62,045 nucleotides of DNA from positions 1-62,045 of the forward strand of contig JAQBUT010000023.1 of assembly GCA_027623195.1 (NCBI GenBank), given 5' to 3'. The notes beneath the pieces are model-generated. The model was given only the letters and a program-made list of their open reading frames with translations. It was not told the DNA's origin and searched no databases. Shown piece after piece: positions 1-62,045 of the stretch. This DNA is from Chloroflexota bacterium. Its GTDB lineage: Bacteria; Chloroflexota; Dehalococcoidia; Lucifugimonadales; JADFKI01. Within the stretch, counting starts at the first letter, position 1, and each line of letters opens with the position of its first letter. Made by a program: the position numbers and the translations under genes.

Positions 1-7
1 CAACAGA

Positions 8-418
8 TCAGAGAGCTCGCCAATTCAGCCGATTCTCTCCACTAAGTTTTCTGTCCCACTTCGCTGAATGACAACAGAGTTTGTCGCATGCACGCTTGGG
101 CTCCTGGTTCTTGGTTACAAAATCGTTGCGGTACGCAATAAACTGGTCTAAGTCTATTTGCGCTGCGGTCCGCCAGAGGTCCGGCATGACCTGGGACTGC
201 GGGTTCCAGAAATCCGCGAAGGCGTGAGGCACGGAGAAGGGGAAGTCTAGGGCGGCGACGGAATCTGCGGCCGACTCAAGCAGCTTCCGAGTGAGATCAT
301 TACGTTTTATACCGTAGCACCGGCGTAGAGTGAGGCAATTGCCGTCGAAGTCCCCTTCGGCAATCCACGTATTGCTATCTCCCTGGGCGCCGCTGAAGTC
401 TACGCCGATTATTTCCAT
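8..418 (-). CDS. DUF429-family protein (predicted RNase H-fold nuclease), apparently 3'-truncated
   Basis: N-terminal IIGVDFSGA and AALDFPF motifs. Start placed at MEIIGVD (418). Short for the family, and the last ~21 aa look out of register. Confidence 0.6.
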   Translation of the reverse strand: MEIIGVDFSGAQGDSNTWIAEGDFDGNCLTLRRCYGIKRNDLTRKLLESAADSVAALDFPFSVPHAFADFWNPQSQVMPDLWRTAAQIDLDQFIAYRNDFVTKNQEPKRACDKLCCHSAKWDRKLSGENRLNWRAL

Positions 419-550
419 TAGGAGTCGTATCCCCGATCTCATCCATTTGACGGCTTTTGCACAGCATCTGGGGCAGGGTAGCAGTCAAATCGGCCAGTCG
501 CAACGGACCGCCCTGGACGCAGCCTGTTCTTGGCGAACGAATGAGAGGCC

Positions 551-595
551 GCTAAAAGCAAACGGGCCCGTCTACAGGGCCCGTTTGCTTTTAGC
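551..595. terminator. Long inverted repeat, probable intrinsic terminator
   Basis: Perfect 19-bp stem GCTAAAAGCAAACGGGCCC / GGGCCCGTTTGCTTTTAGC downstream of the minus-strand CoA-transferase. Confidence 0.75.
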
Positions 596-685
596 GTGTG
601 TTGCTGAGTTTGCTGAGTCGAAAATAGTCACCGTTTAGAGAACACCAGCCTGATCGCGGACGACCGGGCACGGCCCCTACAGTGG

Positions 686-2098
686 CTACTGGGATAGATC
701 AGGCCACACAGGTTCGTGGAAGCCGAGGGGCACCGAAGGCCGAGCCCAACGCGGCGGCGTTTCCGACAGACCTACAACCGGCCCAAGATGGCCCAACTGA
801 CCCATTGGGGTGTCGCTCACCATCGACCAGCGCTCCAACTCTTCCGTGTTGAATTCCTGCGGAATGTTCCTGAGCTCAGATTCTTGCACCTGACCGCGCT
901 CTACGAGCCAGCGCCCCGTCTGCGCTAGAGAGATACGCACGAGCCAGCTACCGCCCTCTCGCGAGCGGCGACCGAGGGCTACCAGCGCACCGAAGGCCAT
1001 CAGGTAGCCCGTCAGGTAGTCTATAGCCGACACTGGATAGAATTGCGGGCCTGCCGCAGCGCCTGGAAATAACTCACCCTGGCGGCTGGTGATGCCGCTA
1101 ACCGTCTGCACCACCGTATCGAAGCCACGGCGAGAGGCCCACGGCCCCACATGGCCAAAGGCAGAAAGCGAGACGTAAACAAGCCCAGGCCGCAGTTGCG
1201 CTAGCTCCTCTGGTGAGAGTCCACGATTGCCAAGGGTCCCAGGCCTGTACCCCTGTGAGAACACGTCGGTCTCCCGGATCAGCCTGCGTAGGGTACCCAG
1301 ATCGTTCTGCTCGCGTAAGTCAAGTTGGGCGGAGAGCTTGCCGTGTCCTGTGTCGTATTCCTGGTAGCCGATGTTGGGCAGATGCGCTCCGGTGATTTTC
1401 ATTACGTCGGCGCCGTGCTCGGCCAGGGTGCGGGCGCAGGTCGGCCCCGCTAGGACTCGCGTTAGATCGAGCACGCGGATGCCCGACAATGGCCGATCAC
1501 CGTCGGGGAGCTTTTCCGGAGGACTGTCGCCAATCTTAACGATTTCCATTAGCGGCAATGAGGCGATTGCGGCTGCCTGAGGGTGCTTGGCCCATTCCTC
1601 CATGGTGCGGACCATGCCCCCGGCCCCATTCGCGGCGATGATGGCCTCCTCAAGCTCAAGAGCGTCCCAATGCGTGACTGCCTCACGCACCGCCTCACGA
1701 TCCTCTGGGACGCCTAGCACACCGAGTGCTGCTGCGCGGTGGTTCGGGAAATTACAGTGAAGATAGCTCCAGCGGCCGTCCTTGGCCGGATAGACGCCCA
1801 TCACCGTATTGCGCTCGGTGGAGACGTTCTCCCCGTCCATTTGCAGGTATTTCCCGCTGCGTAGAGACGCCGTTGCCTGACGGGCATCGACCGAGACCTC
1901 CTGGCGACGTCCGGTGCGTAATTCCCACAAGTCAGATACGGCAAGTCCAATGGCCCCGAGCGCGGCAGCACTGGTCTCGCCGATGCGGAAGGGCGTTGGC
2001 AATATCGGATCGGTACCGCCTGTCATCTCGACAGTATTGGCGACCTCGTCGGACCAGCCGGCAATTGGCAAAAGCGTGCGTAAAGCATCGTTGGTCAT
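686..2098 (-). CDS. CaiB/BaiF family III CoA-transferase (long form)
   Basis: RPLSGIRVLDLTRVLAGPTCARTLAEHGADV, QGYRPG and RRGFD motifs. Likely start MTNDAL; the ORF is open to 2164. Confidence 0.85.
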   Translation of the reverse strand: MTNDALRTLLPIAGWSDEVANTVEMTGGTDPILPTPFRIGETSAAALGAIGLAVSDLWELRTGRRQEVSVDARQATASLRSGKYLQMDGENVSTERNTVMGVYPAKDGRWSYLHCNFPNHRAAALGVLGVPEDREAVREAVTHWDALELEEAIIAANGAGGMVRTMEEWAKHPQAAAIASLPLMEIVKIGDSPPEKLPDGDRPLSGIRVLDLTRVLAGPTCARTLAEHGADVMKITGAHLPNIGYQEYDTGHGKLSAQLDLREQNDLGTLRRLIRETDVFSQGYRPGTLGNRGLSPEELAQLRPGLVYVSLSAFGHVGPWASRRGFDTVVQTVSGITSRQGELFPGAAAGPQFYPVSAIDYLTGYLMAFGALVALGRRSREGGSWLVRISLAQTGRWLVERGQVQESELRNIPQEFNTEELERWSMVSDTPMGQLGHLGPVVGLSETPPRWARPSVPLGFHEPVWPDLSQ

Positions 2099-2292
2099 GT
2101 CTGGTACTTCTTCCTCTTTGTAATGCAGCGGGCCTATGTGAACAGGTCGCTCCATTATCGTCAATCACATAGGGTCATTAGCTTAGAATGCATTCGGAGT
2201 ATTTCTGAGTCTCGGCAATCGCTAATTATGGAACGCAAATAACAGGTTCGATGGTGGCCTTATATTACGCGCAAGACCAACACTTGAAGGGT

Positions 2293-3756
2293 CTAGGTGG
2301 CCAGTAGAGAGGCCAATTCGTGAACGTCGTCCATTGTTTCCAGTGACTCTATTGAATCGATTATCTCAGACTGACGTTGTTTAGAAACGACCGGTGCAGA
2401 GAGATCATGGAATTTCTGCTTCATTTCGTCCCATGTTAACCCGTTTTCTACGTCGCCTTTTGGATGGGTGATCTCGCTGCGGAGCTTGCGCCCATCATTG
2501 GTGTCGACCTCGACCCACGCCCGCCATTGACTGGGGAACGTGGAATCCAGTTCTGGATCCTTGACGCATTTCACCTTCGCCATCAGTTCTCTTATGGCAG
2601 GTCGCTCAGGCACGCCAGGGGCGTACTCGCTAAGGGAGGCCCTTCCGTAAGCCAGCGCAACCGCCGCGCTAAACGGCATACTGAACTGCATGTCCACAAC
2701 GGAAGAAGGGTTACGTTTCTGCTCTTCAGGGAATGCTACAAGGCCAAATCCGGCATTTAGCATTCCGACCCTGATGTTTTTTATTTCCTCAGGGCGTAAA
2801 TTGTGCGTCTGTCTCAGATCCAGCACGCAGTCGATTGGGCCCTGATTGTAGCGACAGCATGAGTGAGGCTTGATGCTCGTCTGAGTAATGAGAAAGCCGT
2901 CGCCAAGGCCCCGGAGGACCTCGCCGGGGTCTGGGTGGCCGGAATACCCCTGCAGGAAGCCGTTATCGCCTTCCAGAATCGTGGTCGGCCCCAAGAATCC
3001 GGATTGGGCAAGCAACGCCGCCCAGATGCCGCTGTGGGAGGCCCAACCAGGGTGGAGCCTCTTGGTCCATGCGCCCTGGGCCAGATACTCCATGCTCCCA
3101 GCCGTCTGGCTGCCGGCGATGCCCAATGCGTGGGCAAACGAGTCACCCTGCAGACCCAGCAGGCGACCCGCCACCGCGGCCGCTCCAAATGCGCCGCATG
3201 TGCCTGTGGGATGGAAACCCCTGCCGTAGTGTTCCGCAGGCTTCAACGCGCGCCCCAGTCGCACCATGACGTCGTAACCGGCTACCACAGAGGTTATGAA
3301 GCTCTTGCCGTTGACCGGGACCACGTCCGCCATCGCCATAGCCGTGGGGTAGGCAACCACGCCGGGATGCAGCGACGCCTCGTTGTTTACGTCGTCTAGC
3401 TCGATGCTGTGGAACGCGGTGCCGTTGGCCATCGCTGCATACTCGGGCAGCGTTCGCTTCGGCGTGCCGATGATAGTCGAAGGCCCGGGCCTGTTGAGGC
3501 CTTCAATGGCCTTCACCACCGCCTTGGCAGAATCCGTAGTGGAGCCATTCAAGGCGACTCCTGCGAAGTCGAGGCACAAGTACTTGGCCCAGTCAACGAC
3601 CTCCGGAGACAGGTCCTCGTAGGTCAGATCCGCCGAGAACTTCGCCAGCTTTTTCGTGATTTCTTGGCTATCGTTGGAGTCTCTGGTGTGTTGTGTCAAG
3701 GCGATCCTTTGCGGTTGTTTTGAGGGGATTATATTCGAGACGGCGAAGCAGGACAA
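2293..3756 (-). CDS. MmgE/PrpD family protein
   Basis: HSIELDD, LHPG, GFHPTG, SIKPHSCCRY and QFSMPF motifs. True start probably ~20 codons downstream. Confidence 0.88.
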   Translation of the reverse strand: MSCFAVSNIIPSKQPQRIALTQHTRDSNDSQEITKKLAKFSADLTYEDLSPEVVDWAKYLCLDFAGVALNGSTTDSAKAVVKAIEGLNRPGPSTIIGTPKRTLPEYAAMANGTAFHSIELDDVNNEASLHPGVVAYPTAMAMADVVPVNGKSFITSVVAGYDVMVRLGRALKPAEHYGRGFHPTGTCGAFGAAAVAGRLLGLQGDSFAHALGIAGSQTAGSMEYLAQGAWTKRLHPGWASHSGIWAALLAQSGFLGPTTILEGDNGFLQGYSGHPDPGEVLRGLGDGFLITQTSIKPHSCCRYNQGPIDCVLDLRQTHNLRPEEIKNIRVGMLNAGFGLVAFPEEQKRNPSSVVDMQFSMPFSAAVALAYGRASLSEYAPGVPERPAIRELMAKVKCVKDPELDSTFPSQWRAWVEVDTNDGRKLRSEITHPKGDVENGLTWDEMKQKFHDLSAPVVSKQRQSEIIDSIESLETMDDVHELASLLAT

Positions 3757-3901
3757 CGGCAGATGGAGGTTCTCTAAAGCCTTCTACGCCAATCCCAGGA
3801 CGTTCTTACACTGGGAAGGCTTTGCTTCGGGCAATCGTCTTTGGTGGGCGTGCTAATGCGCGGCGTGTGTCGAGGCTTTTCTATGGACGGGGGAAAATAG
3901 C

Positions 3902-4375
3902 CTACTTGGTGTCTAGGGCGCGGACGAGGTTGGCCATCTCGATGGCGGTGAGGCCGGCGCTGTAGCCGTTGTTGCCCGACTTGCCGCCGGAGCGGTTGAT
4001 GGCCTGGTCCACTGTGTCCGTGGTCAGGACTCCGAAAATGACCGGAACCCCGGTGGTTATGGAGGCGTTGGCTATTCCCTTGGCAGCTTCGCCAGCGACG
4101 TACTCATAGTGACCGGTTTCGCCGCGTATCACGGCGCCCAGGCAGATTATGGCTTCATATCCGCCGGACTCAGCCATCTTTTTGGCCACCAGAGGTATCT
4201 CGAAGGCACCAGGTACGGATACGACGGTGATGTCGTCCTCTCGTACGCCGTGTCGGGTCAGGGCCGTCATAGCGCCTTCCTGAAGCTTGGAGGTAAAGAA
4301 GTCATTGAATCTGGCGACTACTACTCCGATTCTTAGACCAGCGCCGTTCAACTCGCCCTGTATTTCTCTACTCAC
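3902..4375 (-). CDS. ribH: 6,7-dimethyl-8-ribityllumazine synthase
   Basis: [35 protein letters not shown]; last gene of the rib operon. Confidence 0.97.
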
Positions 4376-4378
4376 TTT

Positions 4379-5611
4379 TTACTCACCATCAGCTGAGGCT
4401 GTGTTAAACATCTCTGGGTCAATCAGGTGGCCCATGCGCTCCTGTTTGGTCTTCATGTATCGCCGGTTCTCATCATTCACTGGAGCGATTATCGGCACTT
4501 GCTCTACCAGGGTGAGCCCGAAGCTCTCCAGGCCAACCACCTTCTTTGGATTATTGGTGAGGAGCCTCATTTTTTCCACGCCTAGGTCAACAAGAATCTG
4601 AGCGCCCACCCCATAGTGCCTGAGGTCGGGCGGGAAGCCCAGCTTAAGGTTGGCCTCCACAGTGTCGAGACCGTCGTCTTGAAGCGCGTAGGCCTTGAGC
4701 TTATTGTGGATTCCTATGCCGCGACCTTCCTGGCGCATGTAAAGGAAAATTCCTTTGCCTTCGCGTTGTATAGCCTCTAATGCCAATTGCATCTGGTCGC
4801 CGCAGTCGCATCGGATGCTGCCGAATACGTCGCCCGTGAGGCATTCGCTATGCACGCGAACGAGCACCTCGTCTTCGGGTGATATGGGGCCTTTTACCAG
4901 AGCTACGTGCTCGTCACGGTCCACGATGGAGCGGTACGAAACAGCTACGAACTCGCCGCTTTTTGTAGGAACACGAGCCTCAGCGACGCGCTCGATAAGT
5001 CTTTCGTGCTCGGTGCGGTAGGCGATAATGTCGGCGACGCTAACGATCTTTAAGTCGTGCTTGTCTGCGAACTTATCCAGATGCGGCATGCGGGCCATGG
5101 AGCCGTCTTCGTTCATAATTTCGCAGATGACGCCAGCGGGGTACAGCCCCGCCAATCGTGCTAGGTCCACCGACGCTTCCGTCTGGCCCGCGCGGACCAG
5201 CACTCCCCCCTCCATGTACCGCAGAGGGAAGATATGGCCTGGTCTGCCCAGGTCTTCGGCTAGCGTGCCCGGTTCCACCAGGGCCTTGATGGTGGCGGAG
5301 CGGTCTGCCGCAGAGATGCCAGTGGTTGCGCCTTTTAGAACGTCCACAGATACAGTGAAGGCAGTGCTCAGCCGGGCAGTGTTCTCGTAGACCATCATGG
5401 GTATGCGAAGCTGATCGAGGCGTTGGGCCATCATGGGTACGCAGATAAGCCCGCGTCCCTCCGAGGCCATGAAATTGACGGCCTGTGGGGTGATCATTTC
5501 GGCCGCCATTGCGAGATCGCCTTCGTTCTCGCGGTCCTCATCGTCTACGATGACGACCATTTTCCCGGCCTTAATGTCTTCTATTGCGTCTTCTATCTTA
5601 GATAGGGGCAA
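4379..5611 (-). CDS. ribBA: Bifunctional DHBP synthase / GTP cyclohydrolase II
   Basis: [10 protein letters not shown] (RibB); [36 protein letters not shown] (RibA). Confidence 0.97.
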
Positions 5612-5646
5612 AGCCTCAGCTCCTAAAGGTCACGAATTGGACCATA

Positions 5647-6267
5647 TTACAACTCATCTGCCGTATCCAGGGGCGGACGCGCCGCCGTCGTTAAACGTTC
5701 AGTGTACTTGGCGATGATGTCGGCTTCTAGATTTACAGTATCACCTACGTCTCGATGACTGAAAACCGTGTTTTCACGTGTATGAGGGATGATGGTGACC
5801 ATGAAGGAATTCTGGTCACAGTCTACAACGGTGAGGCTGGCTCCGTCCACCGTGATGAATCCCTTCTCCACCACGTAGCGCATGACAGCGGGCGGTGCGT
5901 CGAAAGCTATCAGAAATGCCTCGCCATCGGCCTCGATGGAGCGCACCTTGCCAGTGCCATCTACATGGCCTTGCACTATGTGGCCGCCGAACCGGCCATT
6001 AGCAGGCATTGACCGCTCAAGGTTTACCGGGTGACCGGATTTTAACTCACCCAGGTTGGTGCGACGCAGTGTCTCTGGCACGACATCCAGCGAGAATGTG
6101 CCCTGGTCGCCCTCTGCCTCGAAGGAAGTAACGGTGAGGCAAGCGCCGTTTATGCAGATGCTATCTCCCACCTTCATGTCGCCCATAATCGTGGAGGCGC
6201 TTACCAGCAGGTGGCCGGGATCTGCGGACTTGATTGTGCCGACTTCCTCAACTATTCCGGTGAACAT
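5647..6267 (-). CDS. ribE: Riboflavin synthase (alpha chain)
   Basis: Canonical MFTGIVEE N-terminus, [30 protein letters not shown]. Confidence 0.96.
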
Positions 6268-7345
6268 CTGCTCTCTCTCCACAGTACCCAATAATCGCTA
6301 CGTCGGGGCCGAACTGCATGAATCGACTATTCTGAAGCCGAAAAGCATCCGACATACTTTTAACCCCTTGCCCACTCACCGGGGATTGGGCGATTTTGCC
6401 GCCTATTATAACCGGCGATACGAAAGCTACAACCTTGTCCACCAAGCCCTGGTCGAAAAGCGAGCCCAGAATCGTTCCGCCGCCCTCCACTAGCACGCTG
6501 GTGATGTTTCTCTCTCCCAGTGTATGAAGCAGCGAGCACAGGTTCAACCCGCCCTCGGAGGAGGGCAGTACAAGGGTTTCTGCAATGCTGGTATCCAGGC
6601 CTATGGCACCTTCGCCGGTGGCAATCAGGGTTTTGCCTGGCTGGGAAAGCATTCGCGCATTGGGAGGAGTGCGTCCGTGCGTGTCGAGAACGACGCGCAA
6701 AGGTTGCCGCTCCAGGGCCGAGCCGTCTGAATCTCTGGCAGTAAGCTGGGGGTCGTCGGCCAGGACGGTGTTGATGCCCACCATGATCGCGTCCGACCGG
6801 GCGCGTAACTGGTGAACATATCCGCGAGACTCCTCGCCGGAAATCCACTTGGAGTCGCCAGTATGGGTGGCTATCTTCCCGTCTAGACTCATGGCGAACT
6901 TGGCGATGACGAAGGGCAGGCCCGTAGATGAGTGCCTGGCGAATGCCTCGATAAGCTCTGTTGATTCGGAATCCGGGTCACTCAGGTGCGTCTGGACGCC
7001 TGCTTGCTGCAGTGAGCCTATGCCTCCGCCCTGGACGTTGGGGTTAGGGTCGATGGACGCAACATGGACCTCGGCGATGCCCGCCCGGATGATGGCTTCG
7101 GAGCAGGGAGGCGTTCGGCCGTGGTGTGTGCATGGCTCAAGGGTGGTGTAAAGGCTAGCTCCTCTGGCGAGCTCGCCTGCTAGTTCCAGGGCCATGGCCT
7201 CAGCGTGTTGCTGCCCAGGCGGTTGTGTCCAGCCCTCGCTGATGATCTTGCCGTCCTTGACTATGACGGCACCCACCGGCGGGTTGGGACTGGTAGTGCC
7301 CTGCGCTTTCCTGCCCAGTTCGATGGCTCTGGCCATGAATGTCAT
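6248..7345 (-). CDS. ribD: Bifunctional diaminohydroxyphosphoribosylaminopyrimidine deaminase / reductase
   Basis: PNPPVG, HAE, TLEPCTHHGRTPPC zinc motif, AMSLDGKIA, VEGGG. Confidence 0.97.
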   Translation of the reverse strand: MTFMARAIELGRKAQGTTSPNPPVGAVIVKDGKIISEGWTQPPGQQHAEAMALELAGELARGASLYTTLEPCTHHGRTPPCSEAIIRAGIAEVHVASIDPNPNVQGGGIGSLQQAGVQTHLSDPDSESTELIEAFARHSSTGLPFVIAKFAMSLDGKIATHTGDSKWISGEESRGYVHQLRARSDAIMVGINTVLADDPQLTARDSDGSALERQPLRVVLDTHGRTPPNARMLSQPGKTLIATGEGAIGLDTSIAETLVLPSSEGGLNLCSLLHTLGERNITSVLVEGGGTILGSLFDQGLVDKVVAFVSPVIIGGKIAQSPVSGQGVKSMSDAFRLQNSRFMQFGPDVAIIGYCGERADVHRNS

Positions 7346-7443
7346 AGGTATCTGGTTATCTTCCGGTCTGTAGGTTGCTGTATTAATTATACGTCTGGAT
7401 AGCCAGCCGTACTATGCCGAATTTCCTGAGAATAGCCTACGGC

Positions 7444-7476
7444 AAAAACGAGGGGCCTCCTGTTCACAGGAGGCCC
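7444..7476 (-). terminator. Rho-independent terminator after the SIMPL gene
   Basis: Hairpin GGGCCTCCTG-N4-CAGGAGGCCC followed on the minus strand by a T-run (AAAAA at 7444-7448). Confidence 0.75.
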
Positions 7477-7504
7477 TTTCTGCCATGTGCGCAAATGTGT
7501 CGAG

Positions 7505-8428
7505 TTACTGAATGGCGAACACTGCCTGCACGTTCAGGGTAAGGTCCAGCTCGCCGCCGCTGATGGAAGGCACATGCGAGATGGAAGCTTCGGCGAAGGC
7601 CATTCGCTGGTCGCCAAAGTCCTGCACCATAGGGCTTGTGGAGCCGCCCTCACTGACGAAAACCAGCCTGCCCAGGCCAACACCGGTAAGGTCTGCGAAA
7701 TGCTGTGCCTTTGCTATGGCGTCGGCGACTGCCTGCTCCCTGAGTAGAGTCATCATGGGCTTGGGATCCTCGACAGTGAAACGGATGTTGTTGATCCGGG
7801 TGGAGTCTCCGCCTGCGGTTACCACGTCGTCGATGATATCCCCGACGGATTCAAGATCACGAATCTTTATCGTGGCGCTATTGTTGACGTTGTAGCCCAC
7901 AAGGACCTGTGTGCCCCGGCGAATCCCTGACTCCAAGACTTCCCTGTACTCGTACTGCGGGTAAATGTTGAAAGACGCGGTCTGTATGTCCTTGTCCTCT
8001 ACTCCCGCGACCTTCAGGGCCTTGACTATGGCGTCCATAGCTTGGGATGCCTTGGAATTGGCTTCTTTAACAGTGGCCCCTATGGATTCCACACCGATGC
8101 TAAGCATTGCCAGATCAGGATCGACGGCTACCTTGCCTTGACCTGTCACCCATATGCCCGACTGGCTGGTCGAGCCCTGGAAGACTGGCATGGCTGTGGT
8201 CCCCGGATAGCCCATGGGTGCGGGCGCGCCGTCCGTCCTGACCAGGCTTATAGGTGGCATGGGGGCGCCTATGGCCGGGCTTTCTGGAGCGCCGACTGGC
8301 AGGTTGGAAATGGGAGACCCTGTTCCCTGTGGCGGTTCCGTTGCAGCCGGTCCATTGGCGCATGCGATGCCTACTAGCAGCACTGCGGAAATTCCAGCTG
8401 CTGCGATAAGTCCCTTAAAACCCTTCAT
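7505..8428 (-). CDS. SIMPL/DUF541 domain lipoprotein
   Basis: Signal peptide with lipobox GIAC; GIWVTGQGKVAVDPD, DIQTASFNIYPQYEY, AVADAIAKAQHFA. Confidence 0.88.
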   Translation of the reverse strand: MKGFKGLIAAAGISAVLLVGIACANGPAATEPPQGTGSPISNLPVGAPESPAIGAPMPPISLVRTDGAPAPMGYPGTTAMPVFQGSTSQSGIWVTGQGKVAVDPDLAMLSIGVESIGATVKEANSKASQAMDAIVKALKVAGVEDKDIQTASFNIYPQYEYREVLESGIRRGTQVLVGYNVNNSATIKIRDLESVGDIIDDVVTAGGDSTRINNIRFTVEDPKPMMTLLREQAVADAIAKAQHFADLTGVGLGRLVFVSEGGSTSPMVQDFGDQRMAFAEASISHVPSISGGELDLTLNVQAVFAIQ

Positions 8429-8502
8429 GATCTTATGTCCTCCTTAAAATTCGACCTCGGCTCATGTCCGATGGCCTCTTAATTTCGTGCTTCATATATA
8501 AC

Positions 8503-8528
8503 GACGTTGCCGCAATGCAAAAGGTTCC
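8503..8528 (-). promoter_or_regulatory. Candidate ECF sigma promoter for the SIMPL gene
   Basis: Minus strand reads GGAACC-N16-CGTC, ~75 nt upstream of the SIMPL ATG and just downstream of the ECF sigma/anti-sigma genes. Confidence 0.6.
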
Positions 8529-8727
8529 ACTGTTTTGAGACATCTTTGGATGTGAGGCGGTAGTACCTTAGAAATTGCGAGGGCATGTGTCGGACTAAAC
8601 CACTTACTTCCATTGTCGGCCTGCGAGAGTCCAGGGTATATGTCGAATTGCAGTGAAATTATGAGGAGATTGTGAGGTAAAGGGCGAAGAGTCGCCGGCA
8701 GGCCACGTCGGGCCGCCGGAAGTGGAG

Positions 8728-9759
8728 CTAGGGAAGACGTCGGCGGCGGTAAACTGCGACAGTCGTCGTCAGCAGCACTACCAGAACTGCTGCCGAGGCT
8801 ACCTGTAGCTGGCGAACCGGTAGTAACAAGCCAGCGGTCTCTTCCTCGGAGCTATTTTGATTGATAGTAGACCCTCTTGCTGCCCCGGCACCGTCGCTGC
8901 CTAGTTCTGGCAAGCCGGTTCCGACTGGTGCAGGAGCCTGCTCGGGCTGTGACGTGGCAAAGCTTAGGGATTCCATAGGCGCGTCCGATTGCTGAAGGCT
9001 CGACTCGGCCTTCGCCATGTCCGTTTCGGCTACCGATGGTGCGGGTTCGGGTTCAATAGCAGCCAAACCCATGGTTGTAGCTATGCCGATTTCCGCTGTT
9101 GGCGTGGCATCTATTGTCATCGCCGTCGTCGGGGCTACCACAGCGGCTGCCGGTTCTGGCTCCGAGGAAGAATCTGCTTCGTGGGATCCACCTGCTGGCG
9201 ATGTCGTTTCCTCTATAGTCGAAGCAGGCGCCAATTCCGGGGCAGGCGCCATAGGAGCCGCCGCCGATGAGGCCGCCGCTGATGGGGCCGATTCCAAAGC
9301 CATCGCAGGCTCCGCCGAAGAACGCTGCATATCACCAGGGGCGGGCGCGGCAGCGGGTGCCATCGGCGCAGCCGGTGCCGAGGACTCCTGCCGCTGGGAC
9401 CTTTCTAATTGCACAGGCGACTGCGTAACGAGGCCCATAGCGTCGCCAACGAGCAGGAACACCAGCAGTACGGCGGCCGCTGCAGTGGCGAAAGTACCCG
9501 TCCACACGCCATATGCCGGCTTATGCGAAGGGGCTGGCGCTTGGGTCAGCCTAAATGAGCGGGGCAGCGCGATCTCCGGAAGCCTGCCCATAAGCTGCGA
9601 CATGCCTCGAATGGAGGCTAGCTCAGCCGCGCACTCCGTACACTGGGCCAGGTGTGTTTCCACATCTCGCCTCTCGCCTTCGCTTACCTCGTCGTCGGCG
9701 AACGACGACAGCAAGGTGCGAAGTTTGTCATGTTTTCTTTTTTCTATAAATCCAATCAC
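8728..9759 (-). CDS. Zinc-finger (zf-HC2/ZAS) transmembrane anti-sigma factor
   Basis: HLAQCTEC HxxxCxxC motif, TM helix, long Ala/Pro/Ser-rich region and a second C-terminal TM; directly downstream of the ECF sigma. Confidence 0.85.
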   Translation of the reverse strand: MIGFIEKRKHDKLRTLLSSFADDEVSEGERRDVETHLAQCTECAAELASIRGMSQLMGRLPEIALPRSFRLTQAPAPSHKPAYGVWTGTFATAAAAVLLVFLLVGDAMGLVTQSPVQLERSQRQESSAPAAPMAPAAAPAPGDMQRSSAEPAMALESAPSAAASSAAAPMAPAPELAPASTIEETTSPAGGSHEADSSSEPEPAAAVVAPTTAMTIDATPTAEIGIATTMGLAAIEPEPAPSVAETDMAKAESSLQQSDAPMESLSFATSQPEQAPAPVGTGLPELGSDGAGAARGSTINQNSSEEETAGLLLPVRQLQVASAAVLVVLLTTTVAVYRRRRLP

Positions 9760-9776
9760 AGTATTTACCCGTTGAT

Positions 9777-10358
9777 CTATTGACGAAATTCCTCTGGTAA
9801 AAGTTCCATGTGCTGTGAAAGATGCTCTCTAAGTCTGGCGCGGGCCCTGCTCAGACGAGACTTTATGGTTCCTATCGACGCTCCGGCGGCTTGGGCCGCC
9901 TCCTCGTAGGAGAAGCCCTGTACGTCTATCAACACGATGACCGCCCTCTGGTCGCCCGGTAACGTAAGTATGGCCTTCTGTATCTGCTCCGCCAGTTCGC
10001 CTTGAAGGGTACGCTCCTCCGGGGACTCGCCCCCAGAGGGTACACGGAAACTTGGGTTCAAAAGGGATTCGTCCAGGGAATCGGCCGGACGCCGCTTCAT
10101 GGCTCGCAGCATGTCGTAACACTGATTGGTGGCTATTCTTAGCAGCCAGCCCCGGAAACTCCCGCCGCGATACCTGCCTATAGCTCGATAGGCGGATATG
10201 AACGTCTCCTGAGTGGCGTCCTCAGCGGATGCCATGTTGCCCATTATTCGGGCGGACAGATTGTAGACGTGCGACTGATAACGCTCAACGATATCATTGA
10301 ACGCATCGAGGTCCCCGCTTTGGCTACGGGCGATGAGGTCGGTGTCTTCGATCTGCAT
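9777..10358 (-). CDS. ECF sigma-70 factor
   Basis: AEDATQETFISAY and WLLRIATN (region 2); SYEEAA..GTIKSRLSRAR (region 4). Confidence 0.95.
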   Translation of the reverse strand: MQIEDTDLIARSQSGDLDAFNDIVERYQSHVYNLSARIMGNMASAEDATQETFISAYRAIGRYRGGSFRGWLLRIATNQCYDMLRAMKRRPADSLDESLLNPSFRVPSGGESPEERTLQGELAEQIQKAILTLPGDQRAVIVLIDVQGFSYEEAAQAAGASIGTIKSRLSRARARLREHLSQHMELLPEEFRQ

Positions 10359-10591
10359 TAGTTATGGTTGAGGTGGGGTTTTCTGCTACAGCTTTCGGTT
10401 ATTAATCCAAGTTCCCTGATCTTGATGGTAACTAATTGCACTGCAACCCGCGAGGCAATCCAAGCCGACATATGGACCAATCCCTTCGTAGCTGGGTCGT
10501 ACCTGCTATAACAATTTTATGCGCCCGTCGTTATAATCACTGTGGCTTATATGCAAGACAACCGTAGCAATAGCAATTACTGTAGGTAACG

Positions 10592-11185
10592 ATGCGATCG
10601 CTCATTAGGGAACTGATAGAGACTGTAATCCTGGCCCTGCTTATTTTCCTGGCGCTGCAATTCAGCGTTCAGAACTTCAGGGTCGAGGGCTCCAGCATGC
10701 AGCCTACCTTGGAGGAGGGGCAATACCTCCTGGTAAATAAGATCGTGTATTTCCACCTTGGACCCAGCGATCTGCGAGGCATTTCTCCCTTCGGCTCGGG
10801 GGAACCGGACGAAAGTGTTTTCCCTGTCAGAAATCCCAAAAGGGGAGACGTGATTATCTTCCATTATCCCAGAGACGTTTCTCGTGACTTCGTGAAGCGG
10901 GTGATAGGTCTTCCAGGGGATTCAGTGGAGATTCATCAGGGTCAGGTGTTGGTTAACGGGTTTAATCTGGAAGAGCCGTACATCACCCGCCCTGACAAGA
11001 GTTCCATGTCGCTGTTAAGGGTGGGGCCGGACGCGTTCTTCGTGCTGGGCGATAATCGCAGAGCCAGCAACGACTCGCGGGACTGGGGCACCGTGCCCAC
11101 CGAGAACATCATCGGTAGGGCCTGGGTTAGCTACTGGCCGATTGGTCAGTTCCACTCCCTGCACGCGTTCCATTTGCCGTTTTAG
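10592..11185 (+). CDS. lepB: Signal peptidase I
   Basis: GSSMQPTL (catalytic Ser), FVKRVIGLPGD (catalytic Lys), GDNRRASNDSR. Confidence 0.95.
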   Translation: MRSLIRELIETVILALLIFLALQFSVQNFRVEGSSMQPTLEEGQYLLVNKIVYFHLGPSDLRGISPFGSGEPDESVFPVRNPKRGDVIIFHYPRDVSRDFVKRVIGLPGDSVEIHQGQVLVNGFNLEEPYITRPDKSSMSLLRVGPDAFFVLGDNRRASNDSRDWGTVPTENIIGRAWVSYWPIGQFHSLHAFHLPF

Positions 11186-11299
11186 ATCGCTAAGGCCTGA
11201 TTTCGCTTGTAATGGCCTTCCCCACGCCTTAAAATTGCTCATGCCGTTCCTAGCGTCTATCCGCTAAATTGGAGCCTGCGGCGCGGCAGATTACATCAC

Positions 11300-11376
11300 G
11301 GGCCTGTAGCTCAGCCTGGCAGAGCATCGGACTTTTAATCCGAGTGTCCAGGGTTCGAATCCCTGCGGGCCCACCA
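11300..11376 (+). tRNA. tRNA-Lys(UUU)
   Basis: Acceptor stem GGGCCTG/CGGGCCC, anticodon arm TCGGA-CTTTTAA-TCCGA, T-loop GTTCGAATC, encoded CCA. Confidence 0.97.
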
Positions 11377-11560
11377 TTCATAAGCCGCATAACTACCCAA
11401 GAATTGCTCCATCGTTCACACACATCGCGCCAACCTCAGCCCTAACCACCTCCGTTGACCGGCCTTCGATTGCCGCATAGAATACCGAACGACCTGCAAT
11501 GAAACGTGGCAGACGCTTTACGCAGGGCGATAAGTCGATTTGAACGGAGGCGGCGGAATT

Positions 11561-12334
11561 ATGGATTACGAACATATCCTGGTTGAAAAAACCGATGGCA
11601 TAGGGATACTGACCTTAAACCGGCCGGAAGTCCTTAACGCCATGAATCACAAGCTAACAACAGAATTGCACGATGGTGTAAAGACATTGAACGCAGACGA
11701 TGAAATTGGTTGCATCGTGTTAACAGGGACGGGAAACCGTGCCTTCTCGGCGGGAGGGGACATCCACGAGCAGCGCGTTCATGCCAAAGAGCTTACTGAA
11801 GAGGAGAGGGACCGCAATAGCGACGCGCGCTCTCAACAGCAATACGAGATTTCTGCCTCTCCTAAGCCTATTATCGGGATGATGAATGGCCTTGCTTACG
11901 GAGGAGGGGGCGTATTGGCGTCTTCGCTGGACTTCCGTATAGGCTGCGAGCACGCGAAGTTTCGTTTCCTGGCGGCGGCATACGGGCGAATTAACTCCAC
12001 GTGGACACTGACCAATCAGGTTGGATGGCCCATGGCCAAGGAGTTGCTGTTTTCCGGAAGGGTGGTGGAGGCCGAGGAGGCTTACCGCATCGGTTTATTG
12101 AATCACCTTGTGCCTTGCGACCAGCTTCGTGCGAAGATGTTGGAGATAGCGACCCCTATAGCCAACAATCGCCGTGAGTCCGTAATGGGTATCAAGGAGC
12201 TGCTTCTCCAGCATAAGGGCGCAGACATGCACCAGATGTGGGAGAACGAAAGAGCGTTCACTACTGCGAAGGTTAAAGGCTTCGGGGTTGAGGAGGCCTT
12301 TCCTGAATTTCTTTCACGGAAAGGCCGCGACTAG
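11561..12334 (+). CDS. Enoyl-CoA hydratase/isomerase (crotonase) family protein
   Basis: LTLNRPEVLNA, AFSAGGDI, NGLAYGGG, AEEAYRIGLLNH; GGAGG RBS before MDYEHIL. Confidence 0.9.
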   Translation: MDYEHILVEKTDGIGILTLNRPEVLNAMNHKLTTELHDGVKTLNADDEIGCIVLTGTGNRAFSAGGDIHEQRVHAKELTEEERDRNSDARSQQQYEISASPKPIIGMMNGLAYGGGGVLASSLDFRIGCEHAKFRFLAAAYGRINSTWTLTNQVGWPMAKELLFSGRVVEAEEAYRIGLLNHLVPCDQLRAKMLEIATPIANNRRESVMGIKELLLQHKGADMHQMWENERAFTTAKVKGFGVEEAFPEFLSRKGRD

Positions 12335-12416
12335 GCCACCGAAGTGTTTAAGAACCCGCCAGATTATTCCTGATAATACTGGCTCCTAATCAGCTAAAAA
12401 CTTTGAGGTGTATTGC

Positions 12417-13637
12417 ATGGTAAGTGGAAAAGGTCCCCTGGACGGCGTCAGGGTTCTCGATCTGGGGCGGCATCAGGCCGGTCCCCGATGCGCTCAGGTA
12501 TTGGCGCGTATGGGCGCCGAGGTAATTAAAATCGAGCGCCTTGGTGGCGAAGAGACGCGCTACCATTCTCCTTTTGTCGGCAAGCAGAGCGCCTACTGGG
12601 TGCAATACAACAGCGGCAAGAAGAGCCTGAGTATCGATATGCGTAAGGAAGAGGGCAAGGAGGCGTTGCGTGAGCTTGTAAAGATCTCCGACGTCCTTTT
12701 GCAGAATTTCCGCCCTGGCACTATAGAAATGATGGGATTTGGCTACGACGTATTGAAGGAGCTCAACCGTCGTATCATCATGGTCAACGTGTCCGCCTAC
12801 GGACAGTTTGGCCCCTATCGAGAAAAGATTGGTTACGATCCTATTGGCCAGACCATGTCGGGTATCGCGATGATTACGGGCGAAGAGGGCATGCCCCCGA
12901 TTCGGGCCGGGGTGCCAATAATCGACCGTACTACGGCATTGCACGCTGCCCTGGGCACCATGGCTGCACTCTACGAGCGGGTGGAGTCCGGCGAAGGCCA
13001 GAGCATGGATGTGTGTCTGGCGGATACTGGCTATAGCTACACGGAGATTCCGATTTCGGCATACCACGGCACTGGTAAATCGCCATCAAGGGGCAAAGGG
13101 CCGGAGGGCGCTCCCGGTGGCATCTACCCTTGCAAAGACGGTGGCTGGGTCTTGATTACGGCGGGAGACCAGCACCAGTGGCACAGGGTTTGTAATGCCT
13201 TGAACAAACCTGAGTGGGTGGAGGACCCTCGATTCTCGTCTAGGTCAGAGCGCACCAAGCGCAAGAATATCGTCAATGGCGAGATGGAAAATCTGCTTTC
13301 GACCATGACCATGAATGAAGCTATAGACCATTTCACAAAGCATGATATTACGGCAGCGCCCGTAAACACCATTGCAGAAGCGGCCGAAGATTCTCATCCA
13401 TGGGAACGCCGAGCTATGGTTGACGTGCCGGACTTTCTGGCCGGAACCATGGCCGTATCGGGCGATTTCTGGCATTTCAGTCGAACTCCGGCAGTTATAG
13501 GCTCGACTCCCCGAGTAGGGGAACATAACGAAGAAGTGTTGGGCGGTTTACTGGGTTATTCGGACGCAAAAATTGCAGAGCTTTACGAAAATAAGGTTAT
13601 CGCTAATTTCGACCACTACGATGAGGTTGCCGGTTAG
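12417..13637 (+). CDS. CaiB/BaiF family III CoA-transferase
   Basis: GPLDGVRVLDL, GAEVIKIE, NSGKKS, QNFRPG, GYD catalytic Asp; GAGG RBS. Confidence 0.9.
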   Translation: MVSGKGPLDGVRVLDLGRHQAGPRCAQVLARMGAEVIKIERLGGEETRYHSPFVGKQSAYWVQYNSGKKSLSIDMRKEEGKEALRELVKISDVLLQNFRPGTIEMMGFGYDVLKELNRRIIMVNVSAYGQFGPYREKIGYDPIGQTMSGIAMITGEEGMPPIRAGVPIIDRTTALHAALGTMAALYERVESGEGQSMDVCLADTGYSYTEIPISAYHGTGKSPSRGKGPEGAPGGIYPCKDGGWVLITAGDQHQWHRVCNALNKPEWVEDPRFSSRSERTKRKNIVNGEMENLLSTMTMNEAIDHFTKHDITAAPVNTIAEAAEDSHPWERRAMVDVPDFLAGTMAVSGDFWHFSRTPAVIGSTPRVGEHNEEVLGGLLGYSDAKIAELYENKVIANFDHYDEVAG

Positions 13638-13656
13638 GTATGCGTGCCAGGATAAG

Positions 13657-13875
13657 TTAACCGCTCAACCAAAAAACGTCCTCAAGTGGCAACTTGAACA
13701 CTTCGGTAATTCGAAGGACCAGGGCGACCGAGGGATTGTACTCACCCTTTTCGATGGCAATGACCGTTTGGCGGCTGACGTTTACGCTGTCCGCAAGGTC
13801 GGACTGTCTCAAGAATCGTGCCTGGCGTAATTCCCGCATCCGGTTGTCTAGACTTTCCTCTATATTCTTTGCCAT
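13657..13875 (-). CDS. XRE/HTH_3 transcriptional regulator
   Basis: NRMRELR..QSDLADSVNVSRQTVIAIEKGEYNPS..EDVF matches the small Cro/C1-type family. Confidence 0.92.
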   Translation of the reverse strand: MAKNIEESLDNRMRELRQARFLRQSDLADSVNVSRQTVIAIEKGEYNPSVALVLRITEVFKLPLEDVFWLSG

Positions 13876-13934
13876 GCGCGGTCCCTATATCCCGTGAGCT
13901 GTTCGATAGAGCGTAAATTTATGGCGTGCCTTGA

Positions 13935-14424
13935 CTACCGAGCGGAAAACAGTACAAACCCGATGCCTACCAAAACGAAGAAGCTGACCAACGCTCCCAC
14001 CATCCCCCAAACTCTCCACAAGAACACACTCGTTTTAAAAAGGGTAGCCAGAATGACGAACGCCGGCAATAAAATGAGGTACATCCACAGGTCCCCCCGA
14101 CAGGTATGTGAACAGGGTACAGAGTAGAAAGAGCCCTACATTTACGATCCGATACTGGTGGTAGAGCAGAGTGCGAGTACGCTCATTCAGGGCAGCGCCA
14201 TTCGTGATATGGCTACGTTGCCATCGAAGGTAGGCAAATGAAAGGCCCACGGCGATGAGGTTGAAAAGAACGAGCAGTTGTCCCCGAGCAATTACGTCGT
14301 AGAAGCCATAGATGAGCATTGCAAAAGCGAGGGCATAATATGCCCTATGGGCTGCTAGTTCCTGAATTTGAATGGTCCGCTCGTCAGGGCTAAGCCCTAG
14401 GATATTTTTCCAGCTAGAATTCAT
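13935..14424 (-). pseudogene. Membrane protein (DUF2178-like DER motif), frameshifted at a G6 run
   Basis: ORF 14424-14035 loses hydrophobicity after the G6 run at 14093-14098. Removing one base continues with DLWMYLILLPAFVIL...VGIGFVLFSAR to TAG at 13935. Confidence 0.65.
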
Positions 14425-14452
14425 GTAGCTTCCTCCAGAGGTAGGTCTGGCG

Positions 14453-14470
14453 TGTAAACTTTACTTTACA
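14453..14470. promoter_or_regulatory. Palindromic operator, probably for the XRE regulator
   Basis: TGTAAA-N6-TTTACA, ~30 nt upstream of the membrane protein/XRE operon. Confidence 0.55.
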
Positions 14471-14587
14471 TATAGTGAAATGTGACGCATATATCGCACG
14501 TTGGCCAATCCTCACGCCCAATAGGGGGGAGGTAGACCGGACTGTGCTATTATCCTCCGCACGAAGATTAAATTAGGAGAGGCCATT

Positions 14588-15607
14588 ATGGCTTATGGAG
14601 GAAATGATTGGCTCGCGCTAACTCCGGAGCCGACCCTGGAACCGGAGATGCCCATTTGCGACCCACATCACCACTTCTGGGATTTTCGGTTTGAGCGCGT
14701 TCCCTACCAGAAGTACCTGCTTCACGAGTTGAACGCGGATATTTACAGTGGCCACAATGTCCGCTCCACGGTCTTTATCGAGGCCAGGTCAATGTACCGA
14801 ATTGATGGGCCTATGGAGCTTCGTTCCGTGGGTGAGGTCGAGTTCGTCCAGGGTTTGGCCGCAGCCAGCGCCAGTGGAATCTATGGCCCCGCCAGGGCGG
14901 CAGCGGCCATCATAGGAAACGCAGACTTGAGTCTGGGCGACAGAGTCGAGCCGGTGCTGGAAGCGTTGCAGGCTGCTAGCCCTAACCGATTCCGTGGAGT
15001 GCGTCGGCCCGCTGGCTGGGACCCCCATCCTGACGTGGAGAATCGGGCGGCACAACCAGGGCTACTGGCCAGCGCCGATTTTATCGCCGGGGCGCGGGTG
15101 TTGGCTCGTAAGGGGATGTTGTTGGAAACTACGTTGTATTTCCACCAGCTTCCCGAACTTGTGGATTTCGCCAACGCGATTCCTGAACTGACCATCGTTT
15201 TGAATCACATTGGCGGCTTGTATCGCATTGGGCCATACGCAAATCGTGACGACGAGGTCATCCCAGAGTGGCGAGCGGGCGTCGCCGCCGTTGCCAAGTG
15301 TCCGAATATTGTTCTAAAGCTAGGGGGAGTGGGACAGCCTCGCTACGGCTTCGACTGGTACACCTGGGAGAAACCCATAAGCTCGGAGGAGCTGGCCGAA
15401 GGCCTTTCCCCGCTGATGAACTACTGCATAGAGCAGTTTGGCCCGGATCGGTGTATGTTCGAGAGTAACTTTCCGCCGGATAAGGTCTCGAGTTCGTACA
15501 ACGTGCTGTTCAACGCCTTCAAGCGTCTGTCCAAAGACTACTCGGCTTCCGAACGCGCTGCGCTTTTCCACGACACGGCCACTCGGGTCTATCGCATAGA
15601 TTCATAG
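14588..15607 (+). CDS. Amidohydrolase_2 family protein (lactonase-like)
   Basis: CDPHHHFW metal motif, VLNHIGG, FGPDRCMFESNFPPDK; AGGAG RBS. Confidence 0.88.
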   Translation: MAYGGNDWLALTPEPTLEPEMPICDPHHHFWDFRFERVPYQKYLLHELNADIYSGHNVRSTVFIEARSMYRIDGPMELRSVGEVEFVQGLAAASASGIYGPARAAAAIIGNADLSLGDRVEPVLEALQAASPNRFRGVRRPAGWDPHPDVENRAAQPGLLASADFIAGARVLARKGMLLETTLYFHQLPELVDFANAIPELTIVLNHIGGLYRIGPYANRDDEVIPEWRAGVAAVAKCPNIVLKLGGVGQPRYGFDWYTWEKPISSEELAEGLSPLMNYCIEQFGPDRCMFESNFPPDKVSSSYNVLFNAFKRLSKDYSASERAALFHDTATRVYRIDS

Positions 15608-15697
15608 CTCGGTGGAAAGACAGTCGCACCTAACGCTATTGGCCATTTCTATTGGCCGCAACAATTCTGAATAAGACCACACCAGGAGAGAATCGAA

Positions 15698-16009
15698 ATG
15701 ACCACCTCAAGAGAAATTATGCAAGAGATTGCCCCGAAGCTGGCGGAACTCACCAACGACGTGGTGTTCGGAGACATTTGGGAGAGGCCGGAGCTATCCA
15801 AACGCGACCGTAGCCTGATGGTCGTGGCGGTGTTGACGGCGTTATACCGTACCGACCAGCTACGCGGGCATATAGGACGGGCCCTGGATAACGGCGTAAC
15901 CAAAGACGAGATCGCCGAAATCTTTACGCATATGGCGTTTTACGCAGGTTGGCCCACGGCGGCCAACGCAGTCAGGGTGGCCAAAGAGGTCTACGACGAA
16001 CGAGGATAG
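15698..16009 (+). CDS. Carboxymuconolactone decarboxylase family protein
   Basis: FGDIWERPELSKRDRSL, HIGRALDNG, HMAFYAGWP. Confidence 0.9.
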   Translation: MTTSREIMQEIAPKLAELTNDVVFGDIWERPELSKRDRSLMVVAVLTALYRTDQLRGHIGRALDNGVTKDEIAEIFTHMAFYAGWPTAANAVRVAKEVYDERG

Positions 16010-16117
16010 GCTGCTCGGTCCGCAATGAGTGATAGGCCGTATACTCCAAACCAACTGCCGGTAGCGAGTGTGGTACGCAAATCGCGCTCTGCACAAATTT
16101 GCGGGCGTACGGCCTGG

Positions 16118-17161
16118 CTAAGAGGCTCGTTCGTATATTTGTATCCTGTGGCGATTGCCCTCGGTCACGAATAGCCTGCCCGCGTTATCGAGCTTGACCG
16201 ACATGGGGGCCCAAAATAGCTTTTCGACGTGGGCCGACTGTGTGTGCGGGTCATCGGCGTCCAAGAGGTCTGTACTGGGTTCCAGGTCTGATTTGGCCCT
16301 GGCCTCGCCCTCTTCCCGATTAACTTCAAGATAGAGAGCGGCCCATTTCGAGAGGGTGGCCTCTCCTCTGAGGTTCTGGAGCAAGCCACCGTCGGCATCG
16401 AGTACTTTCACCCTCTCGTTGCCCCAGTCAGCGACGTACATGTAGCCCCGCTCGTCGACTGCCACGCTGGACGGGCGTTGAAGCTTTTCGTCTCCCAGGC
16501 CTGAGGCGCCGTATGCCGCGATGAAGTCGCCGCCCGCTGTGAATTTCTGGATGCGATCGTTCCCCCAGTCCGCCACGTACACTTCGCCGTCAGGGGAAAC
16601 TGTGGTTCCCCAGGGGAGCTCGAACTGTCCCTGGCCGGAGCCGTTCGAGCCAAACGCCATAATGAATTCGCCCGTGCTGGTGAACTTCTGTATACGGTGG
16701 TTATGCGTATCCGTGATGTAAACGTTGTTGTCGGCATCGAAGGCGATTCCCGAGGGTCCGTTTAGTTCGCCTTTTTCGCTGCCGTGGACGCCCCACTTGG
16801 ATACGAAATTGCCGTCGTAGTCGAAGGCCGTGACCTTGTGGGTTACATCATCCGTAACGAAGATGTGGCCGGTGTTGTCTTCTGCTGCGCACATAGGCGA
16901 TACCAGCTGGCCGTCGCCTCGGCCGAAGTACCCGAATGTACCGTAGAATTCGCTTTCCACGTCGAGAACGGTGACTCGGACCGCCCGTTCGCCAGTGTCC
17001 CTGGAGCGGTTCGTGACGTAGAGCCGACCGTCCCTGGCGATTACGGTGTCAGTTGGGTATTCGAATCCTCTGCCCTCCATGGCGACGATGCCGAGGGTAT
17101 TGTTATATTCGAGAACCTTCTTGTGCGTCTGCGCTGCGCTGGAAACCATCCTAGACCTCAA
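16118..17161 (-). CDS. NHL-repeat beta-propeller protein
   Basis: Repeated G-x-G-Q/E-L-x-x-P-x-G..VYVADWGN.RIQKF units; no signal peptide. Confidence 0.88.
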   Translation of the reverse strand: MRSRMVSSAAQTHKKVLEYNNTLGIVAMEGRGFEYPTDTVIARDGRLYVTNRSRDTGERAVRVTVLDVESEFYGTFGYFGRGDGQLVSPMCAAEDNTGHIFVTDDVTHKVTAFDYDGNFVSKWGVHGSEKGELNGPSGIAFDADNNVYITDTHNHRIQKFTSTGEFIMAFGSNGSGQGQFELPWGTTVSPDGEVYVADWGNDRIQKFTAGGDFIAAYGASGLGDEKLQRPSSVAVDERGYMYVADWGNERVKVLDADGGLLQNLRGEATLSKWAALYLEVNREEGEARAKSDLEPSTDLLDADDPHTQSAHVEKLFWAPMSVKLDNAGRLFVTEGNRHRIQIYERAS

Positions 17162-17181
17162 CCGTCCGATAAATCAGCTTT

Positions 17182-18588
17182 CTAGGCACGCTGGAACTCC
17201 TTGGTGGCCGCGGTCATCCTAAGCACATGCGCAACGTCCTGCTCGGAGCGCCCGCCCTGTTTGGCGAACCGGGTCAGCACATCGTGGGTCTCGTCTGAGA
17301 CCGAGATCGCGCCCATCTGCTCCAGGCATAGGTCAACCAATTGGTCCGGAGTCATGTCATCTCCGCCACCGGCAAAGACCTTATCGACTATGGCCTTGAC
17401 CCCCGGCTTGTTCGCGTCCCCGAACTGCTCGGAGGCAAAGTTAATTCGTTCAATCAGCGTGCCCGTGTCCACCCACTCGGTGCCCTGGTGCCAGCCTTCC
17501 ACGCTGGGAGGATTGTTGAGTTCCTGTCCCATCCAGGTAATCTGCGAGTACCTCGAAACCATCTCACGACGCGGCCTGTCGAACTCCCCGGTCAGGCGAA
17601 GCACCCCGACGACGAACTCTGCCGGCCCCTTAACCTTTTCGTAGCGGATGCCTTCCGATTTGAAGAAGTCGGAATTAAACAGCACTCGCAGCATGGACGT
17701 GATGTCGTAATTGCTTTCAGAGTACGCCTTGACCAGAGTATCGATGGCGTCGGGATCTCTCGGAGGCGTGTAGGGCCACGCTGGCACGGGGGGCTCGTCG
17801 GCCACGAAGAAGTGGTACATATGCCGGGCGATGAATCGAGCAGTGGACTCCTGCTTGCAAATGATGTCTATGATGTCCTCGCCGTTGAAATTGCCCTTCT
17901 GGCCGAGGAACGTCTTTTCGCCTTCGTCGTGATCTTCCGGGCGGTACTCGAAATGGTATGAGATACGGCCATAGGGCCAGTCCGAGTCCCTCTGAGAACG
18001 CACCATCATGTATTCGGTGTTTCCGATAGTCCAGCCGGTGAAGGCACGAGAGCACTCTTTGATGTCCTCTTCTGAGTAGCTGCCAACGCCCATGGAAAAG
18101 AGCTCTAACAACTCCCTTCCCCAGTTCTCGTTGATGGCCCCGTTGTGATTGTCCTGGTTGTCCAGCCACACGATCATCGCGGGATTCTTGGAAAGCTCCA
18201 GCAACAGCTTGTCGAAGCTGCCCATTCCGTTGCGCCGGAACATGTTGACCTGATCGTAAAGGACCCTGCCGTTAATTACTTTCGGGACGCCTGTGGCGAA
18301 TATCCCATGCCAGAAGAGGGTTAGTTTTTCCTGCAAAGGGGCGGAGGTGGTTATCATGCGATAGAGCCAACTTCTGGCCCCTCCACGATGATTTATCATC
18401 CCAGAAGCTTCATGATCGAAGCGCCTGACCATGAAGTCTCCCATCCAGGTAGGGTCGCCTGGACTCAGCAACTTTTCCACGGTGGCCTCGTAGCCCTGCG
18501 CGACGTACTCGTCGATCTCGTCGCGGGTAGCGCCAAACCCCGCCCGACGCATCAGGTGCGCCATCAAATCAATATCTTGTTTGCCCAT
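17182..18588 (-). CDS. DUF1800 family protein
   Basis: HLMRRAGFGA, LQEKLTLFWHGIFAT, NENWGRELLELFSMG, RAFTGW, PPSVEGW. Start placed at MGKQDID with AGGAG RBS. Confidence 0.9.
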   Translation of the reverse strand: MGKQDIDLMAHLMRRAGFGATRDEIDEYVAQGYEATVEKLLSPGDPTWMGDFMVRRFDHEASGMINHRGGARSWLYRMITTSAPLQEKLTLFWHGIFATGVPKVINGRVLYDQVNMFRRNGMGSFDKLLLELSKNPAMIVWLDNQDNHNGAINENWGRELLELFSMGVGSYSEEDIKECSRAFTGWTIGNTEYMMVRSQRDSDWPYGRISYHFEYRPEDHDEGEKTFLGQKGNFNGEDIIDIICKQESTARFIARHMYHFFVADEPPVPAWPYTPPRDPDAIDTLVKAYSESNYDITSMLRVLFNSDFFKSEGIRYEKVKGPAEFVVGVLRLTGEFDRPRREMVSRYSQITWMGQELNNPPSVEGWHQGTEWVDTGTLIERINFASEQFGDANKPGVKAIVDKVFAGGGDDMTPDQLVDLCLEQMGAISVSDETHDVLTRFAKQGGRSEQDVAHVLRMTAATKEFQRA

Positions 18589-18685
18589 CAAGTCTCCTCT
18601 GCAATGTCCTCTTGCCCGATGACTTAACCACATATTATGAATGGGGTTACGACCCGTCAAGTTCTCCGAAGTCTAGGGACGCATA

Positions 18686-19423
18686 TTAACGGAACAGCGG
18701 GTTGGTGCCGCCAAATGCGTCTATGGCCGTGCCTGTGACGGCTGAGCCTCTAGCCGAGACCAGGAAGGCCGCAACATTGGCGATCTCCTCCCCCAGCATC
18801 ATAGTTGGGTCATCTGCCGCCTTATCTCCAAATGCTTCCCTGTAGCCTTCCGTGGCCACTCCTCCAGGGCAGATGCAGTTGACGTCGATGCCGTGAGTCT
18901 TGACCTCGGCTGCGACGCTTTCCGTCAGACTTATTAGCCCGGCTTTGGCGGCTCGATAGGCGCTGCGGCCCTTTCCGCCTTTCCTTCCGCCGATGCTGGA
19001 TATGTTTACAATTTTGCCGCACCGGTTCTCAATCATCGTGGGTAGTATCGCTCTCGTGAGAATGGCGGCCGCCGTCAGGTTGACTGCGATAACTTCCTTC
19101 CACATATCGACCTCGAATTCCACAAGGTCCAGCATGGGGTGAATTATCGCAGCATTGTTTACCAGAATGTCGATTCGCCCGAATTCGTTTTTCGCGTTGG
19201 CGGCAATACGATTTATGTCCTGTTCGTTGGACAAGTCCGCCGTAACGGCCAGCCCCCGTGTGCCCAGGCCAACTAACTCTGCCACGAGCGTGTTGAGCGC
19301 CTCTGTATTGCGGGCGGTGCATACCACGTCTGCGCCCAACTCTCCGAATTTCAGCGCGATGGCTCGGCCTATGCCTCTGCTCGCTCCGGTGACGATTGCC
19401 GTTCTACCGTCCAGTTCCCCCAT
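18686..19423 (-). CDS. SDR family oxidoreductase
   Basis: TGASRGIG, LVNNA, YRAAK (YxxxK), ICPG. Confidence 0.93.
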   Translation of the reverse strand: MGELDGRTAIVTGASRGIGRAIALKFGELGADVVCTARNTEALNTLVAELVGLGTRGLAVTADLSNEQDINRIAANAKNEFGRIDILVNNAAIIHPMLDLVEFEVDMWKEVIAVNLTAAAILTRAILPTMIENRCGKIVNISSIGGRKGGKGRSAYRAAKAGLISLTESVAAEVKTHGIDVNCICPGGVATEGYREAFGDKAADDPTMMLGEEIANVAAFLVSARGSAVTGTAIDAFGGTNPLFR

Positions 19424-19727
19424 AAAATTCCAGGCTCCTTAACGCAGTCTGCCCAGAATTATACGATAACCATTGCCTGACGATATAGGCGGGTGTGGGA
19501 CGTGCGCCTTCGCGCACGTGGGTTCTTGCAGGGGCGCTGTCAGAGGGCGAGAGAGGTTGGACTGTGGGTAAACGGCCGGCCGAGACTTCCTGGCGAATGG
19601 ATTTGCTTGCCCCGGCGTCCTTTAACCATTATAGGCAGGATATAAATGGAGACGGGCAATGATCTTGAAAACATCACCCGTTCGTCTGCGCACGGCCTGG
19701 TTGGCCGGGAAAGGCGTCGCGCAGGTT

Positions 19728-20753
19728 CTATACTTTTGCCGATTCCATGATGCCTTTCGAGGACCCAGGCTCGATCAATTCCAGGTCTGTAATAACCATA
19801 TCTCTCACCATATCCTCAAAGGAGGTCTGCGATTTCCATCCAAGTACTCGCTCGGCCTTGGATGCATCGCCCATTAGATGATTTACGTCGGATGGTCTGA
19901 AGAAGTCCGGATTTATCACAACGTATTTCTCAGAATCCAGACCTACCAGAGAAAAGGTTAGTTTGGCGAAATCACGCACTGAGTGCGCCTCACCAGTCGC
20001 GACCACGTAGTCATCTGGTTTGTCCTGCTGCACCATCAGCCACATCGCCCGGACGTACTCTTTGGCATGGCCCCAGTCACGTACGGTGTCCAGGTTCCCC
20101 AGGGGTAGCTCGTCACAAAGGCCCAATTTAATCCTGGCGGCATAGGATGTGATCTTCCGTGTTACGAACTCCTTGCCTCTTCGTGGTGACTCGTGATTGT
20201 AGAGGATACCGCAGGAGGCATGAATGTCGTAGGCCTCCCTATAATTTTGGGTCAGGTGGAATCCAGTTACCTTGGATATTCCGTAAGAAGAGCGCGGGTG
20301 GAATGGCGTGTCTTCGGATTGAGGAGGCTTGGTGACTCCTCCGAACATCTCACTGGAGCCGGCGAAGTAGAAGCGGCAATCCGGTTTAAGCTGCTTCAAT
20401 GCGCCCAGGACGTGGTGCGTCCCTGTAACGTTTGTCAGCATCGTGGAGAACTCGTCGTCGAAGGAATAGCTTACGAAGCTCTGCGCGCCCAGGTGGTAGC
20501 ACTCGTCCGGCATTACATTGCTGAATATCTGGTGAATGCTTGCGTAACTCTCCAGGGATCCGCTATGAAGGTGCAACTGGTCTTTTATGTGGCGGATGCG
20601 CCATAAACGGTGCTCAGGATTTTCCAAGGCCACGTGCCTCACCATCCCATGGACCTCGTACCCTTTGGACAGGAGGAACTCTGCTAGATATGAGCCATCC
20701 TGGCCTGTAATCCCGGTGATAAGTGCCCGTTTCATTGAATCCATCCTCTCCAA
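19728..20753 (-). CDS. gmd: GDP-mannose 4,6-dehydratase
   Basis: ALITGITGQDGSYLAEFLL, AQSFVSYSF, YGISK, NHESPRRG.EFVTRKI, RDWGHA. Confidence 0.93.
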   Translation of the reverse strand: MERMDSMKRALITGITGQDGSYLAEFLLSKGYEVHGMVRHVALENPEHRLWRIRHIKDQLHLHSGSLESYASIHQIFSNVMPDECYHLGAQSFVSYSFDDEFSTMLTNVTGTHHVLGALKQLKPDCRFYFAGSSEMFGGVTKPPQSEDTPFHPRSSYGISKVTGFHLTQNYREAYDIHASCGILYNHESPRRGKEFVTRKITSYAARIKLGLCDELPLGNLDTVRDWGHAKEYVRAMWLMVQQDKPDDYVVATGEAHSVRDFAKLTFSLVGLDSEKYVVINPDFFRPSDVNHLMGDASKAERVLGWKSQTSFEDMVRDMVITDLELIEPGSSKGIMESAKV

Positions 20754-20992
20754 TTAATCATAACCCGGTGACTGCGGGCCGTATAAAATATATTCCGGTA
20801 CTTTATGGGTTCCCCCGCCGGGTTTTCTTCAAACGCCCATGCAGCCAGAACCAACACGACGTTCAAAAATAAGTCCAATGGTAGCCCGCCATTCTCAATT
20901 TGAGAAGCTAATCAGGGTGCTATTTCTTTTGTGATGGACGAAATATTTGGCTGTGCGTACGTGCCGAAGAGGAAGGGTGTACTTTGGCAAAT

Positions 20993-21500
20993 TTAATAGA
21001 GCCAGCTTTTGTACTTTGGTGTGGCATCCTTCATGTCCTCATAAAGCCACGCCATGCGGTCGAGAAACCACATTTTGCCCACGTATATCAACATCGTGCC
21101 CAGGATGGTGGGCCAAATCTCCAGCGCGTATAGTCCCCAGACGAAAAACGGGACGCCGCTGGCCGTGACGATATTCAAGACGACTATGGGCCGCAGGTAA
21201 TGCTGCGGAATGGGAATCTCTTTTCTCTTTAGCCAAACTCTCTCGCCCAGCACTGCCTTGGAGCTCCCAGGACTTCGTAGTTTTCGGCTTGGCGAACGCC
21301 CTTGGGTTCAGCCAAGTCCAGAGCAATACGACTGCTACCGGTACAAGGCTGTACCAATCCAGCCACACGCGGCTCCATATGGCCAGCGCCAGGATGGGTA
21401 ATATGACGAACCGAGTCCATACACTCCACGGATTGGCATGGCGTGCCCACGTCTTTTCGTCCATCCTGAATAGAGAGGCTGATCTGTCTACAATACTCAT
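20993..21500 (-). pseudogene. DUF6653-like membrane protein, frameshifted
   Basis: N-half WARHANPWSVWTRF...NPRAF and C-half KAVLGERVWL...KMWFLDRMAWLY lie in different frames, with one extra base near 21262-21268. Confidence 0.75.
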
Positions 21501-21512
21501 GGCTTCTTTTAC

Positions 21513-22235
21513 CTAGCCCCGCCGGCGTTCCAGCACACGGCGTCCCCCGTCGATGAGTATGTTAGTTATCCATTCCGATTCCAGCACGTCGGTGACCATG
21601 CGCCGTCCAGCCCCACGTATTCGATCAGTCAGTTCCTGGGTTGCCCTTTCCACTTCCGGGTGACTAGGCTCGCCGGGGAAGCCTATGCCTTGCGAAAAAT
21701 CGTTGGGGCCGATGCCGAAGTAGTCGATGCCGTCCACTGCAAGAATCTCATCGATGTTGTCGATAGAACCCTGGTCCTCCAGCAGCGCGCCCACCAGCAT
21801 GTTGTCGTTGCAGTTCTGGTAGTAGGCCTTCAGGTCGGGGATGTCATGCCAGTAGTCCGTGCCTCGATTTGCGCCAAAGGAGCGCTCGCCCCGTGGCCCG
21901 AAGTAGCACGCGTTAACCAGCTTCTGGGCATCTTCTCTGGTGGCAATGTGCGGCCCGTAAATTCCTTGCACGCCGCGGTCCAGAAAGCGAAGGATTGTCG
22001 AGGCGTTAACGTCGGGCACCCGGGCGATGGTTGTTAGGCCAACCGACTCCGCCGTTCTGCAGATGTCCTCGATGTTCTCCAGTGTGAAAGGCCCGTGCTC
22101 GCCGTCCAGCCAGACGAAGTCGAAGTCCAGCATGCCTAGAATCTCCACGACGTGTGGTGACGGGAATATCAGGTTGAAGCCGTAGGCCACACGACCTTCC
22201 TGCATGGCTGCTATGACGCGGTTGCTCTGTTTCAT
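21513..22235 (-). CDS. HpcH/HpaI aldolase family protein
   Basis: FDFVWLDGEHG, IARVP, LDRG, P.GERSFG, IGPND. Confidence 0.88.
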   Translation of the reverse strand: MKQSNRVIAAMQEGRVAYGFNLIFPSPHVVEILGMLDFDFVWLDGEHGPFTLENIEDICRTAESVGLTTIARVPDVNASTILRFLDRGVQGIYGPHIATREDAQKLVNACYFGPRGERSFGANRGTDYWHDIPDLKAYYQNCNDNMLVGALLEDQGSIDNIDEILAVDGIDYFGIGPNDFSQGIGFPGEPSHPEVERATQELTDRIRGAGRRMVTDVLESEWITNILIDGGRRVLERRRG

Positions 22236-22410
22236 TGTTTTTGAATCTCCCTTGTTTGGTTATGGATATGGCGATGGCGTTCTGGCTCCCAGGCATCAAC
22301 GTCGGGGAGTACTGGGGTAAGATACCGCTGGTATTCTAACCTTTTTCGAAAAGCCAGCGAGCCAAATTGCTTGCGGCACTGCTACACAAGAAAATTCGGA
22401 GGGACAAAAA

Positions 22411-22797
22411 ATGGAAATCGTCAGGAAGAATTATCCAGAAATTCCGGTGACGGGGTCGCCGCACTTCCATTCGGTGAGGGCGGGCAACATGCTGTTCCTG
22501 GCCGGGGCCACTGCCAAGATGACCGACGCTGAGTTCGGCAACATCGGCGAGCAGACCGACGTTATCCTGAAGCGGATTCAGCACATCATGGAGGCAGAAG
22601 GCGGCACGCTGGACAACGTGGTGAAGATCACCAACTTCGTCACGGATGTGTCGGCTGAGGCCAAGAAGCAGACACAAGAAATCCGCGTGAGATACTTCGG
22701 CGAGAACCTACCGGCCAGCACCCGCGTGCAGGTGGCCGGCCTGGACCTGCCCCACCTCAAGATCGAGATAGAAGCGATTGCGGTGTTTAGGGAGTAG
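22411..22797 (+). CDS. RidA/YjgF family protein (Arg-less variant)
   Basis: LFLAG, NVVKITNFV, PAST.V.V..L, IEIEAIA. Confidence 0.85.
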   Translation: MEIVRKNYPEIPVTGSPHFHSVRAGNMLFLAGATAKMTDAEFGNIGEQTDVILKRIQHIMEAEGGTLDNVVKITNFVTDVSAEAKKQTQEIRVRYFGENLPASTRVQVAGLDLPHLKIEIEAIAVFRE

Positions 22798-22805
22798 GTC
22801 GAACT

Positions 22806-24074
22806 CTATCCCAGCGCCGCATCCACCTTATTTAGCGCATCGGCCATTAGCCTGGCGTGCTCCACCGAGAGGTTCATGTGGAAATCGAAGCGGATACTAC
22901 GGCCTAGTAGCGACAACGTCTGCGGACACATGTCTTTGGAATACTCGACGCTGCCTTTGTATGCAGGGTCCTTCCAGGGATAGCCCGTCGGGTGCGGCGA
23001 CTGCTTATTTAGAATGGAATCCCAGTCGCTGTAGATGTGGCGGTCGGGAATGCCTTCGTTGTAAATGGTGGCGGCAGGCACGCCCTCGGCCTCAAGGGCC
23101 AGCGCGTATCCTCTGGCAAGCTCTGCGTCGTGGACAATGATCGAGGCCGCAACGCCAACGTCTCCCTGCGGGTCGTCTATGTGCTGCAGCTTGTAGCCTC
23201 TGGCCTCATCTAGTGCGCCTAAGAACGCGTTCTTGAGCGCCCGTTGGTGGTCGAGAACCGTGTCCAGCTTGTGCAGTTGGGCCCTGCCAATGGCAGCAGT
23301 GATCTCGCTGGGACGGTAGGTCTGAGACGAAAACGGTGGGTTTTGCCAGCCGTCGCCGGAAGACTTCGTCCACATGGGGAAGCCAGGGTCGGATGCGAAG
23401 CAGGCCCGCTCGTAGATGTCCCGGTCGTTGGTGAATACCAGGCCGCCCTCGCCGGAGCTAATCGTCTTGTAGTAGTTCAGGCTCCAGGTGCCTACGTCCC
23501 CATACGTCCCCACGGGCCTCCCTTTATATGATCCGCCCACGCACTGGCAGGAGTCCTCGACTACTCTTAGATTGTAGGCACGGGCAACTTCCAGAAGAGC
23601 GTCGAGTCTCGCAGGCGTGCCACGCATGTGCACTGGAACAACGGCCTTGGTATGCGGCGTTATCTTGCGGGCAAAGTCTGCGGGATCCATCCCCAGAGAG
23701 TCGTCCACTTCGGCGATAACTGGCACTGCGCCCGCCGCCACCACAGCCGAGGCGGTAGCAATGTAGGTGTAGCCGGGCACGATTACCTCGTCGCCAGGAC
23801 CTACGCCAACGCCGACGAGAGCGCAAATCAGGGCACTGGTGCCGGAGTTGACCATTACCGCGTACTTGACGCCCAGCATTTCGGCTGCTTCCTTCTCGAA
23901 CGCGGCCGTCTCGCTGTTTTCCGAGTACCTGAACAGTTGCTGGCGACGCAACAGGTCCGTAACAATGTCGATCTCTTCGTCGCCGACGATGCTTGGACCC
24001 GAAACCCCGGTAGGGAGTGGATCCGAGATCACTGGAGTTCCGCCGTCTATAGCCAGTTTTCCATGCTGATTCAA
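22806..24074 (-). CDS. DegT/DnrJ/EryC1/StrS PLP-dependent aminotransferase
   Basis: VNSGTSAL, GDEVIVP, VEDSCQ, SLNYYKTISSGEGG (PLP lysine). Confidence 0.9.
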   Translation of the reverse strand: MNQHGKLAIDGGTPVISDPLPTGVSGPSIVGDEEIDIVTDLLRRQQLFRYSENSETAAFEKEAAEMLGVKYAVMVNSGTSALICALVGVGVGPGDEVIVPGYTYIATASAVVAAGAVPVIAEVDDSLGMDPADFARKITPHTKAVVPVHMRGTPARLDALLEVARAYNLRVVEDSCQCVGGSYKGRPVGTYGDVGTWSLNYYKTISSGEGGLVFTNDRDIYERACFASDPGFPMWTKSSGDGWQNPPFSSQTYRPSEITAAIGRAQLHKLDTVLDHQRALKNAFLGALDEARGYKLQHIDDPQGDVGVAASIIVHDAELARGYALALEAEGVPAATIYNEGIPDRHIYSDWDSILNKQSPHPTGYPWKDPAYKGSVEYSKDMCPQTLSLLGRSIRFDFHMNLSVEHARLMADALNKVDAALG

Positions 24075-24182
24075 TATATGTCTCCGTGGCCGAATAGAGA
24101 TGGCAGCCGATGCTGGAAATTACATGGGCATGACTAAGTAGCCACGCCCATGCTTTTTGCTGCCTGCGTTTGCGCCGGTCGC

Positions 24183-25385
24183 TTAGTCGCCCGTGACTTC
24201 GGCCTTTGCTTTTTCCGCCGCGCGGAATCTTGGGAAGACCTCTTTGCCGAACAACTCGATGGAGCTCATCACTTTTTCGTGAGGGATTGTCTCCGTCTGA
24301 ATGATCATCATTACCTGATCGACGCCGATGTCCTCGTACATCTGGATAGCCTTTGCGCAGCTATCGGGGTCGCCCGCGATGATTACGCCACGGTCCGCCA
24401 ATGTGTTGGGGTCGAGACCGGCGATGGCGGCTCGCGCCGCGCCGGGACCGGAGTCCAGCGAAATCCCAGCCTGCTCGGCCTGCTCCTTGTGCGCCTCGTC
24501 TGACTGGCGTATCCAGCGGCCGAAGTCGGCTTGCAGGTGGTCGGGAACGCCTCCCCAAGCCTCTAGCAGCTCCTCGTATGCGCCGATTCGCCCGGCGATG
24601 TAGGGCTTGTCCGGACCGAAGAACGCCTTCATGGAATCTGCTGCCAGCGTTCGGGCCTCGTCGTTGTCTGTTCCGCAGTATGCATGAACGTTGTTGCCCC
24701 AGAAGTTGGTTACGAACGCCCCGACTGGTTTGGCGTTCTTAATGTGCTCCCTGTAGACCTTTACATGCTCCGCCAGTATAGAGGTGGCGTAAGATGCAGA
24801 CGAGAGTACCCCTATGCCTCGCTCAGCTGCCAGCTTGAAGCTCTCGGTCTGGGTGCAGGCCAGGTACATACGGGGGTGTGGCTTCTGGAATGGCTTGGGG
24901 AGCACGCGCCTGGGCGGGACCTGCCAGTACTTGCCCTCCCACGAGAATTCGTCTGACTGCCATATCTTCGGCAGCATGGCCAGGGACTCCTCCCACATCT
25001 CCCGCGTGTCTCGGGGGTCCACGCCAAGGCCCATCTGCTCATAGGCGTTGGAACGCCCTGTTCCGAACTCCACCCGACCGTCGGTCAGCTGGTCAACCAT
25101 AGCAACCCGCTCTGCGATTCTCACCGGGTGCGCGTGAGGAAGAATGGATACGCCGAAGCCGATTCTGATCTGCTTGGTAATCTGGCTCAGCGCCCCGAAC
25201 AACACCTCTGGGCAGGGAGATCCGGAAAAGCCCGTAAGGAAGTGATGCTCGACGAACCATAGGTTGTCGAAGCCAACCTGGTCGGCCAACTGGCACTGCT
25301 CGAGGGTCTCCTTGTACAAGGTGTTCCAGTCGACCTCCGTGCCCTCGAATGGGCGTTGCGTTTCGTAAAGCAAGCCGAACTTCAT
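24183..25385 (-). CDS. Luciferase-like (LLM-class) flavin-dependent monooxygenase
   Basis: MKFGL start with AGGAG RBS, WFVEHHF, HPVRIAERVAMVD, GRVEFGTGR, PKPFQKPHP. Confidence 0.92.
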   Translation of the reverse strand: MKFGLLYETQRPFEGTEVDWNTLYKETLEQCQLADQVGFDNLWFVEHHFLTGFSGSPCPEVLFGALSQITKQIRIGFGVSILPHAHPVRIAERVAMVDQLTDGRVEFGTGRSNAYEQMGLGVDPRDTREMWEESLAMLPKIWQSDEFSWEGKYWQVPPRRVLPKPFQKPHPRMYLACTQTESFKLAAERGIGVLSSASYATSILAEHVKVYREHIKNAKPVGAFVTNFWGNNVHAYCGTDNDEARTLAADSMKAFFGPDKPYIAGRIGAYEELLEAWGGVPDHLQADFGRWIRQSDEAHKEQAEQAGISLDSGPGAARAAIAGLDPNTLADRGVIIAGDPDSCAKAIQMYEDIGVDQVMMIIQTETIPHEKVMSSIELFGKEVFPRFRAAEKAKAEVTGD

Positions 25386-25636
25386 GTCTTCACTCCTTTT
25401 CTTGGCCCAGCCTGGTTTTGGCGGCATTATACGCACAGTGGCGGGGAAAAATGAATGGGTAGGATAATCGGCGAGCATTTCATTACTAGGAATTCCTACA
25501 TTTGTGGGCGTGCCTGTGGTATCATCGGCTTTAAATCGCTTTTAGACTTTTATATAAAACTTGCACTCGAGATTAAGGCCCGCGTCCTTTGGCAAACACT
25601 GCAAATTGAAGACATGGGCGTATAGAGGGATGACTG

Positions 25637-26989
25637 TTGGCAAACGTAATCGATCTCAACCTACCATCTCGGCTGATAAATAAGGCTAATTTCCACTACG
25701 CATGGGTTATCGTTGCCACGCTGGCCCTGGTGCAGGTGGTGGCGCTGTCCATCAATTTCGCCGGCGGTGTGTTGGTGCAACCCCTCTCCGACTCGGAGGG
25801 GCAGTTCGGCTTTAGCCTCACTAGCATAGGGGCAGCGTTTGGCCTTTACTTCGTAACCGCTGCGGTCCTGGCTCCTGTGGCCGGTTGGTTGGGGGACCGC
25901 TACGGCGCGCGTAAGATGATGATTTTGGGCGCGGTATGGTACTGCTCGGTGTTGGTGGCGGTGGCATACATGAACACCTCGTGGCAGCTACTGCTTACCT
26001 TCGGAGTGCTACGCGGCGCGGTGCAATCCATTTTCATGGTGCCCCTTATGGCGGCTGTGGCTGGATGGTTCCGTCGCCAACTCGGCCTGGGAACGGGAAT
26101 ACTTTGGGCTGCTTCTGGCGTTGGCCCGTTTGTGATGGCGCCTCTGCTTGGAAACATGGTAGTCGGTATCGGCTGGCATTCGACGTTTCTCATCCTTGCT
26201 ACCGCAGCGGGCATAATCCTAATCACACTGACCCTGTTCTTTCGGGACAGACCCGAGGACCTGGGCATCAAACCTTACGGTATGGGGGATGATGAGCCGT
26301 TTCAGGCTCGTTTAGCCTCCAATATTGAACAGATGAGGGCGAAGGTATTCAATAGCCACGTCAGGCGCACGCGGGCGTTCTGGAACCTTCCCGCAATTCA
26401 TGGTCTAGGTTGCGCCGGTCACGGCATCGTCATGGTGTTTACCGTGCCGCTGGCCGTGCAACGTGGCATGGCCTTAACCGACGCCGCGTGGATTCTAGGA
26501 ATCATATCGCTGGTCAGCATTTCCAGCAGGCTGCTTACGCCGATTCTGGCAGAGCGACACGGCACCAAAAGAGTTATGGCCACCTGTCTCGCCATACAGG
26601 GATTGGCGGTCATATACCTGTTCTTCGCCCAAAGTCCACTGGAATTCTATATATTCGCAGCGATATTCGGGGTTGGCTTCGGAGGTGAATGGACTGGGTA
26701 CCTGGTTATCAACAGGCAGTACTACGGCACAGGACCGCTTGGCAGGGTTTACGGATGGCAGATGTCCGGCGCATTGCTGGGCCATGCATTCGTGAGCATG
26801 GTGGCTGGCGTTATGCTCGACCTCACCGGCACGTATAACTCCATCATCGTCCTGTCGATTATCGCAAGTCTTGCGGGAGCGGTGGTCACCATTTTGTTGG
26901 AGCCTACATCGCACATGATAATCGGCGACTGGGAGGAGTCCCTTCCTGAAGAGGCCCGACCGGTGTTGTCGTCCGGCGTCGCCGACTGA
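25637..26989 (+). CDS. MFS transporter
   Basis: About 12 hydrophobic segments; GWLGDRYGARK motif A. Confidence 0.9.
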   Translation: MANVIDLNLPSRLINKANFHYAWVIVATLALVQVVALSINFAGGVLVQPLSDSEGQFGFSLTSIGAAFGLYFVTAAVLAPVAGWLGDRYGARKMMILGAVWYCSVLVAVAYMNTSWQLLLTFGVLRGAVQSIFMVPLMAAVAGWFRRQLGLGTGILWAASGVGPFVMAPLLGNMVVGIGWHSTFLILATAAGIILITLTLFFRDRPEDLGIKPYGMGDDEPFQARLASNIEQMRAKVFNSHVRRTRAFWNLPAIHGLGCAGHGIVMVFTVPLAVQRGMALTDAAWILGIISLVSISSRLLTPILAERHGTKRVMATCLAIQGLAVIYLFFAQSPLEFYIFAAIFGVGFGGEWTGYLVINRQYYGTGPLGRVYGWQMSGALLGHAFVSMVAGVMLDLTGTYNSIIVLSIIASLAGAVVTILLEPTSHMIIGDWEESLPEEARPVLSSGVAD

Positions 26990-27260
26990 TATTTTTGATT
27001 TACAGAACATTTAACCAGGTGCTTTTAGTGATATAGGGAAATGTTGTGTGACGGTATATGGTCCACCGTCGCATGACACCTATGGTTGCGCTGAAAATGT
27101 CGGACCGCCGTCTGCTTGAAGAAACATTGACAGCCTTTGCGGCCGTCGTCTAATCTTCAAAACACCGTCTAACGCATTAATTCCACGCAAATACCCCCCA
27201 TCGTCAATTTGGACACTATGTCTAAGTGCTTTGAGCGGACTTTGCGTTGTGGAGGATGAA

Positions 27261-28346
27261 ATGGTCAACGAAGTACGAGGAGTCATCGCCCGTGAGAAGG
27301 GCGCAGCCGTCACTGTTGAAACTGTGCTGGTACCGGACCCTAATCCCGGCGAAGCGCTTGTCCGCGTTCAGGCGTGCGGCGTTTGCCATACGGACCTGCA
27401 TTACCGCGAGGGAGCAATCAATAACGATTTCCCATTTCTGCTGGGCCATGAGGCTGCTGGCGTTGTGGAGAAGGTCGGCGGCGGTGTCACCAACGTGGTG
27501 CCTGGCGACTTCGTGATACTTGCATGGCGTGCCCCTTGTGGGACATGCCGCTCATGCCTGCGAGGCAAGCCGTGGTACTGCTTCGCCAGTCGCAACGCGG
27601 CCCAGCCTATGACGCTGGCCGACGGCACGAAGCTATCCCCTGCGTTGGGCATAGGCTCATTTGCCGAGTTGACGCTGGTGGACGCTGGACAGGCCGTCAA
27701 GGTGGATGCCCGTGCTGGGGCTGCGGTTGCTGGCCTTATAGGGTGCGGCGTGATGGCGGGCCTTGGCGCGGCCATGAACACTGGCAACGTATCTCGTGGC
27801 GACTCTGTGGCGGTGTTCGGGTGCGGCGGCGTGGGCGATGCTGCCATTGCCGGGTCCCGCCTGGCGGGGGCGCATACCATCATCGCAGTGGACATCGACG
27901 ACCGAAAGCTGGAGTGGGCCAAGGAGTTCGGGGCGACCCATACCGTCAACTCATCATCTACGGATGCTGTGGAGGCTGTACGGAAGCTTACCGGAGGCAA
28001 CGGCGTGGACGTGGCCATAGAGGCTGTGGGCTTGCCCCAAACCTATGAACAGGCCTTCTACGCGAGGGACCATGCCGGCACTGTGGTGCTTGTGGGCGTG
28101 CCCAGCCCGGAAATGAAGATCGAGTTGCCACTGTTGGAAGTGTTCGGACGCGGCGGATCGCTCAAGTCCTCGTGGTACGGAGACTGCCTTCCGACGCGAG
28201 ACTTTCCCATGCTAATCGACCTCTACTTGCAGGGCAGGCTGCCTTTAGAAAAATTCGTCAGCGAGACCATTAGCATCGACGACGTGGAGGAGGCATTCCA
28301 CAAGATGGAGCGCGGCGAGGTGCTGCGCTCGGTGGTGGAGTTCTAG
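27261..28346 (+). CDS. mscR: S-(hydroxymethyl)mycothiol dehydrogenase-like Zn-dependent dehydrogenase
   Basis: [59 protein letters not shown] match the actinobacterial MscR family as I recall it; GGAGG RBS. Confidence 0.85.
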
Positions 28347-28455
28347 GCTTCCTGCGCCAACCCTGGCCTTATGGCCGAACTGGGTGTGGCCGTTGGTGCC
28401 GTGGCTTAACAGCTAACGTCCACGCGGTCTTGCCGACGCCCCCGTAGGTGCCTGC

Positions 28456-29763
28456 CTATTCTAGCTCCCTGATGCGGTGGGAGACCATGTAGGCGGCGGT
28501 ACCCGCAAACATGCCAATGATCCCCATCACGGCCAGAACGATTGATACCGAGAATACACCGGCGAGCCAGCCAATAAGCATGCTCGACACCACCACGAAG
28601 CCCATGCTGTACCTCTGGAGGGTTGTGACGCGGCCGCGCATCTCGTCGGGCACTAACAACTGGATTAACGTGCCGTTCGTTGTGCGGAACAGCGTTTGGC
28701 TTGCCGCGTAAAGCATGATCAGGAAGAACGCCAGCGGCAAAATGACCGCGTGGGAGAAGAGCAACACAAGGCCCGAACTGATGATGGCCGTGACAAGCAC
28801 GATCTTGCCTTTGGGGAAGACGAATCCAAAGGAAGCGGTGAGGAGCGCCATCATCATGCCGCCAAAGCCGTTGATGGCGAGGAAGAACCCTCCAACCTCC
28901 GGCCCTCGCCTCAGCACCTCATCGGTGAACACAGGCAGCAGGAACATCAGCGGCTGCAGAAGTGTGTTGGGTAGCAGGCTCAATGCAGTCAGGTAAATGA
29001 TTACCCGGTTGTCCCTCCAAATGTACATGAAGCCCTCGATGAGGTCCACGAGAATAGACTGGCCCTGCGCGATCTTACGCGGTGTGTAGTAGGGCATTTT
29101 CATACGTATGAGCACAAGTACGTTAGCTGCGTACAGAAGCGACTCCATGGTGAAGTTCCAGAAGAAGCCCAGCGTCGCAATCAGGATTCCGCCGATGAAC
29201 GGGCCTATCATACGGGTGCCGGGTATGGTAATAACGTTGGTGGCGTAGGCGTTGCCCAGCGATTCCCTTGGCACGACGTTGGCAATCATGGCCTGTCGCA
29301 TGGGCTGAGTTATGGTGATGCAGATGCCGCTGACCAGAACGTATATGTACGCGTGCCAAACGGTGACCATTCGCGCGCCCACCATGAAGGCGAAAAACAT
29401 GGCGAAAATGGCCATAAATATCTGAAGCCGTATGACCAGCTTACGTCGGTCCACGCGGTCGCCTATGACGCCTGCTATGGGGCCAAAGAAGAGGCCGGGC
29501 AGGGTATTCAGTCCGCCCACCGTGACAACCAGGAGCGCCGACGAGGAAGAGCCAACCGTCAGGCTTCGCACCAGCCATCCGATGGACAGGAGTTGGAGCC
29601 ACTGGGCGCTGTTGGCACAGAAATTGCCGATGAACAGCAGTCTGTAGTCCGGGTATGCCGAGAGCGAGTCGAAGGTCTGCAGCCGGGGCAGGCGTCTCCT
29701 TCGACGGGGGGCGGGCTGGCTTTCGCCTTCGTCCGCCACGTCGGGTGGGTTCATACGGACCAT
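28456..29763 (-). CDS. MFS transporter (MFS_3-like)
   Basis: GVIGDRVDRRK motif, about 12 TM segments, VPDEMRGRV; coupled to the upstream enolase gene. Confidence 0.88.
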   Translation of the reverse strand: MVRMNPPDVADEGESQPAPRRRRRLPRLQTFDSLSAYPDYRLLFIGNFCANSAQWLQLLSIGWLVRSLTVGSSSSALLVVTVGGLNTLPGLFFGPIAGVIGDRVDRRKLVIRLQIFMAIFAMFFAFMVGARMVTVWHAYIYVLVSGICITITQPMRQAMIANVVPRESLGNAYATNVITIPGTRMIGPFIGGILIATLGFFWNFTMESLLYAANVLVLIRMKMPYYTPRKIAQGQSILVDLIEGFMYIWRDNRVIIYLTALSLLPNTLLQPLMFLLPVFTDEVLRRGPEVGGFFLAINGFGGMMMALLTASFGFVFPKGKIVLVTAIISSGLVLLFSHAVILPLAFFLIMLYAASQTLFRTTNGTLIQLLVPDEMRGRVTTLQRYSMGFVVVSSMLIGWLAGVFSVSIVLAVMGIIGMFAGTAAYMVSHRIRELE

Positions 29764-30854
29764 TGCTCCACGGCGGCGGGGTTCAACTCCAGACCCAGCC
29801 CGGGCCTATCGGGGTAGGGCGCCCACATGCCGTTCTCTTGCTGGGGAAACTCCGTGTACCAGATTTGGTCGCACTCCAGAGCCGTGTTCATATACTCCAC
29901 AACCTTGAGGTTGGGAGTGGCGCAGGCCAGGTGTAGGTGGACCAGTTGCACCGCATGCGGGGCTACCGGAAGGTTGAAGGCGTGGGCCAAATGCGCCACC
30001 TTCATCCACTCCGTAATGCCGCCTACTCTGCCTACGTCGGGCTGCACGATGTCAACTCCGCCCAGAGATATAAGCTCGCGGAACCCGTATTTGGTGTACT
30101 CGTGCTCGCCGGTGGCCACAGGGATATTGATGGCATGCGCCACCTCTGCCATGCCCTGAATGTCGTCTGCCAGCAGAGGCTCCTCAAACCAGCCGACCTG
30201 GTACTGCTCGAACTCCTTGGCCATGTAGATGGCCTGTTTCGCGTAGTAGCCGTTGTTGGCGTCGATGTAAATCGCCACGTCGTCGCCGACAGCCTTGCGC
30301 ACTGCTGCCAGCCTCTGGATGTCCTCGCGCTCGGACTTGCCGAAGTCCTTGCCAACCTTCATTTTTACCCGAGGGATGCCCTGACCAACGTAGTCGGTCA
30401 TCTCGCGCACCAACTCGGTCTCGTTGAAGTTGGTCCAGCCGCCGCTGCCGTAGATGGGCACCGACTCCTGGTACGGCCCAAGCAGCTTGAACAGCGGCAC
30501 GCCCAGTGCCTTGGCCTTCAAGTCCCACAGGCCGATATCGACGGCGGACAGAGCGCAGAAGGCGATGCCCTTGCGTCCGTAGCCGCGCACGTGCCAGAAC
30601 ATGTCGTTCCAAAGCTGCTCGATGTTGAAGGGGTCTTTGCCTATAAGCAGGCCCTTGAAGCCCTCAACGACCTCGCGAACGCCCGGGGACGACTGGCCTA
30701 TGCCCAGGCCCTCAATGCCCTCGTCGGTGTGGATGTGGACGAAAAGCTGTCCCCGTCCGCTCGCGCCGGGTGGCGGCGTTGGGGTAGTGGAGTCTTGCAC
30801 TGGCTTGGCGTGAGGGTAGAAGAGTTGCGTGGTGGTAATGTCTGTAATTTTCAT
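29751..30854 (-). CDS. Mandelate racemase/muconate lactonizing enzyme family (enolase superfamily)
   Basis: SAVDIGLWDLKAKA, KMK, metal ligands DAN/EEP/GE, QPDV, PHA. Confidence 0.92.
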   Translation of the reverse strand: MKITDITTTQLFYPHAKPVQDSTTPTPPPGASGRGQLFVHIHTDEGIEGLGIGQSSPGVREVVEGFKGLLIGKDPFNIEQLWNDMFWHVRGYGRKGIAFCALSAVDIGLWDLKAKALGVPLFKLLGPYQESVPIYGSGGWTNFNETELVREMTDYVGQGIPRVKMKVGKDFGKSEREDIQRLAAVRKAVGDDVAIYIDANNGYYAKQAIYMAKEFEQYQVGWFEEPLLADDIQGMAEVAHAINIPVATGEHEYTKYGFRELISLGGVDIVQPDVGRVGGITEWMKVAHLAHAFNLPVAPHAVQLVHLHLACATPNLKVVEYMNTALECDQIWYTEFPQQENGMWAPYPDRPGLGLELNPAAVEQWSV

Positions 30855-31048
30855 TCAAGGTTCGCCTTTTGTCAGTTATTCACATGGTAAGAAATCAGGA
30901 ATTTCAACTGTGAAGTATATCACCGTTGAGTGGGCAAAGCTGCCCTTAACGCCCACCCACAGGTAACAATTCGGCGCGCAGTTTGACCGCACCTGATGGT
31001 GACCGGACCGCCATGTGCTGTTGTACGTCCCTGAACCGGTCGGGCTAC

Positions 31049-32353
31049 TTACCAGAAGCGAAGTCTGCGAAATGCCGGTAGGCCCAGCATGAGCAGCATG
31101 CCTAGCTCCACGCGCATCGGGCCCGACCTTGAGGGCGCTGAACAGGCGCCACCGGAAGGCTGTGCCGGGGTCCCGGTGACCACCACTATGTTGGGCGTAG
31201 CGCTTGGGACCTGCCCTGCCACCACCACGGCCGTGTGGGTGGCTTCCGGTTCCACTTCTGTTGCGGTCGACACTATTGGAGCGGGCGTATGTGTCGCTGC
31301 GGTCGCCGTCAGGACATTCCCAGTTGGGGGACGCTGTGTTGGCGTTGCTGCATCGTTGCTCTGCGGCACAGGAGTCGGGGTCGGCGAAGACGTTAGAGTT
31401 GGAGCGGTCGTCGGGGTATTGCGAGGCGTCGCCGTCACCACGATGAATACGATATGTGGTGTAGCCGTGCGTGTTGGCCTGGAAGTGCGTGTCGGAGATA
31501 CGTCGACAGGCTGAGTGAATGCGTCAGGAGTCGGTGAAGGTGTTGCCGTCTGAACTATGGCGGCCGGTGGCAGAGGGGTGACCGTCACCGCGATCTCGAC
31601 GTATATAGGCGTAGGCGTTAATGTGGGCGTCGCCGTAGAGGTGGCGGTTGGCGTTGCCGTTCGGGTACGTGTAGCCGTCCTGGTGGGCGCGACGGTTACC
31701 TGTGGTGCGGCGCCAACAGTTGTGGCAGTTGGGCTTGGGGTAGACGTACGCGTCGCGGTGCGAGTGGGTGTCGACGTTCGGGTTGGAGTCGGCGTGGGCG
31801 TGTCGCCGAAGGTCAACACTATCGGAGTCGGTGTGGTCCTGACCGATAGCCCGATGGGTGTCGGGGTCGACCTGTTGAAAGTGTTAGGTGTCGCAGTTTG
31901 TAAAAGGGGAAAAGAGGAAAGCGGCGCGTCTGGTGAGGCATCGCCTACGCCAACCCTCTCCTGGATAAAGATGTTTACAGGCGGTGGAATGATGTCCGTA
32001 ACGCTGACGGATTCTTGAATTAATAAAGATGACATCAGCACGGCGTCGTCCACGCTGACAGTCTCGTCCACGTTGACGAAGACCAGAAGCGGGATCTGTA
32101 CCTGAAAAAGCGCTGGTGTTGGTGTACTCGTAGGCAATAATCGAAAGATAGGAATAGGTGTTGGCGTGGGAGTGGTCCTTATTTTTATCCCCGCCGTAGG
32201 AGTTGCTGTAACTCTAACCTGGCCCTCGCCTCCTAGCTGGGACCGCAGGCCTTCTTCGCTGCTGAAGGACGCCGCGAAAGCGACACCCGCGCTTGCCAAT
32301 GTTATGGCAGCGACAAGAGCTATGAGGGCTAGTGTTCTCGCCTTAGCGGTCAA
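31049..32353 (-). CDS. Secreted Thr/Pro-rich surface protein with a C-terminal Cys-motif/TM/basic tail
   Basis: Signal peptide ending AFA, many TPTPT repeats, tail SGGACSAP...[18 protein letters not shown]. Confidence 0.75.
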
Positions 32354-32365
32354 AGAAAGAGTTAC

Positions 32366-33112
32366 CTATTCGAAGCTGATTTCAACCGTGGCTGAAATGC
32401 TCTGGCCTTCAGAGACAACGATGGCTGTTGGAAGGGTGGTATTGGTTACCTCAGTTCCGGCGCTTCCTGCACAGCCGTCAGGAAAGCTCACTCCTTCGGC
32501 GCAAGGCTGGCCGCTATGCCGGGTTTTAACGCCATTAATCTGACCATCCCGTTGGGCTGTTATGGAACCGCTCAGGCGCAGGATGCCGTCTGTAGTCGTC
32601 GTAACTACCAGATTGTTTGATGTAAACGAGGCCACCGTGCCTTGAGGCTCGTAAATGATACAGGAGGTAGCTTCGTTGGAACTACTAAGGCAGGGGCTAT
32701 TGGAAAGGGTGCTGTGCCTCAGGTCTATTCCCCAGTAACGCGGAACCATCCGCCGCCCAATAATTTCGGCGATACGTCGAGCACCCGTGCCAAGGAGGGC
32801 GTTCTCGAATTCGTTGTGGCTAACCAGAGTGCCGTCCGCTTCGTGGACATCAATCGTCCAATCGCCGTGCACCTTGATGCCCTCGCCGAAGCCATCAGAA
32901 GCGCCAGCCTTTGATCCGTGCTCCACATCCGCCGGGCTAATTGTGGAATCCTGAACAACCTCAGCAACAGGCTGACTTATGGGAACAGTCTGAACTGGCA
33001 ACGTCGACGCGGCACTCGACCCCCTGTCTATGGAGGCGTAGACCACCGCCAGCGTAAGTATGACGCCAAGAGCGAAGGCACCGGCAACGAGATAGAGACG
33101 CACCTTATCCAT
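32366..33112 (-). CDS. Hypothetical membrane-anchored or secreted beta-rich protein
   Basis: GGAG RBS, N-terminal TM, two close Cys pairs; 12-nt gap to the downstream surface-protein gene. Confidence 0.7.
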   Translation of the reverse strand: MDKVRLYLVAGAFALGVILTLAVVYASIDRGSSAASTLPVQTVPISQPVAEVVQDSTISPADVEHGSKAGASDGFGEGIKVHGDWTIDVHEADGTLVSHNEFENALLGTGARRIAEIIGRRMVPRYWGIDLRHSTLSNSPCLSSSNEATSCIIYEPQGTVASFTSNNLVVTTTTDGILRLSGSITAQRDGQINGVKTRHSGQPCAEGVSFPDGCAGSAGTEVTNTTLPTAIVVSEGQSISATVEISFE

Positions 33113-33428
33113 GTTCAACTCCAAGATGAGATAGCTTTCTTATTAACTATTGAGCGACTACGCTAATGCACCCGATGGAGGACGCCACCCATATTCGCCT
33201 GCTGTCCCCGGGCAGCACGGACTATAAGACTCTTCGTTAACACTGTCAAACGCGGGCTAAAGTGTTCCATCGCACTTGAGGGCGCCGTCTGGCTACTTCA
33301 AACCGCCGAGAATGAAGCGACATAGTTGGGCCTACAGCCTGTCCGAGGGTCTAAGCCGATAGTTTTGTATTGAAATTCTGAAAGGACTAAATCGGGAGGT
33401 CTGGCCGTATATCAAAATATCCAACAAA

Positions 33429-33502
33429 TGGCTGCCCGGCCAGGATTCGAACCTGGGTCAAAGGATTCAAAGTCCTTTGTGCTACCGCTACACTACCGGG
33501 CA
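33429..33502 (-). tRNA. tRNA-Gln(UUG)
   Basis: Reverse complement TGCCCGG...AAGGA-CTTTGAA-TCCTT...GGTTCGAATCC...CCGGGCAGCCA. Confidence 0.96.
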
Positions 33503-33526
33503 GTGAAATGGGGGGATGGGTTACGT

Positions 33527-33805
33527 CTATTGGCGCAAGCGACGCAGGTCCTCTTTGCCAGCCTGGATCTTCTTCCGAAGCTGTGGGATGTTTACGCCCC
33601 AGCCGATGCCGAAGGGGCGGGGAGTGAATACCCTCGGGTCCTCAGGGTTCCAGAAGCTAAGCTTAACGCGCGACCACGTCGGCATGCGGAAGTCGAATGG
33701 CACGCCAAGGAACGTCCCGTGGGACTGCTTCGTCTTGTACGCATAGACAACCGTTGAAGCGGCAAATAGCGCCGGTATGATTTTCCAGCCTGTCGACTTG
33801 CTCAT
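33527..33805 (-). CDS. DUF5808-like small protein
   Basis: FWNPEDPRVFTPRPFGIGWGVN motif; likely start MSKSTGW. Confidence 0.75.
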   Translation of the reverse strand: MSKSTGWKIIPALFAASTVVYAYKTKQSHGTFLGVPFDFRMPTWSRVKLSFWNPEDPRVFTPRPFGIGWGVNIPQLRKKIQAGKEDLRRLRQ

Positions 33806-34073
33806 CAGAAACCTTCGTATCGTTTCCCCGTGACGCGCACCGTGATGTGCGCCCTGACATCTAATATACCTCAACTGCCGTACTCACACTAGAGGATGTG
33901 GTGTCTTTGTTTAGCATTCGAGGCACTCGTTTTCATATGGGCTAATGGTGGTTGAAGGAAACGTCGACTATACTGTGTGCATCCACAAACCCTCTTTTAG
34001 GGGTGAAGTCTATTCGAAAAATACGACGGTCTGCCTCTCACCGACCAGGCCGTCTGCAATAGCGAGGTTGTAA

Positions 34074-35033
34074 TTGACGGAGGCAGCAGCCGTTGGGCAG
34101 ATACAGGAGGTGGCGGCGAGGATACGCCAGGGCGTCCAGCGCGTCATCGTGGGCAAGGACGACGTAATAAACCTGGCGATAGTGGCCCTGCTTTGTCGCG
34201 GCCACATCCTGGTGGAGGACGTCCCCGGCATCGGCAAGACTACCATGGCCAAGGCTATGGCACAGTCACTTGGGTGCACCTTCAAGCGTATCCAGTTCAC
34301 CCCGGACCTCATGCCCACCGATGTGCTGGGCGTCAACTTCTACAACCAGAAGTCCGGCGATTTCCAGTTCCGCGAAGGCCCCATCTTTAGTCAGGTGCTA
34401 CTGGCCGACGAGATAAATCGTGCTACACCTCGAACGCAGTCGGCGCTACTCGAGGCAATGCAGGAGCGACAGGCCACTGTGGACGGGGAAACTCGACCTT
34501 TGCCGGACCCCTTTCTGGTGATGGCGACGCAGAACCCTATCGAGATGGAAGGCACGTTTCCGCTTCCCGAGGCCCAGTTGGACCGCTTCATGGTGCGTAT
34601 CAAGCTAGGTTACCCTTCGCCTGAGGAGGAGTCGGGGATTCTTCTAAGGTTCGAGAGGGACACGGTGGTGCAGGCTGTCGATGCCGTGACTGACGGCGAT
34701 GAGTTGGGCCGTATGCAGCAGCTAGTGACAGAGGTGCGGGTGGACGATTCTGTGCGTGAGTACATCGTCGCCATTGCCCAGACCTCGCGGGAGAACCAGG
34801 GCTTGATGCTGGGCGCGAGCCCCAGGGCTTCCCTGGCGATGTACAAGACGGCGCAGGCTACTGCCGCCATCGACGGCCGCGACTTCGTAACGCCGGACGA
34901 TGTTAAGGCAATTGCCCCACATGTGCTGCCACATCGAATGGTGCTCACCTCCAACTCAAGACTGCGAGGACGCAGCGTCGAGAACGTGGTGCGCGAGATA
35001 ATGGCGGCAGTGCCTGTCCCTATCGAAAGATAG
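34074..35033 (+). CDS. moxR: MoxR family AAA+ ATPase
   Basis: EDVPGIGKT, RIQFTPDLMP, DEINRATPRTQSALLEAM, ATQNPIE, LPEAQLDRF. Confidence 0.95.
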   Translation: MTEAAAVGQIQEVAARIRQGVQRVIVGKDDVINLAIVALLCRGHILVEDVPGIGKTTMAKAMAQSLGCTFKRIQFTPDLMPTDVLGVNFYNQKSGDFQFREGPIFSQVLLADEINRATPRTQSALLEAMQERQATVDGETRPLPDPFLVMATQNPIEMEGTFPLPEAQLDRFMVRIKLGYPSPEEESGILLRFERDTVVQAVDAVTDGDELGRMQQLVTEVRVDDSVREYIVAIAQTSRENQGLMLGASPRASLAMYKTAQATAAIDGRDFVTPDDVKAIAPHVLPHRMVLTSNSRLRGRSVENVVREIMAAVPVPIER

Positions 35034-35039
35034 GTCCCC

Positions 35040-36275
35040 ATGCTTAATCAGCTCTGGCACGACCTCTGGATTCTGGTCTTCGTTATCCTTATCCTCATCG
35101 GCCTATTCTCCGGGCAAGGAATGGTCATAGGCTTCAGCGCCATGGGTCTGTTGGTGGCTGGCATATCCTGGATGTGGAACAAAGTGTCTCTGCAAGAGGT
35201 CACCTACGAGCGGGAGCTTTCCCAGCAGAGGGTTTTCATCGGCGAAGAGGTAACGATGAAGATCAGCCTGACTAACAAGAAACCTATCCCTCTGGGTAAG
35301 GTCCGCGCCGAGGACGAAATGCCCAAGTCCGTGACTATAGCCGAGGCAGACGTGGTTAGTAGCTACAGTCCGGAGTCCCAGACAATGCGCCATTCAGCCT
35401 CCATGGGGCTGTACGAGCGCATACGGTGGGAGTACAAGTTGACGTGCTCCAGGCGGGGGTTCTTTCGGCTTGGTCCGGTGCGACTGGATAGCGGCGATCT
35501 TTTCGGCCTTTTCAGCAGTCGAGAAGAAATTCGTGGAGATGATTACATTCTCGTCTATCCCAAGGTTGTGCCGCTGCCTCAGCTTGGCCTGCCATTCGGG
35601 CGGCCCCTGGGCGAGAGCAGAGATGGCATTCGCATCTACGAGGACACGTCGCGTCCCATGGGCCTGCGCGATTACCAGCTTGGCGATCCTCTGAAGATCG
35701 TGGACTGGAAGGCGACGGCCCGGATGCAACAGCTACAGGTCCGGACCTTCGAGCCAAGCTCCACAATGACGTTGATCCTCGTTGTTGCCGTGGACACCAC
35801 AGCGCACTACTGGGAAGGCTACTCGTCGGTGTACCTGGAACGGGTAATTACCGCTGCCGCTTCCATTGCCAGCTACGCCAGCGAGCAGCAATACAGCATG
35901 GGCCTTTTCTCCAACGGCACGCCGGTGTTGGCGGATAGGCCAATGCGTGTACCCCCTAGCCGCTCTCCGGAACAACTCTCGGTCATTCTGGAGGCGCTGG
36001 CAACGGTTAGACCTATCGCTATTGGCCCCATGGACGCGCAACTGGGTGAAAACTGGCAACAGTTCCCACTTGGAGCGACTATGGTTGTGGTTAGCGGTTA
36101 TTTCAGCGTGGAGATGGCTGATGTTCTACGCCGGGCCAAAGCCAGCGGGTATCGAATAGTGGTGATTTTCGTTGGCGATGAGGAGTGTCCTCAACTGGCA
36201 GATGGCATCGTCGTGCACCAGCTAAATGAGCATTTTGCCATGATGGAGTTAGAGAATGAGTTCGCTCCAAGGTAG
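35040..36275 (+). CDS. DUF58 domain protein
   Basis: RRG, DLFG, LVYP, LRDYQLGD.LK.VDWKATAR; typical MoxR partner. Confidence 0.9.
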   Translation: MLNQLWHDLWILVFVILILIGLFSGQGMVIGFSAMGLLVAGISWMWNKVSLQEVTYERELSQQRVFIGEEVTMKISLTNKKPIPLGKVRAEDEMPKSVTIAEADVVSSYSPESQTMRHSASMGLYERIRWEYKLTCSRRGFFRLGPVRLDSGDLFGLFSSREEIRGDDYILVYPKVVPLPQLGLPFGRPLGESRDGIRIYEDTSRPMGLRDYQLGDPLKIVDWKATARMQQLQVRTFEPSSTMTLILVVAVDTTAHYWEGYSSVYLERVITAAASIASYASEQQYSMGLFSNGTPVLADRPMRVPPSRSPEQLSVILEALATVRPIAIGPMDAQLGENWQQFPLGATMVVVSGYFSVEMADVLRRAKASGYRIVVIFVGDEECPQLADGIVVHQLNEHFAMMELENEFAPR

Positions 36276-37680
36276 GTTTGTGCTGCTGGCGCTGCTGTTA
36301 GAGGAGGCGTCGTGGCTTTTCGCCGCCTTTGGCATACTGGGAGTCATCCTGGACGGCGGCGGGAGTCCGTTGGGTTGGGTCGCGGTGCTGGCGGTGTCCA
36401 GTGCCTCGCTGCTGGTGGTGCGCTTCCTTCAGTACTTGCTGTTACCTTCATTGCCCGCGCAAGTCGTTCAGATGCTAACCGGGGTAGTGGTGGTGCACAT
36501 GGTCGTCGGCACCCAGGTGGGGCCGACCTTTCAGGGCGTGGACATGGGGTGGCTGGGCGTCTTGTTCTCCGGAGAAGGGACAACAGAGTACATCTTTCGG
36601 GCGATCATTGGCAGCTTTGCCGGCGCTTGTCTCTGGTGGCGCGGCGGTCACCTGGCGGCATTGGAGTTCCCAGAGGAGAGCCTGACCGGCAGTTTCAAAG
36701 TAGGCATCATGGTTCTTGCCGTCGCCACCGTGATCGATATAGCGTACTCCAGCGACCTTCACATCTATCCAGTGATGTTCATCTTTTTTGCGTCCAGCAT
36801 TGCCGGCATGAGCATCGCGCATCTGGCTCCGGCATCGTCGCGGGCGGCAGGGGACCGTGCCTGGACGCGCATCATCGGCATTGTAGTCGGGACAGTGCTG
36901 GTCATGGGCCTGCTGTTCAGCCTGTTGCAGGGCACAGTGTTGTCGGCTATCGCGTCCCCCATAATTTGGGTGCTGAACATGATTGCCACCGTGATATTTT
37001 TCGTCATCATCATGCCACTGGCTTACCTGGTCGACCTTATATCTCGTTGGCTGTTTAGATTCGTGCAGAGCTTCGCAGAGCCTCAACAACAAGGCGCGGC
37101 GTTAAGCAGCCCGTTTGGGATTGCAGATGAACTGCGGACTCTCAGGGAGGGTGGCGCCGAAGAACCCGTCGCCGAGCTTTTGTTGCAGTTCTTGCAGTGG
37201 TCCATCGTGGTGGCCATTGTCATAGGGGTGCTGTTCTTGCTGGCGCGGGCATACCGCAGGCGGTCCGATTCCCGGCAGCGCACCGACGACGGCAGGCGGG
37301 ACTCGGTGAGGGAGCAGGCTGACGCGGTGAATGATTTGGCCAAACTCCTGCTGGGGCTTCTTCCTTCCCGTCTGCGCAGGTCAAAAAAGTCGCTGCCGTT
37401 TCGAGTTCCGAATGACGAGCCCAACATCGTGGAAGTGTTTCGCATCTATTTTGGCATGCTGGTCAAAGCTGAAGAGAGTGGGCTTACCCGTCCGCCTAGT
37501 GCCACGCCCAATGAATACAGGCGAAAGTTAGAAGGTGTGCTGTCTCCCAATCTGGTGCGAAGGGCAACGGCGGCATTCGTGCGCGCCTGTTACGGTCACC
37601 ATCCGTCGTCACGCCAAGACATAGACGAGATGCGTGAAGAGCTAGAGCAGGAGAGTTCTAGGATTAGCAAATCGAAATGA
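36256..37680 (+). CDS. Multi-pass membrane protein with a C-terminal DUF4129 domain
   Basis: Many TM segments; RPPSATPNEY...FVRACYG C-terminal motif; overlaps the DUF58 stop. Confidence 0.8.
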   Translation: MSSLQGRFVLLALLLEEASWLFAAFGILGVILDGGGSPLGWVAVLAVSSASLLVVRFLQYLLLPSLPAQVVQMLTGVVVVHMVVGTQVGPTFQGVDMGWLGVLFSGEGTTEYIFRAIIGSFAGACLWWRGGHLAALEFPEESLTGSFKVGIMVLAVATVIDIAYSSDLHIYPVMFIFFASSIAGMSIAHLAPASSRAAGDRAWTRIIGIVVGTVLVMGLLFSLLQGTVLSAIASPIIWVLNMIATVIFFVIIMPLAYLVDLISRWLFRFVQSFAEPQQQGAALSSPFGIADELRTLREGGAEEPVAELLLQFLQWSIVVAIVIGVLFLLARAYRRRSDSRQRTDDGRRDSVREQADAVNDLAKLLLGLLPSRLRRSKKSLPFRVPNDEPNIVEVFRIYFGMLVKAEESGLTRPPSATPNEYRRKLEGVLSPNLVRRATAAFVRACYGHHPSSRQDIDEMREELEQESSRISKSK

Positions 37681-37682
37681 AA

Positions 37683-38066
37683 TTACAGCGCACGTCCCGC
37701 AGCTATGCCGAGGAAAGCCGCCGCCAGGCCGATAACCAGGCTAGCGACGATGTTGACCGTCGCGCGACTCCATTCGCCGCTGCCAGCCAGTTGTAGGCTA
37801 GCGACTGTGAGGGTCGAGAAGGTCGTGTAGGAGCCCAGGAAGCCCACCGCTACCAGCACTCGCAGCTCCGGGGACCAGCCGAACCGCTCGTCGGATAATG
37901 TTAGGAAGAGGCCCAGCAGGAACGAGCCTGTGATGTTGACGGCGAAAGTCCCAATCACCGTAGGCCCCATGAAGCTAACCATCACCCTGTCTATGCCGTA
38001 GCGGGAAACCGCGCCCAACGCTCCGCCCAGTGCCACCAAAACCCACGGCGTCAGCCCGAGTATCAT
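37683..38066 (-). CDS. crcB: Fluoride channel FluC/CrcB
   Basis: GGALGAVSRY, GTFAVNITGSF, GFLGSYTTFST. Confidence 0.93.
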   Translation of the reverse strand: MILGLTPWVLVALGGALGAVSRYGIDRVMVSFMGPTVIGTFAVNITGSFLLGLFLTLSDERFGWSPELRVLVAVGFLGSYTTFSTLTVASLQLAGSGEWSRATVNIVASLVIGLAAAFLGIAAGRAL

Positions 38067-38076
38067 AGCGTTCGTC

Positions 38077-39261
38077 CTAGCCGCGCGGGAGGCCGAGGCC
38101 CCGGAATGCGATGATGTTGCGCTGAATCTCCGACGTGCCTGCTCTTAGGGTTAGCGAGTAGGAGTTCATCCATTGGGCTGCCAGGCGGCCCTGCAGGTAG
38201 GCCCACTTGGAGCCCTTGTCCAGCGTGCCGTACATGCCTAGCATCTTCATTCCCAGATCGCTGATCTTCTGGTTGATCTCGCTGCCCACCAGCTTGGCGA
38301 CCGACGCCTCCTTGTTTGGCACCAGCCCCTGGCTCTGCATCCAGGCGACCTGGTACGCCACCAGCTTACCCGCTTCGTTGCTCGTCCACAGGTTGGCGAG
38401 GCTTCTGCGGAACTTTGGATCGTCGTTCATGGACTTGCCGTTCAGCTTGATCTCACGCGAAAGGCTGATTAGCTCTTCCAAATCTCTGCGGTTTCCAGCG
38501 TATCGTCCGACGCCCGACCTCTCGAAGTCCAGCGTCGTGGCGGCGACGTACCAGCCCCGGTTCATCTCGCCAATCATGTTTTGCTTGGGCACCCGCACGT
38601 CCTCGAAGAAGACCTGGTTGAAGTAGTGGACGTTGTGCATGTTGATGATGGGCCGTACGTCGATGCCCGGCGTGTCCATGTCCACGATGAACATACTGAT
38701 GCCGCGATGCTTGGGCGCGTCTGGCTCGGTGCGCGCCATGATGTAACAGCGGTTAGCCTTGTGCGCGCCGCTGGTCCAGACCTTGGAGCCATTCAGCACG
38801 AAGTCGTCGCCGTCCTCAACAGCCTGCAACTGCAGTGAAGCGAGGTCAGACCCAGACTCAGGCTCGCTGAAGCCCTGGCAGTACACGGCAGAGCCGTCGG
38901 CGATCTCAGAGAGGTACTTGTCCTTCTGCTCGTCGGTGCCGTACATCATGATGGAGGGGCCGACCATGTGCGTGCCCATGCTGGTGTCCCGCATAGGCGC
39001 ACGGAAGTAGGCTGTCTCCTCGTTGTAAATCATCTGCTCGATGTGGGGACGGCCCTGGCCGCCGTACTCTTTGGGCCACGCCAGCGTCAGCCAGCCCTTG
39101 TCCACCAGCTTGCCGGTGAGGCCGCGAATCAGCGCCCAGTTCTCGTCGGTGAAGTAATCGTCAGGCACCACCCCCTGCCAATCATCGCCCAGGTTCTCAG
39201 CGAGGAAAGCCCTGACATCGCCACGGAAGTTTTGCTGCTCTTCTGTAAATCTAAAGTCCAT
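38077..39261 (-). CDS. Acyl-CoA dehydrogenase family protein
   Basis: WPKEYGG, CQGFSEPESGSDLASL, NGSKVWTS, AGTSEIQRNII. Confidence 0.93.
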   Translation of the reverse strand: MDFRFTEEQQNFRGDVRAFLAENLGDDWQGVVPDDYFTDENWALIRGLTGKLVDKGWLTLAWPKEYGGQGRPHIEQMIYNEETAYFRAPMRDTSMGTHMVGPSIMMYGTDEQKDKYLSEIADGSAVYCQGFSEPESGSDLASLQLQAVEDGDDFVLNGSKVWTSGAHKANRCYIMARTEPDAPKHRGISMFIVDMDTPGIDVRPIINMHNVHYFNQVFFEDVRVPKQNMIGEMNRGWYVAATTLDFERSGVGRYAGNRRDLEELISLSREIKLNGKSMNDDPKFRRSLANLWTSNEAGKLVAYQVAWMQSQGLVPNKEASVAKLVGSEINQKISDLGMKMLGMYGTLDKGSKWAYLQGRLAAQWMNSYSLTLRAGTSEIQRNIIAFRGLGLPRG

Positions 39262-39272
39262 GAAATCTCAAT

Positions 39273-40394
39273 TCAAAAGAAAGCGTTCGTAACTCTGTCA
39301 GTTACTCTCCATGTCCCGACACCTATAGAACCAGATAGTAAATCAGCCGCTGGTATCGAACCGAACTGATTAATAGCTTCATTGAATCGACCAACGAGAT
39401 GGCCTTGCTCATCGTCGCTCAAATTCTCCCACCATTCTGGACTCCACATTATGTTTTCGCAAACTGAAAAGAAGAATTTAACGAGTAGCTCTGGCAAGGA
39501 TTCTGAAGGAATCCTGTTCAAGCTTCGGATGAATTCTATACAAGTCTTATCACTTGACCTGTCCCATGAGAACACAACCGCACCGCCGTAATGTGTCGCG
39601 ATTGAGGTGTAACTCAAAAAATCAAATTCAGCGTCGATGTCTCGCATATTCGGCAGCGACTCCCCGTCCCATTTAAATTGGGGGAATATGCCGCCGCTAC
39701 ACATTATCGGAGGGGTTTCATTTAGCTTGATTAAATAATACCTTGAGGATGAAAAATCTGATATTTTCAACAGATCATCGTATATTAATTTATGTCGATT
39801 TATCTCCGCCAATCCTTTTGCACTTCCCCACGATATTAAATCCCAAATGTCATTTTTGGATAATTCAGGAAACTTTTCACTTTCCTTCACGCTACCTGCC
39901 GTAATTGAAGCCGCATTCTTAGTGTATTGTTCTCTTGCTGCGGCCCTATAGGCCAGTAGGAAGCATTGATGACGGGTGGCGGAAAAAACCTGGTCTTCTA
40001 ACGCTGAGAAAATCTTATTGTCATGATAGCTGCAAAACCCGGTAAACGTTGATGCGAGATTTACACCAATTAAGGTGGGTACGACTTGCCCTTGGTTTCG
40101 CTGCATTTCGTCGAGTCCGCCTTTAAAACCATAGACATGTCCGTCTCGGGCCAACTTACGTAGACTCGAACTCTTGGGGACAGTATGAGCTTTGATGATA
40201 TTGCCGGAGCAATCTGATTCCCAATTTTGTGGTGCCTGGCAGTGTTTGGATTCAAATGGCTTTAGTCGTTCACGCCACCTCTCGTGCGGAGACTTTGATT
40301 TGCTCTCCGCATCGGGCATGTGGCATCTCTTGTACTTCTTACCGGATCCGCACCAACATGCATGGTTTTTTCCCAGATTTTCGTTTTCGTTCAT
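39273..40394 (-). CDS. SEC-C motif protein, AT-rich
   Basis: GKNHACWCGSGKKYKRCH (SEC-C), then AHTVP and STFTGFCSYHD; visibly lower GC than its flanks. Confidence 0.8.
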   Translation of the reverse strand: MNENENLGKNHACWCGSGKKYKRCHMPDAESKSKSPHERWRERLKPFESKHCQAPQNWESDCSGNIIKAHTVPKSSSLRKLARDGHVYGFKGGLDEMQRNQGQVVPTLIGVNLASTFTGFCSYHDNKIFSALEDQVFSATRHQCFLLAYRAAAREQYTKNAASITAGSVKESEKFPELSKNDIWDLISWGSAKGLAEINRHKLIYDDLLKISDFSSSRYYLIKLNETPPIMCSGGIFPQFKWDGESLPNMRDIDAEFDFLSYTSIATHYGGAVVFSWDRSSDKTCIEFIRSLNRIPSESLPELLVKFFFSVCENIMWSPEWWENLSDDEQGHLVGRFNEAINQFGSIPAADLLSGSIGVGTWRVTDRVTNAFF

Positions 40395-40462
40395 GATTTT
40401 GGCAACTGAGTCTATTTGGTGCTTGCGTCACGTCTCGTATTGCACATTTGGGTGGTTGATAT

Positions 40463-41398
40463 TTACCTTACACCTCCCGCCAAATACCGCTGTGCCGCTA
40501 TGGCAGCAGTGGCGCCGTCGCCTGCGGAGGTGATTAGCTGGGCGGCCGAGTTCTGGCGGATGTCGCCTGCCGCAAAGATGCCTTCGACCGACGTGCGCAT
40601 CCAGATGTCGGTGGGGATGTGGCCTCCTCCGTCCAACGGCAATAAGTCACTAAGGTAGTCTGAATTGGGCTCCAGCCCGACGTAAATGAAGACTCCTGAA
40701 AGGTCAACGCGAGAGGTCTCGCCGGAGGCTATGTCGGTAACACCAACGCCCTCCACCTGGCCCTCGCCCATTATGGAGTCGACCGTAGTGTTCCAGCGGA
40801 CCTCGATCTTGTCGTGGGCCAGCACCCGGTCCTGGTAGATTTTTTGTCCACTGAAGGCGTCGCCTCTGACGAAAAGAATCACCTCGGAAGCGAACTCGGT
40901 CAGCACCAGGGCCTCGTCAAGCGCGGAGTCGCCGCCGCCTACAACGCCCACCACCTCGTTCATGAAGAAACCGCCGTCGCACGTTGCGCAGTAGGAAACG
41001 CCCGCCCCGTGGAGCTCTTCCTCGCCAGGAACGCCTAGTTTTCGCAGTGTAGACCCGCCCGCCATGATGATCGCTCTGGCCGTGTACTCGCTTCCGTAGG
41101 CGGACGCCTTCCAGCCTCCGTCGGTCCTGACAATGCCATCGACCTCACCCATCTGAATCGCCATGCCGTACCGGCCTGCCTGGTCCTGAATCAGAGGCCC
41201 GATCTCTGCCCCGGAAATACCGTCAGGAAAACCTGGGAAATTTTCAATTATGTCGGCGTTAATGACCTGCCCGCCTGGCATCATGCGCTCAAGCAGGAGC
41301 GTCTTCAAGCCCGCGCGGCTTGTGTACAGGCCAGCCGTCAGGCCAGCCACGCCTCCTCCGACTATGATTACGTCGTAAGTATTTTCCTGCACCAGCAC
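40463..41398 (-). CDS. trxB: Thioredoxin-disulfide reductase
   Basis: GGGVAGLTAG, GVSYCATCDG (CxxC), GGGDSA, AAGD. Confidence 0.92.
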   Translation of the reverse strand: MLVQENTYDVIIVGGGVAGLTAGLYTSRAGLKTLLLERMMPGGQVINADIIENFPGFPDGISGAEIGPLIQDQAGRYGMAIQMGEVDGIVRTDGGWKASAYGSEYTARAIIMAGGSTLRKLGVPGEEELHGAGVSYCATCDGGFFMNEVVGVVGGGDSALDEALVLTEFASEVILFVRGDAFSGQKIYQDRVLAHDKIEVRWNTTVDSIMGEGQVEGVGVTDIASGETSRVDLSGVFIYVGLEPNSDYLSDLLPLDGGGHIPTDIWMRTSVEGIFAAGDIRQNSAAQLITSAGDGATAAIAAQRYLAGGVR

Positions 41399-41486
41399 CT
41401 CTAATATCGAAACGCTTGAAGCTTGGAATTGGAGACGAACTCAAGTTCAGTTGCTTCAATAATCGTTCGTATGCGCCGTCTAAAAA

Positions 41487-42836
41487 CTAAATCAAACCCT
41501 GTTCTCTTACCTCTGTAAGGGAGTTGGCAACCGCTTCCAGCGTGCGCTCGATCTCGCCATCGCTGTGGGCTGCGCTCATGATGAAGCGTGCGCCTGCGTG
41601 GACACTGCCCGCGTGCACGCCGTGGTTCATAAGAGCCAGGCCAAGGTTGCCTTGCAACGCAGGGTCGTCTTTGGCTCGCATGGCCCGAGCGGCGTTTGGG
41701 TTCCTGTCAGGGTCGGCTTCGTCCTCCGTGGTGTTGAGGCGCAGGAATATCAGGGAGTTGATGCCTGTGGCGCAGCCGGGTATCTCCAGCTTCGACAGCA
41801 CCTCGTTTAGGCCGGCCTTCAACTTTTCGCCGGCGGCAGTTGCGTCGTCGTTAACAGAGGTCGTGGCGATTAGCTCCAGCGCCTTGATGCCTGCCACGGC
41901 GGAGAGCGGGTTGGCGTTAAAGGTGCCGTTGTGGGCGATGCGTCGAGTGTTGTTGTACTCGGCGTCGCCGGGACGCGCCTGGATCATGTTGATGATGTCG
42001 GCCTTGCCTGCGACAGCGCCGCCCGGTAGCCCGCCGCCGAGTATCTTGGCCATGGTTGTCATGTCAGGAGTTACGCCGTAGTGGGCCTGCGCGCCGCCTT
42101 TGGAGATGCGGAAGCCAGTTACCACTTCGTCGAAGATGAGCACCACCCCCGTGCGAGTGGTCAGGTCGCGAAGCTCATTGAGGAAGCCTGGCCGTATGGG
42201 CTCCAGACCCATGTGTGCTCCCGTGGGTTCCAGAATGATGGCTGCGATATCGTCGCTGCGTTGCAACGCCTGTTCTACCAGGGAGATGTCGTTTGGTGGC
42301 AGAACGATTATCGTATCCAGCGTCTCCTGAGGTACGCCGCCGAGACCTGAGCCGCCTGCCGAAAGGTAGTCGTTCCAGCCGTGGAAATGCTCCTCGAACT
42401 TGATGATCCTGGACTTGCCAGTATAGGCGCGGGCCATGCGTATGGCCATCATTGTCGACTCGGTGCCGGAGCTTTGGAAGCGCACTTTTTCGGCAGAAGG
42501 AATAAGCTCCTGGATTAGCTGGCCCCACCTAATCTCAAGGTCGGACGACGCGCTGAGGTGAGTTCCCAGGGCCACCTGGTCCTGCACGGCCTTAACAATC
42601 TCCAGGTGGGCGTGGCCAAGAATCATGGAACCGTGGCCGGTCCAGAAATCGATGTATTCGTTGTTGTCTACGTCCCACTTCAGCGGGCCCTTGCCGTGGG
42701 TTGCGTAGATGGGGAAGGGCGTCATTCTGCGGCCGTCGTGGGTTACGCCGTCGGGGAAGATCTCCCTGGCCACCGCCCAACGCTCAGCGGAGCCTGAGTG
42801 CAGATCAATGTACCGTTGCTCAATAGAGTTGACCAT
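41487..42836 (-). CDS. Class III aminotransferase (glutamate-1-semialdehyde aminomutase-like)
   Basis: SGTES, FHGW, LIFDEVVTGFR, AKILGGGLP, GTFNANP. Confidence 0.88.
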   Translation of the reverse strand: MVNSIEQRYIDLHSGSAERWAVAREIFPDGVTHDGRRMTPFPIYATHGKGPLKWDVDNNEYIDFWTGHGSMILGHAHLEIVKAVQDQVALGTHLSASSDLEIRWGQLIQELIPSAEKVRFQSSGTESTMMAIRMARAYTGKSRIIKFEEHFHGWNDYLSAGGSGLGGVPQETLDTIIVLPPNDISLVEQALQRSDDIAAIILEPTGAHMGLEPIRPGFLNELRDLTTRTGVVLIFDEVVTGFRISKGGAQAHYGVTPDMTTMAKILGGGLPGGAVAGKADIINMIQARPGDAEYNNTRRIAHNGTFNANPLSAVAGIKALELIATTSVNDDATAAGEKLKAGLNEVLSKLEIPGCATGINSLIFLRLNTTEDEADPDRNPNAARAMRAKDDPALQGNLGLALMNHGVHAGSVHAGARFIMSAAHSDGEIERTLEAVANSLTEVREQGLI

Positions 42837-42999
42837 GATTCTCCTTTTGGTGTAAGCGGTCAGCGTAACAGGCCGTCGCCGTATGACGATTCGTATTATA
42901 GCTAGAGGTTGGAATTATGCAACGAAGCCGCAGTAGACTGGTTTATGCTACCATGATTGCCGCTTGAAAATCAGCCTGAAAAGCTAAAAAAGGACCACT

Positions 43000-44166
43000 A
43001 TGAAGAGCTACCTGACTCACCTGGAATGCACCTACTGCCACAAGACGTATTCGTCCGGAGAGCTGCACCGCACTTGCGTCGATTGCGGCAAGGTGCTGTA
43101 TCCCCGATACGACCTGGATGCGGCCAAGGGCGGCTTCGACAGAGGCTCGTTGCGGGACCGGCCAGCCAACATGTGGCGCTACTTTGAGATGATGCCAATT
43201 CTGGACGAGGCCAACGTGGTCACGCTGGGCGAGGGGTACACGCCTATATTCCAGGCCAAGCGTCTGGGCAAAGATATGGGCTGCTCCGACCTGCATATCA
43301 AGGATGAGGGCATCAACCCCACAGCGTCATTCAAGGCTCGAGGACTTGGAGCGGCCGTGTCCAAGGCCAAAGAGCTTGGTGTTACCAGGCTGACCATGCC
43401 ATCGGCGGGCAACGCGGCGGGGGCAATGACGTCGTATGCGGCCAAGGCCGGCATGGAGGCGTACGTCTTCATGCCCAGGGACGCGCCTGAGGCCAACCAG
43501 AAGGAGGTCGTCATCACCGGCGGCAAACTGACCCTGGTTGAAGGGCTCATCAACGACGCAGGGCGTCTCTCGCAGGAGAAGGCGGACGAGCTAGGGCTGT
43601 TCGACGTGTCGACGCTAAAGGAGCCATACCGCGTCGAGGGCAAGAAGACCATGGGCTACGAGATAGCGGAGCAGTCGGGCTGGAAGCTGCCGGACGTTAT
43701 CCTGTATCCCACAGGCGGCGGCACGGGCATCGTGGGCATGTGGAAGGCCTTCGAGGAGATGGAGGCCCTGGGCTGGATTGGTAGCGATCGCCCCAAGATG
43801 TTTGCCATCCAGTCGGAAGGTTGCGCGCCCATCGTGAAAGCGTTCCGGGAAGGCACAGAGTTCGCCGAGATGTGGCAAAACGCCTCGACGCTAGCGGCAG
43901 GCATTCGTGTGCCGGCGGCCATTGGCGACTACCTGATACTGCAGGCCCTGCGCGACAGCGACGGCGGCGCGGAGACAGTGACCGATGCCGAAATCCTGAC
44001 CAACCTAAAGCGGGTTGGCCACTTAGAGGGCATGTTCATCTGTCCTGAGGGCGCTGCGTTGGTGGCCGCCTTGGAGAAGCTTCTTGCTGCCGGCACCCTG
44101 TCCCCCGACGAGAACATCCTGCTGCTGAACACGGGCTCGGGGCTAAAGTATTTGGATATGATTTAG
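43000..44166 (+). CDS. thrC: Threonine synthase-like PLP enzyme
   Basis: N-terminal CxxC/CxxC ribbon, LGEGYTP, NPTASFKARG, SAGNA, PTGGG, TGSGLK. Confidence 0.8.
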   Translation: MKSYLTHLECTYCHKTYSSGELHRTCVDCGKVLYPRYDLDAAKGGFDRGSLRDRPANMWRYFEMMPILDEANVVTLGEGYTPIFQAKRLGKDMGCSDLHIKDEGINPTASFKARGLGAAVSKAKELGVTRLTMPSAGNAAGAMTSYAAKAGMEAYVFMPRDAPEANQKEVVITGGKLTLVEGLINDAGRLSQEKADELGLFDVSTLKEPYRVEGKKTMGYEIAEQSGWKLPDVILYPTGGGTGIVGMWKAFEEMEALGWIGSDRPKMFAIQSEGCAPIVKAFREGTEFAEMWQNASTLAAGIRVPAAIGDYLILQALRDSDGGAETVTDAEILTNLKRVGHLEGMFICPEGAALVAALEKLLAAGTLSPDENILLLNTGSGLKYLDMI

Positions 44167-44194
44167 AGCGGCCAGCCTTCAAATTTCGGTTTCT

Positions 44195-44221
44195 AGCCCC
44201 GGGCATCGCTCGGGGCTTTTT
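44195..44221 (+). terminator. Rho-independent terminator after the thrC-like gene
   Basis: AGCCCCGGGC-ATC-GCTCGGGGCT hairpin followed by a T-run. Confidence 0.8.
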
Positions 44222-44274
44222 GCTGCCCTGGCTTGATCTGTATACCAGATTTTAGTGAAAGGAGTGCCTTACAA

Positions 44275-44619
44275 ATGATAAATAACGGATTTGAAAAGGA
44301 ATTGCTGAAGAAGCAACATGAACTGAGGTCGGAAATTGAATTGAAGGAAAGGGTTCTTGAATCTTTGCAGAATGAGATCGGCGAAAAGAGGGAAGCGTTG
44401 GTTAACGTGAGCCGGTTGATTGAATATGAAGATGGCGATGGAGGGGAAAAAGTAAGTACCGTGATTGGGCCTTTGAACTGGGCGGCGATTTGCAGAGAAA
44501 ATGGCTTGATTGTGGGTGGCGACAGTGCCCACAGGGTAGTGTTAAAAAATGACCCCATTTTACATTCCAGGTGGCCGCATTACTGTACCTATGAGAAAAA
44601 GGGATTTCCCCTCAAATGA
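44275..44619 (+). CDS. Hypothetical AT-rich protein with N-terminal coiled coil
   Basis: AAGGAG RBS before ATG 44275; charged heptad-like N-half. Confidence 0.6.
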   Translation: MINNGFEKELLKKQHELRSEIELKERVLESLQNEIGEKREALVNVSRLIEYEDGDGGEKVSTVIGPLNWAAICRENGLIVGGDSAHRVVLKNDPILHSRWPHYCTYEKKGFPLK

Positions 44620-44643
44620 CCAAATGTAGTTCAGGATGCGCGG

Positions 44644-45801
44644 CTATACAAACAGCCCCGGCGCAATCCCTGCTGTCAGCGTTTCGCAGCCGTCGTTCGT
44701 AACCAGCACCGTGTCGCTGCAGCCGATGGCTCCGAGGCCGGGTATGCGCATCGTCGTGATGAGGTGAAAGGTCATGCCGGGCTGGAAGGACCGCTCCTCG
44801 TTCTCGTTAATGCTCATGATGTGGCCCTCATCCCACCCCGGCGGGAAGGCGATGCCGATGGAGTATGCCACCCGCCGACCCTGTTTGTAGCCAACGTTAC
44901 CTGAGTCGATGCGGTCTCTGGCGACCTCGAAGGCCTGTCGCGCGGGCACGCCGGGCTTGATGGCTTCTTTGGCAAGCCTGAGCGCGTCGGTGTTGGTCTC
45001 AATGGCACGCAGAGCGAGGTCGGACGGGTCGCCCAGGAACTTGGCGCGGGTCATGGCGGCGTGGTAGCGGTTGATGCAGCCCGGCACCTCGAAGAACACG
45101 ACCTCGCCCGCCTCTAGTTTCTTTTGCGACCAGGTTGCGTGCACCAGCATGGAACGCAGTCCCGACGTAATGAACGTGGGCAGGCCGGTGTACTCGCTGC
45201 CTGCCACGAACTGCGCCCTGTGTATCTCCGCGGCGACCTCGGCTTCCGAAACGCCGACTTGGGCGGCCTCCAACCCCGCCCGCATGCCTGCCTCCGCCGC
45301 CCCGGCGGCCTGCCTCATGTACTCGATCTCCTGCGGCGACTTCGTGATGCGGCCCTGCTCCACTAACCCAGAACAGTCGACGAATCGGGCGTCTGGCATG
45401 GCGGCCTTTAACTTTAGGTAGTCGCCGGACGTTAGGAACCAGGAGTCGTTTTCCACGCCAATGCGCTTGCTCGACATGCCCAGGTTTACGAGCACGTCCC
45501 GTGTGGTGTCGATCCAGTCTCGGCTGTCGCGGTATAAGCGGTAGTCTTCGACCCAGGTGTACGCCTCGACCAGACCTTCTTCGTGTGGCGGTGGTATGAG
45601 GACGGGGTCGCCTTCCAGGGGAATGGCTAGCGTCTGGTACCAGTAGTAGCCCGGCGACTGGTAGCCGCTGATGTAGTAGAGGTTCTCCGGGGTGTGGATG
45701 AGCGTCACGTCGACGCCCATCCTCTGCATGCGGGCGCGGAGGCCGTTAAGTCTTTGCCGGTACTCCTCCAGTGTGAAATATAAGTAGGTTGGAGTACGCA
45801 T
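44644..45801 (-). CDS. M24 family (Xaa-Pro peptidase/creatinase, ectoine hydrolase-like) protein
   Basis: PENLYYISGY, KSPQEIEYMRQA, RYHAAMTR, YSIGIAFPPGW, PGMTFH. Confidence 0.85.
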   Translation of the reverse strand: MRTPTYLYFTLEEYRQRLNGLRARMQRMGVDVTLIHTPENLYYISGYQSPGYYWYQTLAIPLEGDPVLIPPPHEEGLVEAYTWVEDYRLYRDSRDWIDTTRDVLVNLGMSSKRIGVENDSWFLTSGDYLKLKAAMPDARFVDCSGLVEQGRITKSPQEIEYMRQAAGAAEAGMRAGLEAAQVGVSEAEVAAEIHRAQFVAGSEYTGLPTFITSGLRSMLVHATWSQKKLEAGEVVFFEVPGCINRYHAAMTRAKFLGDPSDLALRAIETNTDALRLAKEAIKPGVPARQAFEVARDRIDSGNVGYKQGRRVAYSIGIAFPPGWDEGHIMSINENEERSFQPGMTFHLITTMRIPGLGAIGCSDTVLVTNDGCETLTAGIAPGLFV

Positions 45802-45845
45802 TTGTTCGCCTCACGCCGGTATTTGTTGGTGTTGGGGGAAGATAC

Positions 45846-46088
45846 CTAGAGTAGCTCCAAGTCCTTGATGTGTGGAGCGTAGGTCTTGAGAGAAGTCTCG
45901 AACATCTGCGTAACCAGGTCGTGGTCCGGGACGCACTCCGGGCACTCTTCGTTGACGCCCTTGTGGTATTTCACGGTGAGCCGCCCGTCTCGAATCTCGA
46001 TGAACTCCAACGAGCCGCCTTCTGACGCGACTACAACCTGCACGTTGTCCAGAATCATCTGTATGCCGGGGTCTGTGTTAACTGCCAT
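45846..46088 (-). CDS. NifU-like small CxxC protein
   Basis: EGGSLEFI...ECPEC resembles the Nfu domain; AGGAGG RBS before MAVNTD. Confidence 0.65.
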   Translation of the reverse strand: MAVNTDPGIQMILDNVQVVVASEGGSLEFIEIRDGRLTVKYHKGVNEECPECVPDHDLVTQMFETSLKTYAPHIKDLELL

Positions 46089-46324
46089 GTCATACCTCCT
46101 GATGGTTATGGATAGCGTAAAACGAAGGCTTTTGGGTGTCAAGTTGGCGCACGGCTGAATTCGACAGGCAATATCTAGATGTTGGCCTGATGCAAATCAA
46201 TAGTTCATCTTAAGCTGCCATACTCTTCACGAATGCCAATATTTAGTGTCCGGTCAACAGAGGGTGATATCTAGTCAATTTCCGCCTGAACAGTGCTAAA
46301 CTTCATGTAGACACGTGAAATCTC

Positions 46325-47683
46325 TTGCGCGTGACGTGGCTCCGCCTACCGAGGCAAGAGAAACTTGAATGGAGCACGTTGGCGCAAACCATCCTTGGGT
46401 CTCCCAGCCCTTCTGCTGCTCCTCCGCCTGCCGGGTTATCCCGTGTTGCCAAGTCTGTTCGGGCCTTTCGTGGCTCTCCCATCTTCGAAACCCTTGAGAA
46501 TCGGGACTTTCGTTGGGTCTTGATAAGCTCATTCGCCTCTTTCATGGCAATGAACATGCAGATGATCACCAGAGGGTGGCTGGTGCTTCGCCTGCAAGAC
46601 GAGTCCCCTTTGGCCCTAGTGCTGGTTATGGTGTCGTTCGCGGCCCCCATGACTTTCGTGTCGCTAATAGGGGGGGCCTTGGCCGACAGGATCTCCAAAA
46701 AATACCTGATTATCTTCAGCCAGTTCGCCAACGCCTTGCTTACGTTCATTCTCGCGATGATGGATGCAAATGGCACAATTTGGTTTGGAGGGCTTCTAAT
46801 ATTCGGAGTCTTCGACGGCTCCATGATGGCAATTAACATGCCCAGTCGCCAGGCCATAATTTCAGAGTTGGTGCCGGAAAATCGCCTCATGAACGCGGTG
46901 GCATTGAATAACTCTGCCATGAACCTGACCAGAGTATTTGGCCCTGCCTTGGCAGGCTTCATGATACTGTTCGTCGGCACTTCAGGGGTGTTCTACGTTG
47001 TATCCGGAATTTACGTACTCTCCGGCATATCCGTCATGTGGCTGAAGGTTAACAAGCGGCCTGACACCGGACAGCCTAGAAAGAGCGTGTTAGCGGATAT
47101 AAAAGAAGGCCTACGGTACGTAATGAATGACCAGAATCTGCGTGGGTTGACTATCATGGCGTTCCTGCCTTCCCTGTTTGGCTTTACCCTATTCGCCCTT
47201 TTGCCTGCGTGGGGGCGGGAGGCCCTAAACGTTACCTCAGCGGACCTTGGCCTTCTTATGATGTTCATGGGCATCGGCGCGCTAGCGGGGACGGTTGGCA
47301 TAGCCTCAGTACGCAGCTTTAGCCGGCGTGGAACGTTGCTGCTGTTCATTGGCATCTTTTGGGGCCTGGCACTCATGGCCTTATCGCAGTCGCCGAATTA
47401 CCTGGTAGCTATACCGTTCCTGCTGATAATCGGACTGCTCAGCTCAGTGTTTATGTCGATGAACATGACGCTGATGCAACTCTACGCCGTCCCCCACATG
47501 CGAGGCCGTGTGATGAGCATAGCCATGATGACCTTCGGCATGATGCCAATTGGAGCACTGCCTTTTGGCACGATGGCGGAGTATATAGGCACACCCAACG
47601 CGTTAACTCTCAGCGGTTTGGCCCTGGCCTCGCTAACGCTGGTATTCGCGTTTGCATATCCAAGCTTCAAGAGAATCTCGTAA
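46325..47683 (+). CDS. MFS transporter (MFS_3-like)
   Basis: GGALADRISKK, PSRQAIISELV, MRGRVMS; about 12 TM. Start uncertain. Confidence 0.88.
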   Translation: MRVTWLRLPRQEKLEWSTLAQTILGSPSPSAAPPPAGLSRVAKSVRAFRGSPIFETLENRDFRWVLISSFASFMAMNMQMITRGWLVLRLQDESPLALVLVMVSFAAPMTFVSLIGGALADRISKKYLIIFSQFANALLTFILAMMDANGTIWFGGLLIFGVFDGSMMAINMPSRQAIISELVPENRLMNAVALNNSAMNLTRVFGPALAGFMILFVGTSGVFYVVSGIYVLSGISVMWLKVNKRPDTGQPRKSVLADIKEGLRYVMNDQNLRGLTIMAFLPSLFGFTLFALLPAWGREALNVTSADLGLLMMFMGIGALAGTVGIASVRSFSRRGTLLLFIGIFWGLALMALSQSPNYLVAIPFLLIIGLLSSVFMSMNMTLMQLYAVPHMRGRVMSIAMMTFGMMPIGALPFGTMAEYIGTPNALTLSGLALASLTLVFAFAYPSFKRIS

Positions 47684-47733
47684 ATTTAGATTAAAGGCTT
47701 GCTTCGGCCGTGGACTGATGATCCCGCCTGCGT

Positions 47734-48867
47734 TTGCCCCTTGACTGCCCTCTTGGGGTGGTGCTAGCCTCCCTTAATCGACCTAATATTCGAACACATC
47801 ATGGAGGCGTGGCTTTGACTTCCAGTGAAATGACGGGACTTGTGCAGACGGTGCTGGGGCCAGTGGCTCCCGGCTCGTTGGGGCCAACTACCACGCATGA
47901 ACACCTGCTGATCGACTTTTCTTTCATGTATAGGCCGCCGGCGGATGCGGCGGACGCCCCTCGCGCAGAGGAGCCTATCACCCTGGAAAACCTAGGATGG
48001 GTCAGACACAACCACTACAGCAGCAAGGCAAACCTTGAGGTGCTGGACGAGAACACGGCCATACATGAAGCCAAGCTTTACAAAGCGGCTGGCGGAGGGG
48101 CCATAGTAGACGCCACGACCATAGGCATTGGGCGCAACCCCAAGGCGCTGGAGCGAATATCCCGGGAGTCAGGCGTGAACGTAATCATGGGGGCAGGCTT
48201 CTACGTGGATGTCGTGCACGCCCCGGACATGAGCAGCAAGTCGGTTGACGACCTTGCGAAACAGATCGTGGAGGACATTACGGTGGGGGTAGACGGTACG
48301 GGCATCAAGGCCGGTGTTATCGGCGAGATCGGATGCACGTGGCCCCTCACGGACAACGAGCGCAAGGTGCTGCAGGCATCGGCTATGGCCCAGCAGGAAA
48401 CCGGCGCTGCCATCCTTATCCACCCTGGGCGTAACGAGGGCGCGCCTGCGGAAATTATAGGAACGCTGACCGACGCCGGCGCGGACATACGCAGAACAAT
48501 TATGGGCCACCTGGATCGGACCATATTCAATATCGACGTGCTTCGCGGACTGGCGTCCACGGGCTGCTACCTGGAATGGGACCTGTTTGGAAACGAGTCC
48601 TCTTTCTATCCTCTGGCCGACATCGATATGCCCAGTGACGCGCAGAGGCTGGCTTTTATCAAAACGCTGGTGGGTGAAGGCTTCGGGCCGAAGATCGTGC
48701 TGGGGCAGGACATCTGCACCAATCACAGGCTGGCCAAGTACGGCGGTCACGGCTACGGGCACATCCTGGAGAACATCGTCCCCAGGATGCGCGTAAAGGG
48801 CTTTTCGGAAGGGCAAATCCACGATATTATCGTGGCCAACCCCGCCCGTATTCTGGCGTTTGCCTAG
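47734..48867 (+). CDS. Phosphotriesterase-related (PTE/PHP-like) amidohydrolase
   Basis: THEHL, VDAT, GEIG, IHPG, GHLD, QD, NPARIL. Start probably near 47815-47830. Confidence 0.9.
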   Translation: MPLDCPLGVVLASLNRPNIRTHHGGVALTSSEMTGLVQTVLGPVAPGSLGPTTTHEHLLIDFSFMYRPPADAADAPRAEEPITLENLGWVRHNHYSSKANLEVLDENTAIHEAKLYKAAGGGAIVDATTIGIGRNPKALERISRESGVNVIMGAGFYVDVVHAPDMSSKSVDDLAKQIVEDITVGVDGTGIKAGVIGEIGCTWPLTDNERKVLQASAMAQQETGAAILIHPGRNEGAPAEIIGTLTDAGADIRRTIMGHLDRTIFNIDVLRGLASTGCYLEWDLFGNESSFYPLADIDMPSDAQRLAFIKTLVGEGFGPKIVLGQDICTNHRLAKYGGHGYGHILENIVPRMRVKGFSEGQIHDIIVANPARILAFA

Positions 48868-48904
48868 GCTAGGCTTTAGCTGGGCCGCTCAGCACTGGCT
48901 TGTG

Positions 48905-48965
48905 TTTCGACAGGCTCACTACGAACGTTTTTTCGCTCATTCTGTTCGTCCTGAACCAGTCGAAA
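48905..48965. repeat. Imperfect palindromic REP-like element
   Basis: TTTCGACAGGCTCACTACGAAC ... GTTCGTCCTGAACCAGTCGAAA inverted pair between convergent genes. Confidence 0.65.
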
Positions 48966-48983
48966 GGCTAGCTCAGGACAAGA

Positions 48984-49385
48984 CTAAACTAGGACGCCAA
49001 ATCCGGACTTGGTGCAAATCTCGACGCGGTTGCCCTCAGTGTCCAGAATGTAAAAGGCGCGTTGGCCGTCGTTACGCACCTGTATCTCCTCGGAAGCCAT
49101 GTCGACGCCCTTGCCCTTGAGAGTCTCGAAGGCCGCATCTATGTCGGCAACCTCGAAAGCCGCATGATGGGAAGGCTGCGATATTCCATCGGCCTGCCGT
49201 ATCAGGTGGACCATGGTCCCGTCTGGGAGTTGAAGCCAGTTGAGGTGGTCTCCATTGACCATCCTGGGAATCTGCTTGATGCCGAGGACTTCCGTCCAGA
49301 ACTTGGTCGCTCTTTCCAGGTCCACGACGTTGTATGTAACGTGATTGCAAGCTGTGAGTCTTAGGGAGTCGCCGGACAGTACCAT
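48984..49385 (-). CDS. VOC/glyoxalase family protein
   Basis: NHVTYNV.DLERA..FW..VLG, HAAFEV, YILDTEGNRVE. Confidence 0.9.
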   Translation of the reverse strand: MVLSGDSLRLTACNHVTYNVVDLERATKFWTEVLGIKQIPRMVNGDHLNWLQLPDGTMVHLIRQADGISQPSHHAAFEVADIDAAFETLKGKGVDMASEEIQVRNDGQRAFYILDTEGNRVEICTKSGFGVLV

Positions 49386-49564
49386 GTTTCATGCCTCTCT
49401 TTTTAGCTAGGGTCGGGTTGCGGGACACATATTACCACGCCTATGAAATATTGCACTGAATGACTGTTGTGTGGCCATATCGGCAGGCAATCTTATAGAA
49501 TGCCCAGGTTCTTAGCCCATGTATTTACGAAATATAGAAAGTTTATGCGGAGGTATCCAAGAAA

Positions 49565-50050
49565 ATGTCGAAGATCGAAGACCGCATTCGGGAGTTGGGC
49601 ATCACCCTGCCTGAGACACCGACGCCTATAGCAAACTATGTGCCCGGTGTTCTGACGGGCAACTTGCTCTACACCGCAGGTCTGGGTCCCGCCAACAGGC
49701 CGGACGGCACCGCTCCAAGCGGCAAGGTGGGGCTAGACCTTACGGTGGAGGAAGGCTACGAGGCGGCGCGGCTAACAGGCATTAACATACTTGCTAGAAT
49801 AAAGGGGCTGGTGGGAGACTTGGATAGAGTTGAGCGCATAGTAAAGCTGCTAGCCATGGTCAACTGCCCGCCGGAATTCGGAGACCACCCCGGTGTGGCC
49901 AACGGATGCTCAGACCTGATGGTGGAGGTCTTCGGCGAAAAGGGTCGGCACGCTAGGTCGGCCGTGGGCATGGCTTCGCTGCCGCACCAGATGCCTGTGG
50001 AGATCGAGGTTATCGCGGAGATCCGTCCATATGAGGACTCCGAGATTTAA
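49565..50050 (+). CDS. RidA/YjgF family protein (Rid1-like)
   Basis: ANYVP, ANGCSDLMVEVFGEKGRHARSAVG..SLP, VEIE. Confidence 0.92.
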   Translation: MSKIEDRIRELGITLPETPTPIANYVPGVLTGNLLYTAGLGPANRPDGTAPSGKVGLDLTVEEGYEAARLTGINILARIKGLVGDLDRVERIVKLLAMVNCPPEFGDHPGVANGCSDLMVEVFGEKGRHARSAVGMASLPHQMPVEIEVIAEIRPYEDSEI

Positions 50051-50172
50051 GGGGAGGACGAGCCTCCCAGAAAATATGCATTCATCAGGATAAATGCGAC
50101 GACTGGCAACAAAATCAGCCACAAGATCAGTCTGGGTGGGAGTCGCCGTAAAAACGTGAATAAACTCTGCAT
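50047..50172 (-). CDS. Candidate 41-aa single-TM microprotein
   Basis: MQSLFTFLRRLPPRLILWLILLPVVAFILMNAYFLGGSSSP; extended -10 TGcTAGAAT 7 nt upstream of the ATG. Confidence 0.45.
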   Translation of the reverse strand: MQSLFTFLRRLPPRLILWLILLPVVAFILMNAYFLGGSSSP

Positions 50173-50270
50173 GTAAGGAATTCTAGCATAACGCTGGCTT
50201 TGCACAAGAAGCCCGGATTGGTACTTTTTCTGCAGGGCCAGCAGCGCATTGGGTTGCGCGGACGGATTTA

Positions 50271-51089
50271 ATGGGATACAGGTTAATTGCCCTGGACATA
50301 GACGGCACCATACGCAGCCAGGACCACCCATTGTCGGAGAGGACCCGCCAGGCCGTGGCGCGAGTTCGTGGCGCGGGCGCCACTATAACTCTGGCCACCG
50401 GTCGTATATTCAACTCTGCTGCGCGGTCCAGCGCCGACCTGGACATCACGAACCCTATTGCTACATCCCAGGGTTCGCATATAGCCGACCCGGTAACGGG
50501 CGATGTGTTGTGGCACCAGCCGCTGACCTCCGATATGGTATTGGCTGCACTGGATGCCCTGGCAGACCCCGCCGACTCCGGCATGGAGGTTGTGGCGTAC
50601 GGCCAGAACGAGGTCTACGTCAGCAAGCTTACGGACTGGGCCGCTGCATACGGGCAACGCAATAATGTGAAGGTCAACGTAGTCGGGGACCTTAGCGCCG
50701 TTGCCGACCAGGAACTTACGCGCCTGGTAGTGGTTGGCGACGACGATGGGATTCGTGACCTGGAAGCCAGCCTTCAGGGGCGGTTCGAATCTTCATTGCA
50801 CGTCACAAGATCGCTTCCGCATTTCTGCGAGATACTGCATCCTCTGGGAGGCAAAGACAAGGCAATGCAGTGGTTGTGCGATTACCACGGTATCGGATAC
50901 GACCAGACCATCGCCTTCGGCAACGGCTACAACGACGTCCGTATGTTGGCGTGGGCCAACCTGGGTGTGGCCTTAGGCGACGCGGTCCCCGAGGCGTTGG
51001 CCGTAGCGAACAGGGTTTCACCTCCTATGGCGGAGGACGGCGTGGCGCGCGTTCTAGAGGACCTTCTGGATCAGGGGCTTATCGGGTGA
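50271..51089 (+). CDS. Cof-type HAD-IIB hydrolase
   Basis: LDIDGT, LATGR, GKDKA, FGNGYNDVRML. Confidence 0.92.
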   Translation: MGYRLIALDIDGTIRSQDHPLSERTRQAVARVRGAGATITLATGRIFNSAARSSADLDITNPIATSQGSHIADPVTGDVLWHQPLTSDMVLAALDALADPADSGMEVVAYGQNEVYVSKLTDWAAAYGQRNNVKVNVVGDLSAVADQELTRLVVVGDDDGIRDLEASLQGRFESSLHVTRSLPHFCEILHPLGGKDKAMQWLCDYHGIGYDQTIAFGNGYNDVRMLAWANLGVALGDAVPEALAVANRVSPPMAEDGVARVLEDLLDQGLIG

Positions 51090-52030
51090 CGGGGTCTGTT
51101 AACGCTCCTATCGTGGTCGTGCTTGGCAGCATAAACATGGACCTGGTGGCCACCATGCCCAGGATGCCTGTGAGCGGCGAGACTATAATGGGCGACTCCT
51201 TTCACACCACCCCCGGAGGTAAGGGAGCCAACCAGGCGGTAGCTGCAGCCAAGCTGGGCGCCAATGTTCGTATGGTTGGCAGGGTAGGGAACGACGCTTT
51301 CGGCCCAACGCTGCTGGATGGCTTGCGTGGGCATGGAATCGACGTGTCCGGGGTTGCCATAGACCCCTCCAACTCCACTGGCATCGCTATGATATTGCTT
51401 GAGTCGAACGGCCAGAACCGCATCATGGCCGTATATGGCGCAAATATGGGATGCGATAACGCCCAACTGGAAGCCGCGACGCGTGCCCTGGAAGGGGCAG
51501 ACGTTCTTCTCCTGCAGCTCGAAGTCCCGCTCGAGGTATCTTTGGCTGCGGCGGAGTACGCTCGGTCGCAAGGCATTCGCGTCGTTTGGGACCCTGCCCC
51601 TGCCAGGGAACTGCCCGTCGAGGCATTCGTCGCAGCAGACATCCTGACTCCCAACCAGTCCGAGGCCGAAATTCTTACAGGAATCCGCGTTGTTGACGTT
51701 GATTCGGCGGAGGCTGCCGCTCGTGCCATTCTCGCCAAGGGTACCTCGGTCGCCATAGTCAAGTTGGGTGAGGAAGGTCTGGTCTTCGCTACGAAGGATC
51801 AGGTGCGCCATCTACCGGCATTTGACGTGAACGTAGTGGACTCGGTTGCTGCTGGAGATGCCTTTGGTGGAGGGTTGGCCGTAGGTTTAGGAGAGGGCAA
51901 AGCTCTATTGGATGCTGTAAGGCTTGGAATGGCAAGCGGAGCCCTTGCTGTCACAATGTCCGGGGCGCAGGAAGCCATGCCAACCCGGCAAGAGGTCCAG
52001 GCCTTGATAGCCCGCTCTCAGGCAAATTAA
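51086..52030 (+). CDS. rbsK: Ribokinase
   Basis: GSINMDL, PGGKGANQAVAAA, TPNQSEA, DSVAAGDAF; GTG start overlaps the Cof TGA. Confidence 0.9.
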   Translation: MTGSVNAPIVVVLGSINMDLVATMPRMPVSGETIMGDSFHTTPGGKGANQAVAAAKLGANVRMVGRVGNDAFGPTLLDGLRGHGIDVSGVAIDPSNSTGIAMILLESNGQNRIMAVYGANMGCDNAQLEAATRALEGADVLLLQLEVPLEVSLAAAEYARSQGIRVVWDPAPARELPVEAFVAADILTPNQSEAEILTGIRVVDVDSAEAAARAILAKGTSVAIVKLGEEGLVFATKDQVRHLPAFDVNVVDSVAAGDAFGGGLAVGLGEGKALLDAVRLGMASGALAVTMSGAQEAMPTRQEVQALIARSQAN

Positions 52031-52072
52031 AAGGCTGCCAACCCGTCCTAACCAGGACGGGTTGGCAGCCTT
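52031..52072. terminator. Hairpin terminator between convergent genes
   Basis: Perfect 19-bp stem AAGGCTGCCAACCCGTCCT / AGGACGGGTTGGCAGCCTT. Confidence 0.8.
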
Positions 52073-52100
52073 ATTCATAGGTCTATTGGGTTATTTGAAC

Positions 52101-53360
52101 TTACCTGCCCTTACCGCGTCTAGGAGTGACCAATGGGCCGTGGCCATCGCTGGTGGAGGTTGGCTTCGGGCTAGTCTCGCTCTTTTCGCTCATGCGGCAT
52201 TCTTTAGGTATGTCTCTTCGGTCAGCGTTCACGTAGTCGGCGCAGTCTATGGCTTCGGCCTCCCTGATAGGCTTCCGATCGACGTTCTTGCCCTGATTTT
52301 GCCCTTGCGTGCTGGTGTCGACGCCGGAGGGCCGGATCAGGGGCTTGCCCTGGCCTGGTTTGGGCGCTTCGCCTTCATGGTCATTTCTGCCTTTATTGCT
52401 TAGGCTATCGCGCACCCTAGGGCCGAACTCCACACCCTTGGCTTCCAGCCTCTGGACCTGCTCGCCTAGCTTTTCCAGGCGCTTGTCTACGCTGGCCTGG
52501 AACCTCTCGACCTTGCGGAGCAGGTTACCCACGGCAGGTGAGTCGCCGTGCTGTGCAAGAAATCTATCGGTGAGCTTGGTCAACCTGTCGGCGATGTGGT
52601 CGGCCTTTTGAAGGCCGTGCAGGTTCAAGGACAGAATTGTGCTGGTGGCGTTGTCATGCCCCTTTTTACGCTTGATGAAGATTACGTCGTCGCCCTCTTC
52701 CAGGTCGTCCCCATCATCGATTTCTATCTCTTGCTCTTCGCCATCCTGGCCAAGCAAGTTAAACTTGCCTTTACCTTTACCCTTGTCTTGTGCCTCGGTT
52801 ACCAGACCTCGTCCGTGGGTGCGGACGGCCTCGTTGGGCACAATCATTATCTTCTTCGCAGTCACGGTGCGAATCACGACATCGTCGCCGTCAGCGGCAT
52901 TGGGGTCAACAGGCGGCTTGTCAGCCAATATCGCCACCTTCATGCCGATAGTATCCATTATGGAAATGTCGTCTTGCAGAGGTGAATGCACCTTCACGTT
53001 GTCAGGCACGATAACCCGGACGTTGCCGTGTCGCATGCCAACTGTCATCATCACGCTGGAGGGGGTGCTGCTGGCCACTGTAGGCGTGCTGGTGGCAGTT
53101 ACTGAGTCAACAGAAAGCACTATGCCAACGATTCCTCGGCGCTTCAGTTGGCCCTCTGGGGTTTCATCAGGGGGCGAGGCCTCAGCATTACCTTGCCACC
53201 ATCCCGAGGTATGAGGCAGGGGTATCGCTGTTATAGACAGAACTAGAATTGCAGCAAATAGAACCTTCAAGATCCTAGAGTGCTGGGTAATCTTCCACCC
53301 TTTCATCATCATCCTCCATCCGAATCTGCCACGCTGGGTAATGTCGGCTTTGTCAGCCAA
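52101..53360 (-). CDS. Hypothetical secreted protein (possibly DUF5666/OB-fold-like)
   Basis: Signal or TM segment, beta-rich core, coiled coil and disordered tail. Start uncertain. Confidence 0.6.
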   Translation of the reverse strand: MADKADITQRGRFGWRMMMKGWKITQHSRILKVLFAAILVLSITAIPLPHTSGWWQGNAEASPPDETPEGQLKRRGIVGIVLSVDSVTATSTPTVASSTPSSVMMTVGMRHGNVRVIVPDNVKVHSPLQDDISIMDTIGMKVAILADKPPVDPNAADGDDVVIRTVTAKKIMIVPNEAVRTHGRGLVTEAQDKGKGKGKFNLLGQDGEEQEIEIDDGDDLEEGDDVIFIKRKKGHDNATSTILSLNLHGLQKADHIADRLTKLTDRFLAQHGDSPAVGNLLRKVERFQASVDKRLEKLGEQVQRLEAKGVEFGPRVRDSLSNKGRNDHEGEAPKPGQGKPLIRPSGVDTSTQGQNQGKNVDRKPIREAEAIDCADYVNADRRDIPKECRMSEKSETSPKPTSTSDGHGPLVTPRRGKGR

Positions 53361-53484
53361 AATCTTATTAAGATTATCTTCCCATGTAGAGTGTTACGCC
53401 GATGTTACGGAAAGCATTAGTCTGGGTTATGAAATACTTTGGCGGGAGCGCATGTGGTTTGGCCTTGCACCAGTTCCCACGCCT

Positions 53485-54105
53485 TTACGGCAGGTAGAAA
53501 ATGGTCAGGACTGCGGATTTCTCTTCACCACTGGAAAGACTGGTGACCACCTCTACGAGGTTGGGGCCTTCTTCCAAAGTCAGCTCTAACTCCAGAATGC
53601 CGTCTTCGTCGATATCCACGAGGTCGTCGTTTATGCTTACGGCGGCGTCGATAACTGTCCTGGCAGTAAGTATGAAGGTGGAAGCCTCCACAAAAACCAC
53701 GTCTTCGGCAGGGCTGATGATTTCCAGGAATAGCTCATCGCCCAGGGCGTCTATGGCTTCTCGCTCCACAAAGAGGTCGCTCTGGTCAGATTCCCCCTGG
53801 AATACTGGCTCTACGAGGCTGTCCGTGGTTACCTGGCTCGAAGAATCGGCATCACTGCTGCCATCCACCGACGAAGAAGGCGCCAGAGAAGGCAACGACG
53901 AATCATAGGCCGGTATGGTCTGGGAAGCGTCTTGTTTTACCACGGGGGCCGTTACGACTCTGTCGACGGGCGCTGGAGCCGCCTCTGCCGGGATGTCGGC
54001 CGTTTTGGAGCCACACCCGATCAGAAATGCCACGCCAAAGATCAGGAGGGCACATATCTTGGATTTTTGTATGGAACCCCTAATAAGCTGGTTCACGGTA
54101 CACAT
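53485..54105 (-). CDS. Putative lipoprotein with a C-terminal Ig-like domain
   Basis: Lipobox LIGC, Ser/Ala linker, LEIISP...LEEGPNLVEV beta-sandwich pattern. Confidence 0.7.
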   Translation of the reverse strand: MCTVNQLIRGSIQKSKICALLIFGVAFLIGCGSKTADIPAEAAPAPVDRVVTAPVVKQDASQTIPAYDSSLPSLAPSSSVDGSSDADSSSQVTTDSLVEPVFQGESDQSDLFVEREAIDALGDELFLEIISPAEDVVFVEASTFILTARTVIDAAVSINDDLVDIDEDGILELELTLEEGPNLVEVVTSLSSGEEKSAVLTIFYLP

Positions 54106-54433
54106 TCCCTGCCATGTGAAATTCGCCGGGCAAAGCTACCCAGCGTGCTGAAGTGAGGATATCAACTGGACCGCCGTCGTTCAGTAGCCATCTGGTGTGG
54201 AACTGGTGTGTGTGAGGTGTTACAGGTGTGCACGCTGTAACGGGCTAACTTATTATGCTCTGGGAGTTAGCTTTTGTGAGGAACAAAAGTGCGTAAAGTC
54301 ACAATTTGTCACAAAAGTTCGCCTTTTGACGACGTGATTTTCCCTAAGTCGTTCCCGTGGAGTGCCTAGTATGGGTTTTGTCTAAGCCAACAGAGCGGCT
54401 AACCCGGCGAGAGGACTTCAGTAGGTAATAATA

Positions 54434-54646
54434 ATGCAGCCAGTAAGCATAAACATAAACATCAAGTCTCAGGACATTCCTACGCTGATTTGCACGGACT
54501 ATTCCAAGCAGAATCAGTTCACAGATTACATCGCTGATATGGCAGAATCTCTGGCCCAATCACTAGGGGTGCAAGAGTTTCTGTACAACCCCGGTCGGAT
54601 AGATGAGTTGCGAAGAAAGTTATGGCAGGAGCATCCCTGCATCTGA
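54434..54646 (+). CDS. Hypothetical 70-aa protein
   Basis: ATG ORF filling an otherwise empty gap and ending 14 nt from the pyrD stop. Confidence 0.4.
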   Translation: MQPVSININIKSQDIPTLICTDYSKQNQFTDYIADMAESLAQSLGVQEFLYNPGRIDELRRKLWQEHPCI

Positions 54647-54660
54647 GATAGCCTGCGGCC

Positions 54661-55716
54661 CTATCCCAGGGCTACTACCCTCTCCTCGTCCATCGTCCTC
54701 AGAAGCTCTTCGTTTATGCTTCGGGCAATCCCCGGTCCTCTGTAGATAAGGCTCGTTAGCACCTGGACCGTTGTAGCCCCCGCTTGAAGCACCTCAAAGG
54801 CGTCCTGACCGCTGAAGATCCCACCGCACGCGTTTAAGGCCATTGCATCGCCGATAACAGCTTTGATATCGGTGACCATCCTCAAGGTATCTGGAAACAC
54901 CACTTTGCCGCTCAGGCCCCCAGAACCCATCGCCAGCCTGGAGTCCTTTATGGGCCAGGTATTGGAAACTGTTACCGCATTTACCCCATGTTGCTTGCAG
55001 GATTCCACTAGACTAAGCACCTTGTCCCGCTCCTCCTCGCCCGCCGAGGGGTGATCAGCGGATGACAGGTAAGGCGGCAACTTGATGAACAGGGGACGCT
55101 GCCTGCCCTCGTTAATCTGATCGAGAAGAGTGCCCAAGGCATTCGTCTCCTGAAATACTCGGAGCCCAGCAGTGTTGGGCGAGCTGATGTTAATCTCAAT
55201 GGCATCTGCCAGCGGCTCTAGCCGGCCATGGCACTTGAGGATATCCTCCTGGGTTACTCCGGAGACGCTGACCACTATAGGGGTCGTCGTCCTCACCTCC
55301 TGAACGCGCTCTAGCTCGATCGCTGCGTTCGCCAGACCCCTGCTGGGGAATCCCAGGGCGTTAACCAGAGCCTCGTCCTCCGTGTACCGCAACACCCGGG
55401 GCTTGGGATTGCCTGGTCGGGGCATGGCCGTGACGGTGCCGCAGGTGACGTACCCGAAACCCATGGCTGAAAGGGAGGGGATAAGCTTGCAGTCCTTGTC
55501 GTAGCCCGCCGCGAGTCCGACGGGGTTGTCCAATCGAATGCCAGCCAGAGCGGTATTCAGTCGCGGACTCTCCACTCGCATCAACGGCGACAGGAATTTC
55601 CACAAGTAGTCCTGCTGCAACACGAATTCCGCTGCCCCCTGTGCCGTCTCAGGCGATAGATTGAACAACAGCGGCTTGATTATGCTCCTGTAGGTGTCCG
55701 TATTTAGTATGAGCAA
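54661..55716 (-). CDS. pyrD: Dihydroorotate dehydrogenase (class 2, quinone)
   Basis: NPVGLAAGYDK, GTVT..P..GNPKPR, NISSPNT, GGLSG, GGI. Confidence 0.93.
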   Translation of the reverse strand: MLILNTDTYRSIIKPLLFNLSPETAQGAAEFVLQQDYLWKFLSPLMRVESPRLNTALAGIRLDNPVGLAAGYDKDCKLIPSLSAMGFGYVTCGTVTAMPRPGNPKPRVLRYTEDEALVNALGFPSRGLANAAIELERVQEVRTTTPIVVSVSGVTQEDILKCHGRLEPLADAIEINISSPNTAGLRVFQETNALGTLLDQINEGRQRPLFIKLPPYLSSADHPSAGEEERDKVLSLVESCKQHGVNAVTVSNTWPIKDSRLAMGSGGLSGKVVFPDTLRMVTDIKAVIGDAMALNACGGIFSGQDAFEVLQAGATTVQVLTSLIYRGPGIARSINEELLRTMDEERVVALG

Positions 55717-55966
55717 GTCTGGACCTCGTGCAGATTCCTTATGAGCCTTAATGGAGGTAAAGAAAATTATTAGCTTTCTGTTAGCGTGACGAACGGCCTG
55801 ACTAAATTATAAACCCTCCGTCGGCGTCCGTGGGGTTCGGGAGTCTGCGTGGCAGAGGAAGCTGGTTTCAGGCCAATCGTGGCACCAATTCTAGGCGACG
55901 AATATTGCCTCTTATGCTAGGATCAGAAACAAAATTTCATACGTTTCTAAAAATTCGTTTAACGCT

Positions 55967-57817
55967 TTGGTTAGTGCAATGAATACTTCCTCGAAATTCG
56001 CAGTAATGGCGGTTGTTTTAGGGCTGGTTTTCGCGCTCCCAGGTCTATTCGCGGTTGCAGGGGCTGGAGCCTTCCAGGGAGGCACGGCAAGCGGTAAGAT
56101 TTCGCTCTTACAGTCGGATAGGCCCGTCTACGTTCCCAGGACCACTGCTATTTTCAATATTGAGGTCGAGAACGACGGCGCGGTGGCTCAGGATTATCAG
56201 CTGACTGTTGTTGCTTATGGGCCTTCCGGTGACGAGATATTCCGCAGCAATGTGGAGCGGATAAACTCCCTTCCCCCGGGCGATAGAAGGCTGGTTCAGT
56301 TCCAGTGGGCTACTTCCAGCAGGACCGAGTCCGGCGCATACACGCTTACAGCGGACTTGAGGGATCAATCCCTATTCGATGTCTTGTTCGACACCATAGG
56401 CCTAGACGACGGCGTCAAATTCGAAGTGCAAGCAAAATCTCTTATCTTCCTGTCGGGAGACGAAGTTGATTTCGGTGACTTTCTTCCGGGGGAGACCCCT
56501 GAGATTAACTTATTTGTTTCCAATACCGGAAACGGCATACTGGAGTGGAAAGTAGAAAGCGTAGCAGACGACTGGATAGAACTCGTCACTCCCATAGGGG
56601 ATGCGCGCTAGACTGCAACCATAACGTTGCGCGTGAAGCAGGATGCTCCGATATCACGTCAACTGTCAGGAGACCTGGTAATAACGTCCAACGGGGGAGA
56701 TCGGGTACTTCCCATTACCGGGAACGTTCTGGGAGTTCACAGCGCGAGTCTGGAACGTCTGCGCACAGTTAAGGGACTGTATAGGCAGGGCGAGACAATG
56801 GCCATGGAGTACCTCGTTACCAATGATGGAACGGTGCCCCTGGAATACAGCGCTGCCGTGACTCTGAAAGGTCCCGACGGAAGGATCGTGTACGACGCAA
56901 TGTCGGCAGGGGAGAACGTGCGTCTTTCCCTGGAGGCGGAGGCATCCCAAAGCGTAAACTTCGTGTGGGAAATACCTTTGGAAGAGCCCGTGGGATTTTA
57001 CGAGGCATACGTTGCCCTGACCTACTGGTTCGATCCAGATCTAATATTCTACGACGCACTGAATGACACTTTCATGAGGGCAACGTCCAAACCCTTGATT
57101 AACCAGCTTTTCGAAGTAAAGGAAGGCCCTCGCCTGGTCGTTGATCCGCTGGAATGGGACTACGGGACGGTTCTTGTCGAACAGGATACTGGTAGTGCGA
57201 ATTTCCAAATAACTAACTCTGGCGGGGCAACTCTGGAATGGGAACTGGTTAGCTGGCCGGACTGGATTATGATAGCCAAGCCTACCATTTTCACGAACAT
57301 AGGCGGTGGCAATATTCTGGCCAGGGTTCGACCGTCGTTGACGCCGGACGATTATAGCGGTGCAATCAGAGTCGAATCTAACGGTGGTGATATTTCTCTT
57401 CCCATATCAATACGCATAACTTCGCCTTCGACTCCCACACCTTTGCCCACTGCTACTGTGGAGCCAACGGCTACGCCTCCCCCTATTGCCCCTACTGCCA
57501 CGCCTGCGCCTCAGTCGCCCACCGCCACTCCCAGGGCGAACAGACCCGCACCTGCGCCTCCAACAAACACACCCGTGAACGCCACGTCTACGGCCGTTCC
57601 AGCAAACGCTAGGCCTGCTGCGACGGCCACGCCAGTTCTGATCGCCCTGGCCACGGTGGAATCAACGCCGGGGTCTTCTGGCGTCGGTTGTAGCGTGCCG
57701 TTGGGGAACGTCTCATTGGCGTCAGGTCTGGTCAATGGGCTGCTTCTCGTTGCGCCTCTGGGGCTGATAGCAGGCGCCAGGTATGGTAGGCGCCGAAGCA
57801 AACATTCGTCCAAGTAA
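55967..57817 (+). pseudogene. Cell-surface protein with tandem Ig-like/BACON-like domains, Pro/Thr stalk and Cys-motif C-terminal anchor, interrupted by an in-frame TAG at 56609-56611
   Basis: ORFs 55967-56611 and 56627-57817 share one frame. The TAG falls inside a domain whose second copy (WDYG...TNSGG.TLEW...SNGG) is intact downstream. Confidence 0.75.
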
Positions 57818-57967
57818 GGCGTTCTAATCCATTAGGCGGAAATGCTTTCATGGTGCGGGCAGGGACCAGGGGCCTACATGGCTGTGCTTGGCTGGCGTAT
57901 AATGAATCGGGCGATTGCGATCGTCCGTTGCTCCATAGGAAACTCGTTAAGGATAACTACACGCCAC

Positions 57968-58765
57968 ATGGATCTGACTTTTGAAAAAGGCACCAGGGAA
58001 GAGCCCAAAGGGCACGCCTTCCTATATTTTCGCAACTCTATGGACCGCGATGAGATATGGGCTACCTACCTGGTCATGCTGCCCATAAACGTCGATGTAA
58101 CCAAGTATGTGCCACCTTTTCTTATGAGTCAGATGGGCGATCTAGGGCCCAAGGATTTATCGGCATTCGCTTTTCCGCCAGCCCCTGAGCTTTTAGAAAG
58201 CTTTGCTTACCTTGAGGACCTGGCAGAGGCCCGAGAGGACGACATCATATTCGGGGGCTCAATCAATCCGACGGACGTGACATCGACCATGATGCTTGTC
58301 AGCGATACGGTTCAGAAATATGCGGATGTCTACACCCGCCTGGCCAGCGCTATGGGGGCCAACACTGTCGTAGAAGGAAACACCTCGGATGGGCCAGGTG
58401 AGGCGTTAAGCCCCGGGTATGGCGTTAATGAAGTGCTGTACGGCCTCATGACAGAGGGCGACAGGCTAAATGAGCTGACCAAACTGGTTGGTAGGCTTCG
58501 GTTCGCCATCGAAGGCGGCGAGGTTTCGCTGGCCAGAGAGGCCGAGTTCGACATAAGCCTGCTGTCCAAGAACCTTCCGGATGACCACCGGACGGCCGCC
58601 CTAGTCGAGCTTATCAAGAGCCCCGGCGAAAACGGGGAAGAGTTAGCTAACTTATACCTGCAGCGCTGTTTCCACGTCGTAAATCAGGAGTACGTGGAGT
58701 TGGGCAAGATAGAAGAGCGCATTCGGCTATTGGAATCGGGAAGTCCCGCTGACGAGGCGGACTGA
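57968..58765 (+). CDS. Conserved hypothetical protein
   Basis: Long ORF with natural composition (PKGHAFLYFR, KYVPPFL, FAFPPAPE); start placed at MDLTFEKG. Confidence 0.7.
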   Translation: MDLTFEKGTREEPKGHAFLYFRNSMDRDEIWATYLVMLPINVDVTKYVPPFLMSQMGDLGPKDLSAFAFPPAPELLESFAYLEDLAEAREDDIIFGGSINPTDVTSTMMLVSDTVQKYADVYTRLASAMGANTVVEGNTSDGPGEALSPGYGVNEVLYGLMTEGDRLNELTKLVGRLRFAIEGGEVSLAREAEFDISLLSKNLPDDHRTAALVELIKSPGENGEELANLYLQRCFHVVNQEYVELGKIEERIRLLESGSPADEAD

Positions 58766-58864
58766 AGGTCCCTTGAGAGAATGCAGGGCTTCTTACTACG
58801 CGCCAGTCTACAAGCTTGACTTTGCCCCCCACCGGTGCCAGACTAGGGCAAGTCTTCCCCGCCT

Positions 58865-59539
58865 ATGGAGAGCGTTCACCAGCCTTTGATTATAGATATT
58901 CACACCCATACTTACCCCACATCCGACGATAGTCTTTTGACGCCCGAGGCTCTGATCGACGAGGCGAAGCGTATTGGGCTCGATGGGGTATGCTTAACCG
59001 ATCACGATAGGTTCTGGGAGCCCAAGGACATGGTTGCCCTCTCGAAGAAGCACGACTACCTTGTTATTCCTGGGTGTGAGGTAACTACTGAAGAGGGACA
59101 CCTCCTCGTGTACGGCCTCCGGGAGTATATTTTTGGCATGCACAAGGCCCAGTTCGTGAAGGACCTGGTGGATGAGGCCGGTGGAGCCATTGTCGTGGCG
59201 CATCCGTATCGTCGAAGGTACAACAAAACGGCCCACACAACCCCGCGAGCCTTTTACGAGATGCTTGATAAGGCCTGCACCAGCGAAGTCTTTTCCATGG
59301 TGAACGGCGTTGAGGTTTTCAATGGCCGAGGCTCCAAAGAGGAGAATGCGTTCTCTGCCGAGGTTGCCAAGCGTTTCGACATGGGAGGCACCGGTGCCAG
59401 CGACGCGCATAAGATAGACGACATAGGGACCTTCGCTACGGAATTCGAGGTGGATATTCGTGACCTGGATGGCTTCATTGCGGAGCTGAAGGGCGGAAGA
59501 TTCCGGCCCCGGGTGTTGCAAAAGCGAGCCAATGAGTAA
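58865..59539 (+). CDS. PHP domain metal-dependent phosphoesterase
   Basis: DIHTHT, LTDHD, GHLL, AHP, SDAH. Confidence 0.9.
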   Translation: MESVHQPLIIDIHTHTYPTSDDSLLTPEALIDEAKRIGLDGVCLTDHDRFWEPKDMVALSKKHDYLVIPGCEVTTEEGHLLVYGLREYIFGMHKAQFVKDLVDEAGGAIVVAHPYRRRYNKTAHTTPRAFYEMLDKACTSEVFSMVNGVEVFNGRGSKEENAFSAEVAKRFDMGGTGASDAHKIDDIGTFATEFEVDIRDLDGFIAELKGGRFRPRVLQKRANE

Positions 59540-59578
59540 TCCTCTGGCCCATATCAAAGGGACGTAGTCGACCGCGTT

Positions 59579-60556
59579 ATGCCAAGAACCCTTCTGGACA
59601 TACGGGACCTCCACGCATACTTCAAGACCAAGGAAGGGTTGGTTAAGGCCGTCAACGGCGTTTCTCTTCAGGTGGAAGAGGACAGCATTCTGGGCCTGGT
59701 TGGCGAAAGTGGGTCTGGAAAGACCATGACTGCGCTGTCCGTGCTTCAACTGCTGCCGTACCCCGGCCAGGTGGTGCAGGGCAGCATAAAGTACGACGGT
59801 CGCGAGATTCTTGCCATGTCTTCTGACGAAATGCGCCACATACGCGGAATGGAAATTTCCTTAATATTCCAGGACGCCGGAAGTGCTCTGAATCCTGTCA
59901 TTTCGGTGGGAAAGCAGGTCGAGGAGATCGTTCTTCAGCATACGAAGATCAGCAAGCGTGAAGCCAGGGCAATGGCAGTAGATTTGCTTCAACGTATGGG
60001 CATCCCAGACGCTAACGAAATGTTGAAGCGATATCCCTTCCAACTGAGCGGCGGTATGGCACAACGCGTGATGTTGGCAATCGGCGTTGCGCTCAAGCCG
60101 CGCCTACTAATCGCTGACGAGCCCACATCGAGCCTGGACGTTACGCTACAGGCTGAGATTCTGCATCGCCTTCGAGAGCTGCGGAGGGAAAACGGCACCT
60201 CCATACTGCTAATAACCCACGACCTTGGTGTCATAGCGCAGATGGCGGACGCGGTGGCAGTAATGTACGGCGGAACGGTGGTGGAGTATACGGATACCAA
60301 GACGCTGTTCGCCAAACCATTGCATCCCTACACCTGGGGACTTTTCCAGGCGTTGCCCAGAATGGACGCTGATGAGCAGAGGCTGAATCCCATACGAGGC
60401 GCTCCCGCGAGAATGCTGGATCCGCCTGACCACTGTCCCTTCTTGGACCGGTGTCCGAAGGCCATCAACACGTGTCGTATTGAAGCCAAGCCCCCATTGT
60501 TAGAGGCGGAGCGAGGGCATAAGCTGGCTTGCTACAATCCCGTGTCGTACAACTAA
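59579..60556 (+). CDS. Oligopeptide/dipeptide ABC transporter ATP-binding subunit (OppD/DppD type)
   Basis: GESGSGKT, LSGGMAQRV, IADEPT, ITHDL, HPYT and C-terminal Cys cluster. Confidence 0.93.
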   Translation: MPRTLLDIRDLHAYFKTKEGLVKAVNGVSLQVEEDSILGLVGESGSGKTMTALSVLQLLPYPGQVVQGSIKYDGREILAMSSDEMRHIRGMEISLIFQDAGSALNPVISVGKQVEEIVLQHTKISKREARAMAVDLLQRMGIPDANEMLKRYPFQLSGGMAQRVMLAIGVALKPRLLIADEPTSSLDVTLQAEILHRLRELRRENGTSILLITHDLGVIAQMADAVAVMYGGTVVEYTDTKTLFAKPLHPYTWGLFQALPRMDADEQRLNPIRGAPARMLDPPDHCPFLDRCPKAINTCRIEAKPPLLEAERGHKLACYNPVSYN

Positions 60557-60594
60557 GAGGTCAGTAACCGCGGTTCAAACCCAACCAGACCTTA

Positions 60595-61116
60595 TCAGTC
60601 CAGCCAGGGCATGAATTGTCGCCACTCGTCCAGTATGCTCCTGTGATGGAACATGTAGTAAGGGTTTGGACGGGGCACTACGGGCTCTTTGAGAAGCTTC
60701 ATATTCGCCTCTTTGGGCGTGGAGCCGGCCTTGCTGTGATTGCAGGGAATGCAGGCGCTGACAACATTTTCCCAGACGTGAGGGCCTCCTCGAGAGCGTG
60801 GGATAATGTGATCCAGCGTTAAGTCCTTAACCCCTTTGCCGCAATACTGGCACTTGAAGCCGTCACGATAGAATATGGCTCTTCGAGACAGCCTTCGGCG
60901 GACCAGCGGCCTCTTGACCATGTAGATGAGGCGTATGACTGATGGGATGGGGATCTTCTGGGAGACGGTATGGACGTATCCTCGGCCGTTGATTAGCAAC
61001 TCGGCCTTGCCATGTCCCATTAGCACTATGGCGCGGCGAGCGTTGCAGACGTTCAGAGGCTGGTAATTCTGGTTCAGTACCAGCACGGGTGTATTTATCA
61101 ACGTACCACTAGTCAT
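60595..61116 (-). CDS. HNH endonuclease family protein
   Basis: VLVLNQNYQPL, RDGFKCQYCG, TLDHIIPRSRGG, WENVVSACIPCN..K. Confidence 0.92.
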   Translation of the reverse strand: MTSGTLINTPVLVLNQNYQPLNVCNARRAIVLMGHGKAELLINGRGYVHTVSQKIPIPSVIRLIYMVKRPLVRRRLSRRAIFYRDGFKCQYCGKGVKDLTLDHIIPRSRGGPHVWENVVSACIPCNHSKAGSTPKEANMKLLKEPVVPRPNPYYMFHHRSILDEWRQFMPWLD

Positions 61117-61140
61117 AAATATCTTATTGCCGATTGAGGT

Positions 61141-61788
61141 TTACACGTCGATTCTACTTTTCAGTATATCAAAAGATATCTTGAAATCAGAAGGGACGAA
61201 TCCCAAGGCGCTTCCAGGCAGCGCATCGGCGATGTTAATGAAGGTGGGAACTATACTGGAACTCTTCAGCGCGCCCTCAATAGACTCCTTCGTGTGCTGC
61301 ACTCGTGGCACGCGACTGGCGACGGCGCCTGCAATGCCCTCATCTGGCAGATCGAAATTGTAAGTAAACCTGGCCATTACGATGATGATGGCGCCTATGA
61401 CGACGAAGCCGGTTACCAGCCCGAGTACTACACCCCCAACGCGGTCCACGGTGCTTACCAGTCCCAGTGTGGCTAGGCCGACTATGGGCCTGAGGGTCTT
61501 CCATGCGGTTTTGCCCACGAACAAGGAAAGGGCCATTATTACGACGTAAGATATCACGGTGACTATCGTGTCACTGGCTATGGAGCCCGCCAATAAGCCA
61601 CCTACCTCGTCGCTGAGTTGGCCGGCCAGCATCCAGCCGATAATTAGAGAGCCAGCGTTCACAGCCGCTCCGATCAGGCCAGTTTTGAGGCCTTGAAATG
61701 CGGCTCCCCCCAGTATTACTAATAAAACTATGTCAAGAATATTCAAATCGCTACCTCGCTTGCGGGCATTCGATTGCGCTATTTGCAA
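61141..61788 (-). CDS. cvpA: CvpA (colicin V production) family membrane protein
   Basis: NILDIVLL..G..GLKTG, DRVGGVVLG; four TM segments. True start probably near LNILD. Confidence 0.8.
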   Translation of the reverse strand: MQIAQSNARKRGSDLNILDIVLLVILGGAAFQGLKTGLIGAAVNAGSLIIGWMLAGQLSDEVGGLLAGSIASDTIVTVISYVVIMALSLFVGKTAWKTLRPIVGLATLGLVSTVDRVGGVVLGLVTGFVVIGAIIIVMARFTYNFDLPDEGIAGAVASRVPRVQHTKESIEGALKSSSIVPTFINIADALPGSALGFVPSDFKISFDILKSRIDV

Positions 61789-62045
61789 CGTAGTCTAGCA
61801 TAGGCCGGGCGACGGCTAAAGGCGGTTGCGGAGTCGCTTCCGGTTGATGTCTGAGGAGACGCTTCCAGGCTAATGTTTCTCTGTCTGTCCGTCGCGAAGG
61901 GCTGGAAAAATTTTCATGATTTAAGGTGGATCTACTTATTCAAACAACAATGAGACCAAATTAAGAGAGTCTTCCGCTACTTGGGGGCGGGTCTCAATGC
62001 CGGATGGTACTGCCACCTCTTGCTCCTGTAAATACCTCCTTGATT

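Follow-up and report, generated by a model that had tools for sequence, protein, structure and literature searches.

The window analysed here, the 62,045 nucleotides of contig JAQBUT010000023.1, contains two genes for secreted proteins that end in a Cys-type C-terminal tail. Carrier 1 (31049..32353, minus strand) encodes a secreted low-complexity protein of 434 residues, whose richness in Thr and Pro (86 and 62 residues, respectively) and signal-peptide-like start are as the sequence-only reading had described them. Its predicted signal peptide (32273..32353, minus strand), judged by eye, has a basic start, a hydrophobic core, and an AFA end. Scans against Pfam and NCBIfam gave no match for the protein, and a homologue search found no close relative, returning two weak low-complexity matches only. 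Copy 1 of the tail (31049..31156, minus strand) makes up the last 35 residues of the open reading frame, just where it had first been placed, and belongs to a short subtype consisting of a GGAC motif, a spacer, a 12-residue apolar run, and RRLR. The conserved Cys codon (residue 404; 31142..31144, minus strand) is the predicted lipidation site, and the short hydrophobic segment (31070..31105, minus strand) contains an internal Gly and Pro. An Atlas search with the tail reached a best score of 0.83, which we treat as a lead only. Twelve bases upstream of carrier 1, on the same strand and just downstream of tRNA-Gln (33429–33502, minus strand), lies a gene for a 252-residue protein (32366–33124, minus strand) with a membrane segment at its N-terminus, for which no family scored above the cut-off; this gene and carrier 1 may form one operon at a tRNA-flanked variable site.

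Carrier 2 (55967..57817, plus strand) is a 616-codon gene for a secreted protein with a Pro/Thr stalk, interrupted in this strain by an in-frame TAG (56609..56611, plus strand) that splits the signal-peptide half from the tail half. Its repeats are Ig/BACON-like (weak family matches, all below the cut-off), and it is a paralog of the carrier on contig C20; carriers 1 and 2 show no BLAST similarity to each other, which bears out their original description as unrelated bodies. The reading frame ending at 57817 has the C-terminus SSGVGCSVP-LGNVSLASG-LVNGLLLVAPLGLIAGARYGRRRSKHSSK, and copy 2 of the tail (57674..57817, plus strand; Cys codon 57689–57691) is of a long subtype whose helix contains Asn and Pro. 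The claim that both carriers have a signal peptide agrees with the prediction for carrier 1 but does not hold for carrier 2 as assembled, where the frame comprises the 3′ half only and the signal peptide lies upstream of the TAG. The same-genus ortholog of carrier 2 is continuous across the stop site and 67–71% identical on both sides of it. Position 56609 is G in contigs from two runs of a second study, and the stop is kept in two runs of the likely source study; we therefore take the stop to be a strain-specific allele. Judged from these contigs and the ortholog, the gene that carries copy 2 is disrupted in this strain but whole in its close relatives. At 57815–57817, the second-study contigs also differ in the stop codon of carrier 2, where two changes would lengthen the protein by a few residues. 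Nearby, two secreted-looking proteins without a tail and without an assigned function are encoded on the minus strand (52101–53360 and 53485–54105), one of them with a weak Ig-like Pfam match.

The tail recurs throughout the genome (3.0 Mb, 87% complete), whose host is likely a SAR202-type member of the Dehalococcoidia; the datasets that carry the sequence are aquatic and estuary metagenomes, with no RNA dataset among those listed. A pattern scan of 22,261 six-frame ORFs gave ten candidates, six of which are long proteins with Pro/Thr stalks, namely carriers 1 and 2 and the carriers on contigs C16, C20, C37, and C60. In a leave-one-out analysis over 22,220 six-frame ORFs, each of the six tails ranked first among the non-seed tails (E-values from 2.5e-8 to 0.008). 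Iteration of the in-genome HMM at E<0.01 drifted, absorbing two spurious ORFs, and the model was restricted to the six; a broad model that contains them scored all six at E≤2e-9, with the next tail at 0.14 and the best reversed tail at 0.21. The resulting consensus is G-G-x-C, a spacer, an Asn, Asp, or Glu mostly 14–15 residues past the Cys, a Leu-rich run with Pro, and a basic cluster, the last being weak in the C60 copy. The Cys is followed by the basic cluster after 23–25 residues in the short subtype, copy 1 included, versus 28–33 otherwise, and Pro lies within the helix in 31 of 32 Asn-anchored tails.

The six-sequence model also finds the tails of relatives, with the Cys in all 30 loci read. 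A 28-sequence model matched 102 of 200 genomes of the order and 4 of 300 genomes of the class at E≤0.001, and a 44-sequence model that includes divergent tails matched 118 of the 200 at E≤1e-4 and 128 at E≤0.003, all of these counts being lower bounds, since only 23–35 candidates per genome were scored, and the E-values being inflated because seeds were drawn from many of the searched genomes. Up to seven tail matches per genome were seen in the order search. In the class draw, the 44-sequence model at E≤0.003 matched 32 of 300 genomes, 24 of them outside the order, a minority of these weak matches having been inspected by reading. They include 12 of 21 genomes of one other family. In family f28, genus g39, a weak match falls in an approximately 880-residue open frame in 12 of 20 genomes; the one match read there is a short-type Cys tail.

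Among 1.84 billion protein cluster representatives, 204 clusters match the tail. In the best 150 of these, the match ends within 15 residues of the C-terminus in 142 and the Cys is retained in 148, with two Cys in one; it is likewise invariant in alignments A2 and A6. Gly stands at position −2 of the Cys in 137 of the 148 copies, Gly-Gly directly precedes it in 127, and Pro is the commonest residue at −5 (40 copies). The exact motif first proposed, G-x-[AG]-C-S-x-P, was overfitted, as it fits 6 of these 148 copies, and the conserved core is G-G-x-C. The 111 matches of at least 200 residues fall into 15 unrelated groups, with domains that include GLUG, FG-GAP, NHL, PKD, cohesin, peptidase MA, and others, and a crude test found a hydrophobic N-terminus in 80 of the 109 carriers that start with Met. 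A peptidase MA family carrier with a short-type Cys tail (C16:5152-6621, L004; L197:3948-5405) keeps both tail and upstream neighbour in two distant families and represents a second conserved client. One database protein, P0125 (806 residues), bears the tail twice, once internally, and probably consists of two fused or mis-joined genes; its body resembles proteins of other phyla by weak Atlas scores. A similar tag may exist outside Chloroflexota.

The sequence-only reading had allowed that the motif might not recur, that the Cys might vary, or that an existing CTERM model might already cover the signal. None of this came about: there are six copies in the genome and many in related genomes, the Cys is kept in 148 of 150 matches, and none of the six tails is named by an NCBIfam model. 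Copy 1 reached 15.7 bits on MYXO-CTERM (TIGR03901; cut-off 20), on which the other five copies had no match, and the C16 copy reached 19.4 on VPDSG-CTERM (cut-off 22). One relative's tail passes MYXO-CTERM at 22.1, and among 44 diverse tails at E≤0.05, seven match MYXO-CTERM and three match JDVT-CTERM. A literature search, with most subscription papers outside its coverage, found no description of such a tag in Dehalococcoidia, and the accessible part of the Haft preprint (10.1101/2023.06.07.544157) makes no mention of Chloroflexota.

The core client of the tail became apparent from its gene neighbourhoods. In 17 of 20 loci chosen across families, the tail ends a protein of 350–540 residues with repeated small domains, and its gene comes directly after one for a secreted protein of 800–1,100 residues. 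In the present genome this pair lies at C37:77563-81815 (L006), where a large acidic secreted protein (991 residues, two GWNL-type C-terminal repeats) is followed by the stalked, tail-bearing protein; Pfam matched neither the large protein nor its partner. SAR202 and related Dehalococcoidia are reported to have no peptidoglycan and to depend on an S-layer instead (PMC11994032, PMC10284905; PMC5395668 also bears on this), and for this reason we infer that the large protein and its stalked partner are a candidate two-component S-layer, that is, an S-layer and its tether. A complex prediction for the C-terminal part of the large protein with the anchor head scored 0.46 versus 0.02 for the best control, with a partner pLDDT of 77–78 and at least 80% of contacts agreeing between runs; we set it aside as evidence because in calibration the passes at or below 0.60 included the two false ones as well as those from 18 of the 157 true complexes.

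We searched for homologues of this anchor in the 45 genomes missed by the 28-sequence model, found one in 36, and read 30 of the loci. The ends comprised seven divergent Cys tails, nine plain helices, six LPxxG-like ends, and eight with no tail, another domain, or a cut. The large partner gene lay within the flank in 13 of the 30 loci (five Cys, six plain, one LPxxG-like, one cut). The label LPxxG-like was assigned by eye on the strength of what we take to be sortase motifs. The three kinds of end differ in the strength of their helix: the median apolar run is 14.5 residues in Cys tails (n = 22) versus 26 in plain (n = 9) and 21.5 in LPxxG-like ends (n = 6), and although the conserved Asn shortens the apolar run by definition, the best 19-residue hydropathy agrees (1.73 versus 2.83 and 2.36). 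In all six in-genome copies the run is 12–14 residues. This exchange of tails on homologous proteins, together with the far shorter Cys-type helix, fits a processed sorting signal, and so weak a helix would fit a temporary stop-transfer element with a second anchor. The LPxxG-like homologues (L142, L147, L148, L158, L141, L162) have motif, helix, and basic cluster, and of five of their genomes tested all but one have a sortase; they are possible sortase substrates in wall-less cells. Another stalked protein of this genome (C53:13927-14862) ends in VPASG, a helix, and a basic cluster (PEP-CTERM-like by eye), and its homologues in family f12 bear the Cys tail.

As had been noted from the outset, no candidate processing enzyme lies in the window; the genome encodes two rhomboids, one sortase, and one Lgt, all elsewhere. 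Lgt was present in five of five genomes tested and is the published guess for the lipid donor of MYXO-CTERM. According to the Haft preprint (bioRxiv 10.1101/2023.06.07.544157), each of the four Cys tags known so far has a CPBP protease as its partner, and according to PMC11980579, Cys residues are required for MrtX cleavage and anchoring of TraA. Neither a CPBP protease (PF02517) nor an exosortase (PF09721) was matched in this 87% complete genome. One CPBP ortholog per genome is typical (33 of 41 relatives and 148 of 200 order genomes), and in a same-genus genome the CPBP gene lies approximately 1.2 kb past the point where synteny with contig C15 meets the contig end; the absence here is therefore probably an assembly gap.

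Across the order, CPBP is found in 100 of 118 tail-bearing genomes and in 48 of 82 without a detected tail. Rhomboids are of two types here, of which the GluP-type, with a TPR (contig C24 in this genome), follows the tail, with 94 of 118 tail-bearing genomes versus 12 of 82 others, a lead that arose from a self-chosen 61-genome panel overlapping the 200. The corresponding odds ratios, 3.9 for CPBP and 23 for the rhomboid, are overstated because related genomes are not independent and no species tree was used. One or the other enzyme is present in 116 of the 118 and in 50 of the 82 (166 of 200 overall). The 18 tail-bearing genomes that lack CPBP include four of four single-contig, 95–97% complete genomes of one family (rechecked with PF02517), and 16 of the 18 have the GluP-type rhomboid. 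Families without CPBP include f107, f95, f111, f4, and f15. In G353 (99% complete, tail-bearing), a weak PF02517 match was discarded as an UppP-like sequence by eye. CPBP also occurs without the tail, in family f7 (CPBP 10/10, tail 0/10) and in f14. On the Mrt_core model (NF040914), eleven CPBPs from relatives score 30–39 bits (cut-off 100), and they fall far below every myxosortase cut-off. The CPBP tree was too poorly resolved to stand in for a species tree. Three genomes of genus g4 (L040, L042, L047) have two divergent CPBP paralogs in tandem.

In the GluP-type rhomboid, the motifs of the catalytic Ser and His are intact. It forms a group separate from the other type, and among the 300 genomes of the class draw it gave a single match outside the order. 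It is missing from 24 of the 118 tail-bearing genomes, mostly of f21, f23, and f106, plus f9, f99, and two single genomes; f21 and f23 have canonical tails and no such rhomboid (0/10 each), and two tail-bearing genomes of other orders, their tails read, have CPBP and no GluP-type rhomboid. Conversely, the rhomboid occurs without a convincing tail in f94 (3/3) and f93 (2/2). A P4/P1/P2′ motif of the rhomboid type, searched for with a regular expression that approximates the one in PMC2941825, showed no enrichment in the spacer, with 35 of 59 against 39 in shuffles; the same source reports that helix-destabilising residues aid rhomboid cleavage.

Three other candidates were rejected. Of the genomes tested, ten with the tail and ten others, the sortase occurs in 8 and 7, respectively, and so does not track the tail; the STE24-like CAAX protease was found (PF16491) in 14 of the 61 panel genomes and in none of the four f107 and four f111 genomes tested, and a PrsW-type protease in one of five genomes. 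G353, which has two tails, was read nearly whole, and 73 multi-helix proteins among 242 candidates were scanned with Pfam; this gave a rhomboid, two M50, two M48, and an A24 peptidase as well as Lit, and no new protease family, several of the 73 having no family and not being profiled across genomes. No protease recurred among the listed neighbours of the 20 chosen loci. No protease family among those tested strictly co-occurs with the tail. The sortase of this genome is intact (C17:22000-22977, L003) and there is no clear LPxTG substrate in the same genome; sortases occur in 15 of 20 genomes tested of a lineage reported to lack peptidoglycan.

Taken on its sequence features, the tail behaves as a Cys-type C-terminal sorting signal that falls outside every modelled family. 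Of the criteria that the Haft preprint sets for such signals, C-terminal position and several copies per genome are found here (142 of 150 within 15 residues of the end; six copies), as are motif, hydrophobic segment, basic cluster, and signal peptides on unrelated carriers (15 groups) and homologues without the signal or with another one (nine plain, six LPxxG-like, seven Cys in 30 loci). For a strict cognate protease, the counts are CPBP in 100, rhomboid in 94, and either in 116 of 118 tail-bearing genomes. The proposal that this lineage has its own sorting system is accordingly upheld as to most of the published features of a tripartite signal, but a dedicated system goes too far, because the architecture is that of known Cys-CTERM signals, one relative passes MYXO-CTERM, and no protease strictly co-occurs. 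The signal class is known (MYXO, JDVT, Synerg, and CGP), and the tail is a variant of it.

With MYXO-CTERM and its myxosortases MrtX, MrtC, and MrtP, the tail shares a Gly-rich motif with an invariant Cys, a hydrophobic helix, an Arg cluster, and many unrelated carriers per genome, and MYXO-CTERM is the best-scoring model for copy 1. MYXO-CTERM itself has a helix without Pro or charged residues and frequently a second Cys, whereas the tail has a single Cys, a 10–15 residue spacer, and a conserved Asn, Asp, or Glu plus Pro in the helix; its host is monoderm rather than one of the Myxococcota or Bradymonadales, and the CPBPs of relatives lie far below the Mrt cut-offs and are gone from whole tail-bearing families. 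JDVT-CTERM (NF033191), with MrtJ, has in common a single Cys, a Leu-rich helix opened by a polar residue, and an Arg cluster, but its DP motif about nine residues past the Cys is present in only 3 of 148 tails here, and the tail has several clients per genome and no adjacent CPBP gene was seen; the CPBPs score 34–48 bits on MrtJ (cut-off 75). Synerg-CTERM (TIGR04564), with MrtS, likewise has a Ser/Gly cluster ending in one Cys, a conserved Pro, and a Leu-rich helix, but no spacer between Cys and helix, whereas the distance from the Cys to the Asn, Asp, or Glu is mostly 14–15 residues here; TIGR04564 had no match in any scan, and MrtS scores were 40–54 bits (cut-off 130).

GlyGly-CTERM and rhombosortase (TIGR03902) resemble the present case in the Gly-Gly before the helix, the Arg cluster, and a partly co-occurring rhomboid subfamily. 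Here, however, the Gly-Gly does not abut the helix, an invariant Cys and a spacer are added, and the rhomboid is GluP-type with a TPR tail, scores 52.2 bits (cut-off 84), and co-occurs less than strictly; TIGR03501 gave no match in the NCBIfam scans of the tails. Archaeal PGF-CTERM and ArtA provide a working analogy, since there too a cell without a wall would have parts of its coat anchored by lipid; in this analogy the S-layer identity on our side is inferred. A stalked small partner encoded beside a large surface protein is, we presume, also a likeness to the two-component SlaA/SlaB S-layer. The tag differs from PGF-CTERM in that it sits on the small partner, not the large protein, and the genome has no exosortase or archaeosortase match.

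The recurrence of the tail, its C-terminal position, invariant Cys, unrelated carriers, exchange on homologues, and unusually short helix can be read directly from the sequences; lipidation and cleavage are proposed by analogy with MYXO-CTERM and MrtX. We lean towards a sorting signal in which the Cys receives a lipid and the helix is removed. Once the protein is exported, its short helix and basic cluster would halt it in the membrane, its invariant Cys on the outer face would gain a lipid, and an intramembrane protease would cut off the weak helix, leaving the protein at the surface by its lipid. The simplest fit would be that the single-copy CPBP is the original enzyme and that the GluP-type rhomboid serves those lineages from which CPBP was lost. 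Given processing, CPBP has somewhat less than an even chance of being the primary enzyme, another or a non-specific protease is possible but unlikely, and the rhomboid is rather unlikely in that role. Because the gene of the core client, a stalked protein of two domains, directly follows a large acidic S-layer-like gene, the tag would likely also serve to keep a protein coat in place on cells that reportedly have no peptidoglycan. The most specific version of these ideas, in which a Cys tag in wall-less Dehalococcoidia lipid-anchors a two-component S-layer tether and has a GluP-type rhomboid as its protease instead of CPBP, at least in CPBP-loss lineages, we consider improbable as a whole.

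Polar residues in helices promote self-association, and the tail could instead be a permanent, uncleaved membrane anchor with its Cys in a disulfide or acylated and its Asn/Pro helix driving oligomerisation of the stalk. The absence of a strictly co-occurring protease family and the nine homologues that do with a plain helix favour such an anchor, as does the monoderm envelope reported in PMC10284905, which leaves no outer membrane to cross and may make cleavage needless. We nevertheless find it unlikely, because 12–14 apolar residues in all six copies make a poor sole permanent anchor, and because the same Cys–helix spacing recurs on 15 unrelated groups, a peptidase included, which a homo-oligomer contact would not need. 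Within the processed model, the C24 GluP-type rhomboid could be the cognate enzyme in the manner of rhombosortase, cutting near the top of the helix, guided by Gly-Gly or by an Asn/Pro-destabilised helix. Its distribution (94/118 versus 12/82, odds ratio 23 versus 3.9 for CPBP; one match outside the order; 16 of 18 CPBP-less tail-bearing genomes), its intact catalytic motifs and separate grouping, the Gly-Gly before the Cys in 127 of 148 copies, and the aid that helix-destabilising residues give to cleavage (PMC2941825) all argue for it, but whole families have canonical tails without it, f94 and f93 keep it without a convincing tail, it may simply mark a subclade of non-independent kin, its 52 bits on the rhombosortase model fall short of the cut-off of 84, and the spacer motif test was negative; we hold this assignment to be improbable as well.

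The genome's one intact sortase, which has no clear LPxTG substrate, might be supposed to read x-P-x-G-G before the Cys like LPxTG, and Pro is indeed commonest at −5 (40 of 148). Such processing is very improbable, since the sortase does not track the tail (8/10 versus 7/10) and a cut before the Cys would discard the sole invariant residue. That the similarity reflects inherited paralogy, or compositional convergence of a Pro/Thr stalk and a helix without signal function, gains something from the 71 network nodes in one related group and from the shared domains of three of the six carriers. An invariant Cys with fixed spacing over 15 unrelated groups and the empty reversed-tail control speak against it, and at the level of sequence the leave-one-out analysis, carrier grouping, and reversed-tail control largely refute this already, so that we rate it as very improbable too.

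We found no account of how the surface proteins of SAR202 and related Dehalococcoidia are held on. In one order, more than half of the sampled genomes have a surface proteome marked by the tag described here, and its HMM is ready for use in annotation. This work adds the order-wide profile, the swapping of tails, the shortness of the helix, the finding that whole tail-bearing families have lost CPBP, and a lead on the rhomboid. With a lipid-anchored and cleaved tag, the Cys-CTERM class would come to include a monoderm bacterium, in which cleavage cannot concern the crossing of an outer membrane. Whole families with a canonical tag and no CPBP protease put the published pairing of Cys tags with CPBP enzymes to the test, and they bear on the question of which enzyme lipidates the Cys. 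If the rhomboid reading were true, no earlier Cys-CTERM signal would have had a rhomboid as its partner, and the GluP-type rhomboid would gain a set of physiological sorting substrates.
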